DNA from: Girardia tigrina
Lineage: Eukaryota
DNA length: 64,000 nt
Reading direction: 5' to 3'
Assembly: GCA_001938485.1 (NCBI GenBank)
Contig: MQRK01186363.1
Span: forward strand, 9,320 to 73,319
Part shown: piece by piece, positions 1 to 64,000 of the stretch
How the letters are laid out: the number at the start of each line of letters is the position of its first letter
Position numbering within the stretch: the stretch's first letter is position 1
Made by a program: the position numbers and the translations under genes
The notes under the pieces: generated by a model
Database searches by the model: none
What the model was told of the DNA's origin: nothing
What the model saw: the letters and a program-made list of their open reading frames with translations, nothing else

Positions 1-1515
1 AATGTATTGAACATAATGGACTTTATTTCGAATCATAATCTTTATTGTGCGTTGTTTTATGAACATTTTAATTTTTAATAAAAAGTGCCCCACAACTTAT
101 GACTCACCCTAATAGAAGAATGCAAATAAACCTAAAAAATAATAAATTTATCACATTCCAAAATTTCAAATGAATGGGAATTTAAATGGAAAAATAAAAC
201 ACGAAATTTTCTAAGATTCCCTCAGGAAGTCGAATTTTTCATGGTTCCTACCTTAATTTGATAATCCAAGAATCGAAAAGAAAAATCAAAATTTGATAAA
301 TCTTCCATGGATGAAACATCTTGACACCATATAATACTGCAATTTAACTCTTAAATATAAATAAAATAAATTATGAAACAAAAGAACCATAATTTTCAAA
401 CCTATGAATTTTTAAGATTTTAATTGTGCATAAATTAAAAAGATAATTAAAATTGACATAATATAAATAAATAATTTAGTTAATTATTATATAAAAAATT
501 AAAACGATTGATGTCTCTTTCAATTAAAATGAAACATCTTTATTTTAAATAAATAAATGCTATTTATGTAAAAATAAAAAATTAAATAGTATTTAAATAA
601 AAATAAATAAATATTTATTTAAATAAAAGTAATGAAAAATATTTATAATAAATAACTAAAATTAGAAATTATTTTGCCAATAAAATTAATAAACCATAAT
701 AAATAATAAAATTCATAATTATGAGTTCTTTGAAAATAGATAAAAAATGCCAAAATATATTTTGTAAAAAATAATGATTTTTATATATTTTACACATGAA
801 AAATATTCTTTTTGAAGTTGTTTGTTTATAGATTAACATATTTTTTAAAAAAAATTACCGTTCGTTACCATTTCTTTATAATTATTGATTTATATCTCAT
901 TGAATTTATCTTTTAATCAATAACTTACTTCCTTTGTTTAATGTCATGCATTTCCTCCAGAATCCCAGCCCACTCAATCCCACATATTATTTCCTTAATT
1001 TTCTTTAACATAATATTTAGACAAAAATATAAATAATATATAAATTTTTTTCCTTGATTAGTTGTAGAAAAAAAGAAGTGAAATTTTTTTAAAAAAAATA
1101 ATAATTTATTTTTGTTTTATAAATAAATGAATGAAAACAGTATGATTTTGTATTCAATAAATTTTATATTTTATGAAATAAAATATTATTATTTTTATTA
1201 TTATTATTATTATTAATATTATTTAAATGATATTTTATTTTTTTTTATTATTATTACTATTAATATTATTAATAATATTATCATAATTTCCTTTATTTTC
1301 AGAAGACGTATTGATACTTTAAATGTTTTACGCATTCAGATTATCCATAATTTTAGAAATTAAGATTTAAGTAATTTGATATTTGTACAAAAACGAGAAT
1401 TTTAGACTACATTACTTTTAATAAATAGAGGAGACTGTCTACATTCAAAATATTTATTTTGAATTGGTCTAAGGACAATTTTACTTTGACTTTTATTAAA
1501 ATCTAGAAAACTTTC

Positions 1516-2573
1516 TTATTGTTCTTTAAACAGTGATATCTCAATGAACAATGAAATAAGTATCACTGAAGTGTGCGCCTCAACAAGCAGACAGATAATC
1601 TTGTAGTCCTCTGAACCGTAGAACGAGAGCAGGTCTAGAATATTACCGCTTTCAACTCGGAAAGGGTTTCCATTGAGTGTGTGGTTCGTGTCATAGTTGC
1701 TCGGCTCAGATAACCCTTTAATACTCCGTCGAAGAAATTGAAGAGAATAATATGATATGTCTGATTGGTAATCTATAAGGACGACGAATTATCTCCGATA
1801 TTTCCTTTGGCATACGTAACAAAGTCCATTCAATCGTCGTCTCTTACACAATTGGTGATCGAATATATCGATAGAATGTATCTCTTGAAACAGATTGCCA
1901 CATAGATCTTGCATTTAGAAATAGAAATATTTCCCCACGATCAAATTCAAATCATTTTGGCCGTGAAATTAAAAGTCAACTATGCAACAGTCACTTTTTG
2001 GGTTAGATGTGATCCATTATGACTTTATGAAACCTAGTTTATTGATCACAGCAGATGTTTAGTGCAACTAATTGGAAAATATAATAAAGAAACTCAAAGA
2101 AAGGCAACCGCGTTTGGTTTTCAGGTCGACTTCCATCTTTCTCCATAACAATATTATTAGTAACATCAATAGGAGGTTTACAACATTTATTAATATTACA
2201 AGCGCATTCACTATTTGACATCTCTCTTCATCAATATTTTTTCTGAGTTCAAACTAATTATTTTCAATAAATGAAAATCTGTTAATAAAAATTATCAATT
2301 ATAAAGAATCTAATTGGTTAAAATTAAATCTAAACATTTTTTAAAAAAGAACATATTAAATTAATATATTAAAATTTTAAATTACATTAAAAAATAAATA
2401 ATACATTCAAAAATTATTTTAAATCTTTTTACTTTAAAATTAAAATAAATTATTTTTAATTAGTAAGAATCAAAGATAATATCAATCATCCATCTATGTA
2501 GGAGAGGCGCAATCCAAATCAACATATACCATGCACAATATAAAACAACAAACAATTCAATACATTCCTCACA
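1516..2573 (-). repeat. LTR (second TGTGAGGA start nested in the 3' LTR) carrying a degenerate Cys-motif ORF
   Basis: TGTGAGGAATG start at 2573 duplicates the start at 2788. It shares CTCTCCTAC..GATGG and AACCAATTAGA blocks with the copies at 24566, 33930 and 61106. Confidence 0.7.
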
Positions 2574-2783
2574 GTCCTTATCTTTCTTCCAGATACATAC
2601 TATAGGTATCTTCTATTGTGAGTTACATTGTCTGATTATTCCGTAAGTGTCTCAGAGAAATCGTGCACAATATAGTGTTTTATAAAAAAACGAAACTTTT
2701 TTTTGATCATAATCAATAAATAATGCTCAAATAGTCCAGATGAATTAACATGCACAATATCAACACACTATTCAAAACATTCC

Positions 2784-3739
2784 TCACATCCCTCTCGGTT
2801 TAAATGGCTTTAGCCATTCAACATTTCTAATCAAAATTCTACCATCTTCGAGCTGTAACTCGTAACTCCATTCGTGATTTCGTTTCAACACAATTGCCGG
2901 ACCCATGTAACGGTCATCTTCTTTTGATATATTTGCTTTTTCTATCAACACTCTGTCTCCAACTTCAAAAACACTTTTTGTCTTCACATTTTGTTCGAAA
3001 TTAAGTTGGTTTCTGTTAGTTTCTTTATTGTTTTTCCACCAATGTCTTAATCGTCTCCCAAATATTATTTCAGCCGGTGAAACACCTGCCGTAGCTTGAA
3101 CTGTACTGTTCAACATAAATTCTATTTCCGACAAAACTTCTGTCCAATCTCTGCGGTTTCCGTCCTTCATTCTAATATTTATAGCATCTCTGATTGTTCG
3201 AAATTGTCTTTCCACTATCCCATTTGTATTATGATGATATGGACTTGAATAGATTATCACGATTTTGTACCTTTTAACTGTATCTTTGAACAAATCTGAT
3301 TCAAATGGTTTTCCTCTATCAACATGAATTTCTTTTGGAGGTCCAAATTTCCATATAACTGTTTTTTCATCTTGACTAGCAACTGCATGAAGGCTAATAT
3401 ATCTACTGAATTGGTCTACTATTGCAAGTACGTATTGATATCCGTTTACGTTTCTTTTGAATGGTCCACAGAAGCCCATGTATATTTTCTGGAAAGGTTC
3501 ATCTGCCAACAATTTTATATGTTTTTCTTTCGTTTTCGCTGTTAATGTCTTTTTTGACAATTTAAATAAGTTTGGACTATTTCTTTAATGACATTCCTCA
3601 TATTTTCCATGTCAAAATCTTCTCGAAGATAGTTATAGACTTTTTTACTACCAGCATGGCATAACAGCTTGTGCATCTCTTCAATAAAATCTGTTCGTTT
3701 TTCTTTTGGGATCCAGTATTTATTGTCCTGAGTTGCCAC
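2784..3739 (-). pseudogene. Gypsy integrase (H2C2 zinc finger, DDE core, C-terminal GPY/F-like region), frameshifted
   Basis: MHKLLCHAG...CQK, then YVLAIVDQFSRY, HVDRG..F, SPYHHNTNGIVERQFRT and RYMGP motifs, split over two ORFs. Confidence 0.93.
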
Positions 3740-3938
3740 GATGTCATTTTTTAGTGTCCATTTCCTCGTTTTCCCTTTTCTGATATCTTCAACAATTTAT
3801 TTTATTTCTTCATTATTCTTTTGCCATTTGAAACCCTCTGACTCTTCGTTCAATGCATGAATTCTCGTCTTGATCTTTCCTTTCTTGGCTTCTTCATGCA
3901 TCGTCTGACATTGGCTACACAATTCGCAAGAATTTTGA

Positions 3939-5038
3939 TTGGGTTGGCCAAAAAGTCATTGCGTTTTTTTACTAAAATATTTATTATCAAAAAATGACAT
4001 GGATGCACAAATATTTTTACACGATATACTGTCCATTATTTTCAATCACTTTCTTCCACCTTTCCGGTAGCTTCATTATTCCTGATTCATAAAAACCTTT
4101 GCCTTTGTCAGCAAAAACGCCGTCTAGGAACGATTTGATGTCATCATCACTGGCGAATGTTTTTTCTGTTTAAGGAATTCTGCAGGGATCTAAATAAGTG
4201 AAACTCCAATTGGGCCAAGTCTGGAGAATACGGCGGGTGCCGCAAAACCTTCCAACCCAGCGATAAGAGTTTCTGGTGAGTGGTCAAACTTGTATGCGGT
4301 CTTGCGTTATCATGCTGAATTACAACTGAATTTCTGATTTTGGGAACGTTTTGTCTATGATCGTCGGCGTTCCACATTGTTGTAAACAATCCATTTTTCG
4401 TCACCCGTAATCAAGCGCTTCAAAAATGGATCACTTTATTCTCACTTCAAAAGGGAATCGCAAATGTCTATGCGTTTCACCAAATGAATTTCTTTCAGTT
4501 CATGTGGTAACCACATATCGAATTTACTTACGAATTCAAGTTTCTTTAAATGACTTCCAACACTTTATTTTCATATTTCCAGAGTCTCTGCAACTTATCT
4601 TGTCGTCATATGTGGATTTAATTTGCTCAGTGATGTTATTTTGTCGCCATCAACTTCAACTGGTCGACCGGAGTGTGGTGCATCTTTCAGATGAAATTTT
4701 TCAGAACGAAATTTAGAAAACCAGTATTGACACTGTCGAAGTTTTNNNNNNNNNNNNNNNNNNNNNNNNNNNNNNNNNNNNNNNNNNNNNNNNNNNNNNN
4801 NNNNNNNNNNNNNNNNNNNNNNNNNNNNNNNNNNNNNNNNNNNNNNNNNNNNNNNNNNNNNNNNNNNNNNNNNNNNNNNNNNNNNNNNNACAAAATCAAT
4901 TAATATTTTGTATAAAAATAGTATGAAAATTAAGGTTTCAGAATATATAATTGAATTTAAATTTTATCACATCGTTTTATATTTTCAAGCTTTTTATTAG
5001 GACGTACTAAAAAACGCAATGACTTTTTGGGAACCCAA
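3939..5038 (-). mobile_element. Mariner (DD34D) transposon inserted in Gypsy pol; contains an assembly gap
   Basis: TIRs TTGGGTTGGCCAAAAAGTCATTGCGTTTTTT (from 3939) and its near reverse complement (ending 5038). TA at 5039-5040; left flank is GA. Motifs QHDNARPH, HPPYSPDLA and C-terminal GIMKLPERWKKVIENNGQY. Removing it rejoins NADAMS to KNSCELCSQCQ of pol. Confidence 0.95.
4746..4889. other. Assembly gap (N run)
   Basis: Run of N. Confidence 1.
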
Positions 5039-5040
5039 TA

Positions 5041-6476
5041 GACATCGCATCAGCATTTGAATGTTTCTCACCTTCCCGATATTCTATTTTCATGTCAAGA
5101 CCACTAAGAAAATTTATCCATGTTTGAAACTGTGGTGTAATAGCGTTTTTCGTAGTCATCATAAAAGTGATAGCTTTATGATCCGTTCGTAACAAAAATC
5201 TTTTCCCATATAAAAATGTTTAAAATGTTGAGTGAAATAATAAATTGCAAGCAGTTCTTTCCTTGTAATGCAATAACCAAGTTCATGTTAATTCATTTTA
5301 TGGGAACAATATGCAATTACTCTTTCTCTTCTACACATGACTTTCTATGATAGCACCGCTCCTATAGTATCAAAACTTGCATCTGTATCGAGTATAAAGT
5401 CTTTTGAAAAATCAGGGTATGCCAAAATTGGTGTCTTAATCATTCTCTCTTTTAATTTTTGAAAAGCTTCATCAGATTCTTCAGTCCAAATTAGTTTTTT
5501 ATCCTTGCTCTTACCACATAAGCCTTCTAAAACCTTTGCATATCTAGCGTAATCCTTTATGAATTTCCTGTAGTAATTCGTCAAACCCAAAAAGCTTCTT
5601 AAATGTTTGATACATGATGGGTTTTGAAATTTTCTAATTGCATCAATCTTTGTTTTATCTGTCATAATACCTTCTTTACTTATGACATATCCTAAAAATT
5701 TCGTTTTATCTACTAGGAATTGACATTTCTCTGGATTTATTCTCAAGCCGGATTCTTAAATTTTCTCAAATATGTTATGTATTCTTTGAAGATGTTCTTC
5801 TCTATCTTTTGCAAAAATCAAAATATCATCCAAATTTACGACTGCTTCTTTCCAATTCAAATCTTCTAGAACTTTCACCATTAATTCTTGAAAGGTAGCT
5901 GGAGCCGCTGCAATTCCAAAAGGCATTCTTTTAAAACAATATTGACCATTCTTTGTTGAAAANNNAGTTTTAATCTTTGAATCTTCTTCTAATTCAACCT
6001 GATAATATGCATTTCCCAGATCGATTGTACTAAAATATTTTGCTCCATTCAACGTGTTTAACATGTCATCCACATTTGGCATGGGAAATGCTGTTCTTAC
6101 CGGAATTTTATTTAACTGTCGAAAATCGACACATACTCGGATGACTTGTTTCTCTTTTTTTCCATACACACACCAGAGAGAAGTTCCATGGAGAACTACA
6201 CTTTTCGATTATACCGTTTTCTATAAAATTTCTAATGACATCATCTAGTTTCTCTTCAAAATGTTGTGGTAGTCGATAAGGCTTCACTAAGACTGGTTCT
6301 CCACGAGTTTCTATTTTGTGTTTCCTTAAGGAAGTTTTCCCAACATCCCACTTGTTAGCCAAGAGTATTGATTTATATTCTGTTAATAGTCTCATTAAAT
6401 CGTAGTCAACTTTGGTGTTAAATATTTTTTTAATTCTCTTTAGTCTGTTATCATCTGTTGTACTATCTCTAATCAT
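5041..6476 (-). pseudogene. Gypsy reverse transcriptase and RNase H, degenerate
   Basis: RVCVDFRQLN, YFSTIDLGNAYYQV, RMPFGIAAAPATFQ, NLDDILIF (YxDD variant), FLGLTNYYRKFI, ILDTDAS, TRKELLAI and LRTDHKA motifs, with internal stops and frameshifts. Confidence 0.95.
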
Positions 6477-6599
6477 CCATATGTCACTTGAATCTATAGT
6501 TTCCTTCTTTAGTTTTATTTCAAATTTATCCTGCTATCATTTCTGGGTTGATTTCTTTAACTACATAAAACTCTATAATTTTTTGTACTCCTTCAATTG

Positions 6600-6908
6600 T
6601 TACTTTTAATTTACCAATTCCATAATTTATAAGTTCTGAATCATTTGCACAATGAATGTGTTTACTCGTTTCTCTATCTGAACATATTTCATACTTTTAA
6701 GTATATCTACTTAAACAACATTTTCTTTGGCACCGGTATCCAAAAGACATTCAACATTCATATTCTTTGTATTAAATTCAATGTTTGGTCTTCCATTCAA
6801 TTTGTCATATCTAATATTGAGCTTTGATATTTTCAACATTTCTTCCTGTTTCAACTTTTGCGATTTTGTCTTTATCTCCTTATCAAAACAAATTCTTTTT
6901 TCCAACAA
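6600..6908 (-). pseudogene. Gypsy aspartic protease region
   Basis: RPNIEF...VECLLDTGAKENV, located between gag and RT. Confidence 0.85.
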
Positions 6909-7028
6909 TCTTATTCACAAACTTCGAGAGGGGTATCTTCCACCACACAATCACACATACAGTCATACATACAATTGCATACACAATCACATACACACAC
7001 ATTTTTACTTTTTAATGAAGCACACTGA

Positions 7029-8040
7029 TCACTTCCCCTTGTGATCGTACATCCTCGTTTCCCTGGTCTTTCTCTTATCTGTAATCATTTTTTGCCTCGA
7101 GTTTCCTTCATTTGATCGTGTTTCTTCATATTCGTTGTAATAGTTTTCATCATGCATTTCTGCAATATCATATCTTCGGTTTTGATGCCTCTGATGATTT
7201 TGAGGGTCATTTGCTCTTTGCCATTCATTTTTTCTGGCATCTTGGTCTCTTTCTTTAAATCTATTCTTGTTTATGTAGCATTGCGTCCTGATATGACCAT
7301 TTTTATTGCAATAAGAACACTTTATATTTGGACAGTTTCGTCTGATGTGACCTTCTTCGTGACATGTCCAGCATTTTACAACATTTGAATAATTATTTCT
7401 AGGTTTGTATTCATTATTTCTTTGATTAGTGTACCTATTTTCGAAATTTCTTTGTTGGTTGCGTTCTATATATTGTGGTTTACGTTTACCTACCGTTTTC
7501 CATTGATCATGTTTACCTACCGTGTTGTATGCCGCAACTGTTTCTTCTTTTTCCATTTTGCGTAGTTCATACATATTTAAAACTACATCTTTTATGTCCT
7601 TTGTTTCGGTAGCTCCTCTCAATTTCAATTCTCTTTTCACCTCATAATCGTCAACCATATTCATGAAAACAAGGTTGAGCAGCTTTTTCTTAGAAAGTTT
7701 ACTTTCTGTTAATATCGTTACTAATTCTTCGGCTTTTTGAACGTTTCTTCTGGATCTGAAGATCCCCACCGGAGATTTAAAATATCCTTCACTGTGTCGA
7801 GCAAAGATTTTTTTTCACAAATGACGTTTTAAGTTTTTCTTTATATGTATTTCCATCTGTTTCTGAAAATTTTGTGATTGCTGATGGAGTCATGAAGATC
7901 GTCACCATCACTAATCTTCTATCTTCTGTTATACCCATAATATCCGCATAACGTTCGAAATTTTTTATGAAGTCATCTAAGTTCCACTCGGATCCATCAA
8001 ATTTTTCGTGTCCCTTAATGTTCGTCTTTGTTGATAAATA
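7029..8040 (-). pseudogene. Gypsy gag with two CX2CX4HX4C zinc knuckles, frameshifted
   Basis: CWTCHEEGHIRRNC and CSYCNKNGHIRTQC. An upstream frame reads KFDGSEWNLDDFIKNFERYA, typical of a gag N-terminus. Confidence 0.9.
7057..7063 (-). promoter_or_regulatory. Putative -1 ribosomal frameshift heptamer GGGAAAC at the gag/pol junction
   Basis: CAG GGA AAC at the gag 3' end. The -1 frame is open for 50 codons (GKRGCT...). Confidence 0.6.
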
Positions 8041-8644
8041 TTTATTTCAATGAAGAAATATGTTTTTCAAACAAATTATAATTTTACAGCAATCTTAAAA
8101 TAATCTCAAAAAAATTCTTAAAACAAAAAAATATTCTTTTACTACAATCCTCAAAAAATTTCTCAATTAATTTTTTAAAAAAAATATATACAAAATCCTG
8201 CGGCGAGTTTTCTGCGACCGATTGTCCTGCTCCGATTTTGCTCTTTTCTCAGTCATATCTCTGACGCTTAGTTTCTTGGAAACTTTTGATCAAACACCAA
8301 ACATTTATATGGTTTACTGGTTCCTCTCACTCAAGATACTTTGTAGAATTTAAAAACTATGGAGCGGTGTATATGCGACCTAATTTAATTCAAAGTTAAA
8401 AATTAGTTTAACTTTTTTTTGAACTGTTGATTCCTTACACTCATAATTAATTAAAAAATAGAATAAATTGAAAACAAAATTTAATAAATTAGTAATTATT
8501 TAGCCCTTGACAATTTTTCCTTTCATAATTTGATCATTTTTTTGCTATAGATAAATAACTTTCGTTTTAAAGGGTTTTAAGGAAACCTGTATGGTGAAAG
8601 GAACTTAACGAAACTGTAGAACGAAATAATGAAAACTAAAATAA

Positions 8645-9030
8645 AATTTGGTCTCGGTATAACATACCTTTGTATAACGTAAACCTTTGTATAACGTAAT
8701 TTTTTTAAAAAACCCTGCCAAAAAGCAGATGCAGATTCGATTGACGAGCCTGTCGTTAAAGCTCGAAAGTAAGAGAGGCTCCCAGCAAGCGTCATCGTTA
8801 CTTAGAATACAACTACGAAAACAGAAAAAAATGTAAAGATGTACGTTGAGATTGAAGAACATTTAATTAGAGGCAAATTAATAACGGAAACAGACATCTA
8901 TTCTCGATTATATATCTCGGTCTAATTTGATTAATAAATTCATGGGGTTTTTATTGGTTCTAAATAAAGTACCTTCTATATAACGTATATTTTTTAGTCC
9001 CGTGAGTTACGTTATATAGAGACTCGATTG
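8645..9030. mobile_element. pogo/Tigger-type MITE, degenerate
   Basis: Right end ...CGTTATATAGAGACTCGATTG followed by TA. Repeated subterminal TATAACG motifs near both ends. Confidence 0.55.
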
Positions 9031-10539
9031 TAAAACTATTAGATTAACTTATTCTTCATTATTCCCCATTTTAAGGATATATAACAAATGTTCTTTCTTT
9101 TGAATAATTAAACTTCCTTTAAAATGTTATATAAAATAGAAAATAAAACAATAATAAATATTTGTATTTTTAAAAACAAAGTGAAAAATTTATTTATATA
9201 ATTTAATTAAAAAGCAATATTTAATATTGAAAACAGGATCATTAAAATATAATATAATTAATAATATTATATTTTTGTTTGCATCCAACCTCTTTTAGAA
9301 ATAATGGAAATTAAAATAAATTATTAAATATAATGCATAATTTAATGTAACTTTTATTTCTTTGTTTTTTGTAGTTTGCTGTTGCTTTTTTGGTAATTTA
9401 TCTCATTAAAATCTGTAATTTCAATTTTATTACTTTCTCCGAGATTAATAAAGTTAATTAAAACCGTTGAATCTTGAAGCTGAGGATTAAAATTTGAGGA
9501 TTCTAATTTAAAGTTTCTCGATTTTCTTTTACAATTTTATATGTAATTAAAACACGTATAATAATCAGAGGAAAAAGTTGCATTTAATGAACAAGTATTC
9601 ATTTTAATCACTTATTTGTTTCAAGCAACACCTGGCTTCATTAAAAATATAAAGAAAATCTTTTTAATTATTTTCAAAAATCAATAAAAACTTATTTTTT
9701 TTCAGTTTCATTAAAATATAATTATTCTTTTCTTGACTTTTATTATTTTGAAATAAATTTTTTTCGATAAAAGAAAATCATTTCATTAAAAGAATTTTTC
9801 AAATAGATTTTGCTTTTATTGCTTTACATATACTTTTGTTATAATCATTCTTTTTTCGAAATGTCTTATTCCAAAATGCTGCTCTTCCTAATTGACAATA
9901 TTTAATATTTTTGGAGAAAAGTGATAATTTTTAAAATTTAAAATATTGTAAAATTAATATTGATGTCTGTTCCTCTTGATATTCAGGCTGCCTTAAGGTC
10001 TTAAGGTAGTAGTGGTAGAGTAACAGGGGCGGAATAGAAGATCGGGGGTTTTGGATTCTTACTGGTCCCATTTGTTTGCAGAGAGAGAATAAATGATCGC
10101 CCATAGAAAAGTAATTTCATATCTTTAAATCATTAGTTGATATAATGCGTTCAAAAAAAAATTTTTTTATTTTGTGAATTAAAATATTTTGATAATAATA
10201 TTGTAATATAAAAATTTAAATTAATAAGAGTTTTAAAGAAATTTCCATATCAGTATTTAGTCCTGGTGGCTGAAGGAATTTTCCGTGCTCTGGGGCACTT
10301 AACTGTGGGAGGACCCGTTCACTCCGGATTTTGGTAGAGCTGAGCATCCCCATCGTAATTAACCGATACTGAGCATTTCAGGATCAAGAGAATTTCCCGG
10401 GTTTCTCGATTGGCCATTTTGATTTCACTGTTAGATCATGTGGTGATGAAATGTAATCGTTGATCCTTATTAAAGTTCTTCTGTCCGCAAAGAACACCCT
10501 CAGATATTTCTGAACTGAAACTCAATGACGATTTGATTA

Positions 10540-12758
10540 CACTGTGTAAAAATTTTTTTTGAAAGTTTCTCCCGCAAACGGTTTTCAAAATTTTTTGATA
10601 GTTTTCAACATGCTGGTTTTGAATTTGTTATCGGTTTTCTTTTTCCGTCTCTGAATTAATATAGGAACTTAAAAAAAAGATTTAGCAAAAAAACCCTCAT
10701 TTTTTAATTTTTTTCGTTTCAGATTTGTTGTAATGACCAGAAAACGTTCCACAAGAGGTTATAGTTCAAAATATTAATAGCAAAGAAGCTCAAACTAACA
10801 AGAATAGCATAACAGTGGATTGTAAAGTCATGTGTGAACAATCAAAAGTGAAGGTTTGAATGAGACTATCTTTTTTTGTTGTGTACTATCGTCTCTAATC
10901 AAAAATCAAAGGTAATCTCTATCATTGCTGTATCACACGCTCCTTGGTACCTTTTTTCCATTGTTTGCATATCCTGGTGGAAGTGCTCCCCCTGTTCCTC
11001 GTTAAAGTCCCCAAGGTTTTCCCGAAACCAATGTAGATGCGAATGCAAATAATGAAGTTTCACTGACATTCTTCAGTCCAGTTTTTCGAAGTGTTTGTGC
11101 AAATCTTTGATCAGTAGTTGGTACTCGTCACTCTTCTCATTTCCCAAAAAATCTTTCAGAACTTTTCTAAAGGCTCTCCAAGCATTCTTTTCTTTAGGAG
11201 TCATCTTCGTTTTCAAGTCCTCTGACACAAACATAAGTCTATTTTAAGGGCCCGTGAATATACCAACCTGGACTTTAGCTTCAGACAACTTAGAAAACAT
11301 TTTGCTAATATATATGAAAGCCCGTCCGCTGGGATTTAAAGCTTTTACAAATTGTTTCGCAAGTCCAAGCTTTATATGTAATGGCGACAGCAAGATCTTT
11401 TTTTCCGACTAAAGCAGGGTGTATGAAATTGTTCTTTCCAGGATGAAGTGTATCTCTAAGGGGCTAATCTTTTGTAGCATATCGTTGATCTGTAGCCCGA
11501 CTGTCCGAGAGACAAAGAAAGCAGGAATATTTTGTATATCCGCCTTGTAATCCAAGCAAAAATCTAATCATCTTAAAGTTTGCGCAGACCTTCCACTTAT
11601 ATTTGTCGTAATCAACCATTTGTAATAAGATTTTCACATTTCCGTAATCTTCTTTGAGGTGGACGGAATGGGCTATTGGAATAGAAGGGAAAATATTATG
11701 GAGTAAAACAGTCTTTAAGCTTCTAATTGAGCTATCGAAAAATAGCCGCCAGTGACTTGGATGATGTTCATAACCAATTTCTTGAAAAAGCCCAGTCACG
11801 TCTGAGCAGTAGCACAACGAGTCTTTCATCGTATAAAACTTCGAGAAACATTCATGTCATTTTCGATAAATTGATGATTTGCAGGTTAGATCCAAATTCC
11901 ACTCTTTCAAACGAGAGGTAAGTAATTCAGCGTTTGATTTCGCAAGTTCTAAGTCTCTTATTAAGTCACTAAGCTCCTGTTGATAAGGAAATTGCGGGAC
12001 ATTCTTTGGACTTCTTCAACAAAATCCACATCAGTGGTCACTATCTTCATTTTAAGAAAACTCATTGTCTGAGAAGCTTTTAGAGGTGGTGGTTGAGGTA
12101 CTGGTAATTCTTTAGAGTGGAGCACTGGGGCTAAAAATGATGGGATGTTGGGATAAATAAGACTTTCTCGATATCTGGGATTTTTACATTTGGAATGTCT
12201 GCCATACAGTAATAGAAATCATCGTGGTAATTTGTTGGCTCTCTCCATATCCGAGGGATTCCAAAAGACATGCTGCTGAACTATTTAGCTGCTGCTTAAG
12301 CTGTCATTTAGCTATTTTCTTAAATATGAACGGCAAGTATCACAACTGAAATGTGGCACCCATGATTTGTCTTGATCAGTGACAGGAACACCAAAGTAAG
12401 CCTTATAAGCAGTGTATAATGTACTACCAGTCGAAAATGCATATTTTGGTTGTTTTGGAGCTATATAATACCCGCATATATAGCAAAAGGAGTCGTGGGA
12501 GATTTTACCATCTCGCTTGCTCGTCATGGTAGGTAATGAAAATACTTAATAATGTAAATGAGTTATTGATACGTTTAAACAAAAGGGAAGTCTATTGCGT
12601 ATTAATCTAAAACAGAAAAATAGAAAATAAAGAAAATATTAAATAGCGGCAAATAATTAGATGGTGTGCAAAAACTAATATCCTATTCGTTATCAGCATA
12701 CTCAAATTGTGTAAGGAACATAGAAATTGTTTTTGCGAGAAAAAATTGTTACACAGTG
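10540..12758 (-). mobile_element. Chapaev3 (CMC superfamily) DNA transposon, full length with decayed transposase
   Basis: Termini CACTGTGTAA / TTACACAGTG with 3-bp TTA duplication on both sides. Transposase fragments FCYICG..AYKAYFG..DQDKSWVPH..C, WRLFFDSS..SLKTVLLHN and LLGLQGGYTKYSCFLC. Confidence 0.9.
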
Positions 12759-13194
12759 TTATTTAATCTTAGATATTAGAATAAAGCATAGAATGAACGA
12801 AGTCAATTAAATTAAGTTGTATTCATCATTTTTTAAAACATGTATCAATATTGCATCTAGTAAAACAACGATTAAACATAATATTTTTTACAGTTATTAA
12901 TTGATTAATTTTAATCATAAATGTTTTTTTAGAAATAAATTCCATAGAAGCACCATATAATAATTATAAAAGATGGTCAAAATTTCAAATTCAGTAATTA
13001 ACGCTCGATAAAATTTGACAACAATCACCGTTCAAAACAATTTCAACAAAATTATGAAAGTGAAAAAATTGTCGGGCTCAAGATTTGCTTACGTTTTTGA
13101 ACATATGATTTTGATAAATGTACCGTTGGAAAGTTTGGGAGGTGTTTTTCAGTTCGAATGACATGAAGTTGTATTAATAGAGTCCGAATTGAGT

Positions 13195-14799
13195 GATAAT
13201 CACCGTTTTATGTTTGTCTTCTTCATGGATCGGAATTTGGTGGTAGGCTTTCTCCAGATCAATAGTCGAGAATATTTTGCAGTTACTGACGGCACTGAGT
13301 ATATCTGACATGCGTGGTAGTGGGTAGTGGTCGGGCTTTATTCTTTGATTTAATAGTCGGTAGTCACAACACGGCCTGTAAGAGCCATCACTTTTTTTAC
13401 CACTACTAGTTGTTTTACCACTACCTACCTTTTTTTACCACTACTACTACTAGCCCATTCGCTTTTACTCTCTCTGATAATTTTTTTGCAGCAAGTTCTC
13501 AAATTCTCGATGGACTGATTCAAGTATTTTCCCACCAATGCTACGGGCTCGTGGAAAAATTGGCTTTCCTTCAGTTTCGATATAAAATTTTGAACTTACA
13601 TTGTGCAATTGATCACTAGCCATAGTTTTAATTGATCTGCTGAAGCCATGGATAACGTTTTCATCAATTCGAATTTGGTTGTTTTGACAATCAACAATGG
13701 CATGGGCATATGCTAGGAAATCCGATCCTAGGATTGTTCGGTTGACATCTGTAACCACAAACTTCCACTGAAATTGTCGCTCGAGTCCAACTAATTGAAA
13801 AGTTATCGATTTGGTTCCGTAAACATTAATTGGAAAGTTGCTTACTGAAGTTAACTTTTCACTTGAGTTTGAATTGTCAGGTTGAAATTGTTTTGAGGGC
13901 AGAACGCTGACATCAGCACCAGAGTCTATGAGAAAATTAAATAGGCACCTCTGAGTTGTTGCAGGAATTGTTAAATGTTGGAGATTGAGGCCGGTTTTTG
14001 AGTTGATTCGATTCCCTGAGTCGGCTTTACAAGGAACCAGTCCATTTTCCCGAAGTATTGTTGTTCCATTTACAAGGTTGTTGGCATTTAACAGCTTTGG
14101 AACCGAAGTGATTATGATAATATCAGATTTTAGTGTTTGTTGCATCTCTAAAGCTTCTTTGTTTGAGTGCATTGATCTGCTCTCTTAAAATATATATTTC
14201 TGCAATCAATTACGATTCTCGTAATTCTGGCTGGCTTGTAACCGTGTTGATTGTTGAGTTGTGAGATAATTCCATCAGTAGGTCAGCCATTTCGGCTAGG
14301 TCATCAACATCTTTGTCATTTCGGTTGTTAGATGGAGCTGAATGTGAGAGGGTAAGGATCTAATAAAGAGATTACGTATTAGAAGTGAATCGTCATTTGT
14401 TGAACTTGACTGCAGTTCTGAAATGTTTCGTTTGATTTTTTGTTGAATTTCTGTCGGTTGTAAGTCACCGATGTTCTTCTGATCCAACAGTTCTTGTTGA
14501 TGGTATGCCTTTGACTTTTGCTTGAGTTTGATTATTCTTCGTTTTAAATCCAAGTATGGGGTGCTTGATGAAATGATTAGTTGATCTTGGACTAAGAGCA
14601 GGATACTTGGAGTAAGGCTGGCAAGAAGGTGGTAGCATTCAGCTTCTTCTTTGACGATATTCCTAATAGTGAAAATTGCTTCTACCTGTTGGAACCATAT
14701 TTGCGGATTATCAAAATACTGTGAAAATCTGATTGTGGAGTTCATTCTTGGCGAAATATGTCGAATTTCGTCGCTTCTGACACCATTTGAAAACGACAT
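13195..14799 (-). mobile_element. Gypsy fragment, CsRn1-like clade (gag, protease, 5' part of RT)
   Basis: gag NPQIWFQQVEAIF; CHCC motif (C)YYHNHFGSKAVKCQQPC; protease FLIDSGADVSVLP...ILGSDFL; RT KKSDGSYRPCCDYRLLN...FSTIDLEKAYHQIP. Confidence 0.85.
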
Positions 14800-15541
14800 T
14801 TTATAAAATAAGAAAAAAAACCCGCTTGACTTGGAAACTTTTTATTTTTCAAAAAGTGAATATTTAAACAAACTTAAAAATTAATAATTTAATTATTATT
14901 TTTTTGATAAGTAGAAATGTGTTTCTTATATTATCAAAATTTATTTTATATTTATATTATCAAAAGAAAATCAAAAAAATTTGAAAAAAAAGTTGAACCT
15001 TTGACATTTACTTTAAAAAACAATTTTTTGTTTGTTTTTTGTAAAAATTTTGGATTTTAAACAATAATTCGATGAAAGAAAAAAAATGGCATTTTTGCCA
15101 AGTTAAATTAATAATCGTAATATTAATCTTAAATAAATAAATCAAATTTTTGATTAAATCAAAAATTTTAATTTGTAATCGATTGTTTAAATCAATCATC
15201 GAAATAATATTGGTTTTGGCGCGTTTTTGTTATTGTGAATAATTTCTGTTGTGATTAAATTTGTCTCAATTTGTCTTGTGATTTAAAATTTGATTGATCT
15301 CAAACAATTTTTTGTATGGTTTGAAATCGTCGTTGCTGCGAGTGAAAATGTTCGAATTTGTTAGAGAAAATAAATTGAGATTGATAATAAAGATTTGCGG
15401 GAGTTCGAATTTTTTGATATTTTATGAACGAAATCAAAATATCCATCCATAATATATTGATCGCAAATATTAATGTTCTAATTAAACAAAGTAATCCATG
15501 ATTTAGGTTATGAAGTCAAAAAATTGATTGGAAATATCGAA

Positions 15542-15920
15542 ATGGAAAAATCGAAAAAAATCGAGTTAGACAAAAAGACAAAAGATCTCGAGCGTCAATC
15601 TGAAGAGATTTCTACACAAAATAAACTTCAAGAGAGCGACATTATCAAACTCGAATCGATTGTAGATCAAAATTTGAAAAGAAATAATCAAATAAACGGC
15701 GCAGTGTTTCTGTATGATCAACGAATGTCGGTGTTGGATGAAACTTACAATGATTTAAATAGAAAGCAAAATGCTTTTATAGAAAATTATTCCAATAAGA
15801 TTAATTTTTACAAAGCGAAATGTGAATCAATCAAATCGAAAATCGATACTGAAATGGTTAAAATATTCTGTGAAAGATTCGAAAGATTTAACGACAAATC
15901 GAATTCGATAAACGAAAACA
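15542..15920 (+). CDS. Orphan coiled-coil-like ORF or exon, function unknown
   Basis: About 125 open codons from ATG 15542, rich in E/K/Q/N/L heptad-like sequence. The 3' part of the tracked ORF runs into unrelated sequence and a (TA)n tract. Confidence 0.35.
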
Positions 15921-16259
15921 GGTCTGGTGTTATTTTTCATTCACTTCTCAATAAATGGGTCCAGCAATTCTTCCACAGAATTTCCCTGTGCAACCCTGCT
16001 ATCTTCGTCCGATTCTCGGGGCGACCTGAGGATTGGGCGGAATATATATATATATATATATATATAATTTTATAGATATAATTTTTATTTCAAATTAATA
16101 ATTTAAATGTGGAAAGCATTAATCGACATTATAATGTCTAAAGTAAACATAACAAAATAAACAAATTGTTTGCAGTACATTATAATTATTGAGTTATGAT
16201 TTTGTAAAAAATCAAGTTTCTCGTTAATCGATAACCCAGTTTTTCTTATATTTTTTAAA

Positions 16260-16296
<37 letters not shown>

Positions 16297-16759
16297 AGAG
16301 TAAACATTTTGTCTCTTTATAAATTAGTAAGGAATCCAATAAAATAATTTTTCTTCTCCATGATGGATTCAGGCAAACTTTCATTTTATACATATATTAG
16401 AGTATGTTATAATAATTAATATTAATATAATTGAAAGAAAATTTGTCTTCGTGAAAATAATCTTCTGCATGAAGCATAATTCTTTATAAAACATAAGCAA
16501 AGGCGAAAAAGGAGAACACTGTTCTTTAAGAGTTTGAATGTTTTATGCAAAAGTTTAATGTAACGTAAATTCTTAAAATATTTCATATTTGCAATGTTAA
16601 TTTAACAAAAAAATATACTTAAATTGTAACAAACGTAATTATTGTAATGTAAAACAATATCACCAAAATAAAATAAAATAAATTTCTTTATATATATAAT
16701 TTTTAATAAAAAAGATGATTTTAAAGTAAGATTTTAATTATGTTTGTATTAAAAATCAG

Positions 16760-17600
16760 TCATTAATCGCTATTAACTTCCTTCAGCTAAGTGCTAACTC
16801 CAAAAATGTTTTCATGATGATAGTGAGAACCTTCTTACTAAATCAGTCATCAAACAACTTAGGATGTCACTAATCTTTTAAATTAATCATAAGTATATTA
16901 CATAAATAAATCAGTCTCATGGTACCTGATCATTCGTTTCATGCCATAAATAAAATTAAAATCTCGGTCTTTAATACCCGAAATTGTGACAGAAGAATGC
17001 TCTGAAGCAGTAGTAACAAGCAGTCTTTTTGTATTCTCTTAATTTTGCTGAATAAATTGAACCAAGAATAAAAAAATGATATGCATAATAATTCTTTGAT
17101 CCCACAACACAGACAAAATCAAACAATTGTAATCCAAGAGTCCGGATTAGAATTTGAAGTAGGTTTTCGATCAATCTTTAAATCATGTTAGTAGAGAATA
17201 AGAAGATATTCATTCTGAACAAGAACGTTTTAAATCAATAATCATCATAACAGTCAAAAACTAACAAGTTTGCAATCGTACATCGTACCCTCTGCTTCTT
17301 TATATTTGTATAAGAAATTTTGACATAATTTGAGAGAACAACTTGCAATAACTCAATTTTTAAGTGATGTTGTAGCGTGAGCCAAAGCTGAAATTATAAT
17401 ACGTTTGTGCTATAAAAGATTTACTCTTATTTTGAAGTGTTGTCCTTGGGAATTGAAACTGACCGACAACCATATTAAAGTCTTGATGCACAATCGCCTT
17501 CCTTACTTTAATTCTTAGATCCATTTTACATTGTTAATAGATAATCAAATAAGCGAATGACATACTAAACAATCTTTTCTCGCTGTTCTTATTCAGAAAA
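16760..17600 (-). mobile_element. Possible heavily decayed hAT transposase remnant
   Basis: LLVTTASEHSS resembles the hAT dimerisation motif P.TTASAERSFS. Otherwise only coding-like composition. Confidence 0.3.
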
Positions 17601-17829
17601 AAATAAAATTTTATATTACTTCGGTGTTCTACCTGACAAACAAGACGAAACATCCGCTATATGAAATATAAATAGTGCAAAAAAACAACTGCTTAATATG
17701 GTGTCGATAATACCATAAAATCTTTGAACTAGTATATATATATGTAAGTTAAAATTGCTAAGAAACATGAGTATTTATTAATTCAATGCATTGCTAAATA
17801 GATCAAAATATCTTCTATTTTTTAGGTAA

Positions 17830-18240
17830 TGAATAGCTTTACACCAATTTCAATTGAGAAACGGGTCCAGGTGCTTATCTTGTAAGAAGAAGGACATACT
17901 CATAACGCTAATGATGAACTTTCGAACATTCATTTCAAGTCTGTGTCTCATATTTTCAAAGGATATGCTGAAGCGGGTTCTATCCACGATCAATATCGTT
18001 CTGACCGTCCTAGGAAATCGACTCGAATGGATAACAAACTCATCAGATGTCTAAAATGAGGACGCTACTTCAAAACTGTTGCTCTTCTGATGAATTTTTC
18101 ATCCATTCCAGGCAATTTCCAAAGACGGCAAGAACGATGTCGATCATGAACAAAACCCATTTCAGCATATCTCTTGTGAACACAGACTTGAAATGAATGT
18201 CCAAACGTTCAGCAATAGCCTTATGAGTATGCCCTTATAT
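17830..18240. mobile_element. Tc1-like transposase 5' fragments in inverted (foldback) arrangement
   Basis: Plus frame IEKRVQVLIL*EEGHTH...SVSHIFKGYAEAGSIHDQYRSDRPRKST (HTH plus GRPR-like motif). A diverged reverse-complement copy lies at about 18086-18235. Confidence 0.75.
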
Positions 18241-19358
18241 ATGAACTCCTTCGTGTCTATTTCGAGGCTTTTTTTCAAAGCACCACCCATATCATTAATA
18301 ATAATATATATTATCATTTTTCAATAAACTTAATTTTCAAAAATAATATCAAACCGAAACTTTTTAAAAATATTATATTCTTATTAAATTAACTGTACAT
18401 AATAAAATGTCCATTAGTGTTTTCTGATATGAATATATTCAGAGTCAGACTAAAGAAAAAAATCTAAATTTTTTTTATTTCAATAAAAGTAATGCCAAAA
18501 ATATAATTTAAGGAAAAACGTTATAAATAAATACAATTTTTAATCTGGTAAAAAGGAAAAGTAAAATAGAAAAAAGCTTTTAATTTACGAAAAAAAACAG
18601 TGTTATAAAAACGATTTTGTGTCTTAAAATCATCCTTCCTTTCTAGAAAATTAGAAAAATAAATCTTTTTTTAATAGATTAATTTATTTAATTTTCATAT
18701 TTATATAAAACAAAAACTGGTTTTATAATAATATTTCTTTTTAAGAAGAAATGAATTTAAAATTGTAATTAAACTTCTGAAAATAAATCATTAAAAAATT
18801 AAAAAAAACAATATTAAAATAGTAAAAAAATTTATTTGTTTAATAACTGCCGGCTTTGTTAATAATAAAAACCAATTCCATAATATAATGATCCCATAAT
18901 TGAAGTTGATCTTGAAAATATTCGTTTCCTGATTGAATCATGCAAAATGAATAAAAACTCTCATAAAAAGGTTATCATTAAAATCAAAATTTATTCATAA
19001 ACCACATAAAAAAGCGGTATTAAAACTATTGAAATTTTATTAAAATTTTTTACATTCATAAAATATTCCATTTTTCCATTTGTTTCACGTTGAATTTAGT
19101 GGACAAACTATTGAATATAATGTTATAAAAATAAAAATAAATCATTTTTTAAAAAGTCAAGAAAAGATTTCAATGTTGTAAATACTTATAATTTAATTGT
19201 CATTTTTTTACTTTACATTTATACAAGATGAAAATGAATACAATTTTGTTAAAGCTTTTTTAACACATTGACTGCTGTTGACATCATGCACCGAACGTCT
19301 GCTACGCGCGCTACGCGTAAAAAATATGATCGAACATTGTTGCCTTTTTAGCATTTAA

Positions 19359-19494
19359 CACATTGAATGCTGAGTACGAGATATCTCGTACTTAGCGTCT
19401 TAGTAATGTAAGCCAAAGTACGAGATATCTCGTACTTAGCGTCTAACTAATGAATATTGAAGTACGAGATATCTCGTACTCAGCATTCAATGTG
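19359..19494. mobile_element. piggyBac-type MITE (136 bp)
   Basis: TTAA on both sides, perfect 34-bp TIR CACATTGAATGCTGAGTACGAGATATCTCGTACT, and three copies of a 20-bp palindrome. A related end TTAACACATTGACTGCTG starts at 19260. Confidence 0.85.
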
Positions 19495-20988
19495 TTAAGG
19501 AATCGGTTATTAAACATGTTGCGACGTTTCATACTCAATCATTAGTAATTTGTAAAATCTATATATATATATATATATATTGATTAAATATTTTTTTGGT
19601 TTTTAATAGATTTTAAAATTTATATTTTATTTTTCAAGATATCCTTGAATATTAATGAAGTAAAAAATTTATTATTTAATTAAAGATTTTAAAATTAAAA
19701 ATTTTTGAATATTAATTAATGGGTTGTAGTGTCTGATCAATCATGATGAGTAGAAATGTCTCTCGTAATTTGAATGAAAGCCCTTCTGTAAAACATAAAA
19801 TCGTCCTTTGAAATAGAAGAGATTTTACAAAAAGGAAGTTTTTTAAACATATTTTTTATTTGTGAAAGAATGGGTAAATGGACTAGGGATTAACTATTTC
19901 ATAAAATAAGATGCATGGTAGGCCCAGTTTTAGCGTGAATAGTTAAGGAAATGAGTTTGAATCTTTTGAATACATCTATACTCTGTGTGTGAAAAAAGAA
20001 AAAAGACATTTTAGTCATTTTGGATTTTCGTCCGCTATATACGATTACTGAGAGACTTACATTCCAAATACCAAATATAGGCAAAATGCTGGATTCATCT
20101 ATAGAGTTACAGACCATTTAATTTTATGATAATATATTCATTTTAGGCGCTCTGTAATACATTTGGCGTGGTGAAAATATCCTTCATAACCACTAACGAG
20201 GTTAAAGACTTCCGCAGACGTTCTTTGTTGTTAAGTAATAATTTTTTAATTCTTCTTTGTTCAATTCTTATTTCTTTAATATAAGTTTTGATTACAGTTT
20301 TATAGTGTCTTATTTCTTTTTTAAGTAATTCAATAATTATTATGGCAAACATACTTAATTTACGAACTTCTTCAATACTTAATCTATTAATTAGTGATCT
20401 TATATCATAATTTAGGTTTCTGAAGCCATATTTATCTACACATTAAATTATGAAAATATAAAGATAATATACACCTTGAAGAAAACATTATTTAGTGTTT
20501 CTAGTTGTTATAAAATCCATGGCAGATTTGATTCAAAATCGGACCATAAGGTGAAATTATTTTGAAACTGAATTATTTGCTCTAGTTCCAAAATTGGATA
20601 ATAATGACAATCTTGTCTACTTAAAAAGCGCTCAATTGTTGTCCATACTAAGATTTCACATCTACCCAAGAATATCGACGATAATGAAGTGACTAAATCT
20701 ATATTGGTCATGATTTCTTAGAAAATTTTATTGAATAAAATCACTCTCTTATTGAACATCAAACGAAATGTTTTTACTGTTCCATGATCGGTTGACGATG
20801 AGTAGTGATCTTGAGAAGCAAGAGTAGTAATAATAGTCATACTTGGATCTCCCACATCGATTATTGTATCTGCCGGTTACATATAAGAATTAAAGAGCTG
20901 AAGTCGCCAGTTGTCGTTGTATGTCAAAAATAACATAAGCCAATCTATTTTTAATTCCTTTTATTAGCTCACTTTCTATACATATATA

Positions 20989-21045
<57 letters not shown>

Positions 21046-22898
21046 ATCCATGCAATTTAGAAACCTATTTTTGAAGGCCTTCTACTCGATCTATTTTTTC
21101 GAACTTTGCACACTTACTCATTCTCGATGACAATAAATGAATATGTAAAATTTTGATCGAAAAAAACTTTTTAAGATCCCAAAATGAGAGAAAAACGGAA
21201 AATTCAGAGTTCCCGGACAATATTAATTGCAAGATATCTATTTATAAATTATAAGTAGTTTATATTGATTTTTAATGTTTTTTGTTTAATTTAAAATTTT
21301 TTAAATCTTAAATTTTTTAAATTTTAAAAATTTGTTGGCAAAGTAGAGTTCGATCTGCATAAAGAATGGATAAAGAAATTTTAATTTTTTGATTTACTAG
21401 TTAAAGATTCAAATTATCCATTTTGTTTCATTTAAGATCGAATAAATAAAATTTATTGAGATTTCGAGTTAATGTGGAGTCCATAGACAACTATTATATA
21501 TTGCTTTTGTGTTAGCAGACTGAAATTGGTAGAACAAGACCATCCCCTATTGGCAAGGATTATTCCTCCAACAATCCTATACACTTGCTAATCTGGTTAA
21601 CAATCATTACTCTAAATATTTTATGTCCAAGAACCCTAAATACTTTAATTTAATATTTATTTATCATCTAGAAAGAATAAATATTTTGTATGTTCTAAAT
21701 AATAGCTTTAAGAATCACAATCAGCCATTCGGATAGGAGAGGCTATAGTGACCCAGTCAATTATTATATATAAAATTATATATAGTAAATTGTATATAAA
21801 ATTATATTATTACAACATTGTTACGACATAGTTACAACAGAAGATCGTTCATTTGAAACTTTTGAACAATAAACACTAATCGATATCGAGATTTATCCAT
21901 GCCGTTCTCTCTCTCTCGTATGTGATTTTTTGTTATATAAGTTTATTTATATTGGGTAAAAATAAAAGTTCTATACATATTTATCTTTATTTTTTTATTA
22001 CGTTAAAGGAGTTCACTGAAACACGTGTTCAGTTAGCTCCTTTACAGTGGCATAACTCTGAAATGAACACAATATTTGCAAATGATCCTTCCATTATTTC
22101 AACTTTAGGATTTCTACATGATGGACAATCAACGATCTTGAACTTTTAATTCTAAAAAATGTAAAACTTTAATTACACCTCTTTCTCATGAATCCTAATT
22201 AGATTACTCTTGATCTCCCATCCGACCTAGGTGTTAAACTCCCATACATACAAAATCCGCATCAAACTAAAATGTGGTATTAATGAAAATAATATCTATT
22301 TAACAAATTTTATCTCTTATTTCAAAAAGTTTGAAATTTTTTATGAAGAAGTATTTCTGAAAATTAATAAAATATTCGATTTTAGCAAAATATGTTGTAT
22401 ATCCGTAATGTGACGCACTGCAATACATGTTTCCATATATGTAATCAACTTTTGGAATCAAGTAAAACTAATTGTGTATTATTAAATTTATTAAATCTAA
22501 TTTATAATTGCTGATTTTATCAAATTTTAAGTGTATCCTTCCTTTTCAAAGAGTAAGCGGTAGACAATCTAAATGAACTGAGTAAACAAAACATGCAAAA
22601 CAAAATCTTCATGAGACTTGAATAAAAATAATTGCACGAAATTTAAGTGAAATAAGAAGAATATTTTTTTGTTAAGAATCATTTTAAAATTATCATTTTA
22701 AAAAACTATTCTAATTTACAACTCATAAAACCTTAAAAACTTTTTACCTTAAATATTTAGTTTAAAATATAATCTGCAAAACTATTGTCTGGAATAAAAA
22801 ACGGTATTTACATGTTTGTTCATGAATAATTAGCTCAATTTTAAATGTAAAATAAAGATTAATAGAAAGACTATCAGAAAATTCAATAAAGCATACGC

Positions 22899-23385
22899 AT
22901 CACTGGCCTGAGAAATTTTGTCGCCCCAGGCGAAAGACTGGAACGGTACCCTTTTAAAATATTGAAGACAAAATAAGACTAATGTTCACAGATAAAGTGT
23001 AATATTTTTTGAAATAATAAGAGCGCGACGAATTGTCCGGTCACCATTATTTACATAAGGCAAGGTATTATATTTTATAAAATTTTATCTATAACAGTGA
23101 AATATGAAAACTTAAAAAATACTAAATAAACCATGAAATTACTTAAAATTTATTTTTCTACCTTTGATTTTAACAAAAATGTGAATTATCTCCTTTAAAT
23201 GAATTGTTTCAGCTACTTTTTGTTCCAAAGATAAAGTCAACAACCACACAAGTCTTGCTTGAGACATTGTAGAGAGCAGGTTCGTTTTAACTTGTATTCA
23301 TTATAAAAGCTGCGCTCATCACTGGCCACAGACACAGAAAGAGTAAGCAAAACCTTTATTGCAGTTACTAAATAAGGTACGTTAT
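22899..23385 (-). mobile_element. hAT transposon 3' fragment (dimerisation domain and GC-rich subterminal region)
   Basis: PYLVTAIKVLLTLSVSVASDERSF...MSQARL...LSLEQKVAETIHLKEIIHIF. GCCCCAGGCG subterminal motif. Confidence 0.75.
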
Positions 23386-23975
23386 CTAATAGCCCATTTT
23401 GGGAGGTTGTTAATCGGCGCGATGAAACCTCGAGAACACATTGTTAAGAAAATTAATCTACCGTTAATGTGTGCCGTTTTGACATAGGTATCATTTACAA
23501 TAAGGGTTGCCGCCTGACCCAATGTTATCATCATAATCGTAAACCAAGAATTCGATTTCATCGAATGCGATCGACTCAGCGCCACTCAATCGTCTTTTAT
23601 TAATAATTCTTGTCTGAATTGGAGCATATATATTGAGATTTGACAAGCACGGTAGAGATGTATCTTTCATGGACAAAATCTCAATCAACATAAACACAAC
23701 TCAACATAAACTATGTCGGATCAAATTGTAAATAAATAATTTATCACAACCTTTTCGACACTCTTTTACGAAATTAATTTCCACAATTGGCGATCCGCCT
23801 GTGTTGACGACAGATCAGTACAGATATCGGGTTTCGTCAATTTAAATCGTTCTATGATCGATTTTCAGTTATAATTATCGATTAGTTCATTTAATTTGTT
23901 CCTGGTACTACGTGTAACTGAGAGTTTACTTATCGATTGACCCCCAAAAGATGGTTTATATGTGATTCTATTAAC

Positions 23976-24565
23976 TGGATATATAAATATAGATGGATAT
24001 ATAAATATGGACCGCCTAAAGAAATCCATGTGGATAGAGGCAAAACACTTGAATTAGAACTATTTAAAGAAACACTGAAGAAGTTTAAGATAGAAGTATT
24101 TTATTAAAGCCCATATCACCACAATACAAATGGAATTATAGAACGACAATTTAGAACAATTAGAGATGCTCTTAATATCAGAATAAAGGATGGAACGCAT
24201 AAAGATTGGACGGAAGTATTGTCAGAAATAGAATTTATGATGAATAGTACCATTCAAGCTACGACAGGTATCTCACCAGCAGAAATAATATATGGAAAGA
24301 AATTAAGACATTGGTGGAAAAATAAAGAAGATAAAGGAAACCAAATGGGAAAAGAAGGAAAAGCTCCATAAACGAGAAGAATTTTCAAAGTTGGAGACCA
24401 GGTATTGATAAAGAGAGAAAATGCATCAAAAGAAGACGACCGATATATTGTCCCTGCAATGATAATAAGACGGAGACATGAAAGAAGTTATGAATTGCAA
24501 CTCGACAATGGTAAAATATTAATAAGAAATGTAGAATGGCTAAAGCCATTTAAATTGTGGGGGGA
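23976..24565 (+). pseudogene. Gypsy integrase 3' half, same family as 2784-3560
   Basis: YGPPKEIHVDRGK...SPYHHNTNGIIERQFRTIRDA...RHWWKNK...IRNVEWLKPFK, ending in the PPT GGGGGGA at 24559-24565. Confidence 0.93.
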
Positions 24566-25530
24566 TGTGAGGGATAATTTGGAATATTGTAAGTTTGTTG
24601 TTTGTATGCTGTTTAGATTTGTGACTCTCCTACTCAGGTGGAATTGATATGTTAATTGATTGATTATTCGAATCTAATGAAATTAATTTAATGATATTAA
24701 TTTTAAGTACTAATTAATTAAAGTTTAATAATTATGAATTTTAATAATATTTTCAGTAAATGATTTTAACTTATTAAATGTAATATATTTTAAAAATTAA
24801 TGTTTATTTAAAAAATTACGTAATGACTTTTATCAATAAAAATTATGAGAAATTAAAATTTATTATTAAACTTTCCAATTCATTGTTTTTTTCGATTTAA
24901 ATATATTAACAAAAAACTATATCAATCAAAGAAAGATGACCAATGAAAATTATTGTGAAGAAACTGTTTGTGTTGTCAATAAATGTTTGCATTCAAATTG
25001 TGATGTTAATATTGAAAATTGTTCACTTGGAATTTATGACTCATCGAAACAATAATTCATTTCACCATTAATCAAGGCCAGTTCGAATGTGTATCAAATT
25101 TTATAGTCGAGTGACTGAATTCAAATGGCTCATTCTGATTGGTTAACCTTGAGTCAAACAGTTGAAGTTTCAAATAATTTTTTTTGAAAGTTTTGTGAAA
25201 TTGTCGAATTGAAATTTATTTTCGAATATTAATTTGAAATTTAAATCGATTGAGATATTTACAAACGTTAATTTGGAAATTTATTTACGAACTTAAACTA
25301 TCTGAAATTTTTTTCGTACGTTGAAACTATTTGAAATTTTTGTCGAATGATGAAACAATTGAAACTTTGTGGAACTTTTGATTTATTGTTCGAATTGTTT
25401 TTTTAATTTTATTCACAAAAAATTGGAGATAACGAACATGAAGTGCCAGAGTCGCTAAGAACCCACTGAGATTCTACCACTACCACCGTCTGGTCTTCGG
25501 AGCAACCTGGAGATCGGGTGGAACATTAAT
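24566..25530 (+). repeat. 3' LTR (right end undefined) with Cys-motif ORF at 24936-25055
   Basis: TGTGAGG directly after the PPT; CTCTCCTAC motif; ORF MTNENYCEETVCVVNKCLHSNCDVNIENCSLGIYDSSKQ. Confidence 0.75.
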
Positions 25531-26108
25531 TAAAAATAAAGTATAGAAATTCAAATTAAAAAATAATTTAAATGTTAATTTTTCCATATTCATTAATTTC
25601 AGAAAAACGTTATTCAAAAAATTATTGTTTCATTGAGTTATTCATAAAAAAACATTCCGATAATTTAATATTACATTTCGTCTTATCAAAAGAGTTTGAT
25701 CAGAGTATAATATCGTAATTAAATAAAAAATACCGACAATATTTTTTAATCATAAGTTTGCTCAGTAATTAAAAATGTCGAATAATATTAATTATACATA
25801 ATTTTCATCTGTATCTTCTAAAAAGCAAAGTCGTCTCACAAAATCGGCATTAAAATGTATTGTCTATTTTCTAAATGTTTTTTATGCAATACAGAGTTTT
25901 TATCATCCTTTAATAATATTTTTAAAAGCAAAATACATTTACAATAATTAATTTGTTGTTTTTTTGCGGTTTAGGAATTATTGAAATAGTTATATATATA
26001 TGTATATATAATTTGATACACATTTGAACTGGCCTTGATTAATGGTGAAATGAATTATTGTCTCGATGAGTCATAAATTCCATTTTTGAATATTAAATTT
26101 ATTCCCAA

Positions 26109-26145
26109 TACAAACGCGTTTCACCATTTCGGCATCTTCAGTGCA
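26109..26145 (-). ncRNA. Minimal type I hammerhead ribozyme motif (Penelope pLTR type)
   Basis: TGCA CTGAAGA TGCC GAAA TGGT GAAA CGCG TT TGTA. It lies in a repeat shared with 28155-28270. Confidence 0.75.
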
Positions 26146-26215
26146 ATGAAAGAAACTGATTAATTACTATTTATATAGTTGAAAAACTATTGCATCATAC
26201 GTCTCTAAAACATGC

Positions 26216-26246
<31 letters not shown>

Positions 26247-26626
26247 ATGTGTATATATATATATATATGAAAAATAATGTTGTTAATGTTTTTAAGGAAA
26301 TCTACGAACATGTTTCGGAATTTCAAATTTTATCATTAGCAATATTATTTAATGTTTTTTAGATTTGATGCAATTTTTATAAAATGTTACTTTTAAGGAA
26401 ATGATTATTTATTTATTTTAATAATTCAAGATTTTTTGGAAATTAATGAAAAATTCTTTTTTGAATTAAAGATTTTAAGACTTGAAACGGCTTTACTTTG
26501 TCAATTTTGTGGATGAGTTTGTTAGACTTTTTTACAACTTGACAATTTTATCTGAAAACAAATATTATCGGAAATAATTAGAACAATAGTCAACTTCAAA
26601 TAAATAATTATATAGATAATAATAAT

Positions 26627-27032
26627 CAGAGCCGTAGTGAGGGCGGATCGAGCGGTGCGGCCGCACCGGGCGCATGAGCGCCCAAATCGCAAAATGACCA
26701 ATTTTAATTTTGTTTGTTTTTATTATATATTAAAGTTGAAAAGTTATAAAATCAAAATTTTGTTAGTTTTTGGTTATTATTTTATGCGCAATATGGCAAC
26801 AACAATTTAAGTGATTTTGTATTATTTATTAATTATCTATAATCTATTTGGCTAATCTATAATTTCATTGCAAGGCTTAAGCATCAATGTTGCGTCATAG
26901 AGTATGTGAATACGACATTCGTATTCAATTTAATTCTTTTAAGGCATAATTTGTAGTAGTAAATCTTTTTCGCGCTGGGGGCGCCAGATTTGAACTTCGC
27001 ACAGGGCGCAATTTTTCCTTACTACGGCTCTG
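26627..27032. mobile_element. hAT-type MITE
   Basis: TIR CAGAGCCGTAGT / ACTACGGCTCTG, GC-rich subtermini, and flanks ATAATAAT / ATAGTAAA (6 of 8 match). Confidence 0.8.
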
Positions 27033-27059
27033 ATAGTAAATAACGGAGACATAAGTTAC

Positions 27060-27640
27060 ACTTGGATTATCGAAATAATTTCTTATTTTTTTGAAAATTG
27101 GACTCAGGAAGTATAAAACTACTATAACATGATGTGCTATTGATACGTCTTCTGCAGGAAGTTTTCTGCTGCTTTTTTGCTTCCTTTATCAGTTAAATAT
27201 AAAAATCGGAGTTGATTTTTACATTTGATACAATGAAAGCTCTTTTGATATAATGCAACAATTTTTTTCTTTTTATTTCCCACTTATGTAGGTCTTCCAG
27301 GCTTTTACAAATGAGAAACATTAGTGCGCCCACTTCTCATTCATAAATCCAGTTGTAAATGGTTATTTTACAAAGACATTCATTCTTGTAAACGTCGAAT
27401 AATTGTGCATTAATTTCCTGGCAGCTAGTTTTCTTCAAAAGTAAAAACTTTAATATGCTTCGAAATTCAATGTTTTCTGACGAAATAATGAAATAGCTCA
27501 ATTTTTTAAATACATAATTAACTGAAAAAACAAAACCACTTTTTCGTACCAGCATTTATTTAAGTATAATCACCGGCAATATCAATTTTATCACGTAATT
27601 ATTTTTTGCCGAGTCGGACAACTTATTCAGCGCATCACAT
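27060..27640 (-). mobile_element. Mariner remnant (N-terminal HTH)
   Basis: EFRSILKFLLLKKTSCQEINAQLFDVYKNECLCKITIYNW, followed by GRPT. Confidence 0.7.
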
Positions 27641-28218
27641 ATATTAAAAATTGATTTATACAGACAAATAAAACAATTTTTACTAAAAATGATCTCTGGA
27701 TATGAAGAAGGGATTTACAAAAGTCAAAACATGAGTAGACATGACAAGATTTTTATATCAAAGCAACTTCAAACTACATTTAACCGTTAAAATTATTATG
27801 TAGGTCGGGGTTGCATATCTTATATGACTTGCTATATTCACCATACGTTTCCCCGCTGAATTATCATTTATTCCTCTTATTACAGTTATTCCTTTCACGA
27901 TTAAATTCCGATAGAAATTTAGTTCCTTTGAATTCACTAAAAATGAAAAATAGAAGTAAATCATTTTGAAAGAATTACTCCAAACCTTCGATGAATCTTT
28001 TTGTTGTCGTAAAGATTAACAAAGGTTTTGACTTCTAATTATTCATAATTTGAATGGAATTTTCTTTATTTTTTAATGACTACTATGTATTATCTTCTTA
28101 AAATTATTTTAATTTTAAAAGAACAATAATAATAATATTTGATAATTATAATTTTTGTGGAGACGTATGATGTAATAGTTTTTAACTATATAAATAGAAC
28201 TAGTCCATTTTTATTCAT

Positions 28219-28255
28219 TACAATGAAGATTCCATAATAGTGAAACGCGTCTGTT
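28219..28255 (+). ncRNA. Degenerate minimal hammerhead ribozyme motif
   Basis: TACA ATGAAGA TTCC ATAA TAGT GAAA CGCG TC TGTT. The core C is mutated and stem II is weakened. Confidence 0.55.
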
Positions 28256-29075
28256 AAAAAAATAAATTTAATAATTAATTGCATTTATTTTCTTTATAAT
28301 TATTAATTTATTATTATATTAATTAAGTAAAATTAAGCCAGAGAAATTTTAGATCGTTCAAGTAGATTATTATTTAGAAATGTCGAACAAATGACTTTTT
28401 TACAACAAAAATGAATGGAAAAAATTGAGATACCAATTTTTTTCTAATCAGAAAAAATAACAGAAAATTTTTCTTAATATAAGGTAAATTTGTAATCATT
28501 TTTTGCATTAAATATTTATAGAAAATCTATTTAAACATAAATTATCTTTAGACAGAATCATGATAGTTTTTAATTTGATTATTTATATGTTGAAAGATTA
28601 AGAAATTAAATTAAATATAAAAAATTAATTCTTAAAAAAAGGAAATCAATTCCAAAAAAATGATTTACAAAAATTTTCTTATAAAAATATTTCTTCAAAT
28701 TTATACACTTATTCCAATATATATTTATTTTTTTTCAATAAAAACTAATTAAAAAAGTTCAAATAAATATTGAAAATTAATCATTGTCATAATATAAAAT
28801 TAAAAATATTTAAAAAATATACAGATAAAATACAAAAGTAATTTATTTATTTTGGCAATATATTTGATTATTTAATTATTGAAATAATTACAAATTAATT
28901 TATTAAAATTATCCATTATTATTCATTGTTTTTTTTTCAAAGTAAAACGGGAGCGGTTGTATATTAAAGTATAAAATATTTTTTTCATAGCAAAAAATAT
29001 GAAAATAATGCTTTGTGATAAAAACTTAAAATATTATTTAGATGAATCAAAAATCAGTTTGTATAAAATTGTTAG

Positions 29076-29438
29076 TTACACTCGTAGGTAGAAATCGTAG
29101 TAAAATATATTCAAGAAATTCAAATAATTTGAGGATGAAAATGAGCTATAAAACTCAAATATTTAGAACGACAATGTCTAAAAGGATAATTAAAAAAACA
29201 TCATTCATTACTACCATCTTAAAGTCATAATATACAGGGTCATAATATAAGTCATATAATATACTAGTCATATAATATAATATACAAAGTCATAAGATGG
29301 TGGTAATGAATGATGTTTTTTTAATTATCCTTTTAGACATTGTCGTTCTAAATATTTGAGTTGTAGAGCTCATTTTCATCCTCAAATTATTTGAATTTCT
29401 TGAATATATTTTACTACGATTTCTACCTACGAGTGTAA
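29076..29438. repeat. 146-bp near-perfect inverted repeat with a 71-bp tandem-repeat spacer
   Basis: Arms 29076-29221 and 29293-29438 differ at 3 positions by my count. The spacer is built from GTCATA(ATATA) units. Confidence 0.92.
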
Positions 29439-29442
29439 TTAC

Positions 29443-30450
29443 CAGTATTGGTTTCTCGTCAAACATTGTAATACCGGTAATACCGGTATTGGTCATGAAA
29501 AATGAAACTTTAAAAATCATTTATGTATTTTGATTTATTATAAAAATGACAGTATTTTTATCTAATAATCTTAAAGATTTAAGGATAAGACCATCTAATT
29601 TTTAAAAACTAATTAATTAATACAATTTGTTCTAAAAATATTATCACAAGAAGTTCAAGAAGAAGATCAAAAACTGATTAACTAATTAAATTGATTAAAT
29701 AAATATGAGCACAAGAAGCAAAAACAATCCAAAGTAGAGTCAATCATTCCGGATCGTATCTTACAAAAGAAACCCGCAGCACAAAGGCCTCTGCTTCAAT
29801 ACTTGATGGAGCGATTGCCAATAGAGCTTGATATAAGAATTCCAAATATTTTCCCCTGGTATCCATAAACAGTTTAAATTCTACTGTGAGGATGTTTCTG
29901 ATATTTTTTGAGCCTTTCAGTTTTAGTACTATCATTTGATGAAAATTTTTTTGAATCATTAAATGCTATTTTTCCTTCATTGACAAATTTTCTGGTTCAG
30001 ATGGCTGCGCTGTCTCTGGACTGTTAATTATTTGAACTGGTAAATCGAGAGCAGTATTTAACTTTTCCTCACTGGAAAAGCCCAGTCAGCTTTTTAATGA
30101 AGATTTGAAAGTATTCATCGTTGTCATTTATATAACTGTCCGAATTATGTAAGAGAGTCAATAAATATGAGAATTTTGTTCGTCTTTCATCAATGACTTA
30201 AAATAAACTATCTTTTAGTTTATTACTTAGCCATTTTTTGTTTAGATAATTCCTCCAGCGTGAACTTAAAAATGATGACTGCAGACAGTAAATATACATC
30301 TGAAGAAGAAAGAGTCTCAACAGCAGCTTTTGTCGGTTCTAAAGCATGTATTATTAAGAAATTAAATGCATACTTTTTCCATTGCGAGTAGATTTTGATT
30401 AGATTTGTGACACCATTCACTACCCCAAACTCAATATTCAATTGCATTAC
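29443..30450 (-). mobile_element. hAT transposon 3' fragment
   Basis: LEPTKAAVETLSSSDVYLLSA and RGKYLEFLYQALLAIAPSSIEAE (dimerisation motif). AATACCGGT subterminal repeats at 29470-29490. Confidence 0.8.
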
Positions 30451-32967
30451 TGGTATCAGTCATGACCCCGTTAAAATAATCATTATAAAAATACCAAAGA
30501 ATGAATAGAGTTAAATTAATTTTAAAGTATCCTAAATTATTATTAAATAAATACAATAAACAAATTTAATTACTTATTACTACATTAATAGTCTGAAATT
30601 TGTGACTTATGAGAAAGCATGTTTGTAGTCAATGAATACATTTAGTTTTCTTTCATTTGTTCCTTTAATGCATATTGTGAGGCATTTCCATGTACCTCGA
30701 GATTTACCTTTTAATTATTCATATTATTATAATTTATTTGAAAGTCATGGATGGCAGTAAATATGGCAAGAGAGAAAAATCTTGTTAAGACATTTAAGAG
30801 AAATTACTTTTGTTACTTTTTATAAATTTTCATACCATGCTTTGAAATATTTTGTATATGACTTCATCTTGAGGTAATGTTTTATTTTTTTAAATGTTTT
30901 TTTTTAAGTCTAAAAATTGCAATGTATATATATATATATGTATATGTATATTTGTGTGTGCGTTATGCCGATGTTGGGAGCGTTCATAAAATATAAAATT
31001 TTTGAATCTTATCAAATTATTAAATAAACAATTACATTCCGTAAAATATTGTTATAAATATCTTAAAATAAGATTTTCAGAAATTTAATGTAAAAAATTA
31101 ATTTAAGTAAGAAATAAAATAAATTTTACGGTAGGGTTATTAAATTTATGTAAAGATTTATTATAAAGTAAAAAAAGTTAATTTCAAATTTGATGAAAAT
31201 ATTTATTTGAAATAAAATAAAAAGTAATTTAAGTTTGATATTTATTTGCGAAATAAAAGTAAACGAAATCATTTTGGTAACTTTTAAATGAAAGTAAATT
31301 AAAAATGTGGTTATAATGTGGTTTTTGGAAAAAGTAATTATAATGGTTTTGGAAATTAAAATGGGAATTAAAAAATAATTGTAAAACCATTAAATCGACA
31401 TAAATAAAAAATGCGATTTTAATTTTTTTTGGAAAATGTAATTGAGAAACAGGAAAATTTAAATGTACTATAAAATTGAAAAATTAATAAAAGATACAAC
31501 AAAAATCTTTGTGACAAAATTTTAATTCACTATAATTTTTTATTAAAGAAAATATAGAATTTTTAATTTGTAAAAAAATATACTAACCATATTTTTATTT
31601 ATATCTGTTAAAAGATAAGATGCTTTCCTAAAATATATTAAATAATACAATAATGAACTAAACATTCAATTGGCATATCTTATATATCAGCACACCTCAA
31701 TCCGGTTGCATAACTGGATTAGGGAGATCTGCTGGGTTAGCATACATTCCACATACATCTAATAATGATAATAATATGTTTATAATAATATTCTCAATAA
31801 TAATTAACAACCATAATAATAATAATAATTCACACATCCTTACAATATCTATTTTTATTTATATTGGTTGTGTAAAAAAGAAAGTACAAAAAATATTTGT
31901 TTAAAAAAATTCAAATTGTTATAGAAATAAATTTTTGTGTTCATGATAATGTCTTTTGAGCAAGAACCCAATAGCCGAATTAACGAATGTATCTTAAGTG
32001 GTCACACAAAATATTGCAGTTTGTCCTTCAACCATTGATTAAGTCGAATTTCTACTAATTTTGTTTCATTTAATTATTACCAAAATGTCCTAAATCCGAA
32101 TTCGTGATTTTCAACGCCCCCAAAAATAAAAGTAATTTTGTCAGTTATGAAAATAATATATTTCATTATAAGTTACAAATCAAACATACTATTTATCTTT
32201 CTTTTTAAGACATTTTTATTGATGCTTCAGCAACGTATACATTCTTAGCTTTCTTTTTTATTTTTATTGTAATAGTTTTTATTTTTTGAAAAACACATTA
32301 GTAAATTTATTGCATTTACATTATACTGAGTATTCTTCAATTAAAGTTTATTTTAAAAAAATTCTAAAATTAACATTAGAATGCGCTTAGTAATTATTAT
32401 GAATCCATTTACTATTTTTTCTACAATTTGATGTAAAAAAATCTTAGATTAATTCTTTGTAAAACTTTTCCCTAATGTTTTTAATTTCTAATACACAAAT
32501 AAATCTCAGATTTTAATTTCTGAAACTTTATTAAATTTAGAACTATTCTTTCGGTATAATTTGTCCGTGATTACATTCATGGTTCAAAACTTCATCACCA
32601 AATTTATTTTGAATGTATAACTACTAGAACAAACAATAAACTCATTTTTATCAAGTGATGCTGTGGCAACATTATCTGCTCCAGCAAAATGCTATTTTTC
32701 ATTCTTGAAATATTTAAAATTAATTATTTTATTTGTTCTCAAAAATTGTTCTTAAAACAACAAGATTGATAAAACGCTCAAAGAAATTCATAAATTTTAA
32801 AATAATTGTTTCATTATAAAAACAGTATTATAATGAACAATGAAAGTTGTAGCATATTCGAATATATAAAGCTTTCGTATGACCGTGAAGAATGATTTTT
32901 TGATTTTAAATTGATTACTTTTTGGTTTGAGAATAAAAATTGAAATTTTTGTATTGTATATTCAAAT

Positions 32968-33148
32968 TGTGAGGAATGTTCTGTGTGATACTCTACTTCC
33001 GCGTGTTTTGTGTTAGAAATGATGTTGTCTTTCTTTCGAGTTTGTACCTGATCTCGATTTGTCTAAGTGGTAATTGTATGTAGGCTTTCATGAATGTGAT
33101 GTATATTGGATTTGTGGTGAGTTTGTATTGTATTTTCTATTTTTATGG
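32968..33148 (+). repeat. LTR 5' segment (TGTGAGGAATGTT family)
   Basis: Starts TGTGAGGAATGTT like the LTR at 2788 and has the same TG-rich composition. Confidence 0.6.
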
Positions 33149-33575
33149 TGTCTGAGACATTTACGAGGGCGACCTGGATCGATGTTTTGTGATGATACTG
33201 GTTCTCTAACCATGTCTGTGCTGTCTGGGGTGGAAAGACAGAACAACGATCATGTGTTAGAGATGTTCGATTAAATCATGAAGAATAATGAGATTCCAGA
33301 TGAAACGCTTTACGGAAAGTCAGGTTATTTAATTATGCTCTTATTGTTGAATAAATACGAACGGAACGTACCGGCAGAGATCATTAAAAAATATTTTCAA
33401 GTCAATTATTAATTTTGGATTAAAATTATCCAAACTGAAAAAAAGAAAGAGTGATGCCCATGTACTGTCAGGAATAATGTTCAATCTTTTACAAGTTTAT
33501 TTAAATGATTCTCTGATTGAATTGCAATCAGAAATTCAATCGGATATTTTCAATTATGTTTATCCAACAATGGGA
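33149..33575 (+). pseudogene. LANCL: LanC-like protein (LANCL family) intronless pseudogene fragment
   Basis: CLRHLRGRPGSMFCDDTGSLTMSV...*IMKNNEIPDETLYGKSGYLIMLLLLNKY...(frameshift)IFKSIINFGLKLS...DAHVLSGIMFNLLQ matches the LANCL motifs TFLCGDAGPLAV, PDELLYGRAGYL and AAHGxxGIxxxLMQ in order. Confidence 0.82.
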
Positions 33576-33929
33576 ATTTTAATAAAACTAAAAAGAAAAA
33601 TAATCAATAAATAAATAGATTGAATAGCTCTAATAATTATTTTGCCGTGTATGTTTTATGACAATAATTTATGATTGAAAAATTATGATCACAGTTATCG
33701 AGGTCTTGTACGTTATCTATTTTTATTTTTATTAAAATAGTTTATTTGTTGGTTGTTTCTTTATTTTTTTTACTCTACTCATTTTATTTAATTACCGGGG
33801 TTCTATTTTCATAAAGATTAATCTCGCCCAAATTCCTTTAGACTTTTTTGGGTTAGATTAATTTTGGTTTTTGTATCGCCATTACAGATAAAAATACTGT
33901 GATCTGTGTTTATTGGATACAGTATTTTT

Positions 33930-34900
33930 TCATTCTAAATTGTTTGTTGTTTTGTAAATTGAAAGTTGTATGTTGATTCGAATTGTCTCTCCTACCCAAA
34001 TGGATGATTGGTATTTTCTTTGATTCATACTAATTGAAAAGTTTCCGAATGTAATGTTTAATTTTAATGTAATTCAAAATTTTAATATATTAAGTTAATT
34101 ATTCAGAAAATATCAAAATGATGGCACCTTCTGTTTAAAAAAAACACGTCATTTGTACAATAAAAATTTATTTATAACAATTAATTTCGACGGTATAACC
34201 GTCATCGTCAGGTCTCAAGAAAAAATGAGCTTTAAATCTGCTTATTTTGGCAAGCAGTGATTATGTCATCAATTGATTATTATGTAACCTAAATACGCTC
34301 AATAGGGTTTTCGAGACACCTGTTTGGCACATTAATCTTAGGATCTAAAGATATGATACATAGTGCTTCACAGGCCACTCTCTCCCAATAGTTTCTAAAA
34401 CAAATATTAATTTAATTAGTACTTTTTTAAAAAAAAATGTTTAGATTGGATTTTAACCAATTAGAGTTTTGATAATTAATTTTTAAGGGATATGTGGTAT
34501 AGTTTTATTTGAAGAATTGTTATAATGAAAATTCTATTTGTAATAATAATAAATGTTCAAAAAGTCATATTGACTTTGATATTAATAATCGAATTCAAAT
34601 TATCATATTGAATCAATTATCTGACTCTGAATTAAGCAAAAGATTCTTCAAAAACAAATACCGTATTTCTTCTATTACAGCGACTTGTTCCATTAGACCG
34701 ACATGATGACTACCATTCGAAACAATAGAGTAGCATTGCTTAATTAGAGCGACATTAGATTGTCAGATTGATATTGATCCATTGTTGTATTTTACGGAAA
34801 CTTTCAATACTTCCCCTTTTATAATATATATAAAATACCCTATTCTAAGACTATTGGTATCAAACTTCCTATCCCGATTTTGTGTTGGTTCTGAAAGATA
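33930..34900 (+). repeat. LTR copy with Cys-motif ORF remnant (34509-34706)
   Basis: 33930-34040 and 34430-34480 align with the reverse complement of 2560-2460 and 2345-2285. Translation KNCYNENSICNNNKCSKSHID. Confidence 0.72.
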
Positions 34901-35094
34901 TTAGTTTAAAATAATTAGATTCAATTTTGAAAATGTTACTTTTAATATAAATTTTTTTAAACAAAATTAATTAAATGACATATAAATTAAGGAATATTAT
35001 CATTAAAATTTTAAACGACAAAAATTATTTTTTATAATAAAAAAATAATATTCAATTAAAAATCAAATTTTCAAATTCTAATCATACTTCGGAA

Positions 35095-36460
35095 GAATAT
35101 GGAAGAGTATTCCAATCGTCATATAAGGACTTCATTTACACTTGGATTCAAGTTAAGTGTTATAGAAAATGTCAAGAAGACTTATAACAGCTCTTATAAC
35201 AGCATAGTTATAACAGAAGACTTATAACAGCATTTTGGGATTAGTCGATCTGTCATCATTGACTGGAGGAAACAAGAGAAATAATTACAAGGTGAGACCC
35301 AACTACTTTCGCAAACAAGCAAGAGAGCCTTTGTGGTAGAGGAAGGAAGCTAGCTTCAACTAAATTAGAGGAGGAATTATTTGTGTGGTATGAAAAATAA
35401 TTTATTAATAAGAAAGTCTTGGTTTCTAACAGACTTGTGGTAAATAAATCTATAATCGTAAACCAGTGGCTGGTGAAAAGCTGAAAATGACGTTTTCAAA
35501 AGACTGGTTGGACAAATTTCTGGTACGACACAACATTGTACAGCGTACTACCACAACTGTTTTGTCAAAAGCCACCACAAGACTACATTGAAAAGCTTGT
35601 ATCCTTTATTCTCTTTATTTCCCAGAAGCGACAGAAAGAAAACTATGCACTGGAAATGATTTATGGCGCAAACGAGACTGCGGTCTGGCTTGATTCCACA
35701 CCCTCAACTGCTCTAGCACCTCGTGGGTCAAAGGATGATGCTGTTTCCAATTGTGGTTATACCAAGCTAAATATCACTGTTGTTTTGACTACCCGAGCGA
35801 ATGGAGCCAAATGTCTTTCTTACATCTTCATCAATCACAAGCGACCAATACCATAAATCGAAAGTCAATTAGGTGGAAAGTTGCTCATCAATTGGGCTGG
35901 AAAATCGTGAATGGATGACAACTTCACAGAACATTATCTCCGACGTGTTATAGACATAATCTTTTCCAAAAGCGACTTTTGTATGGAACGCTTTTCGATG
36001 CCATACCAGTGTGAATACAAAAAAGTTCTTCTTTCTATGAAAGAATGTCGCAGTTGTTGATGGAGGCTGTACCAAATTCATTAAACCTGCGGACGTATCC
36101 TGGAATAAACCTTTCAATATCAAAACTTCTGAATTACGCACGGCCTGGATTTCAATAGGAAACATTCCACTGACACGTACTGGAAAGAACATTGCACCAC
36201 CATCTTCCGAGATATATTTCCAATGAATTGTGGAGGGATGGAAGTCGGTTTCATCAGAAATTATCAAGAATTCATTCATTGCATGCTGAATAACCATTAT
36301 TTGCAATACCATCTGGTTTATGGAGCTTCGTAAAAACGAGGGGTAAACATCAAAATGGGATCATTGCTAGCAGTGCTGGAAAATGTGGAATTTGATGTGG
36401 AATCTGTGTATGATTCATATAACGATAGTATGAGTCAATATGAATCAAATTCTGATTGAT
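35095..36460 (+). mobile_element. pogo/Tigger-family transposase pseudogene (HTH, CENP-B HTH, DDE_1)
   Basis: GISRSVIIDWRKQ, LEEELFVWY, FSKDWLDKFLVRHNI, GANETAVWLD, ITVVLTTRANGAK, SWMDD, GGCTKFIKPADVSWNKPF and EIIKNSFIAC. Confidence 0.9.
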
Positions 36461-37895
36461 GCTTGGTTGCATATACATATTTTATTTGTTGAAAATATAA
36501 TTTCATAAATTCTAAGGCTTTTGTATGTTTACTGTCTAAAGAAAACCATAAGCAGTTCTTATTCTCACGATCATATAACACGTTAAATTTAATTAAACTC
36601 GTTCTTCCTACCTACTTACCTACTTCTTTTACCTGATTCTCATGATCAATTTGAAGTTAATGATAAAATTGCTCTAATAGACCGACATATGGAAAACCAT
36701 TTGAAAAATTAGAGCAATATGTTCCTTTAGACCGACATGATAACGACCATTCGAAACAATAGACTGACATTTTACTCTATCAGAAGAAATAGGTATGTTA
36801 GGAATAAACAAAATTCCTTTCTTTAATGCTTTATTTTCAAAATCACTTGGTGAACAGCAACTCCATGAAGACACAGGTCGATTGAGATTGTTCCAAATAA
36901 CTATGATATTCGAGTGATACCTGAAATTTAATTAAACTGTAAACTTAGCACTTTTTCTCTTATACATTCTGTTATACATTTTATACATTCTTCTAAAATA
37001 TAGTTTTAAAATTTTTCCTAAATTTTTCGATCTCCTTTCTATGTAATCATCCCGATCAAATGACTCCGCAAATGGTTGTTTCTTATTAGTCGTTCTCTTT
37101 ATCTTTGATCGGTATAATCTTTCTCATTGTTCCATTTCCGTTGATAGCGTTTTTTCAACCATTTTGAGTTTTCATGACATACACAAGAAATAATTTTTTT
37201 GACTTTATACTTTCTTTTTGTATCTTATTTTTCCTTATTTTTTCTCTACGTAATTGAGGTGCTCTTCTTTTTTTCGCTACCGTTATCCGTTCATTTTTTA
37301 TCTAGTGTTATACCGTAATTAGGGAATTTCTGTTATTCTTATCCTATCAATAAATTATTATTTGTATTTTTTCGATCTCATCTGACTGTGTTACATTTCA
37401 GATCTCTTGATTGAAATGACCATCTTCAATTATATTAGCTAGTTCAATCATAAGTTTGATAGTGCCTTCTTAATCAAATTTTTCTCAACTAGTTTTTTTA
37501 TCTAATATATTTCGCGGAACAAAATTGACTGGTCACAGGAATTTACTTTCAACGTTTTGAGATCTTTTTTTAAATCTAAAATAGATTTTTCTTTTGAAAA
37601 TGCTTCTTGCACCTTCTTTTTCCTAAAGAACCTGTTGTTGCTTTCTGGTATTTCACAATTACACATAGAGTCAGGTAAGGTGATACCAGCATGACTTTCC
37701 TGTCTTCTGATAAATCCACAGACTTTGAATATCTGTTAAAACTTATCTAAAATTCATGGGACCTCTCAGATGTTTATGGAACTTTTATGTTCTGAGTCAC
37801 GTTGTGTTCAGAAGTCATGTTTTATAACTAACACACTGGTTCTGACTTTTAATGGAAATGCGATTTTGATCATGCAGAGTTTTCAATCGTAGACA

Positions 37896-38299
37896 TTGTT
37901 TTTCTTGGTATCGTAGCCCTTGGGCCATGGGTGCACTCAAATATGCACAAGCATATCGCTTGGTTTTATATATTTTTTGAGTGTCTCAGTAGGCAAGGAA
38001 TCTAGTGGTGCCTATCTCCTCTCCAGGTATGGATGGTCGTTGGAATCCGGCCTTTGGTAAATTTTGTTTTTCATCCTGCTTGGAGTCCACACACCATCTT
38101 CGCCCAACTCATCTCTGGGTGAGTGAACCGGTTTAGTCGAGAACAATTCGACCATGGGACATGTGTTACAGGTTTACATGGTACCTGTAGCAGACATTTT
38201 TTTTCTATCGGTCACACAAATAAGAACTAACGCGGCCGTTGGTTGATTAACATCGTAGATCGGATGAGATCCGACGTACCCAACTGCGGCCATTGACTA
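37896..38299 (-). mobile_element. 5S-rRNA-headed repeat (SINE3-like), copy A
   Basis: The reverse complement is colinear with 48853-49296 over about 400 bp. The head contains GGATCTCATCCGATCT..GTTAATCAACC..GGCCGCGTTAGT; the 3' part of the 5S stem is deleted. Confidence 0.8.
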
Positions 38300-39263
38300 T
38301 TTGGAAAGATTAATATTTCTTTATCCAATTATTTTAATCAATTCAACACCTAAAGATTCTTTTAAAATATTTACTAGGCATTGAATTTATTGTCCAAAGT
38401 TAATTTTGATACCATTAATATCCACAATGTTCATTCCATTTCATAGAGTCTCTTCATCTAATTTTATCGTTTATTTATTTCCAGAATTTTTTGTAAAAAA
38501 AATTAGAAGTAATAATTGAATAAAAGTGAGTGACGTATTTTTTATTGATTTATGTTTTATTCACAAATAACTTTAAAAAGTAAAACAATATTATTGTTCT
38601 TCGTTTTTTATATAATTTGCGAAAATGAAAAATAATATATATCAATTTTCCTTTCAACCTACAAATTGTTGAATTCTTTGAAAACAAGCTGTTTTTTATT
38701 TATAAATTTAAAATAATTTATACTACGAATTTCGACATTATTAAAAATGAATAATATTTTGATTGAATCAAAACAAATATCTTTTGAGAAGTAAAACATA
38801 CTCAATTGTATCGAAAGATCAAAGTTTTTGAAGTAAAATAATCTTTCATGGACAATATCTACAAAATCTTTAATCTTAAATTAAAACTATTTTTTTAAGC
38901 ATAAAGTCTAGACGTTTTATTACAATCTTCAAGGGACCGATTAAAATGGATCATCGTATACGAGCTAATGAAAATCATAGATATAATAACATTTTGTAAG
39001 AATAAAATTAAAATAAATGCTAAAATCCTATACCTATTTTTTAATCTTGAGATTCTTCCTTCTTAACACCCTAATTCGTAAGTTTATTAAATAGAACAAA
39101 ATTGTTAACTAATCATTATCGTAATCCCTATTTTCTAATCATTATTTTTTTTGTGCTATATAATATAAGTAAAAATGTAAAGAAAGAATCCTAATAAGCG
39201 GTACTAGTTTGTGTTTTCTGGTTGTCTGCATTTAATATATAAACTATTGGAAATTCTTTCAAA

Positions 39264-39668
39264 TTACTTTTGTTGAGCAACGTTTCGGGCCCATAGGAAC
39301 GCGCTCCAATCTTCAATCTCCCAATCGTCAATTGTGGTCCTTAAGAGGACCGTATTTCTTTCGCAATTATTTGAATCACTTGAGGAACCACTGATGAAAT
39401 AATCTGGTTGAAAATATTCCCCAAGATTCGAATTCGGTAGGTAATCGAGAGTGGTACTTTTCAATTCAACCATGACGCTGATCAGCACACACTTTTCATG
39501 AATTCCAGAAACAACTTTTTCTTTTCTTGTCAACTTTCTTTTCTCAGGAGTCGTCATCGAATCGTCTTCGTCTGTTAGATTTTCAATCAACGGTTGTCCT
39601 TGCTGTAAATCTTCAATCGCTTCATCGAAAATGCTTTCCTTAACGCTGTCACTGTAACTTCTTGTCAT
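39264..39668 (-). CDS. Orphan 134-aa acidic protein, intact single ORF
   Basis: ATG to TAA, GC-richer than the flanks, preceded by A-rich sequence (TCAAATG). No family recognised. Confidence 0.45.
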   Translation of the reverse strand: MTRSYSDSVKESIFDEAIEDLQQGQPLIENLTDEDDSMTTPEKRKLTRKEKVVSGIHEKCVLISVMVELKSTTLDYLPNSNLGEYFQPDYFISGSSSDSNNCERNTVLLRTTIDDWEIEDWSAFLWARNVAQQK

Positions 39669-40019
39669 TTGATTTAATAATTAAAAAATCAATATCTTAA
39701 TATATCTTTTTTTGATATCAAAATTTTATTATTTTTAACTGAAATATTAAAACAAATCACATTTCTGTTCATCATTTAAACCTTTTTTTTCTTTACATTT
39801 TTCATAAAAACTTTTCTTACATATATACAAAAGTAATTTTAAGTAATAATTTTCTTTTTTAATTTTACCCATTAATTTAATTTCTTTTTGTTTTTTACAT
39901 ATATATATATATATATACACACACACATATATATATATATATAATTCATTGGAATTGGAATTAAATTTTTGGAATTTATTTTTTTATTTAACATTTAATA
40001 TATAAACTATTCTAAAAGA

Positions 40020-40592
40020 AAAAAGGTTTGACCTTTCTCGCGGTAACATTTCGAACAGAACAAGATTTTAATTTTCAACATAATAGTTTTGTATATCTTA
40101 TTTATAAAAATGATTATCTGTTTAACTGTTCACACACTATTTGAAGAAGGCATGACCAAATGCAACCAAACTTTCCACAAATCTTCTTCATACGCATGTG
40201 CAAGTTAACTTTACCTTTTCTTCGAAACGAAATTAATGTTCCACTGGAAAAAGTTCACCTTTTTCCTGTTCGCTAAGCGTTTGAAAGTTAAACTTTCCAA
40301 ACTTTCCACAAATCTTTTTCTGTTGAAAAACTTTGTTTTATTACACGTTTACTGCATATTTGTTGTAGAAGGCAAAGGTTGGGAAAGAGTCTTATCTAAA
40401 AAGAAATCAAGCCAGCTTTGTTAATGACCGAAATGACTGCATTATTTCAAAATATGAAAGAATCTTGTTAGTGAAGGTGACATCTGAATACGCATTTACT
40501 ATTATTCTTTTGATCTACTTTAAAATTACCAACAATAATTTAAATGCGGACTTTAAATTTTTCTCAATGTATGGTGGGTACCTCCACTAGTT
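40020..40592 (+). repeat. Possible non-autonomous Helitron/Helentron-like repeat
   Basis: Internal duplicated CCAAACTTTCCACAAATCTT and a 3' end GGGTACCTCCACTAGT followed by T. Confidence 0.3.
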
Positions 40593-41344
40593 TTTTAATA
40601 TTAATGTAATGATTACATTACAACTAAAATATAAGGACGTGGTTTACCTTATTTGGCCTTATGGTGTATCCCGGTGGTTGGGTGACCCATTTTTTTCTGA
40701 CGCTGACCGATATCATCCAAAATGTCGACACCTGTGAATGTCTCAGACTATGTGTTCAGGGGCAAAATGTATCACTGAGTTAGTTCCGGTCAGTTTGAAC
40801 TTTCTGTATTTGAAGTTTTCTGGCATTTTCCTGCCAGAAACGTAAGAAAAGAAAACCATTGTTTACTTTTCAAGTCTTTTAACCTAGGCGTTGACTCTGC
40901 TTCAAGCGAGTAAGAATGTTTTAATTCCCGGGTGAATCTGAACTTTTTGATTTCGACAGGTTTCACTTTTAGTTCCACGTTTAGCATATAAAATTAATTG
41001 CAGTACTTTACGAATGCAAAAAATTAACAAGCCCGATGGAAAATAAACGATTAATTTGATTTATATTTACACAATTTTCAATTTTAATACAAAATCCTTG
41101 ACTGCATTTAAACAATTGCATTATAATTTTCAATTAATTTACAATATTTTTTTTATTTGTTATGGGAAAGAAAGAAAAACGAAGCACAACATGAATCAAA
41201 AGTTACATTTAAAATTTATATTTAAAAATTATTTATAATGAATTATATATTAAAAATAAAAAGAAATTAATTATTATATTTTATTTAATTTATTTGTTTA
41301 TCAAACAAAATGCAAATTTAAAAATAACGAAACTGAGAAACTGT

Positions 41345-41690
41345 CAACACGAGGTATCATGCTTCCGAAGGTATGAATGCTTTCAATCCATCTTTTAAAG
41401 TTCTAACCATACGTTCAGCTTAACCATTCGACTATGAATGATAAGCTGGATGTTTGATCATTTGGCAAGTAATACAGTGTAACCAACTATGTAGACTTTC
41501 ATCATTGAATTCAATTGTATTGTCTGAAACTAAAGTTTTTGAACACTATTTCAAGCAAATATAGTTTAAAGTATACTTTACTTCTATCGCCTCTAGCGAT
41601 CCACGAAACGAATTTACCAAATAATTTTAAATTTTGACTTTGTTCGTAACCATGGCTTATATAAACTAGACACCACGCTTCATTCTTATG
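41345..41690 (-). pseudogene. Decayed Gypsy integrase fragment
   Basis: HPAYHS*SNG*AERMVRTLKDGLK. Confidence 0.7.
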
Positions 41691-42037
41691 AGGAGTTTGT
41701 AAAATTTTTATTTCGCCTAAAAAGTTAAGATGTTTTTAAATCAAAATTTTTAAAAAAATTAAATAATTCCCTAAGTTTTAAAATTTACAAAAACCTAAAA
41801 AGGCTTTTTTTTGAATAAAAACAAAAATAAAATTTTTATATAAAACCAAAAAAATGTTTACATAAATAACAATTCATATATTTTAATTTAAAATAATTAA
41901 TAAAAAATTAAAAATAAGAATTTAAAAATAAAAACTAAACAGATTTACATTTATAATATTTTTGAAAAATAATTTTATAAATACAGTGTTTTTAGTAAAT
42001 TAAAATTTTATAGTTTTATGATAAAAATTTATAAATA

Positions 42038-42708
42038 CACTAAGGCCCCGGTTTGCGTCTCTATTCAGTTCCGAAAGTTGATACGCTAAATGAGTTTCGA
42101 CGCATAACGAATATGTGGTAATATTGATCAGAAAGACTATTAAAATATATCTCTCTAAATAAAAATCAAAATAAAACAAATGTTTATCAAGAAATAGTAC
42201 GAAAATTGGGCTCTTAATCCATTAAATTTAATTAATAATATAAAATCAGTAAAAAGTAAGTGTGCATTATAAATATATCCCCAATGTTAGAAGTGATTCC
42301 ATTCTGACCATTAAAGTGGATCTGTTGCGTGTATATTGTCGGGATAACAATTGCGTGGAATTTTTCCCACATTCCTTTTTTTCGAAGCATCTCGGTTTCG
42401 AATGCTTTTAACTGTCGATACTGGCAACGTAAGAGACCTTGCAATATCTACAGCCGTATGTCCACGATCAAAGCGCTTAAGTATATCCAACTTTATATCT
42501 AGCGTTAAAGCCTTTCTGGAAGATTTGCGTTTACTACTCATGCCCATATTAAATTTTGTTATTATTAAAACAAATTTAATGTTTAAATTAATGTTAATTA
42601 ATTAATTAATTAATTTAATGTTAAATTTTATATGGCAAAAAATAAAAAATCAATCGACGCAAAAGCGAATAGACGCATAACGAATAGAAGCATAGCGGGG
42701 CTTTAGTG
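42038..42708 (-). mobile_element. Non-autonomous pogo/Tigger element retaining only the CENP-B-type N-terminal HTH ORF (42311-42547)
   Basis: TA on both sides; TIR CACTAAGGCCCCG versus CACTAAAGCCCCG; RKALTLDIKLDILKRFDRGHTAVDIARSLTLPVSTVKSI. Confidence 0.88.
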
Positions 42709-43098
42709 TATAATTTAAAAATAAATTTTATAATTTTAAGGTAAATTTTACAAATTAAATTGAGAGAAAAATTTAATAAATTATATTTGGGAGAAACGAT
42801 TAACAAGAAATGTATATTATTTTTGTTAATAAAGTTTTGCGATAAATATGACTTCTGAAATTTCGGACAATGAAAATGGCATAAATGCTACTTACAATTC
42901 TCACTTGGCCATTTATAAGAGTAAAACCAAACTTTTGTTTTTGAAGTTTGACAAGTTGAACATTATTTAATATATTTTTCGATATTATCTGAGGATCCTT
43001 GCTAGAGTGGAATATTTGTTATTTTGACCGAACAATTTTGCCAGTTTAGGAAAAATACATAAATAAATTATATAAAATATATAATTAATAAAAATAAT

Positions 43099-43197
43099 TG
43101 TAATTCCAGCAACGAAAAATAATGATTTATTTCAACGACAAAAGAATGATTTTTAAAATCGAGAATATTCAAACAAAATAATATGTGTCATTCTACA
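43099..43197 (-). repeat. 3' LTR (99 bp)
   Basis: Direct repeat of 46734-46832, adjacent to the PPT. Confidence 0.93.
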
Positions 43198-44203
43198 TCT
43201 CCCCCAGATTCGGCAGAATCTATATCGTCCCATGAGACGTAGTTCTTAGAATTTAGATGAACAAAGAGTTCCTTTACTTGTTTGATCGGTTAAGTTAACG
43301 ATCAACTTCAATCTAGGCTTCTACCTATACAGGAATTCAACTGGTGGTCTATTGTTTATTCCGGGGGTGTTATTCATCCAGTAAACCGCTTCCTGAATCC
43401 ATTTTCCAGCTCTCACAGCCAACGCTTTGACAATCCGGTGGCTTCTTTCGATAATTCTATTCCCACTCGGTCTGTTCACGGCTAGATACCGGACATTGAT
43501 ATTCCAGGCCTTCATCTCAGCAGTAAAAGCTTCGGAATGGAAAGACAAATAATTATCTGCTAATAACTCGACAGGGGCTCCCCGTTCGAAAAATACATTT
43601 CTCAGATTCTTAATGACTTCCTGTGCTCCTTCGTCTCTAATGAGTCTCCAAATTGCAAATCGCGAACAGCCAACAGTCAATGATGATAAGATACCTGGAC
43701 TCCTTGAACTTTGTGACATCAATTGCTATTCTTTTCCAAGTTTCAGCGACAAGCAAACTCCTTTTTTCCCATCGAACATGTGCTGGATCGATAGATTGAC
43801 ACCAGTTACACTGAAGGATGATTTGAAGAATTTTTTCATCGCTGATGTTAACGTTAAATTCCTTCGCTAGAAAAATTGATCTCTGAAATCCTATGTGCGT
43901 TTCGTCATGAATCTGTTTAAATCTCTCGTTATCCGATTCTAAGGAAGCCGATAGAACATTGTCATCTCCCGTTGGGCGACTTAAAAAAGACAATTGAAAG
44001 GGAATTCTCGTTAAGATGTCGGCATCGTTCTTCTCAGACCTGACGTAGACTACACGCAGCTTCAAATTATACTCGGAAACAATATCTTTGAGTAGATTCA
44101 GTCTTCTACGAATCAATAGCTCAGAAACCGCTTTAATCTTGTTTCTTTGCATGTTATAGATCACACTCGATATCCATCCACAAATAACCTGACTGTCTCA
44201 ACT

Positions 44204-44368
44204 TGTGATATTAAAATGAATAATTAAAAAACGCATGATTAATTATAATCGAATATTTGTTTTAATATTCGATGTAATGTAGTTTTCAAAAAAAATATAT
44301 ATTAATCGTCAATTGCATTTATTGATTTTTGATTATCGTATCATTAATATTATTGTCATAATATAACA
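44204..44368. mobile_element. 165-bp solo LTR inserted in the RNase H region
   Basis: TGTGATATTA...TAATATAACA termini with a perfect 5-bp duplication CAACT (44199-44203 and 44369-44373). AT-rich island inside the coding sequence. Confidence 0.85.
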
Positions 44369-45899
44369 CAACTCAATATCCGAAAACCCCTATGCAATCG
44401 CTAGGTTTTTACAGCATTTTACAGCCACTTCTAACTCAACTAAGTTGATATGTCGGCAGTCATTCACGAAGCAAAGAAGCATCCTCGATTCTCTGCCAAT
44501 CTACATCTAAACAAACGCCCAGAGCCAACGTACTGGCATCACACCAAAGGATGACTCTACTATCGTCTTTCACAGACCAAGTTCCACTGGCCTTTATTTT
44601 TTCTACCAAATCTCCAATCGCTTTCTTCAATTATTCGCGAATCGGACTATCTCTATCTCCAATAGACTGACATTTAAGAAACGACTTTGCAACACGTAAC
44701 CAGCCGCAAATTGGATTGATTCCGGTGATTTTTCGACAGAAGAATTACAGATCTCACCTAGTTTTGACCTCGTCCAGATTTAACTGAAGTCTGTTTGCCC
44801 GTCTCCAGCGACGTGTGCCGTAATTGTCTCGAAACACTTTCCAGCACTTGTTTCTTGTTGAAATTTCTCCGGATCTTTCGAGACTAATTCGTACTTTAGC
44901 AAATGATCTTTACCTTTTTCTACTGGAACTATACTTTCGTCCACAAAAATATCGTCTATATACACGACAGCAGCTTCATTGAACTTGGAATTCAGTGACA
45001 GCACCTTCTTCACAATTTTTGTCATAAAAGTTGAGCCCACATTCAGCCAGAAGTCCATTCTAGTTAATGCATACCTATTGTTTTTATAAAACACTGTTTG
45101 ATACGGTAACATCTTATCCTCGACGAACATTTGCATGTACACGTCCTTCAAGTCTAACATTGCACACTTACCAGACTTTTTTCTCCGTTTCCGGAGCTTC
45201 TCACAGCAAACTGCACTGTTGCCACTATACATATCCACATACTCATTAATATGTCAAAAATCGAAAACGGATTTGATCTTGTCTTTATTAATCTGAACCA
45301 CCTGAAAAATTTGAATAGTGTACTTAGGAGGCCCGAATCTTTGTTCATCTTGCAATATTAAAAATCCTTTCTCAATCCACTGTTCCATTACCTCCTCAAA
45401 CTTGTCTTTGGCGGATTAACTAACACTGCGGATTTACTACACCAATAATCAAATTTGGGTTCCTCCCCTATTGATCATTTACATTTCAGCCTCCAACACC
45501 GGTCAACCAATACCTCGAAATTCTTCTCCGTAATTTTTAATCGGTCGGCCCTTTCTCTATCACAATCATCAATTGTAACGCAATCCATTTTCTCACAACC
45601 AGAAACCGCTTCTTTATCAATTGTCACACCCCCCCCTCCCCAGCTGTTGGATCACGTCGAAACTAATGATGGCGTTAAACCCCGGCAGCAATTTATCAAC
45701 AATCAAACCCCGGCAATGCATTTAACATCACCGATCACCACCTCAAACTTACTTTAGGCTCGCACTTTAATGCCATCTATCATTGTGATCCACCTGTCAA
45801 ATTTCTCCGGTGTACCCACGACAATGGTTCTAGACACGCCAGAATCAATTAACACATCCACCTAACGACCGTTTATAATAAGATACCTAGTAATTAACT

Positions 45900-45954
45900 T
45901 CGCTCCAGGAGTACACCCGGCCTCTACTTCGACGTACTCCGGTCCTCGTTTCCC
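45900..45954 (-). promoter_or_regulatory. -1 frameshift signal: G GGA AAC plus downstream stem
   Basis: Heptamer at 45954-45948 in gag phase. The -1 frame GKRGPEYVEVEAGCTPGAKLITRYL leads into the protease. A GGAGTAC/GTACTCC stem starts 7 nt downstream. Confidence 0.75.
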
Positions 45955-46721
45955 GCATGACAATTTCTGGCAGAATGACCATTACCATCACATGATTTAC
46001 ATTTTAGCCCGTTACTACACTCGTAGACGAAATGACCTTTCTAGTATCTAACGTTGGACTTTGAAAATGATAAGGAGCTTTTCGAACGGTTTCCTTCTGC
46101 CGATCTGACCTCACTATCATTTGATTCATGTGACCTAGCGTGGACTTTAGCCTTGCCAGAATTAAAATCACCACACTCTCCCGAGATGTTAGCTCGAGAC
46201 GCGACCTTCTATACGTCCGGTAGACCGCTCCTTTCGACCTTCAGCAGCTCCCTGGCTAGCATCAACATCTCCGAGAGCGACGTAACCTGGCTTCGTCTGA
46301 TCTCCCTCTTGACATCCACCGGCAGGCCATTGTAAAAGGCACATACGGGTATATTTTTAATACATCGAGCAATTAAATTGATTTCAGTACAATACTCATT
46401 GACGGTCTCACCGACTTTCAATTTACGATCCAACAACTGCTCAAAAGCGTCGAACTCATCTGCATCGAACGCTTTAATTAAAACTGACATACTTGCTCCT
46501 AGCTTCTCTGCTTCTCATCGATATTTTCGCAGATCTTGAATACTCCCTCTTGATCTTGAATTTCCTCGAGGAATAACGGTAAGATTTTAGCCAACTCTTT
46601 GGGATCGGAAATTCCCTGACACCCGGCAATGATTTCGAACTTCGTTCTCCTTTCTCTTATTGGAGTCAACTTTCCGTTGAATCGAGGAATAACGGCCAAT
46701 AACATTTTTAGATCCATATTT

Positions 46722-46733
46722 GCCCGGATAGCT
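46722..46733 (-). promoter_or_regulatory. Atypical primer-binding site complementary to nt 1-12 of tRNA-Lys(UUU)
   Basis: The element strand reads AGCTATCCGGGC immediately after the 5' LTR; its complement is GCCCGGATAGCT. Confidence 0.7.
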
Positions 46734-46832
46734 TGTAATTCCAGAAACGACAAATTATGATTTATTTCAATGACAAAAGAATGATTTTTAAAATCGAGAA
46801 TATTCAAACAAAATAATATGTCTCATTCTACA
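46734..46832 (-). repeat. 5' LTR (99 bp)
   Basis: Direct repeat of 43099-43197. The gag ATG at 46717 is only 16 nt downstream. Confidence 0.93.
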
Positions 46833-48232
46833 TATTATTTTTAATTAAATAATTAAAAATAGAATCAAATAAAGTAAATCAAGTAAATTTAAATAAAATA
46901 AATTAATTAAATTAATGAAAATCATTTTTTTAAAAAAGTAATAAATTAAATATTAAATAAATAAAGTAAAAAAAGTATTTAATGTTAATTAATTAAATAA
47001 CATTAAAAATTAATAATACAATTTATTCATTGCTGAGATCAATTCAACTAATTTGAAAATTTCTTTGTCTTTCTTTGTTATCGCTTTGCATTGGGATTAA
47101 TTGGAAGAAATGTGAATGCATGTGCGTTGATTGTGTAATTATCGATCAAATATCCATTAGCATGTATGTGTGTTTGATATGATTAATATGTTGAATGTGG
47201 ATGAATATGTGTTTGCGGTGAGAAAATATGGATTTATTTCACAATTAACAATTTTGTGAAAGAAATGTGTAAAAGTTGTCAACGTAGTGTTGAAATGTAA
47301 TGTTTTATTTCTATTTCAATAAAAGTTGTGTGAACTTTAAATATTTGTTTGAATTTGAACAATCAATATTTCTATTGACCAAAACCCTTTTTTCTGATTC
47401 TCAAACATCAGTTATTTTAAGTTCCAATTCTTTTAGATCTAGTCAAACTTTTTATTCCTTTAAAAAACTGAGAAATACACCACACAATTTAATGCAGAAA
47501 TCTCTTAGTTTTGCCTTTGAAATATATATAAAATTCCCAAAAAGAAAGTTCATTATACTTAAATATTTGATAAAATATCAAAATATAAATAAATTATTTT
47601 AGAAATACACGGTACTAAAAGTAATAAATGTTTTTTGTATAAATGTATTAATACTCTTTTTGAAAGCGTTAACAGATGATTAATTAATTATTTTATGATT
47701 ATTAATTAACAATTTTCATACTTCAGATTAAAATATTTAAAAAAAAACTAAAGTAGAATTATAAAATAGAATTAACATTAGCGAATCGCCATGTTCATCG
47801 ATACTCTTAAACGGATATTCGATATTTGTTTAATTAAACTGATTTATTTTTGAAATTTTCTTGGAAAAAATAAATAACTGTAAATATAATAACAATGATT
47901 TGACTAGGGAAAATAAAAACCACCCATATGCATAATTTGAATTATAGATTTATAATTTAATGATAAAAAAACTTCTCGTATACAGTAAATATACAGTAAC
48001 ACAGCATCCGCCTCCTTTCGCAGCAGTCTGCTATATTACCATTATCCGAATGAAGCAATTTGAATCTTTTTTTAGAATTTTTTGTACGAAAATCCTTTTT
48101 TTTAAAAGAGAATATTTATTTTTCTAAAATTTTAATTTATTTCAAAAGGAAAATTATTGTTTTTAATTTAATGATTGTTTGTTTTGTATTTAATGCAAAA
48201 CTCAAACGGATGATACTACTTAAAAATATATA

Positions 48233-48700
48233 CAGTCGAATCTCTTTATTTACCATATTTCCCTTGCACATGAGGCTTTTTCAACAAAAAACATCTATTA
48301 TTTACCATTATTAAAAAAAGATATTTATGATATAGTAACTTCATATATTAAATTTGATTGCTAAAATTTAATTTGTTTTTATTTTTGATCAAATTGTTTA
48401 AATATCTTTTAGGTTTCCATTGAGAAGAAGTAGAATTAATCTAAATATGTCTACAATTTATATTAATTTTAGAATACAATATTCAAAATGTCACCAAAAG
48501 AAAACACTTATAAACGGTTAAAAACAAACAAAAAATTAAAATTATTATATATGCGAAGGAAAACAAAACTGCATCACATACAAGAATTACTGAAATATTT
48601 TCTGAGATATTTGGAAAAATATTGCAAGAAGAAACATATTAAATTATTTAAATTCCGAAAAAGATATAAGATTTTTTTGCTCTACCAAAAAGTTTAGTTT
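48233..48700 (+). mobile_element. pogo-like element 5' remnant
   Basis: TA-CAGTCGAATCTC terminus and a decayed CENP-B-like N-terminus from ATG 48488 (PK...KIKIIIYAKENKTASH). Confidence 0.5.
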
Positions 48701-48852
48701 AAATTACTATATACTTAATGATTCATACTTTTTTAAAAATCATTTTTATGTGCAAAAGAAAATACAATAAAATGGTAAGTGATTAAGACTTTAATAATAT
48801 AGTTTACTTTATCTGAATATAGAATATAAATATCAAAAATGTCATTCTTAAG

Positions 48853-49296
48853 TAGTCAATGGACGCAGTAGGGTGCACCGGATCTCATCCGATCTTCGAA
48901 GTTAAGCAACCCAAGGCCGCGTTAGTAATCGGGTGACCGGTAGAAAAATCGCGTGGCCATTGACTACAGGTGAGGTCAGGCAAGCTGTCTTCTACAGGTA
49001 ACCTGTAAAACCTATCCCATGGTCGAATGGTTGGCGACTAAACCGGCTTCCTCACCCAGAGAAACCTGGGTGAAGAGGGTGTGTAGACACCTAGCAGGAT
49101 AAAAACAAAACCTAGCAAAGGGCGGATGAGCTCCTTGGAGCCAACGGCCATCTCTACCTGTAGTGAAGATAGGCGCCACCAGGTATTTTGTCTACTGAAA
49201 CACTCTATAATATGCAAAAAAACCAAGCTATATGCTTGTGCATGATTGAGTGCATCCACGGCATAACGGCTACGGTACCAAAACAAAACAAAAAAA
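48853..49296 (+). mobile_element. 5S-rRNA-headed repeat (SINE3-like), copy B
   Basis: Head 48853-48966 has terminal stem TAGTCAATGG/CCATTGACTA, CCGGATCTCATCCGATCT, box A-like AGTTAAGCAA, and GTTAGTA..GGGTGACCG. It is followed by about 330 bp of body and an A-rich tract. Confidence 0.85.
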
Positions 49297-50908
49297 GCAT
49301 TCTCAAGAAGCAACTCCAACCTCAAATCGAGACCAGAACTTGTCCGGTTATATTCATTTAACATGTTTGCTTCTGAATTTCAAGTTAAATTCATATTTAT
49401 ATTTTTAGTTATTATCTTTATTTATTTTCGAAATATCTCTGCCAAAAAACAGTCTTTCAACTTTGAGTCAAATTATTTTTTATTATTCAAAGTCATTAAA
49501 AAACTTAAAATTGTTTGATAATTTTAAATGACATTTCGCTGAATTGGTATAGCCTTTTTATTGCTGTTTACTTTTTTATAAAAATGAAATGATAAAAAAT
49601 AATAAAATAATTAAATCAGTTGTTATTATTTGAGTTGTTCGTAAAATATAATTTAAATTTTTAAAAAAAAACTTACTGATTTTTGTTTCGAAAAATTTGA
49701 AATATTTTATGGCTAATTATTCTTTGACGAGCGTTAAAAAGTCTTTTGACACTGATTATTTATTTTTGTTCGAGAATTAAAAATCGATTTCAAAATTTGG
49801 TACTGGTTTAATGATTTTTTTTTCTGAATAACTGATTTTTAAATGAAAGAAACTATCACGAAATAATTTTTTTATGGGTCGAATTTTATTCAAATATCAA
49901 ATTATTGAAATTACTAGATTTCTCTTTATTTTTTTATTTCCGAATATCGAATTTTTTTAAGAAAAATTTGAGAAAGAATATTGAGAAAGACTTTGCTACT
50001 ACCGGTAAGTCTCTGAGATAACCTAAAGACTACAGGAACAATGACCAGTATTTTTACTATCATTTAATTGATTTTATATATAGAATGAGATTGTAATGAC
50101 CAATTTTACTTTTATCTTCATCCACATCCTTATTTATATTATCTACGTAGTTTATATTATAAGCATAAGTTCATAGTTATTGTTCTACAGTTCGTTTCAT
50201 TCAACAACACCAGAATATGAAATTATCATCTTTATACATGGTTTCTCAATCCAATTTGACATTACATAATAAATAAAATATATTAAATGGTATTACGACT
50301 AAACATCGCGGACAATGCGCCGTGTCTCAAAAATACTCTAATAAAAACGGTACGTGTTAAAAAAATGATTAATATATTTGAATTTTACCTTGAATGACTA
50401 ATTAGGTAAACTAAATGAAATATTTTATCCAGAAATTCAAATAAATGATTTTTTAAAAAACATGAAAAAATATTTATTAATAATTTTGATTTGTGATATT
50501 AATATATTTTTCTTGAAAACAAAAATCCGTTTGACATATGATGGAACATTCCAATTTGTATTATTCGTCAATATAAAATCATGCTTGCAATAAATATTAT
50601 ATAAATAATAAAATTTTAAATTAAAATTTATTTATTTAATATTTTTTTATTTTATTTTCATTTGAAAATTTAATTTGATTTGATTTAAAAGGAAAAAAAT
50701 TGTTTCGAGCATGTGAAATCAGTAAACTAATAAAAAATTAAGCCATAAAATTTTTCTTTAATTTTTAATTTTAAATTGATTTGATTGGTTAAAAAACATA
50801 TCGTATGAAGAATAAATATTTATTAAAATTCCAAAATCAACATATACCATTTACAATTTCTTTCATCAAACTTCTTTCATGATTTCTTCATGAATTTTGA
50901 GATTATCT

Positions 50909-51116
50909 ATGAAAAAAATGATTTTTATTGGATTATTATTTCTACCCCTCAGTTTTCAGTACAATGTTGTCCATCCTGGACCTTGTTTGGACTATGGAAA
51001 AGGTTTTTGTGAAGAAAAAGTAGCCAACAGTTTCTGTCTTAAAAAGAAAAATAAATGTTATTGTTTACCACAATATGTTGATATAAAAGAATCGTTTGGG
51101 GTAGCATGTAAACCTT
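50909..51116 (+). CDS. Probable first coding exon of a host secreted or membrane Cys-rich (EB/EGF-like module) protein
   Basis: MKKMIFIGLLFLPLSFQ signal-like start, six Cys (CLDYGKGFC..NSFC..CYC..C), and a canonical GTAAGT donor at 51117 (phase 1). Downstream exons not identified. Confidence 0.72.
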
Positions 51117-52289
51117 GTAAGTAGGATTTATGATAAATAAAAAATAAAATAAATAATTTCTTTCTAGATCATATATAATTATAATATATATATTATTTTT
51201 TAAAAAAAATATTTTTAAAAATTTTAAATAATTAAACATGATTTAAAATTAAACTTATTTAATGATTAAAAAAAATTAAATTAATAATTAAAGTTGAAAA
51301 AAAATATATTTCTGCCAGAAAATAATCTCACTGGATTATTTTATAAAAGTAATTTGAAAAAAAAAACATTAATATAAATTAATTATAAATAAATGTATTT
51401 TTATTATTCCAAAAATTTTAATCTCCATTAAATTTTAATTCATTATTAAAAATTAAATGTTTTTTATGTTTTTAAAAAAATATAAAATTCTGAAAGATTT
51501 TGTTTGATTAAAAAATCAAAAAAATGTTTTCTATTGTCATTACAAATTTTAGTTTTTTTTCGAATTTTTTATAGATTTAATATTTTTTGTGGAAAAGAAA
51601 AATAAAACAGAAATTAAAAAAATTATTTCTCAGGGACATGAATATTTACATAAAAAAAGGTTGAAAATAGGTAAATAAAGACAAAACTTTTCCGTTTAAA
51701 AATAGTTGTCATTAAAAATAAAGCACGTTTTTGTCTGTAAAAAGCCCTATTTAATTGTTAATTAAAAGATAAAAATTATAATTTATATAAATATTAAAAA
51801 AGAATCTCTTCTGTTTCAAAGGATTAGTTTTTTGTTTTACAGACGGGCTTTGATTCACATTATGAGCAACAGTTCTATGAATTATTATTGTTAAGACATT
51901 ACAACCATTAAATTGATATTTAAAAGAGCAAAGCAAGGCTTTTTTAATTCTTAAAATCTTTAAATAAATTTAAATATTTTTTTAATTTTTATCCAAAGTT
52001 ATCTTGAAAAAAGTAAAATTTGAATTGTAAAATCTCCCAATAAAAACAAAAATATTTAAGTCAATAGACTTTACAAATTATATTTGTTGATGAAGAAGTA
52101 TAAAACTTCAAAACATGTTTAATAAGAAATTTCTTAAAAAAAGTTAACAAAATTATTTTTAAAACATCAAATTAGAGTTCATACGATTCTTTATATACCG
52201 GTAGATTGAAATATATTTTAATTTAAATATAATTTATAATTTTAATAAATAAATAAGAAAAAAGTATAATGTAAGGAAATTAATATAAA

Positions 52290-52680
52290 ATTCAATACAA
52301 GCCCGATTATTTGCTATCAGATTTCAAATGTCGATCAAAAACTGTTTTTCAAAAGAAATTCTTGTTGGATGCAAGTCATAACTTAATGTATTCGCCCTTC
52401 AAGTTCTATCTGATTTCATTGTTTGGTATAGTATACTTGCCCTTTAACTAACGTCAGAGAAAAGTTTTAATTCAGGACGTCTGGTTGCGCATTTGTGCAA
52501 ACCACGTGGACCCATTCACCGTTTAGGAAATTGATTTTTCAGACATTTCCTAACGTCTTCATGTTTCCCTTAATGATTCCATCCACCAACTTCGTACATG
52601 AACAAGTGATCTCAAAACTTCGTCACTTGCAGCTAATTAAGCACATTTCTGTGTTGTTATGGTAAAACCATTTTTGTAGA
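52290..52680 (-). mobile_element. Tc1/mariner (maT/rosa-like) internally deleted remnant
   Basis: HEDVRKCLKNQFPKR*MGPRG...RRPEL resembles VR.FL...FP.RWIGR...RSPDL. Confidence 0.55.
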
Positions 52681-52869
52681 GTTTTGTAATTTCATTTAAT
52701 TAAAATAAATCTATAAAACATATTTATAAAGAAAACGAGATGAAAAATGAAATTGTCACACATTAAGTAAGATACACACGAAAATTAGAAACATATTACG
52801 GAATATATATATATATATAACATTAAGATTTAATGGCAATTTATTTGTAAAAAATAAAAATAACAAACG

Positions 52870-53310
52870 CCATTTTAAAAGTTTTTTATTTCTCAAAACA
52901 TGTTTCGCCATTACGGTATCATCAGTTATGAAGTAATTTTCAAATTACAAGTCATTTATATGGCACATTGACTATTACGCATTTAATCTTTTTTTTTATT
53001 TTTTTTAATATTAAAAGATTTTAATATGATTGGATAATTCACTTTGAACATTTAAGCATGGTTTTAAAAGCTTTATTAATAATGCCTCAGTGACTATCCT
53101 CTCATGATATGTGTCAAAATTTTTCTTCAAAACTGTAAATTCAGTTTCATAGTTAACTTTATCTCTATTTCTGCATTTTTTAATGTGATCTAGAATATAT
53201 ATATATATATATTGGAGAGACTGTCCGTCATCTCTGTAAACGAATTCAAGAACATGGTCTAAAAAAGGGTAAGAGTAATATTGCAGAACATAGGAAAAAT
53301 GTAAATGTGA
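52870..53310. mobile_element. Penelope-like element fragments (GIY-YIG C-terminus on minus, IGET fragment on plus)
   Basis: Minus: ILDHIKKCRNRDKVNYETEFTVLKKNFDTYHERIVTEALLIK. Plus: IGETVRHLCKRIQEH...SNIAEH. Confidence 0.78.
52893..52929 (-). ncRNA. Minimal type I hammerhead ribozyme motif
   Basis: ATAA CTGATGA TACC GTAA TGGC GAAA CATG TT TTGA, downstream of a GIY-YIG C-terminus. Confidence 0.7.
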
Positions 53311-53563
53311 TGTTAATCGGCAGTCTCAACCAGCTGATTGAGAATTTTTGATTGGCATGATTTCATGCAATCGATTACATAATCATCATTTTTGTATTTA
53401 TATACAGGTGAATTGATTATTAATTAGTGACCTGAAGATGACGGTAGATCCGTTGTTTTTAAAAGAAAATTATCATCCGGGTTTCGTTTTATCAATATCA
53501 TGAATTTTAAAATATTAAATTGTTATTCAAAGGATGTTTCTTCTGTTTACACTATGTAAAATC

Positions 53564-53565
<2 letters not shown>

Positions 53566-53613
<48 letters not shown>

Positions 53614-53686
53614 CTANNNNNNNNNNNNNNNNNNNNNNNNNNNNNNNNNNNNNNNNNNNNNNNNNNTATATATATATATATATATA
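53566..53686. repeat. (TA)n microsatellite spanning a 50-N assembly gap (53617-53666)
   Basis: Direct observation. Other (TA)n tracts lie near 16041, 16262, 19560, 20990, 26216, 39899 and 57562. Confidence 0.95.
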
Positions 53687-54059
53687 TTTCTAAATAAAAA
53701 ATATTAAAACCGAATTTTTCAAAAAGGGAAAATTTTCTGAAACACCAAATTTATAAACAGTAAATAATTAATAACATTTCATTTACAATAAAAGCAGTTA
53801 AGTCATTCATTTATCAATTAAATGAAGCCTCGGGGATTACTTAAAAATTTTATAACTAGCTTTTCAATTTGAACAAATCTCTATTTAAACAAATTGTAAA
53901 TTGAATTGAAATTGTCACAAAACAATAAATTTTAACTTTTTTCTATTTTCAAATAATTTTCTAACTGGTATGATAAATGAAAAGCAACAAATTCGTCCGA
54001 TTCTTTCATCGAACGTTAGAAAAATATTATTTTAATGTATACATAAAGATGTAAAAATA

Positions 54060-54942
54060 TATTTCGAAAATATCAAATTAATTTATTACCTTTCCGTTAG
54101 TTTATTCAAGGATAAAATTATTTAGTGAACTAAAACAATATTATATTACTTTTTCTATGTACTGTGGAATATGCTATTTTCGGTTATATTACTTTTATTA
54201 TATTATCATATTACTTTATAATTACTTTATTATAATTATATTACTTTTTCTAAGTACTTTGAATATGTTATTTTTCGGTAACCTAAACCCAAACCTTACC
54301 CTTACTTAATCTCACAAAACTTAAAAATATGTTTAGTAATAAAACTCCTAATCCTTTGAGTTTTTGCTGCAATCTTGTTTATCAATTTTAATGTAATGGT
54401 GTAATGTCACATACAATGGAGACACTACTAGTAATATATACCATTTCAAAATAATGTGAAGTAATTTTTAAAATAATCAGGAGATGGTCTATTGATCATC
54501 AAATCACTTGATGTTTAAAGAAGTTTCTCTACCACTGTTGAAATTATTTAATTATTTATTATGTAAGTTTATTACGTGACAATTATTTATATACATATAA
54601 GATCGTACAAATGTTCAAACCCAACGAAACAAAACTCGGAAAAAAAATAAAATTTTAAATTAATACATTTTTCAGACTCAAATGATTTTGATTATTTAAT
54701 ATTTCTAAAATATCGAATTAATTTATTACCTTTCCGTTAATATATTCAAGAAATACATTTTTTAGAGAACTAAAACAATATTATATTACTTTTTCTAAGT
54801 GCTTTGAATATGTTATTTTTCAGTAACCTAAACCCAAACCTTACCCTTACTTAATCTCACAAAACTTAAAAATATGTTTAGAAATAAAACTCATAATCCT
54901 TTGTGTTTTTGTTGCAATCTTGTTTATCAATTTTAATGTAAT
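54060..54942 (+). repeat. Local direct duplication of about 240 bp (54060-54396 and 54700-54942)
   Basis: Near-identical blocks including TAACCTAAACCCAAACCTTACCCTTAC. The first copy carries an extra internal duplication. Confidence 0.88.
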
Positions 54943-56630
54943 TGTAATTAATAATTACTTAATTAAACTTCTTTAACTTATGAAAGAAATAAAAAATATA
55001 AATCTATTATCAAATAACAATTTAAAAATTTTGCAATTACGACTTAATCTAAATGGAATTTAATTTAATTTTGTTTAATTATTAAAATCCACTAAGTACA
55101 AATAGTCTTTAAATTCATGTCTTTTATAAGTAGAAATAATTGCAGCAAGACTTTTAGATGATTGAACATACTTATATTTACTATCTGTAAGATCAGAAAT
55201 TTAACTAAATATATGATTAATATTTTGCTCTGACAAAACCTGTTCACGAAGGAAATGATCGATCACTGTGTAAATGATAGAAAGAGGTCAAGAAACAACG
55301 AGTGGCCACGTCGATTGCGTCTCTAGCGACTAATATAGTTATCTAACAAGTAATTATAAATATTCTCAAGACAGTCTGGTCTACTTTTTTTTGGAGAAAC
55401 ATAATGATTTTTGAGGAGAAACATAATTTTTGTATATAATTTAACTATTTATTAATAAAAACGGAACATATTTTCAAAACATTAAATTTGTATATTTATT
55501 AACAATAAGTTAGTAATTACCTAATTCGTGTTGCATGGAAATGTCGGTTTTGATATCGCGCTTTCATCGTACTTGAATCAGTCGGGGTACCCTCAATTAA
55601 AACCTATCAATAAACCGAACAAAGTACAAATCTAATGTACCATAGTTTTAAGAACCAAACAACCTCTATCAAATCTTTACTCATTTTCTAAATTATAAAA
55701 CAAACTTTTCTTTATTGTCTCGGTTAGAAATTAAAAATACTAGTAAAATTTTTGAAAGAAGGTTATATTAAATATGTAAAAATTAATATTTTTATATAAT
55801 TAAATATGTAACGTTTGAAAAAATAAAATTACTAAAATTTAGAAGATCAATTAAATTGCTAATAATAAAAATTTTTTGAGAGTTTTTAATGTAATATGAA
55901 AATTAAAATATATAATTTTTATATGTGGAACAATTTTAAAAAAAATTAATAAAATTAAATGAAACGAATTAACATTTTGATATGTTATCGTAATTTAACA
56001 TTGATTTATAAAAGTAATGAAAAAAAATCAAATGAATATTTATAAGTATTTTTATTTATATCGGTAATAATAATAATCGGTAATAATAAATAAATTTGTT
56101 TAAATATTAGATTTAAACATTTTTTGTGTGATATAATAAAAGTTTTGATGTCAGAAATATCTCATAGTAATAATTCCGACGATGTTCCAAGAACCTCTAA
56201 TAGTCTCCTTTATATCTGATTTTTATTTGCCAAGTCAAAAATTCATGAATATAGTTTTTGTTCAATACGTGTTATTCAAAAGAAATTAAACACAATTTCT
56301 TAAGCTTTGTAACTTTATTTCCATATAACAGGTGTTTTAAATCGAATTTAAAAAAAACATATTATAAATAACAAGTTTTTTATTTTACTATAAAATCTGA
56401 ATGATGCACCAATTATTAAAAACAAAAACAAACAAATTTATTATCAAAATGATTACAGAATTAAGTGGAGAGCTATTTGCGGTTTTCTAAAAAACAATCT
56501 AAAAATAAAAAAAAGATGTAAAAAATAATAACTTCTTGTCTTGACCTCCTACAACTATTCTTGATTTCCTCCCTCTCTTTGTTTTTTATTCTTAAATGTA
56601 ATTCATATAAAAATATATTTATATAACTTT

Positions 56631-57540
56631 TCAATTAATTCCAATGTCAATCGGGTTAATAAAACAAAAATTGTCAAAATTTTTACATAAAACACTAAAT
56701 TCCTTATCACTCCCTATATTTTCTCGATCCCTACAATTCAATATATGATTAAGAATGGAACTGTTTCGACTCGATTGAGTATGTTCAGCAATTCTAGTTC
56801 GAAGATGACGACTTGTCTCTCCAATGTACAAGGCTTCGCACTTGTGACATTTAAACTGATATACTATATTTGCCTGCACACTCAATGGAGTTTTGGATTT
56901 ATTAGAAAAGAAACCAGAAACTTTATTTGTGGTAAAAATTACCCTCAATTTAAAAATTGAAGGAGTTCTTTTCATTAATGAATTTTTGAAATCTTTTGCT
57001 CCCTCAGAAAATGGTATCTTTAAGGTAATGTTTAACAAATTCTCAGTGTTATTTGGAACTTCGATTATGTTGTGACTTTTATTATTTGATTTCCTAAATA
57101 TGGAGTCAATGGCATCTTTAATTAGCTTATTTACATAATTTTTACATAATTGTAGGGATCAAGAATTTAGTGTTTTATGTAAAAATTTTGACAATTGTTA
57201 ATTAAGCATTATAAACCATGCTTAAATGTTCAAAGTGATTCCTCAAATTATATTAAAATATTTTAATTCTTAGTTTTTTTGTCTTCTGTTTCTTTTAAGT
57301 TTTCTTCTTTTTTGTTTTTTTTTGAATAAAAAATGAAAATTTTGAATATTTATTTTTTAAAAGTTTTTTCTTGTTAATTTTTTTTTAAATTAAAGTAAAT
57401 AATAATAATAAAAACAGCTTTAAATTGAGTAGTATTGCGTAACAGTCTACCGCTATATAAAAAAAGGACTTAAATCTGAAATTTCAATTAGTCAACTGAA
57501 GATGCCAATATGGCGAAACTAGTATTGGAAATAAATTTTT
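56631..57540 (-). mobile_element. Penelope-like element: GIY-YIG endonuclease fragment with inverted pLTR
   Basis: IVYQFKCHKCEALYIGETSRHLRTRIAEH. 57150-57195 is an inverted copy of 56670-56735 and leads to a plus-strand hammerhead motif. Confidence 0.88.
57492..57528 (+). ncRNA. Minimal type I hammerhead ribozyme motif
   Basis: TCAA CTGAAGA TGCC AATA TGGC GAAA CTAG TA TTGG, followed by AATAAA. Confidence 0.8.
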
Positions 57541-57560
57541 GGAAAAATGGCTATTTTTTG

Positions 57561-57600
<40 letters not shown>

Positions 57601-60600
57601 TAATTATGTGTAATAAATAAAATAACTTTGTCCTAATATAAAAAAATGAAAGAAAAGCTAAAAAACGTTAATAAATTTTGGTTTTTTGATCGATCACATG
57701 GTGCACTTAAAATTTGAAGAGTTCTTCAGACGAATGAATACAAATGTTAACTAGAACAGACTTGATGTGGCGGAAGAACCATCAGTTCAATAAATCTCAA
57801 ATATATAAAATAAAATCCATTATAAAATTACTTATTAAAACAAAACAAACAAGATTTCACCAGACCCTAGGGACAAAAACAATAGCTTTACTTTTATATC
57901 AGCTTTAGTAATATTTAATAGTTGAAAATAAATTTATTAACTAAATATTTTTTTTATAATTTCGACTTCAAAAGTCGGTCTCTCAATAAACTATTTGTTT
58001 TTAAACCTTTCTTGATTTGTCTTTCATTCCGAAAACCTCATTTTTCAAAAGGTTTTACTCCTTTGATTATTTATTTTGAAAAAAAAACTATTGTCATCCA
58101 TTAATCTCAAGTTTTCCTGATAATTTTTTAAGAAACTGATTTGCATATTTAAACATATTTCTGAGAAATATTAATTATTATAATTAAAGATATTTGCCAA
58201 TTTTTATAAGCGAAGATCATTAAAAATTAAAAAAAAATATTTGTAATATTAAAATTCTATTAGTAAATATATTTTCGATTTTTTTGCTTAATAAATAAAA
58301 TAATTATGTCTCATTATAAAAAAAATTTGAAAAAAAACTAAAAAAACAAATTAAGTAATTTATTCCTAAAACTTTAAAAAAAAATTTCAGAATAGTACTT
58401 TTTCTTTGTATAAATTTAATTATTCGATTAAAAGTAATTAAAAATAATGCAGATTAAAGAAACGGTTGTATTAAAATATTACAACTATACAAAACATTAG
58501 TTCAATGATACCTGTGCTAAAATAAATAAAACATAAAATATAAAATCTCATTTTTCAAGCTTTCTAAATAGGAACTAAAGATTTTAATCATAGATAAAAT
58601 AGAATAATTATTATTTTAAATAAATAAAATAATGCCATTTAAAAGCAAAGTTAAAGAAATAACACTTCGACGTTTTACAGTTATTATAAAATCACTGATT
58701 TTGTGACTTTTACCCATTATAAATTTTAAATATTTATAGTTTAGAGAAAGGAAAAAAAATATTCGAAAGACAATTTTTGTAATTTTTATCAATTTTTGAT
58801 AGATAAGCTAGTATAGTAAATATTAAATGAAACATGATAAAAAATTACCAAACCACGGATTTTTTATAATATGTGATTGATCATGAAAACAATGATAAAT
58901 GTTTGTTTTTGAAAAATTAGCGGAATAATAAAATTTTGTGTTTTTTGCAGTTAATGTCATTTGTTATCGATTGATAAGAGAAAATATTGTGAAATGATTC
59001 TTGGTTAAATAATTCTAACAAGATCGCTTCTAATGTGCAAATCTTTTCAAATATCAGTATTTTATATTGTTTTGCGCTGAGCGATTTGAAACATCTGATT
59101 TGCGGAATCATTCACAAAAATTCGATTTGTCTCTGTAGCGGTATCGATTTATCAAATTGTTCCTATTACAATAATTTATGCGACAATTCCTCGAACACCC
59201 GATCCATCAACGGAGTTATCGCAATGGGCGAAGTCGATGCCATCTGGAAACAGGGTTTGGCGATTTTGAAAGAAGATTTGTTTTATTTGTACGAATCGAA
59301 AGGTTCGTTAATCGTTTACTCTTACTCAATAAACGCGGATAAAATTGATCATGATAATCGTTTTTGTTGCTCTGAAGGAGTCGGAGACTCGTTTATCTTT
59401 CTCAACATTGACATCAGCTCTTTTCTAAAATTTGAAGTGTGCAAATCTGATTTAGTTCACCTTGAAGGATGTATGCAAGCACATTACTGTGAAAAAATAT
59501 GTATGAGCTTTGAGCTTGAACTATTAGTCTAATAAATTGAAAATAAGTAAGTAAGAACACCGCCTGACAGATATTTAGCATGAGTATTACAAACGTTTTA
59601 CTAATTTCGGCCCTTTACTGTAGTGCATTATTACGCTGAATATATTCGTTACGAAAGGGCTCTAGATTGATATGTTATATCCTCCATGCATGACTAAAAT
59701 CTTTCCGGAATTGATCATAATCATGGCTTTTATATGATTGCATCAGTAGGGAACTTGTAAGTGGAACTTCCCATTAAATAAAATTACAAGAATTAATAAA
59801 CATTTACTTAGAGCAAATCATTGTCTTGTAACTTGCCATCATTTTCTTTGTACAGGAATCGAAATCATGGGTACACTTTAATTCCCAAACTCTGACTGTA
59901 AATCCAACTGACAACACATAATTTATGATTATTAATGGCGTAATTGTCATTCTACAGAAGATTAGTGGTAGCGATACGATTTTCTTGATTCTCATTTGTA
60001 AAAACCCGTGAAACTAAAATTCTAACTAGATTCAGTATGTCTTGTCTCTTAAAATTTGATTAATATTACCAAGATTAATGTCAGTAAGTTGTTCCGAAAT
60101 TTGGATAGATTATAATAATCTGCTATTAGCTGCTTCTCTCTCTAAACATTTATATTGTCGCTAGTCCTATGCGAGCCTCTTGGCTTGATAGTACCTCAAA
60201 AACCTTGCCGTTCAACACTTTAGAAATCTAACATTCAACGGTTGTATCGTGTATAATAAAAGTTCTTACTAAGTATTCGTTTTTATATTTTATGAATATT
60301 TTCCTTTCCACACGTGTTTTGAGATTATACAGAAACATAAAACTGTAATGTATATGTTGCTTCCATCTCAAACTACCATGAAGTTCATCTTATGAAGTAT
60401 TATAAAAAGTCAATAATACATATTAACTTAAGAAAATAAAATCGGTAATTCAAGTTATATTCTTTCCTTTCAATTCTCAAATTACCTCACAAATTATTAT
60501 TTATACGTAACCAAAAATTACCTGTGAGAATTATTTTAATTTTTTATGGATGTGGTGTGCTTAGTTGAATGTGCTGAAATTGGAATTGTAATTCTCAGAC

Positions 60601-61105
60601 AAAGTTGGAAGATTTGTGCTTTATTTGCGATAATTGATCATTCGTATAGAATTTAAATTTTTAAAATTAATGAAAATTTAATCATCTGTTAAAATTTAAA
60701 TTTAAAAAGTAATAATTTAGAGTAATTTATAATAGACCCACACCTCACTTTACAGCATAGATATGTTCCACAAAACTTGGCCGCAAATGCATTTTTAATG
60801 ATAAACCATGTTACATATTTTACAAATTTGAAACCGATCCCATTCAATTTGTATGAATTTGTATTAGAATATTTGATTCCTTATACGGCTTTTCTCTTGA
60901 CGGTCAAGTTTCGTGGAACGTATCTATGCCGTAAAGTGAGGTATTGTTGTATAAGTAATATCTTTCAAAAGCATATTTCATGTTTTAATTAAAGACAAAC
61001 TAAAGAGATTTGAAAATTTTTAAATTAGTTTAATTATTTTTTATAATTTTTTGAAATAATTTTAATTTAAATTATAATAAATTTTAAGAAAGTTGTTAGA
61101 ATAAT

Positions 61106-61790
61106 TGTGAGGAATATTTTAAATTGTTTGAATGTGTAAATGTATTGATGCGGTATGTTGATTTAAGGATGTTGAATTTAGAATGGTGATTCTCCCACCC
61201 AGATGGAAATTGGTATTTTTTATTTAAATTTAAAGTGATTGACTATTCGAACATAATTAAAATAATCATTTGATAAGTTTATATTTTTAATTTCAGAATT
61301 AAAATTAAGTTTAATAATTTTTAGTGAAATTTAAATTAAATGCATTTTTAATAATTTGATGACATTTTTATTATTTTTAGATTTATTTAAAAATGGTAAA
61401 AATTATTATTTTTTTAATTAATATTTTTAGAGGTTAAATATTTTTAAAAATAATTTAGAAAAATTGTTCGAATAATCATGATTAAAAACAGAATTAAGAA
61501 AACCAATTAGAAGGATGACAAACGATGAAAGACTTTCTGAGAGTCATAATGACTCTAAATGTAATTGTAATAAACATTCAAACGAGACTTGTTTAAATGT
61601 TCTTAATAATAATCATTATTAAAAATTCAGAAACAACACTAATTAGATCAATGACAAAATATTAACTTCTAAGAGTTGTGATGACTCTAAATGTTATATT
61701 AATAAATGTGTGAATAGTAATTGTATTTATGCTCTTCACATTAACTTATGGGAAGACATTTCTGACAACCTAGTTTATTTTTTGTGACCT
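61106..61790 (+). repeat. LTR copy (TGTGAGGA family) with a duplicated Cys-motif ORF remnant at 61515-61787
   Basis: TGTGAGGAATATT start and CTCCCACCCAGATGG motif. Frame reads MTNDERLSESHNDSKCNCNKHSNETC...*...*...SCDDSKCYINKCVNSNC. Confidence 0.75.
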
Positions 61791-64000
61791 AGTTTTGTTT
61801 ATAAATAATAAAGTTCTCGTTGAATAAAAGACTTTAATGGCTAACAACATATAAAATTTAACAACATATAAAAATAATAGAAATGAATTTAAGATTAACT
61901 TCTAGAAAATCTGAGAATGAACAATAATAGTTAATAAAATAATATTTCTATTGTGTACTTACATAAAAACAGTTAATTAATTATTATTGATTTTTATAAA
62001 CTAATCAATACTTTTTAACTTAATAAAAATAATGTATATTAAAAGTAAAGCTTAATGCAAAAAGATGTGCTAATATTATCTGATAATTTAATAATTAATA
62101 GTTAGACAATTATTAATATATTAATTATACCTTTTTACAAAGTCATAATATAATAAATTACATATTCTGAGTAATGAAGTAAAATGTTTATAAATTTTCT
62201 TATTTCTATTTTGTTATGAATACAAATTTTATAATTATAATTCGCCTTATAGTTACGAAGAACTTAACGATATTTAAAAACATTAGCATTTGTTCCCTTC
62301 ATCTTGAATGAATAATTTTAGACACGTTTTATAAAAAAAATGTTTCTGAAATGTCTTTGTATTTTTTAATATTAAATAGATTTTTTAAATTATGAAACTT
62401 TTTAATGAAAACAAATAAAGATCATTAAAATTTATAAGACCAGTTTCATATGTAAACATTTTGAATGAGTCCAATAACACAGAGATCATGGGGATAAGAA
62501 TACTGTTGTTGAGTTCAAGTAAAATATTAAATGTTAGATGATTTTAAGTTATTTATTGAATCAGTGTAAGTATTTTAATTCACAAACAGCGCCCTAATCA
62601 CTCTGTTAAGGTTTTTCGTATTCTTCTATAACAAGGACTTAGATAAACATATTTCTTTTCTCTAGACGAGTAATACGAATAATTCTGTTTCAATCACTAT
62701 ATCAATAACTAAATCTGTCATAAAAACAAATAATTAAAATGTATTAATAGCGGAGCGAGCGCAACGGAATCGTGGCTGCGGCACTCTGGTGTTGGGAGGC
62801 GGAATTCCGGCCGGGGGAATAATAAATCAATTTATTCTCACACGCGACACTGATCTCCAAATTTGTCCCGTCGATCCATCATTTCGTCACAAAAATTCAC
62901 ACCATCCTTCTACAAAAACTGCAACTCCGAATAAATAACATCGAGCGATAATTTTCTGTCACAATCACCATTGTTATTATTTTCGGGTCTCCTCGGCGTG
63001 GACCCCGCGACGGACTTCTCGTCGATATCGCCACTGGAAGCTGGAGATTTATTGACCGACATTTAGACTGATTGACTTTATCTTCGATAAAAAAACAAAT
63101 CACCAAATATTTTTAATGGCATCTTTTCAAAATAATTCAAGATCAAAAAGAGAACAACATTTTCGAGCCAATATAATTTTATTGAAACCTTAAAACAAAT
63201 CAATAAAAAATAATAATTCGACAAAATAAATTTTCCGTTTTAAAAAATAACAAACATTTTACTTGTTCATAACACATACTTATTATTAATTCATTGAAGA
63301 GCATACGAATAATTATTCCATTTACAATTTCTTTTCTTTTAATTTGAAATTTATCACAAAACATATTTTTATTGAATAGTTTAAATAAATTTTATTTTCT
63401 AACCTTTTAAGATCAAAAATACACTTTATATACACAACAATAAATATTTAATACATTCAAATTCTGTGAATTATTCTTTTCATCCTACCTCTATTGTCTT
63501 TAGAATTACAGAAACTTAACATTTTCTGAAGACGCATGCAATTTGAAAAAAAAACATTTAATGAAATAGGGTTACTTCGGCTTGTAAATTGTGAGTGATT
63601 ATCATAACAAATAAACTCTCGAGATATTTCTCAAATAAATCAAAAACTTCATTTGGTGTCCAAGTTAATCTTTAATTAATTCTACAAATTAAATGTGGTA
63701 TATCAATTTAAATTTCACAGTGTAAAACCTTGTACAAAGGAGAAACAAATCATCATCTCCGCACTCGGATAGCTGAATACATCCAATCGAGTTGGAAACA
63801 CAAGTTAGTTCATTCTTTTTGTAAATAATATTCGTTAAAAATTTAATTAACTAGCCTGAAAAGTCATAAAAAGGATATTTTTCTTCTTACAAAAAAATCC
63901 CGTTTCATCTCTCATATAAAAATTCGAATAAATGAAGTTGTACCCGATAGAAAAGAAGACAGCTAATATTTGTTTTACCATCTCATATCTTGGAAAGGAA

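What the first reader, a model, noticed from the sequence alone, without database searches (positions are those of the whole stretch)
24566..25055. Gypsy LTR family that carries a conserved Cys-motif ORF inside the LTR
Seen: four diverged copies of the TGTGAGG-starting LTR (2573 minus, 24566, ~33930, 61106) each have a sense-strand frame 350-410 bp into the LTR (about 580 bp in the 33930 copy) with the same motif. The translations are SECACNINKCCKPPID (2221), YCEETVCVVNKCLHSNC (24936), CYNENSICNNNKCSKSHID (34509), and HNDSKCNCNKHSNETC plus CDDSKCYINKCVNSNC in one frame (61515). Two start MTN[ED] after GAA[AG]G. The 24566 copy directly follows integrase and PPT, so it is LTR sequence. Cys and NK positions persist while neighbouring residues change. 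Known precedent for LTR-overlapping genes is retroviral (MMTV sag, HIV nef, foamy virus bel). Inference: an uncharacterised, possibly metal-binding accessory protein of this family.
Basis: partly seen in the sequence, partly recalled or inferred. Interest (0 to 1): 0.78.

Follow-up and report, generated by a model that had tools for sequence, protein, structure and literature searches.

The report
Gag protein starting inside the LTR
The cysteine-rich reading frame at the end of these jumping-gene repeats is not a separate gene: in complete copies it runs without a stop into the element's capsid gene, so it is likely the first 22 to 32 amino acids of that protein, written over the repeat's likely poly(A) signal, a layout already known from yeast Ty1.

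Summary
The motif is real but is not an accessory gene. The LTR is only about 450 bp (24566-25011) and the frame fills its last 75 bases; the reported stop lies in flanking DNA. In 5' LTRs elsewhere in the genome the frame reads through the tRNA-Arg primer site into gag. In 9 subfamilies the last 60 LTR bases carry a stop in the gag frame in 9 of 88 copies, against 48 and 88 in the other frames and 83 of 87 further upstream. 'NK' is AATAAA, 27-42 bases from the LTR end, a likely poly(A) signal. Amino-acid constraint is weak to moderate (dN/dS 0.3-0.9 by method). Of 49 distant Gags, 39 have such a leader and none of those has two cysteines, so metal binding is unsupported. Best reading: a Ty1-like Gag start inside the LTR, in a Gypsy lineage; translation and RNA start are inferred, not measured. 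The scan noted this layout before on other DNA.

The parts
24566..25011 (+). 3' LTR of subfamily B, 446 bp, TG...TA ends
   Evidence: similarity between copies stops at this end; solo copies show 5-bp target duplications
24936..25010 (+). Gag-leader stub, 25 codons here (26 in most B copies; this copy lacks one codon); no stop inside the LTR
24978..24983 (+). AATAAA, likely poly(A) signal, read as Asn-Lys
   Evidence: AATAAA at this place in 77 of 79 copies counted
24558..24565 (+). polypurine tract before the LTR
23997..24565 (+). 3' fragment of the integrase gene
   Evidence: 75% match to the integrase at 2765-3356; Pfam rve on that ORF
2155..2573 (-). LTR of subfamily A (419 bp); leader stub of 22 codons from 2221
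2784..8030 (-). decayed gag-pol of subfamily A (two zinc knuckles, RT, RNase H, integrase); its 5' LTR is missing
33930..34587 (+). degraded LTR of subfamily C: 5' end lost, insert near 34110-34400, leader broken by a frameshift
61106..61608 (+). solo LTR of subfamily D (503 bp, target duplication ATAAT); leader stub of 31 codons from 61515
61609..61740 (+). 3' end of an older related LTR (ends in CA) next to the D solo LTR; source of the second motif
   Evidence: (75-77% to D-type LTR ends); boundary read by eye

Best explanation
The Cys frame is the 5' end of the gag gene, which in this Gypsy lineage begins inside the LTR: an ATG 66-96 bases before the LTR end opens a frame that crosses the LTR end and the tRNA-Arg primer site and continues into the capsid, so Gag is likely made with a short, likely unstructured N-terminal leader. 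Shown: LTR limits, frame continuity, lack of stops, in-frame length changes, primer identity. Inferred: transcription starts a few bases before that ATG; ribosomes start there and so bypass out-of-frame ATGs that lie between it and the ATG formed by the last LTR base plus the primer site; the same bases serve as the poly(A) signal in the 3' LTR. In 3' and solo LTRs, as in all four window copies, only a stub is left that runs into flanking DNA.
For: Frame runs from the LTR ATG through the primer site into gag in B, A and D 5' LTRs. Nine subfamilies assigned from the gag side only: copies with a stop in the last 60 LTR bases are 9, 48 and 88 of 88 in the three frames; first 60 gag bases 6, 86, 62 of 88; upstream windows in the gag frame 83 of 87, 74 of 84, 72 of 81. 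AATAAA lies 27, 36, 39 or 42 bases from the junction, always a multiple of three in the modal copy; in a distant family whose 8-codon leader starts after the AATAAA the distance is 34 (read by eye). In 8 of 9 subfamilies the furthest-upstream shared ATG within 100 bases is in the gag frame; the one H copy lacks it but P0004 has it. Codon-model dN/dS of the 22-codon core 0.44 against 1.26 and 1.61 in the other frames and a column-shuffled median of 0.99 (0 of 40 as low). 39 of 49 distant Gags with the junction motif have an in-frame leader, against 16-27% expected. Ty1 has the same layout (PMC5454406 passages).
Against: No RNA start, ribosome or peptide data: the four runs laid were contigs with a DNA-like pattern. 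Pairwise pN/pS between subfamilies is 0.89 (median of 28 pairs) with no third-position excess, against 0.40 for gag. On ungapped copies dN/dS is 0.90 in A (7 of 20 shuffles as low), 0.32 in B and 0.57 in D (1 of 20 each). The estimate used a protein-guided alignment of stop-free copies (60 of 90), which favours a low value. The junction Met is invariant in 51 Gags and 10 of 49 distant Gags are called from it, so it can be a start. An initiator-like YCAATY 12-19 bases before the ATG is seen in only 6 of 9 subfamilies. Gene callers prefer upstream starts and subfamilies share ancestry, so the counts are not independent.
Confidence: 0.72

Rival explanations
1. The leader is translated and its cysteines have acquired a function of their own in this genome's subfamilies (lipid attachment, disulfide or metal binding), possibly on a long Gag form beside a short form started at the junction ATG.
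For: 2-4 Cys in 7 of the leaders from this genome's subfamilies; one Cys three codons before NK is kept in 7 of 9 subfamilies; dN/dS below 1 in B and D; both ATGs have a purine at -3.
Against: 0 of 39 distant leaders have two Cys; subfamily K and P0007 lack the pattern; the kept Cys is TGT in the majority codon of all 7 subfamilies, as a DNA signal would be; leader pLDDT about 50 with no secondary structure; no third-position excess between subfamilies.
Confidence: 0.13
2. The stretch is only a DNA or RNA signal (TG-rich words around AATAAA plus the integrase end); Gag starts at the junction ATG and the open frame is a by-product or a relic.
For: NK is AATAAA with no synonymous change; pairwise pN/pS near 0.9; junction Met invariant; AATAAA is the best conserved motif of animal Gypsy LTRs (PMC3601003 passages).
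Against: A cis signal does not explain that every length change between subfamilies is a multiple of three, that stops are missing only in the gag frame, or that most distant Gags have an in-frame upstream start. The lack of AAC/AAG is weak evidence, since the whole leader is AT-rich.
Confidence: 0.12
3. A separate LTR-encoded accessory protein with a metal-binding Cys motif, like retroviral sag, nef or bel.
For: Open frame with ATG and repeated Cys in four window copies.
Against: No stop inside the LTR; after the LTR end the translation differs in every 3' or solo copy; in 5' LTRs it is gag; no fixed ligand pattern.
Confidence: 0.03

Closest known systems
Ty1 of Saccharomyces cerevisiae (Ty1/copia)
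   Same: Gag starts before the primer site and the primer site is coding: 53-nt 5' UTR, primer site at RNA nt 95-104, primer-site mutations designed to keep the Gag sequence (PMC5454406, passages; PMC4974528, passages).
   Different: This element is Gypsy-type (RT-RNase H-integrase order), uses tRNA-Arg(ACG), has two zinc knuckles, a second in-frame ATG built from the LTR end plus primer site, and the likely poly(A) signal inside the leader.
Animal Ty3/Gypsy (Metaviridae) LTRs
   Same: TG start, AATAAA near the 3' end (PMC3601003, abstract and passages), primer site, purine tract, capsid fold nearest dArc1 (E 0.003, not below 0.001).
   Different: Most subfamilies end in TA, not CA; gag starts inside the LTR, whereas the Ty3 primer site is described as adjacent to the 5' UTR. 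Not placed in a named clade.
MMTV sag, HIV nef, foamy-virus bel (features recalled, no call)
   Same: Coding sequence overlaps an LTR.
   Different: Those are complete ORFs with their own stop reaching into U3 of the 3' LTR; this one lies at the far end of the LTR, has no stop and is part of gag.
sORF1 and sORF2 of Drosophila MDG1/412 elements (10.1101/2025.03.14.642691, passages)
   Same: Small coding frames upstream of the capsid in a Gypsy-type element.
   Different: Those are separate ORFs of about 110 and 70 residues with shown products; this one is 22-32 codons, in the LTR and fused to Gag.

Membership tests
Ty3/Gypsy LTR retrotransposon | pol order RT, RNase H, integrase after gag | tested here: met
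   minus-strand element 7814 to 2784
Ty3/Gypsy LTR retrotransposon | paired LTRs with target duplication, primer site and purine tract | tested here: met
   L061: 4747 bp, two 451-bp LTRs, 5-bp duplication; primer site matches tRNA-Arg(ACG) genes
Ty3/Gypsy LTR retrotransposon | canonical TG...CA ends | tested here: not met
   TG...TA in A, B, D, E, F, H, I; CA in G, K and the distant family. A variant end, not grounds to leave the group.
Named Gypsy clade (for example Mag) | RT groups with reference members of the clade | not tested
   no named reference among 100 RT relatives; the resemblance to Mag is recalled only
Ty1-like Gag start inside the LTR | in-frame ATG in the LTR, open through the primer site into gag | tested here: met
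Ty1-like Gag start inside the LTR | RNA starts upstream of that ATG and it is used | not testable with these tools
   only contigs available, DNA-like
Retroviral LTR-overlapping accessory gene | complete ORF with its own conserved stop, separate from gag | tested here: not met
Cys-based metal-binding motif | three or four Cys/His ligands at conserved spacing | tested here: not met
   one Cys column in 7 of 9 subfamilies; no invariant Cys in the leader of 51 Gags while the zinc knuckle is invariant; 0 of 39 distant leaders with two Cys

The most novel reading that the evidence does not exclude
This lineage makes two Gag forms from one RNA, a long one from the LTR ATG and a short one from the ATG built at the LTR-primer junction, and the subfamilies in this genome have turned poly(A)-signal DNA into a cysteine-rich tag that targets or cross-links the long form.
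Probability: 0.12. Interest if true: 0.55.

Novelty: new variant of a known kind. Interest (0 to 1): 0.3.

Why it matters
It removes a false candidate accessory gene and documents a compact design in which about 80 bases likely serve at once as poly(A) signal, integrase end and protein code in a large unnamed Gypsy group. Every solo LTR would leave a promoter with a start codon and an open stub aimed at host DNA. It also warns that gag annotations begun after the primer site may miss the N-terminus. The layout itself is known from Ty1; three full-text searches for it in Gypsy elements found no relevant paper in the held library, which lacks most subscription journals.

Tried and rejected
RNA evidence: 19 runs listed, all contigs; 4 laid show LTR depth far above internal depth and loose ends at LTR borders, as DNA would; no start or poly(A) site could be read. 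Long LTR with an internal gene: rejected by boundaries and target duplications. Two motifs in one ORF at 61515: rejected. Clade naming by RT relatives: no useful names among 100 hits; PMC4202319 (passages) describes single-ORF microsporidian groups and gave no placement. Search for CA-ended relatives with the same junction pattern gave 1 match; CA-ended ones came from protein searches. P0007 has no close copy in this genome (best 41%), so its leader could not be placed in an LTR. No 5' LTR of subfamily C was found, so C is not among the nine. An inosine trace in one tRNA copy was dropped because one genomic gene has the same anticodon. Fold search gave no match below E 0.001. Papers PMC7055915 and PMC7175516 (passages) did not state the Ty1 start position; PMC11042837 (passages) was not used.

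Full report
Observation. The peptides reported at 2221 (minus), 24936, about 34509 and 61515 are in the sequence. The 24566 copy follows an integrase fragment and a purine tract. Three details fail. The 33930 copy has no TGTGAGG start. The two motifs at 61515 are split by two stops. The frame at 24936 has no stop inside the LTR.

LTR limits. The window's genome (1.43 Gb, AT-rich; other notes of the scan call it flatworm, not tested here) holds many copies: 4561 first-look candidates for the B query and 1794 exact matches to an LTR-end plus primer-site pattern. Similarity between B copies stops about 450 bases from the start. 59 of 60 loci (three are repeats of others) end in TTAATA 446-452 bases from the start, and 17 of the 30 loci are solo LTRs with 5-bp duplications. 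So the window LTR is 24566-25011, the motif is its last 75 bases, and the reported stop is flank. A is about 415 bp and D about 503 bp. The D copy is a solo LTR beside the end of an older related LTR, which supplies the second motif.

Continuity with gag. 4 of those 30 loci are 5' LTRs followed by TGGCGACC. L061 is a whole element of 4747 bp with a 5-bp duplication; its frame runs from the LTR ATG through the primer site into gag. The last LTR base and the primer site form a second in-frame ATG.

Frame test. 97 junctions were found, 7 dropped for a poor gag match, and 90 assigned to 9 subfamilies from the gag side only. Copies with a stop in the last 60 LTR bases: 9 of 88 in the gag frame, 48 and 88 in the others. 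First 60 gag bases: 6, 86, 62 of 88. Upstream windows in the gag frame: 83 of 87, 74 of 84, 72 of 81. Leaders are 22, 25, 26, 31 or 32 codons. AATAAA sits 27, 36, 39 or 42 bases from the junction. Out-of-frame ATGs lie between the two in-frame ones in A, B, D, E and G. In a distant family the leader is 8 codons and AATAAA lies outside it at 34 bases (by eye), so the hexamer keeps its distance from the LTR end whether or not it is coding.

Selection on residues. The results disagree and both are given. Pairwise pN/pS between subfamilies has a median of 0.89 (28 pairs, 0.50-2.09) with differences spread 36/32/32% over codon positions; the first 49 gag codons give 0.40 and 26/22/52%. A codon model on the same 60 stop-free copies gives 0.48 for the leader and 0.46 for gag; for the 22-codon core 0.44, against 1.26 and 1.61 in the other frames and a shuffled median of 0.99, none of 40 as low. 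On ungapped copies with an independent tree: A 0.90 (44 of 56 copies kept), B 0.32 (70 of 73), D 0.57 (47 of 53), with 7, 1 and 1 of 20 shuffles as low. The open frame is firmly kept; the residues only loosely.

The motif. NK is AATAAA in 77 of 79 copies counted; AATAAA is the best conserved motif of animal Gypsy LTRs (PMC3601003, abstract and passages). One Cys three codons upstream is kept in 7 of 9 subfamilies as TGT; others move. All 7 proteins have a leader. Of 75 proteins examined, 49 have a leader, 10 start at the junction Met and 16 lack the motif; outside the subfamilies matched to this genome it is 39 of 49, lengths 3-38, none with two Cys, 2 with NK. Chance of an upstream in-frame start measured on upstream LTR DNA is 16% (ATG) to 27% (ATG, GTG, TTG); gene-caller bias and kinship weaken this, and no DNA was seen for these proteins. 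In 51 aligned Gags the junction Met and the zinc knuckle are invariant, no leader residue is. The model of P0001 has pLDDT about 50 and no secondary structure over residues 1-40, and 85-96 over the capsid; nearest fold dArc1 capsid, E 0.003.

Primer. tRNA-Arg(ACG) gene arrays end in the complement of the primer site, and tRNA ends with CCA are joined to LTR ends elsewhere in the genome.

Mechanism. Shown: boundaries, frame, primer match. Inferred: the RNA starts just before the LTR ATG (an initiator-like word 12-19 bases upstream in 6 of 9 subfamilies), the ribosome starts there, and Gag carries a flexible leader that may be dispensable, as 10 distant Gags suggest. The same bases would act as poly(A) signal at the 3' LTR. 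RNA data could not test this.

Known and new. Ty1 has a 53-nt 5' UTR with the primer site at nt 95-104 inside GAG (PMC5454406, passages; PMC4974528, passages). Searches for this layout in Gypsy elements found no relevant paper (listings only); supplements were not read. The scan's own notes record the layout in at least 4 other genomes; my reading was set before that look-up and those notes are not counted as support.

Verdict. A real feature, misread: a Ty1-like Gag start inside the LTR of an unnamed Gypsy group, not a new metal-binding accessory gene. New variant of a known kind, interest 0.3.

Noticed in passing
L274-L278, L282-L286: In 10 of the 14 loci examined, the 3' part (once the whole) of tRNA-Arg plus CCA is joined to other DNA; in 4 this is by eye the reverse complement of an A-, D- or F-type LTR end. 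The genomic tRNA genes have no CCA. These look like inserted reverse-transcription products that copied the primer, and they fix both the primer and the LTR end.
   Followed up: partly
window 25028-26082: Element with 78-bp terminal inverted repeats (96%) starting 16 bases after the LTR end; likely a non-autonomous DNA transposon.
   Followed up: no
window 2574-2788 minus: A partial second LTR start directly after integrase, 215 bases before the full LTR; the integrase stop falls in its first bases.
   Followed up: no
window 13465-14841 minus: Another retroelement gag-protease (Pfam DUF7041 and RVP).
   Followed up: no
window 56631-57158 minus: GIY-YIG frame, Penelope-like.
   Followed up: no
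window 29065-29449 and 17890-18236: Long near-perfect inverted repeats, probably miniature DNA transposons.
   Followed up: no
L253-L272: A distant family in the same genome with a 243-bp LTR, an 18-base primer match and an 8-codon Cys-poor leader after the AATAAA.
   Followed up: partly
L052: An A-type LTR is nested inside a B-type gag.
   Followed up: no
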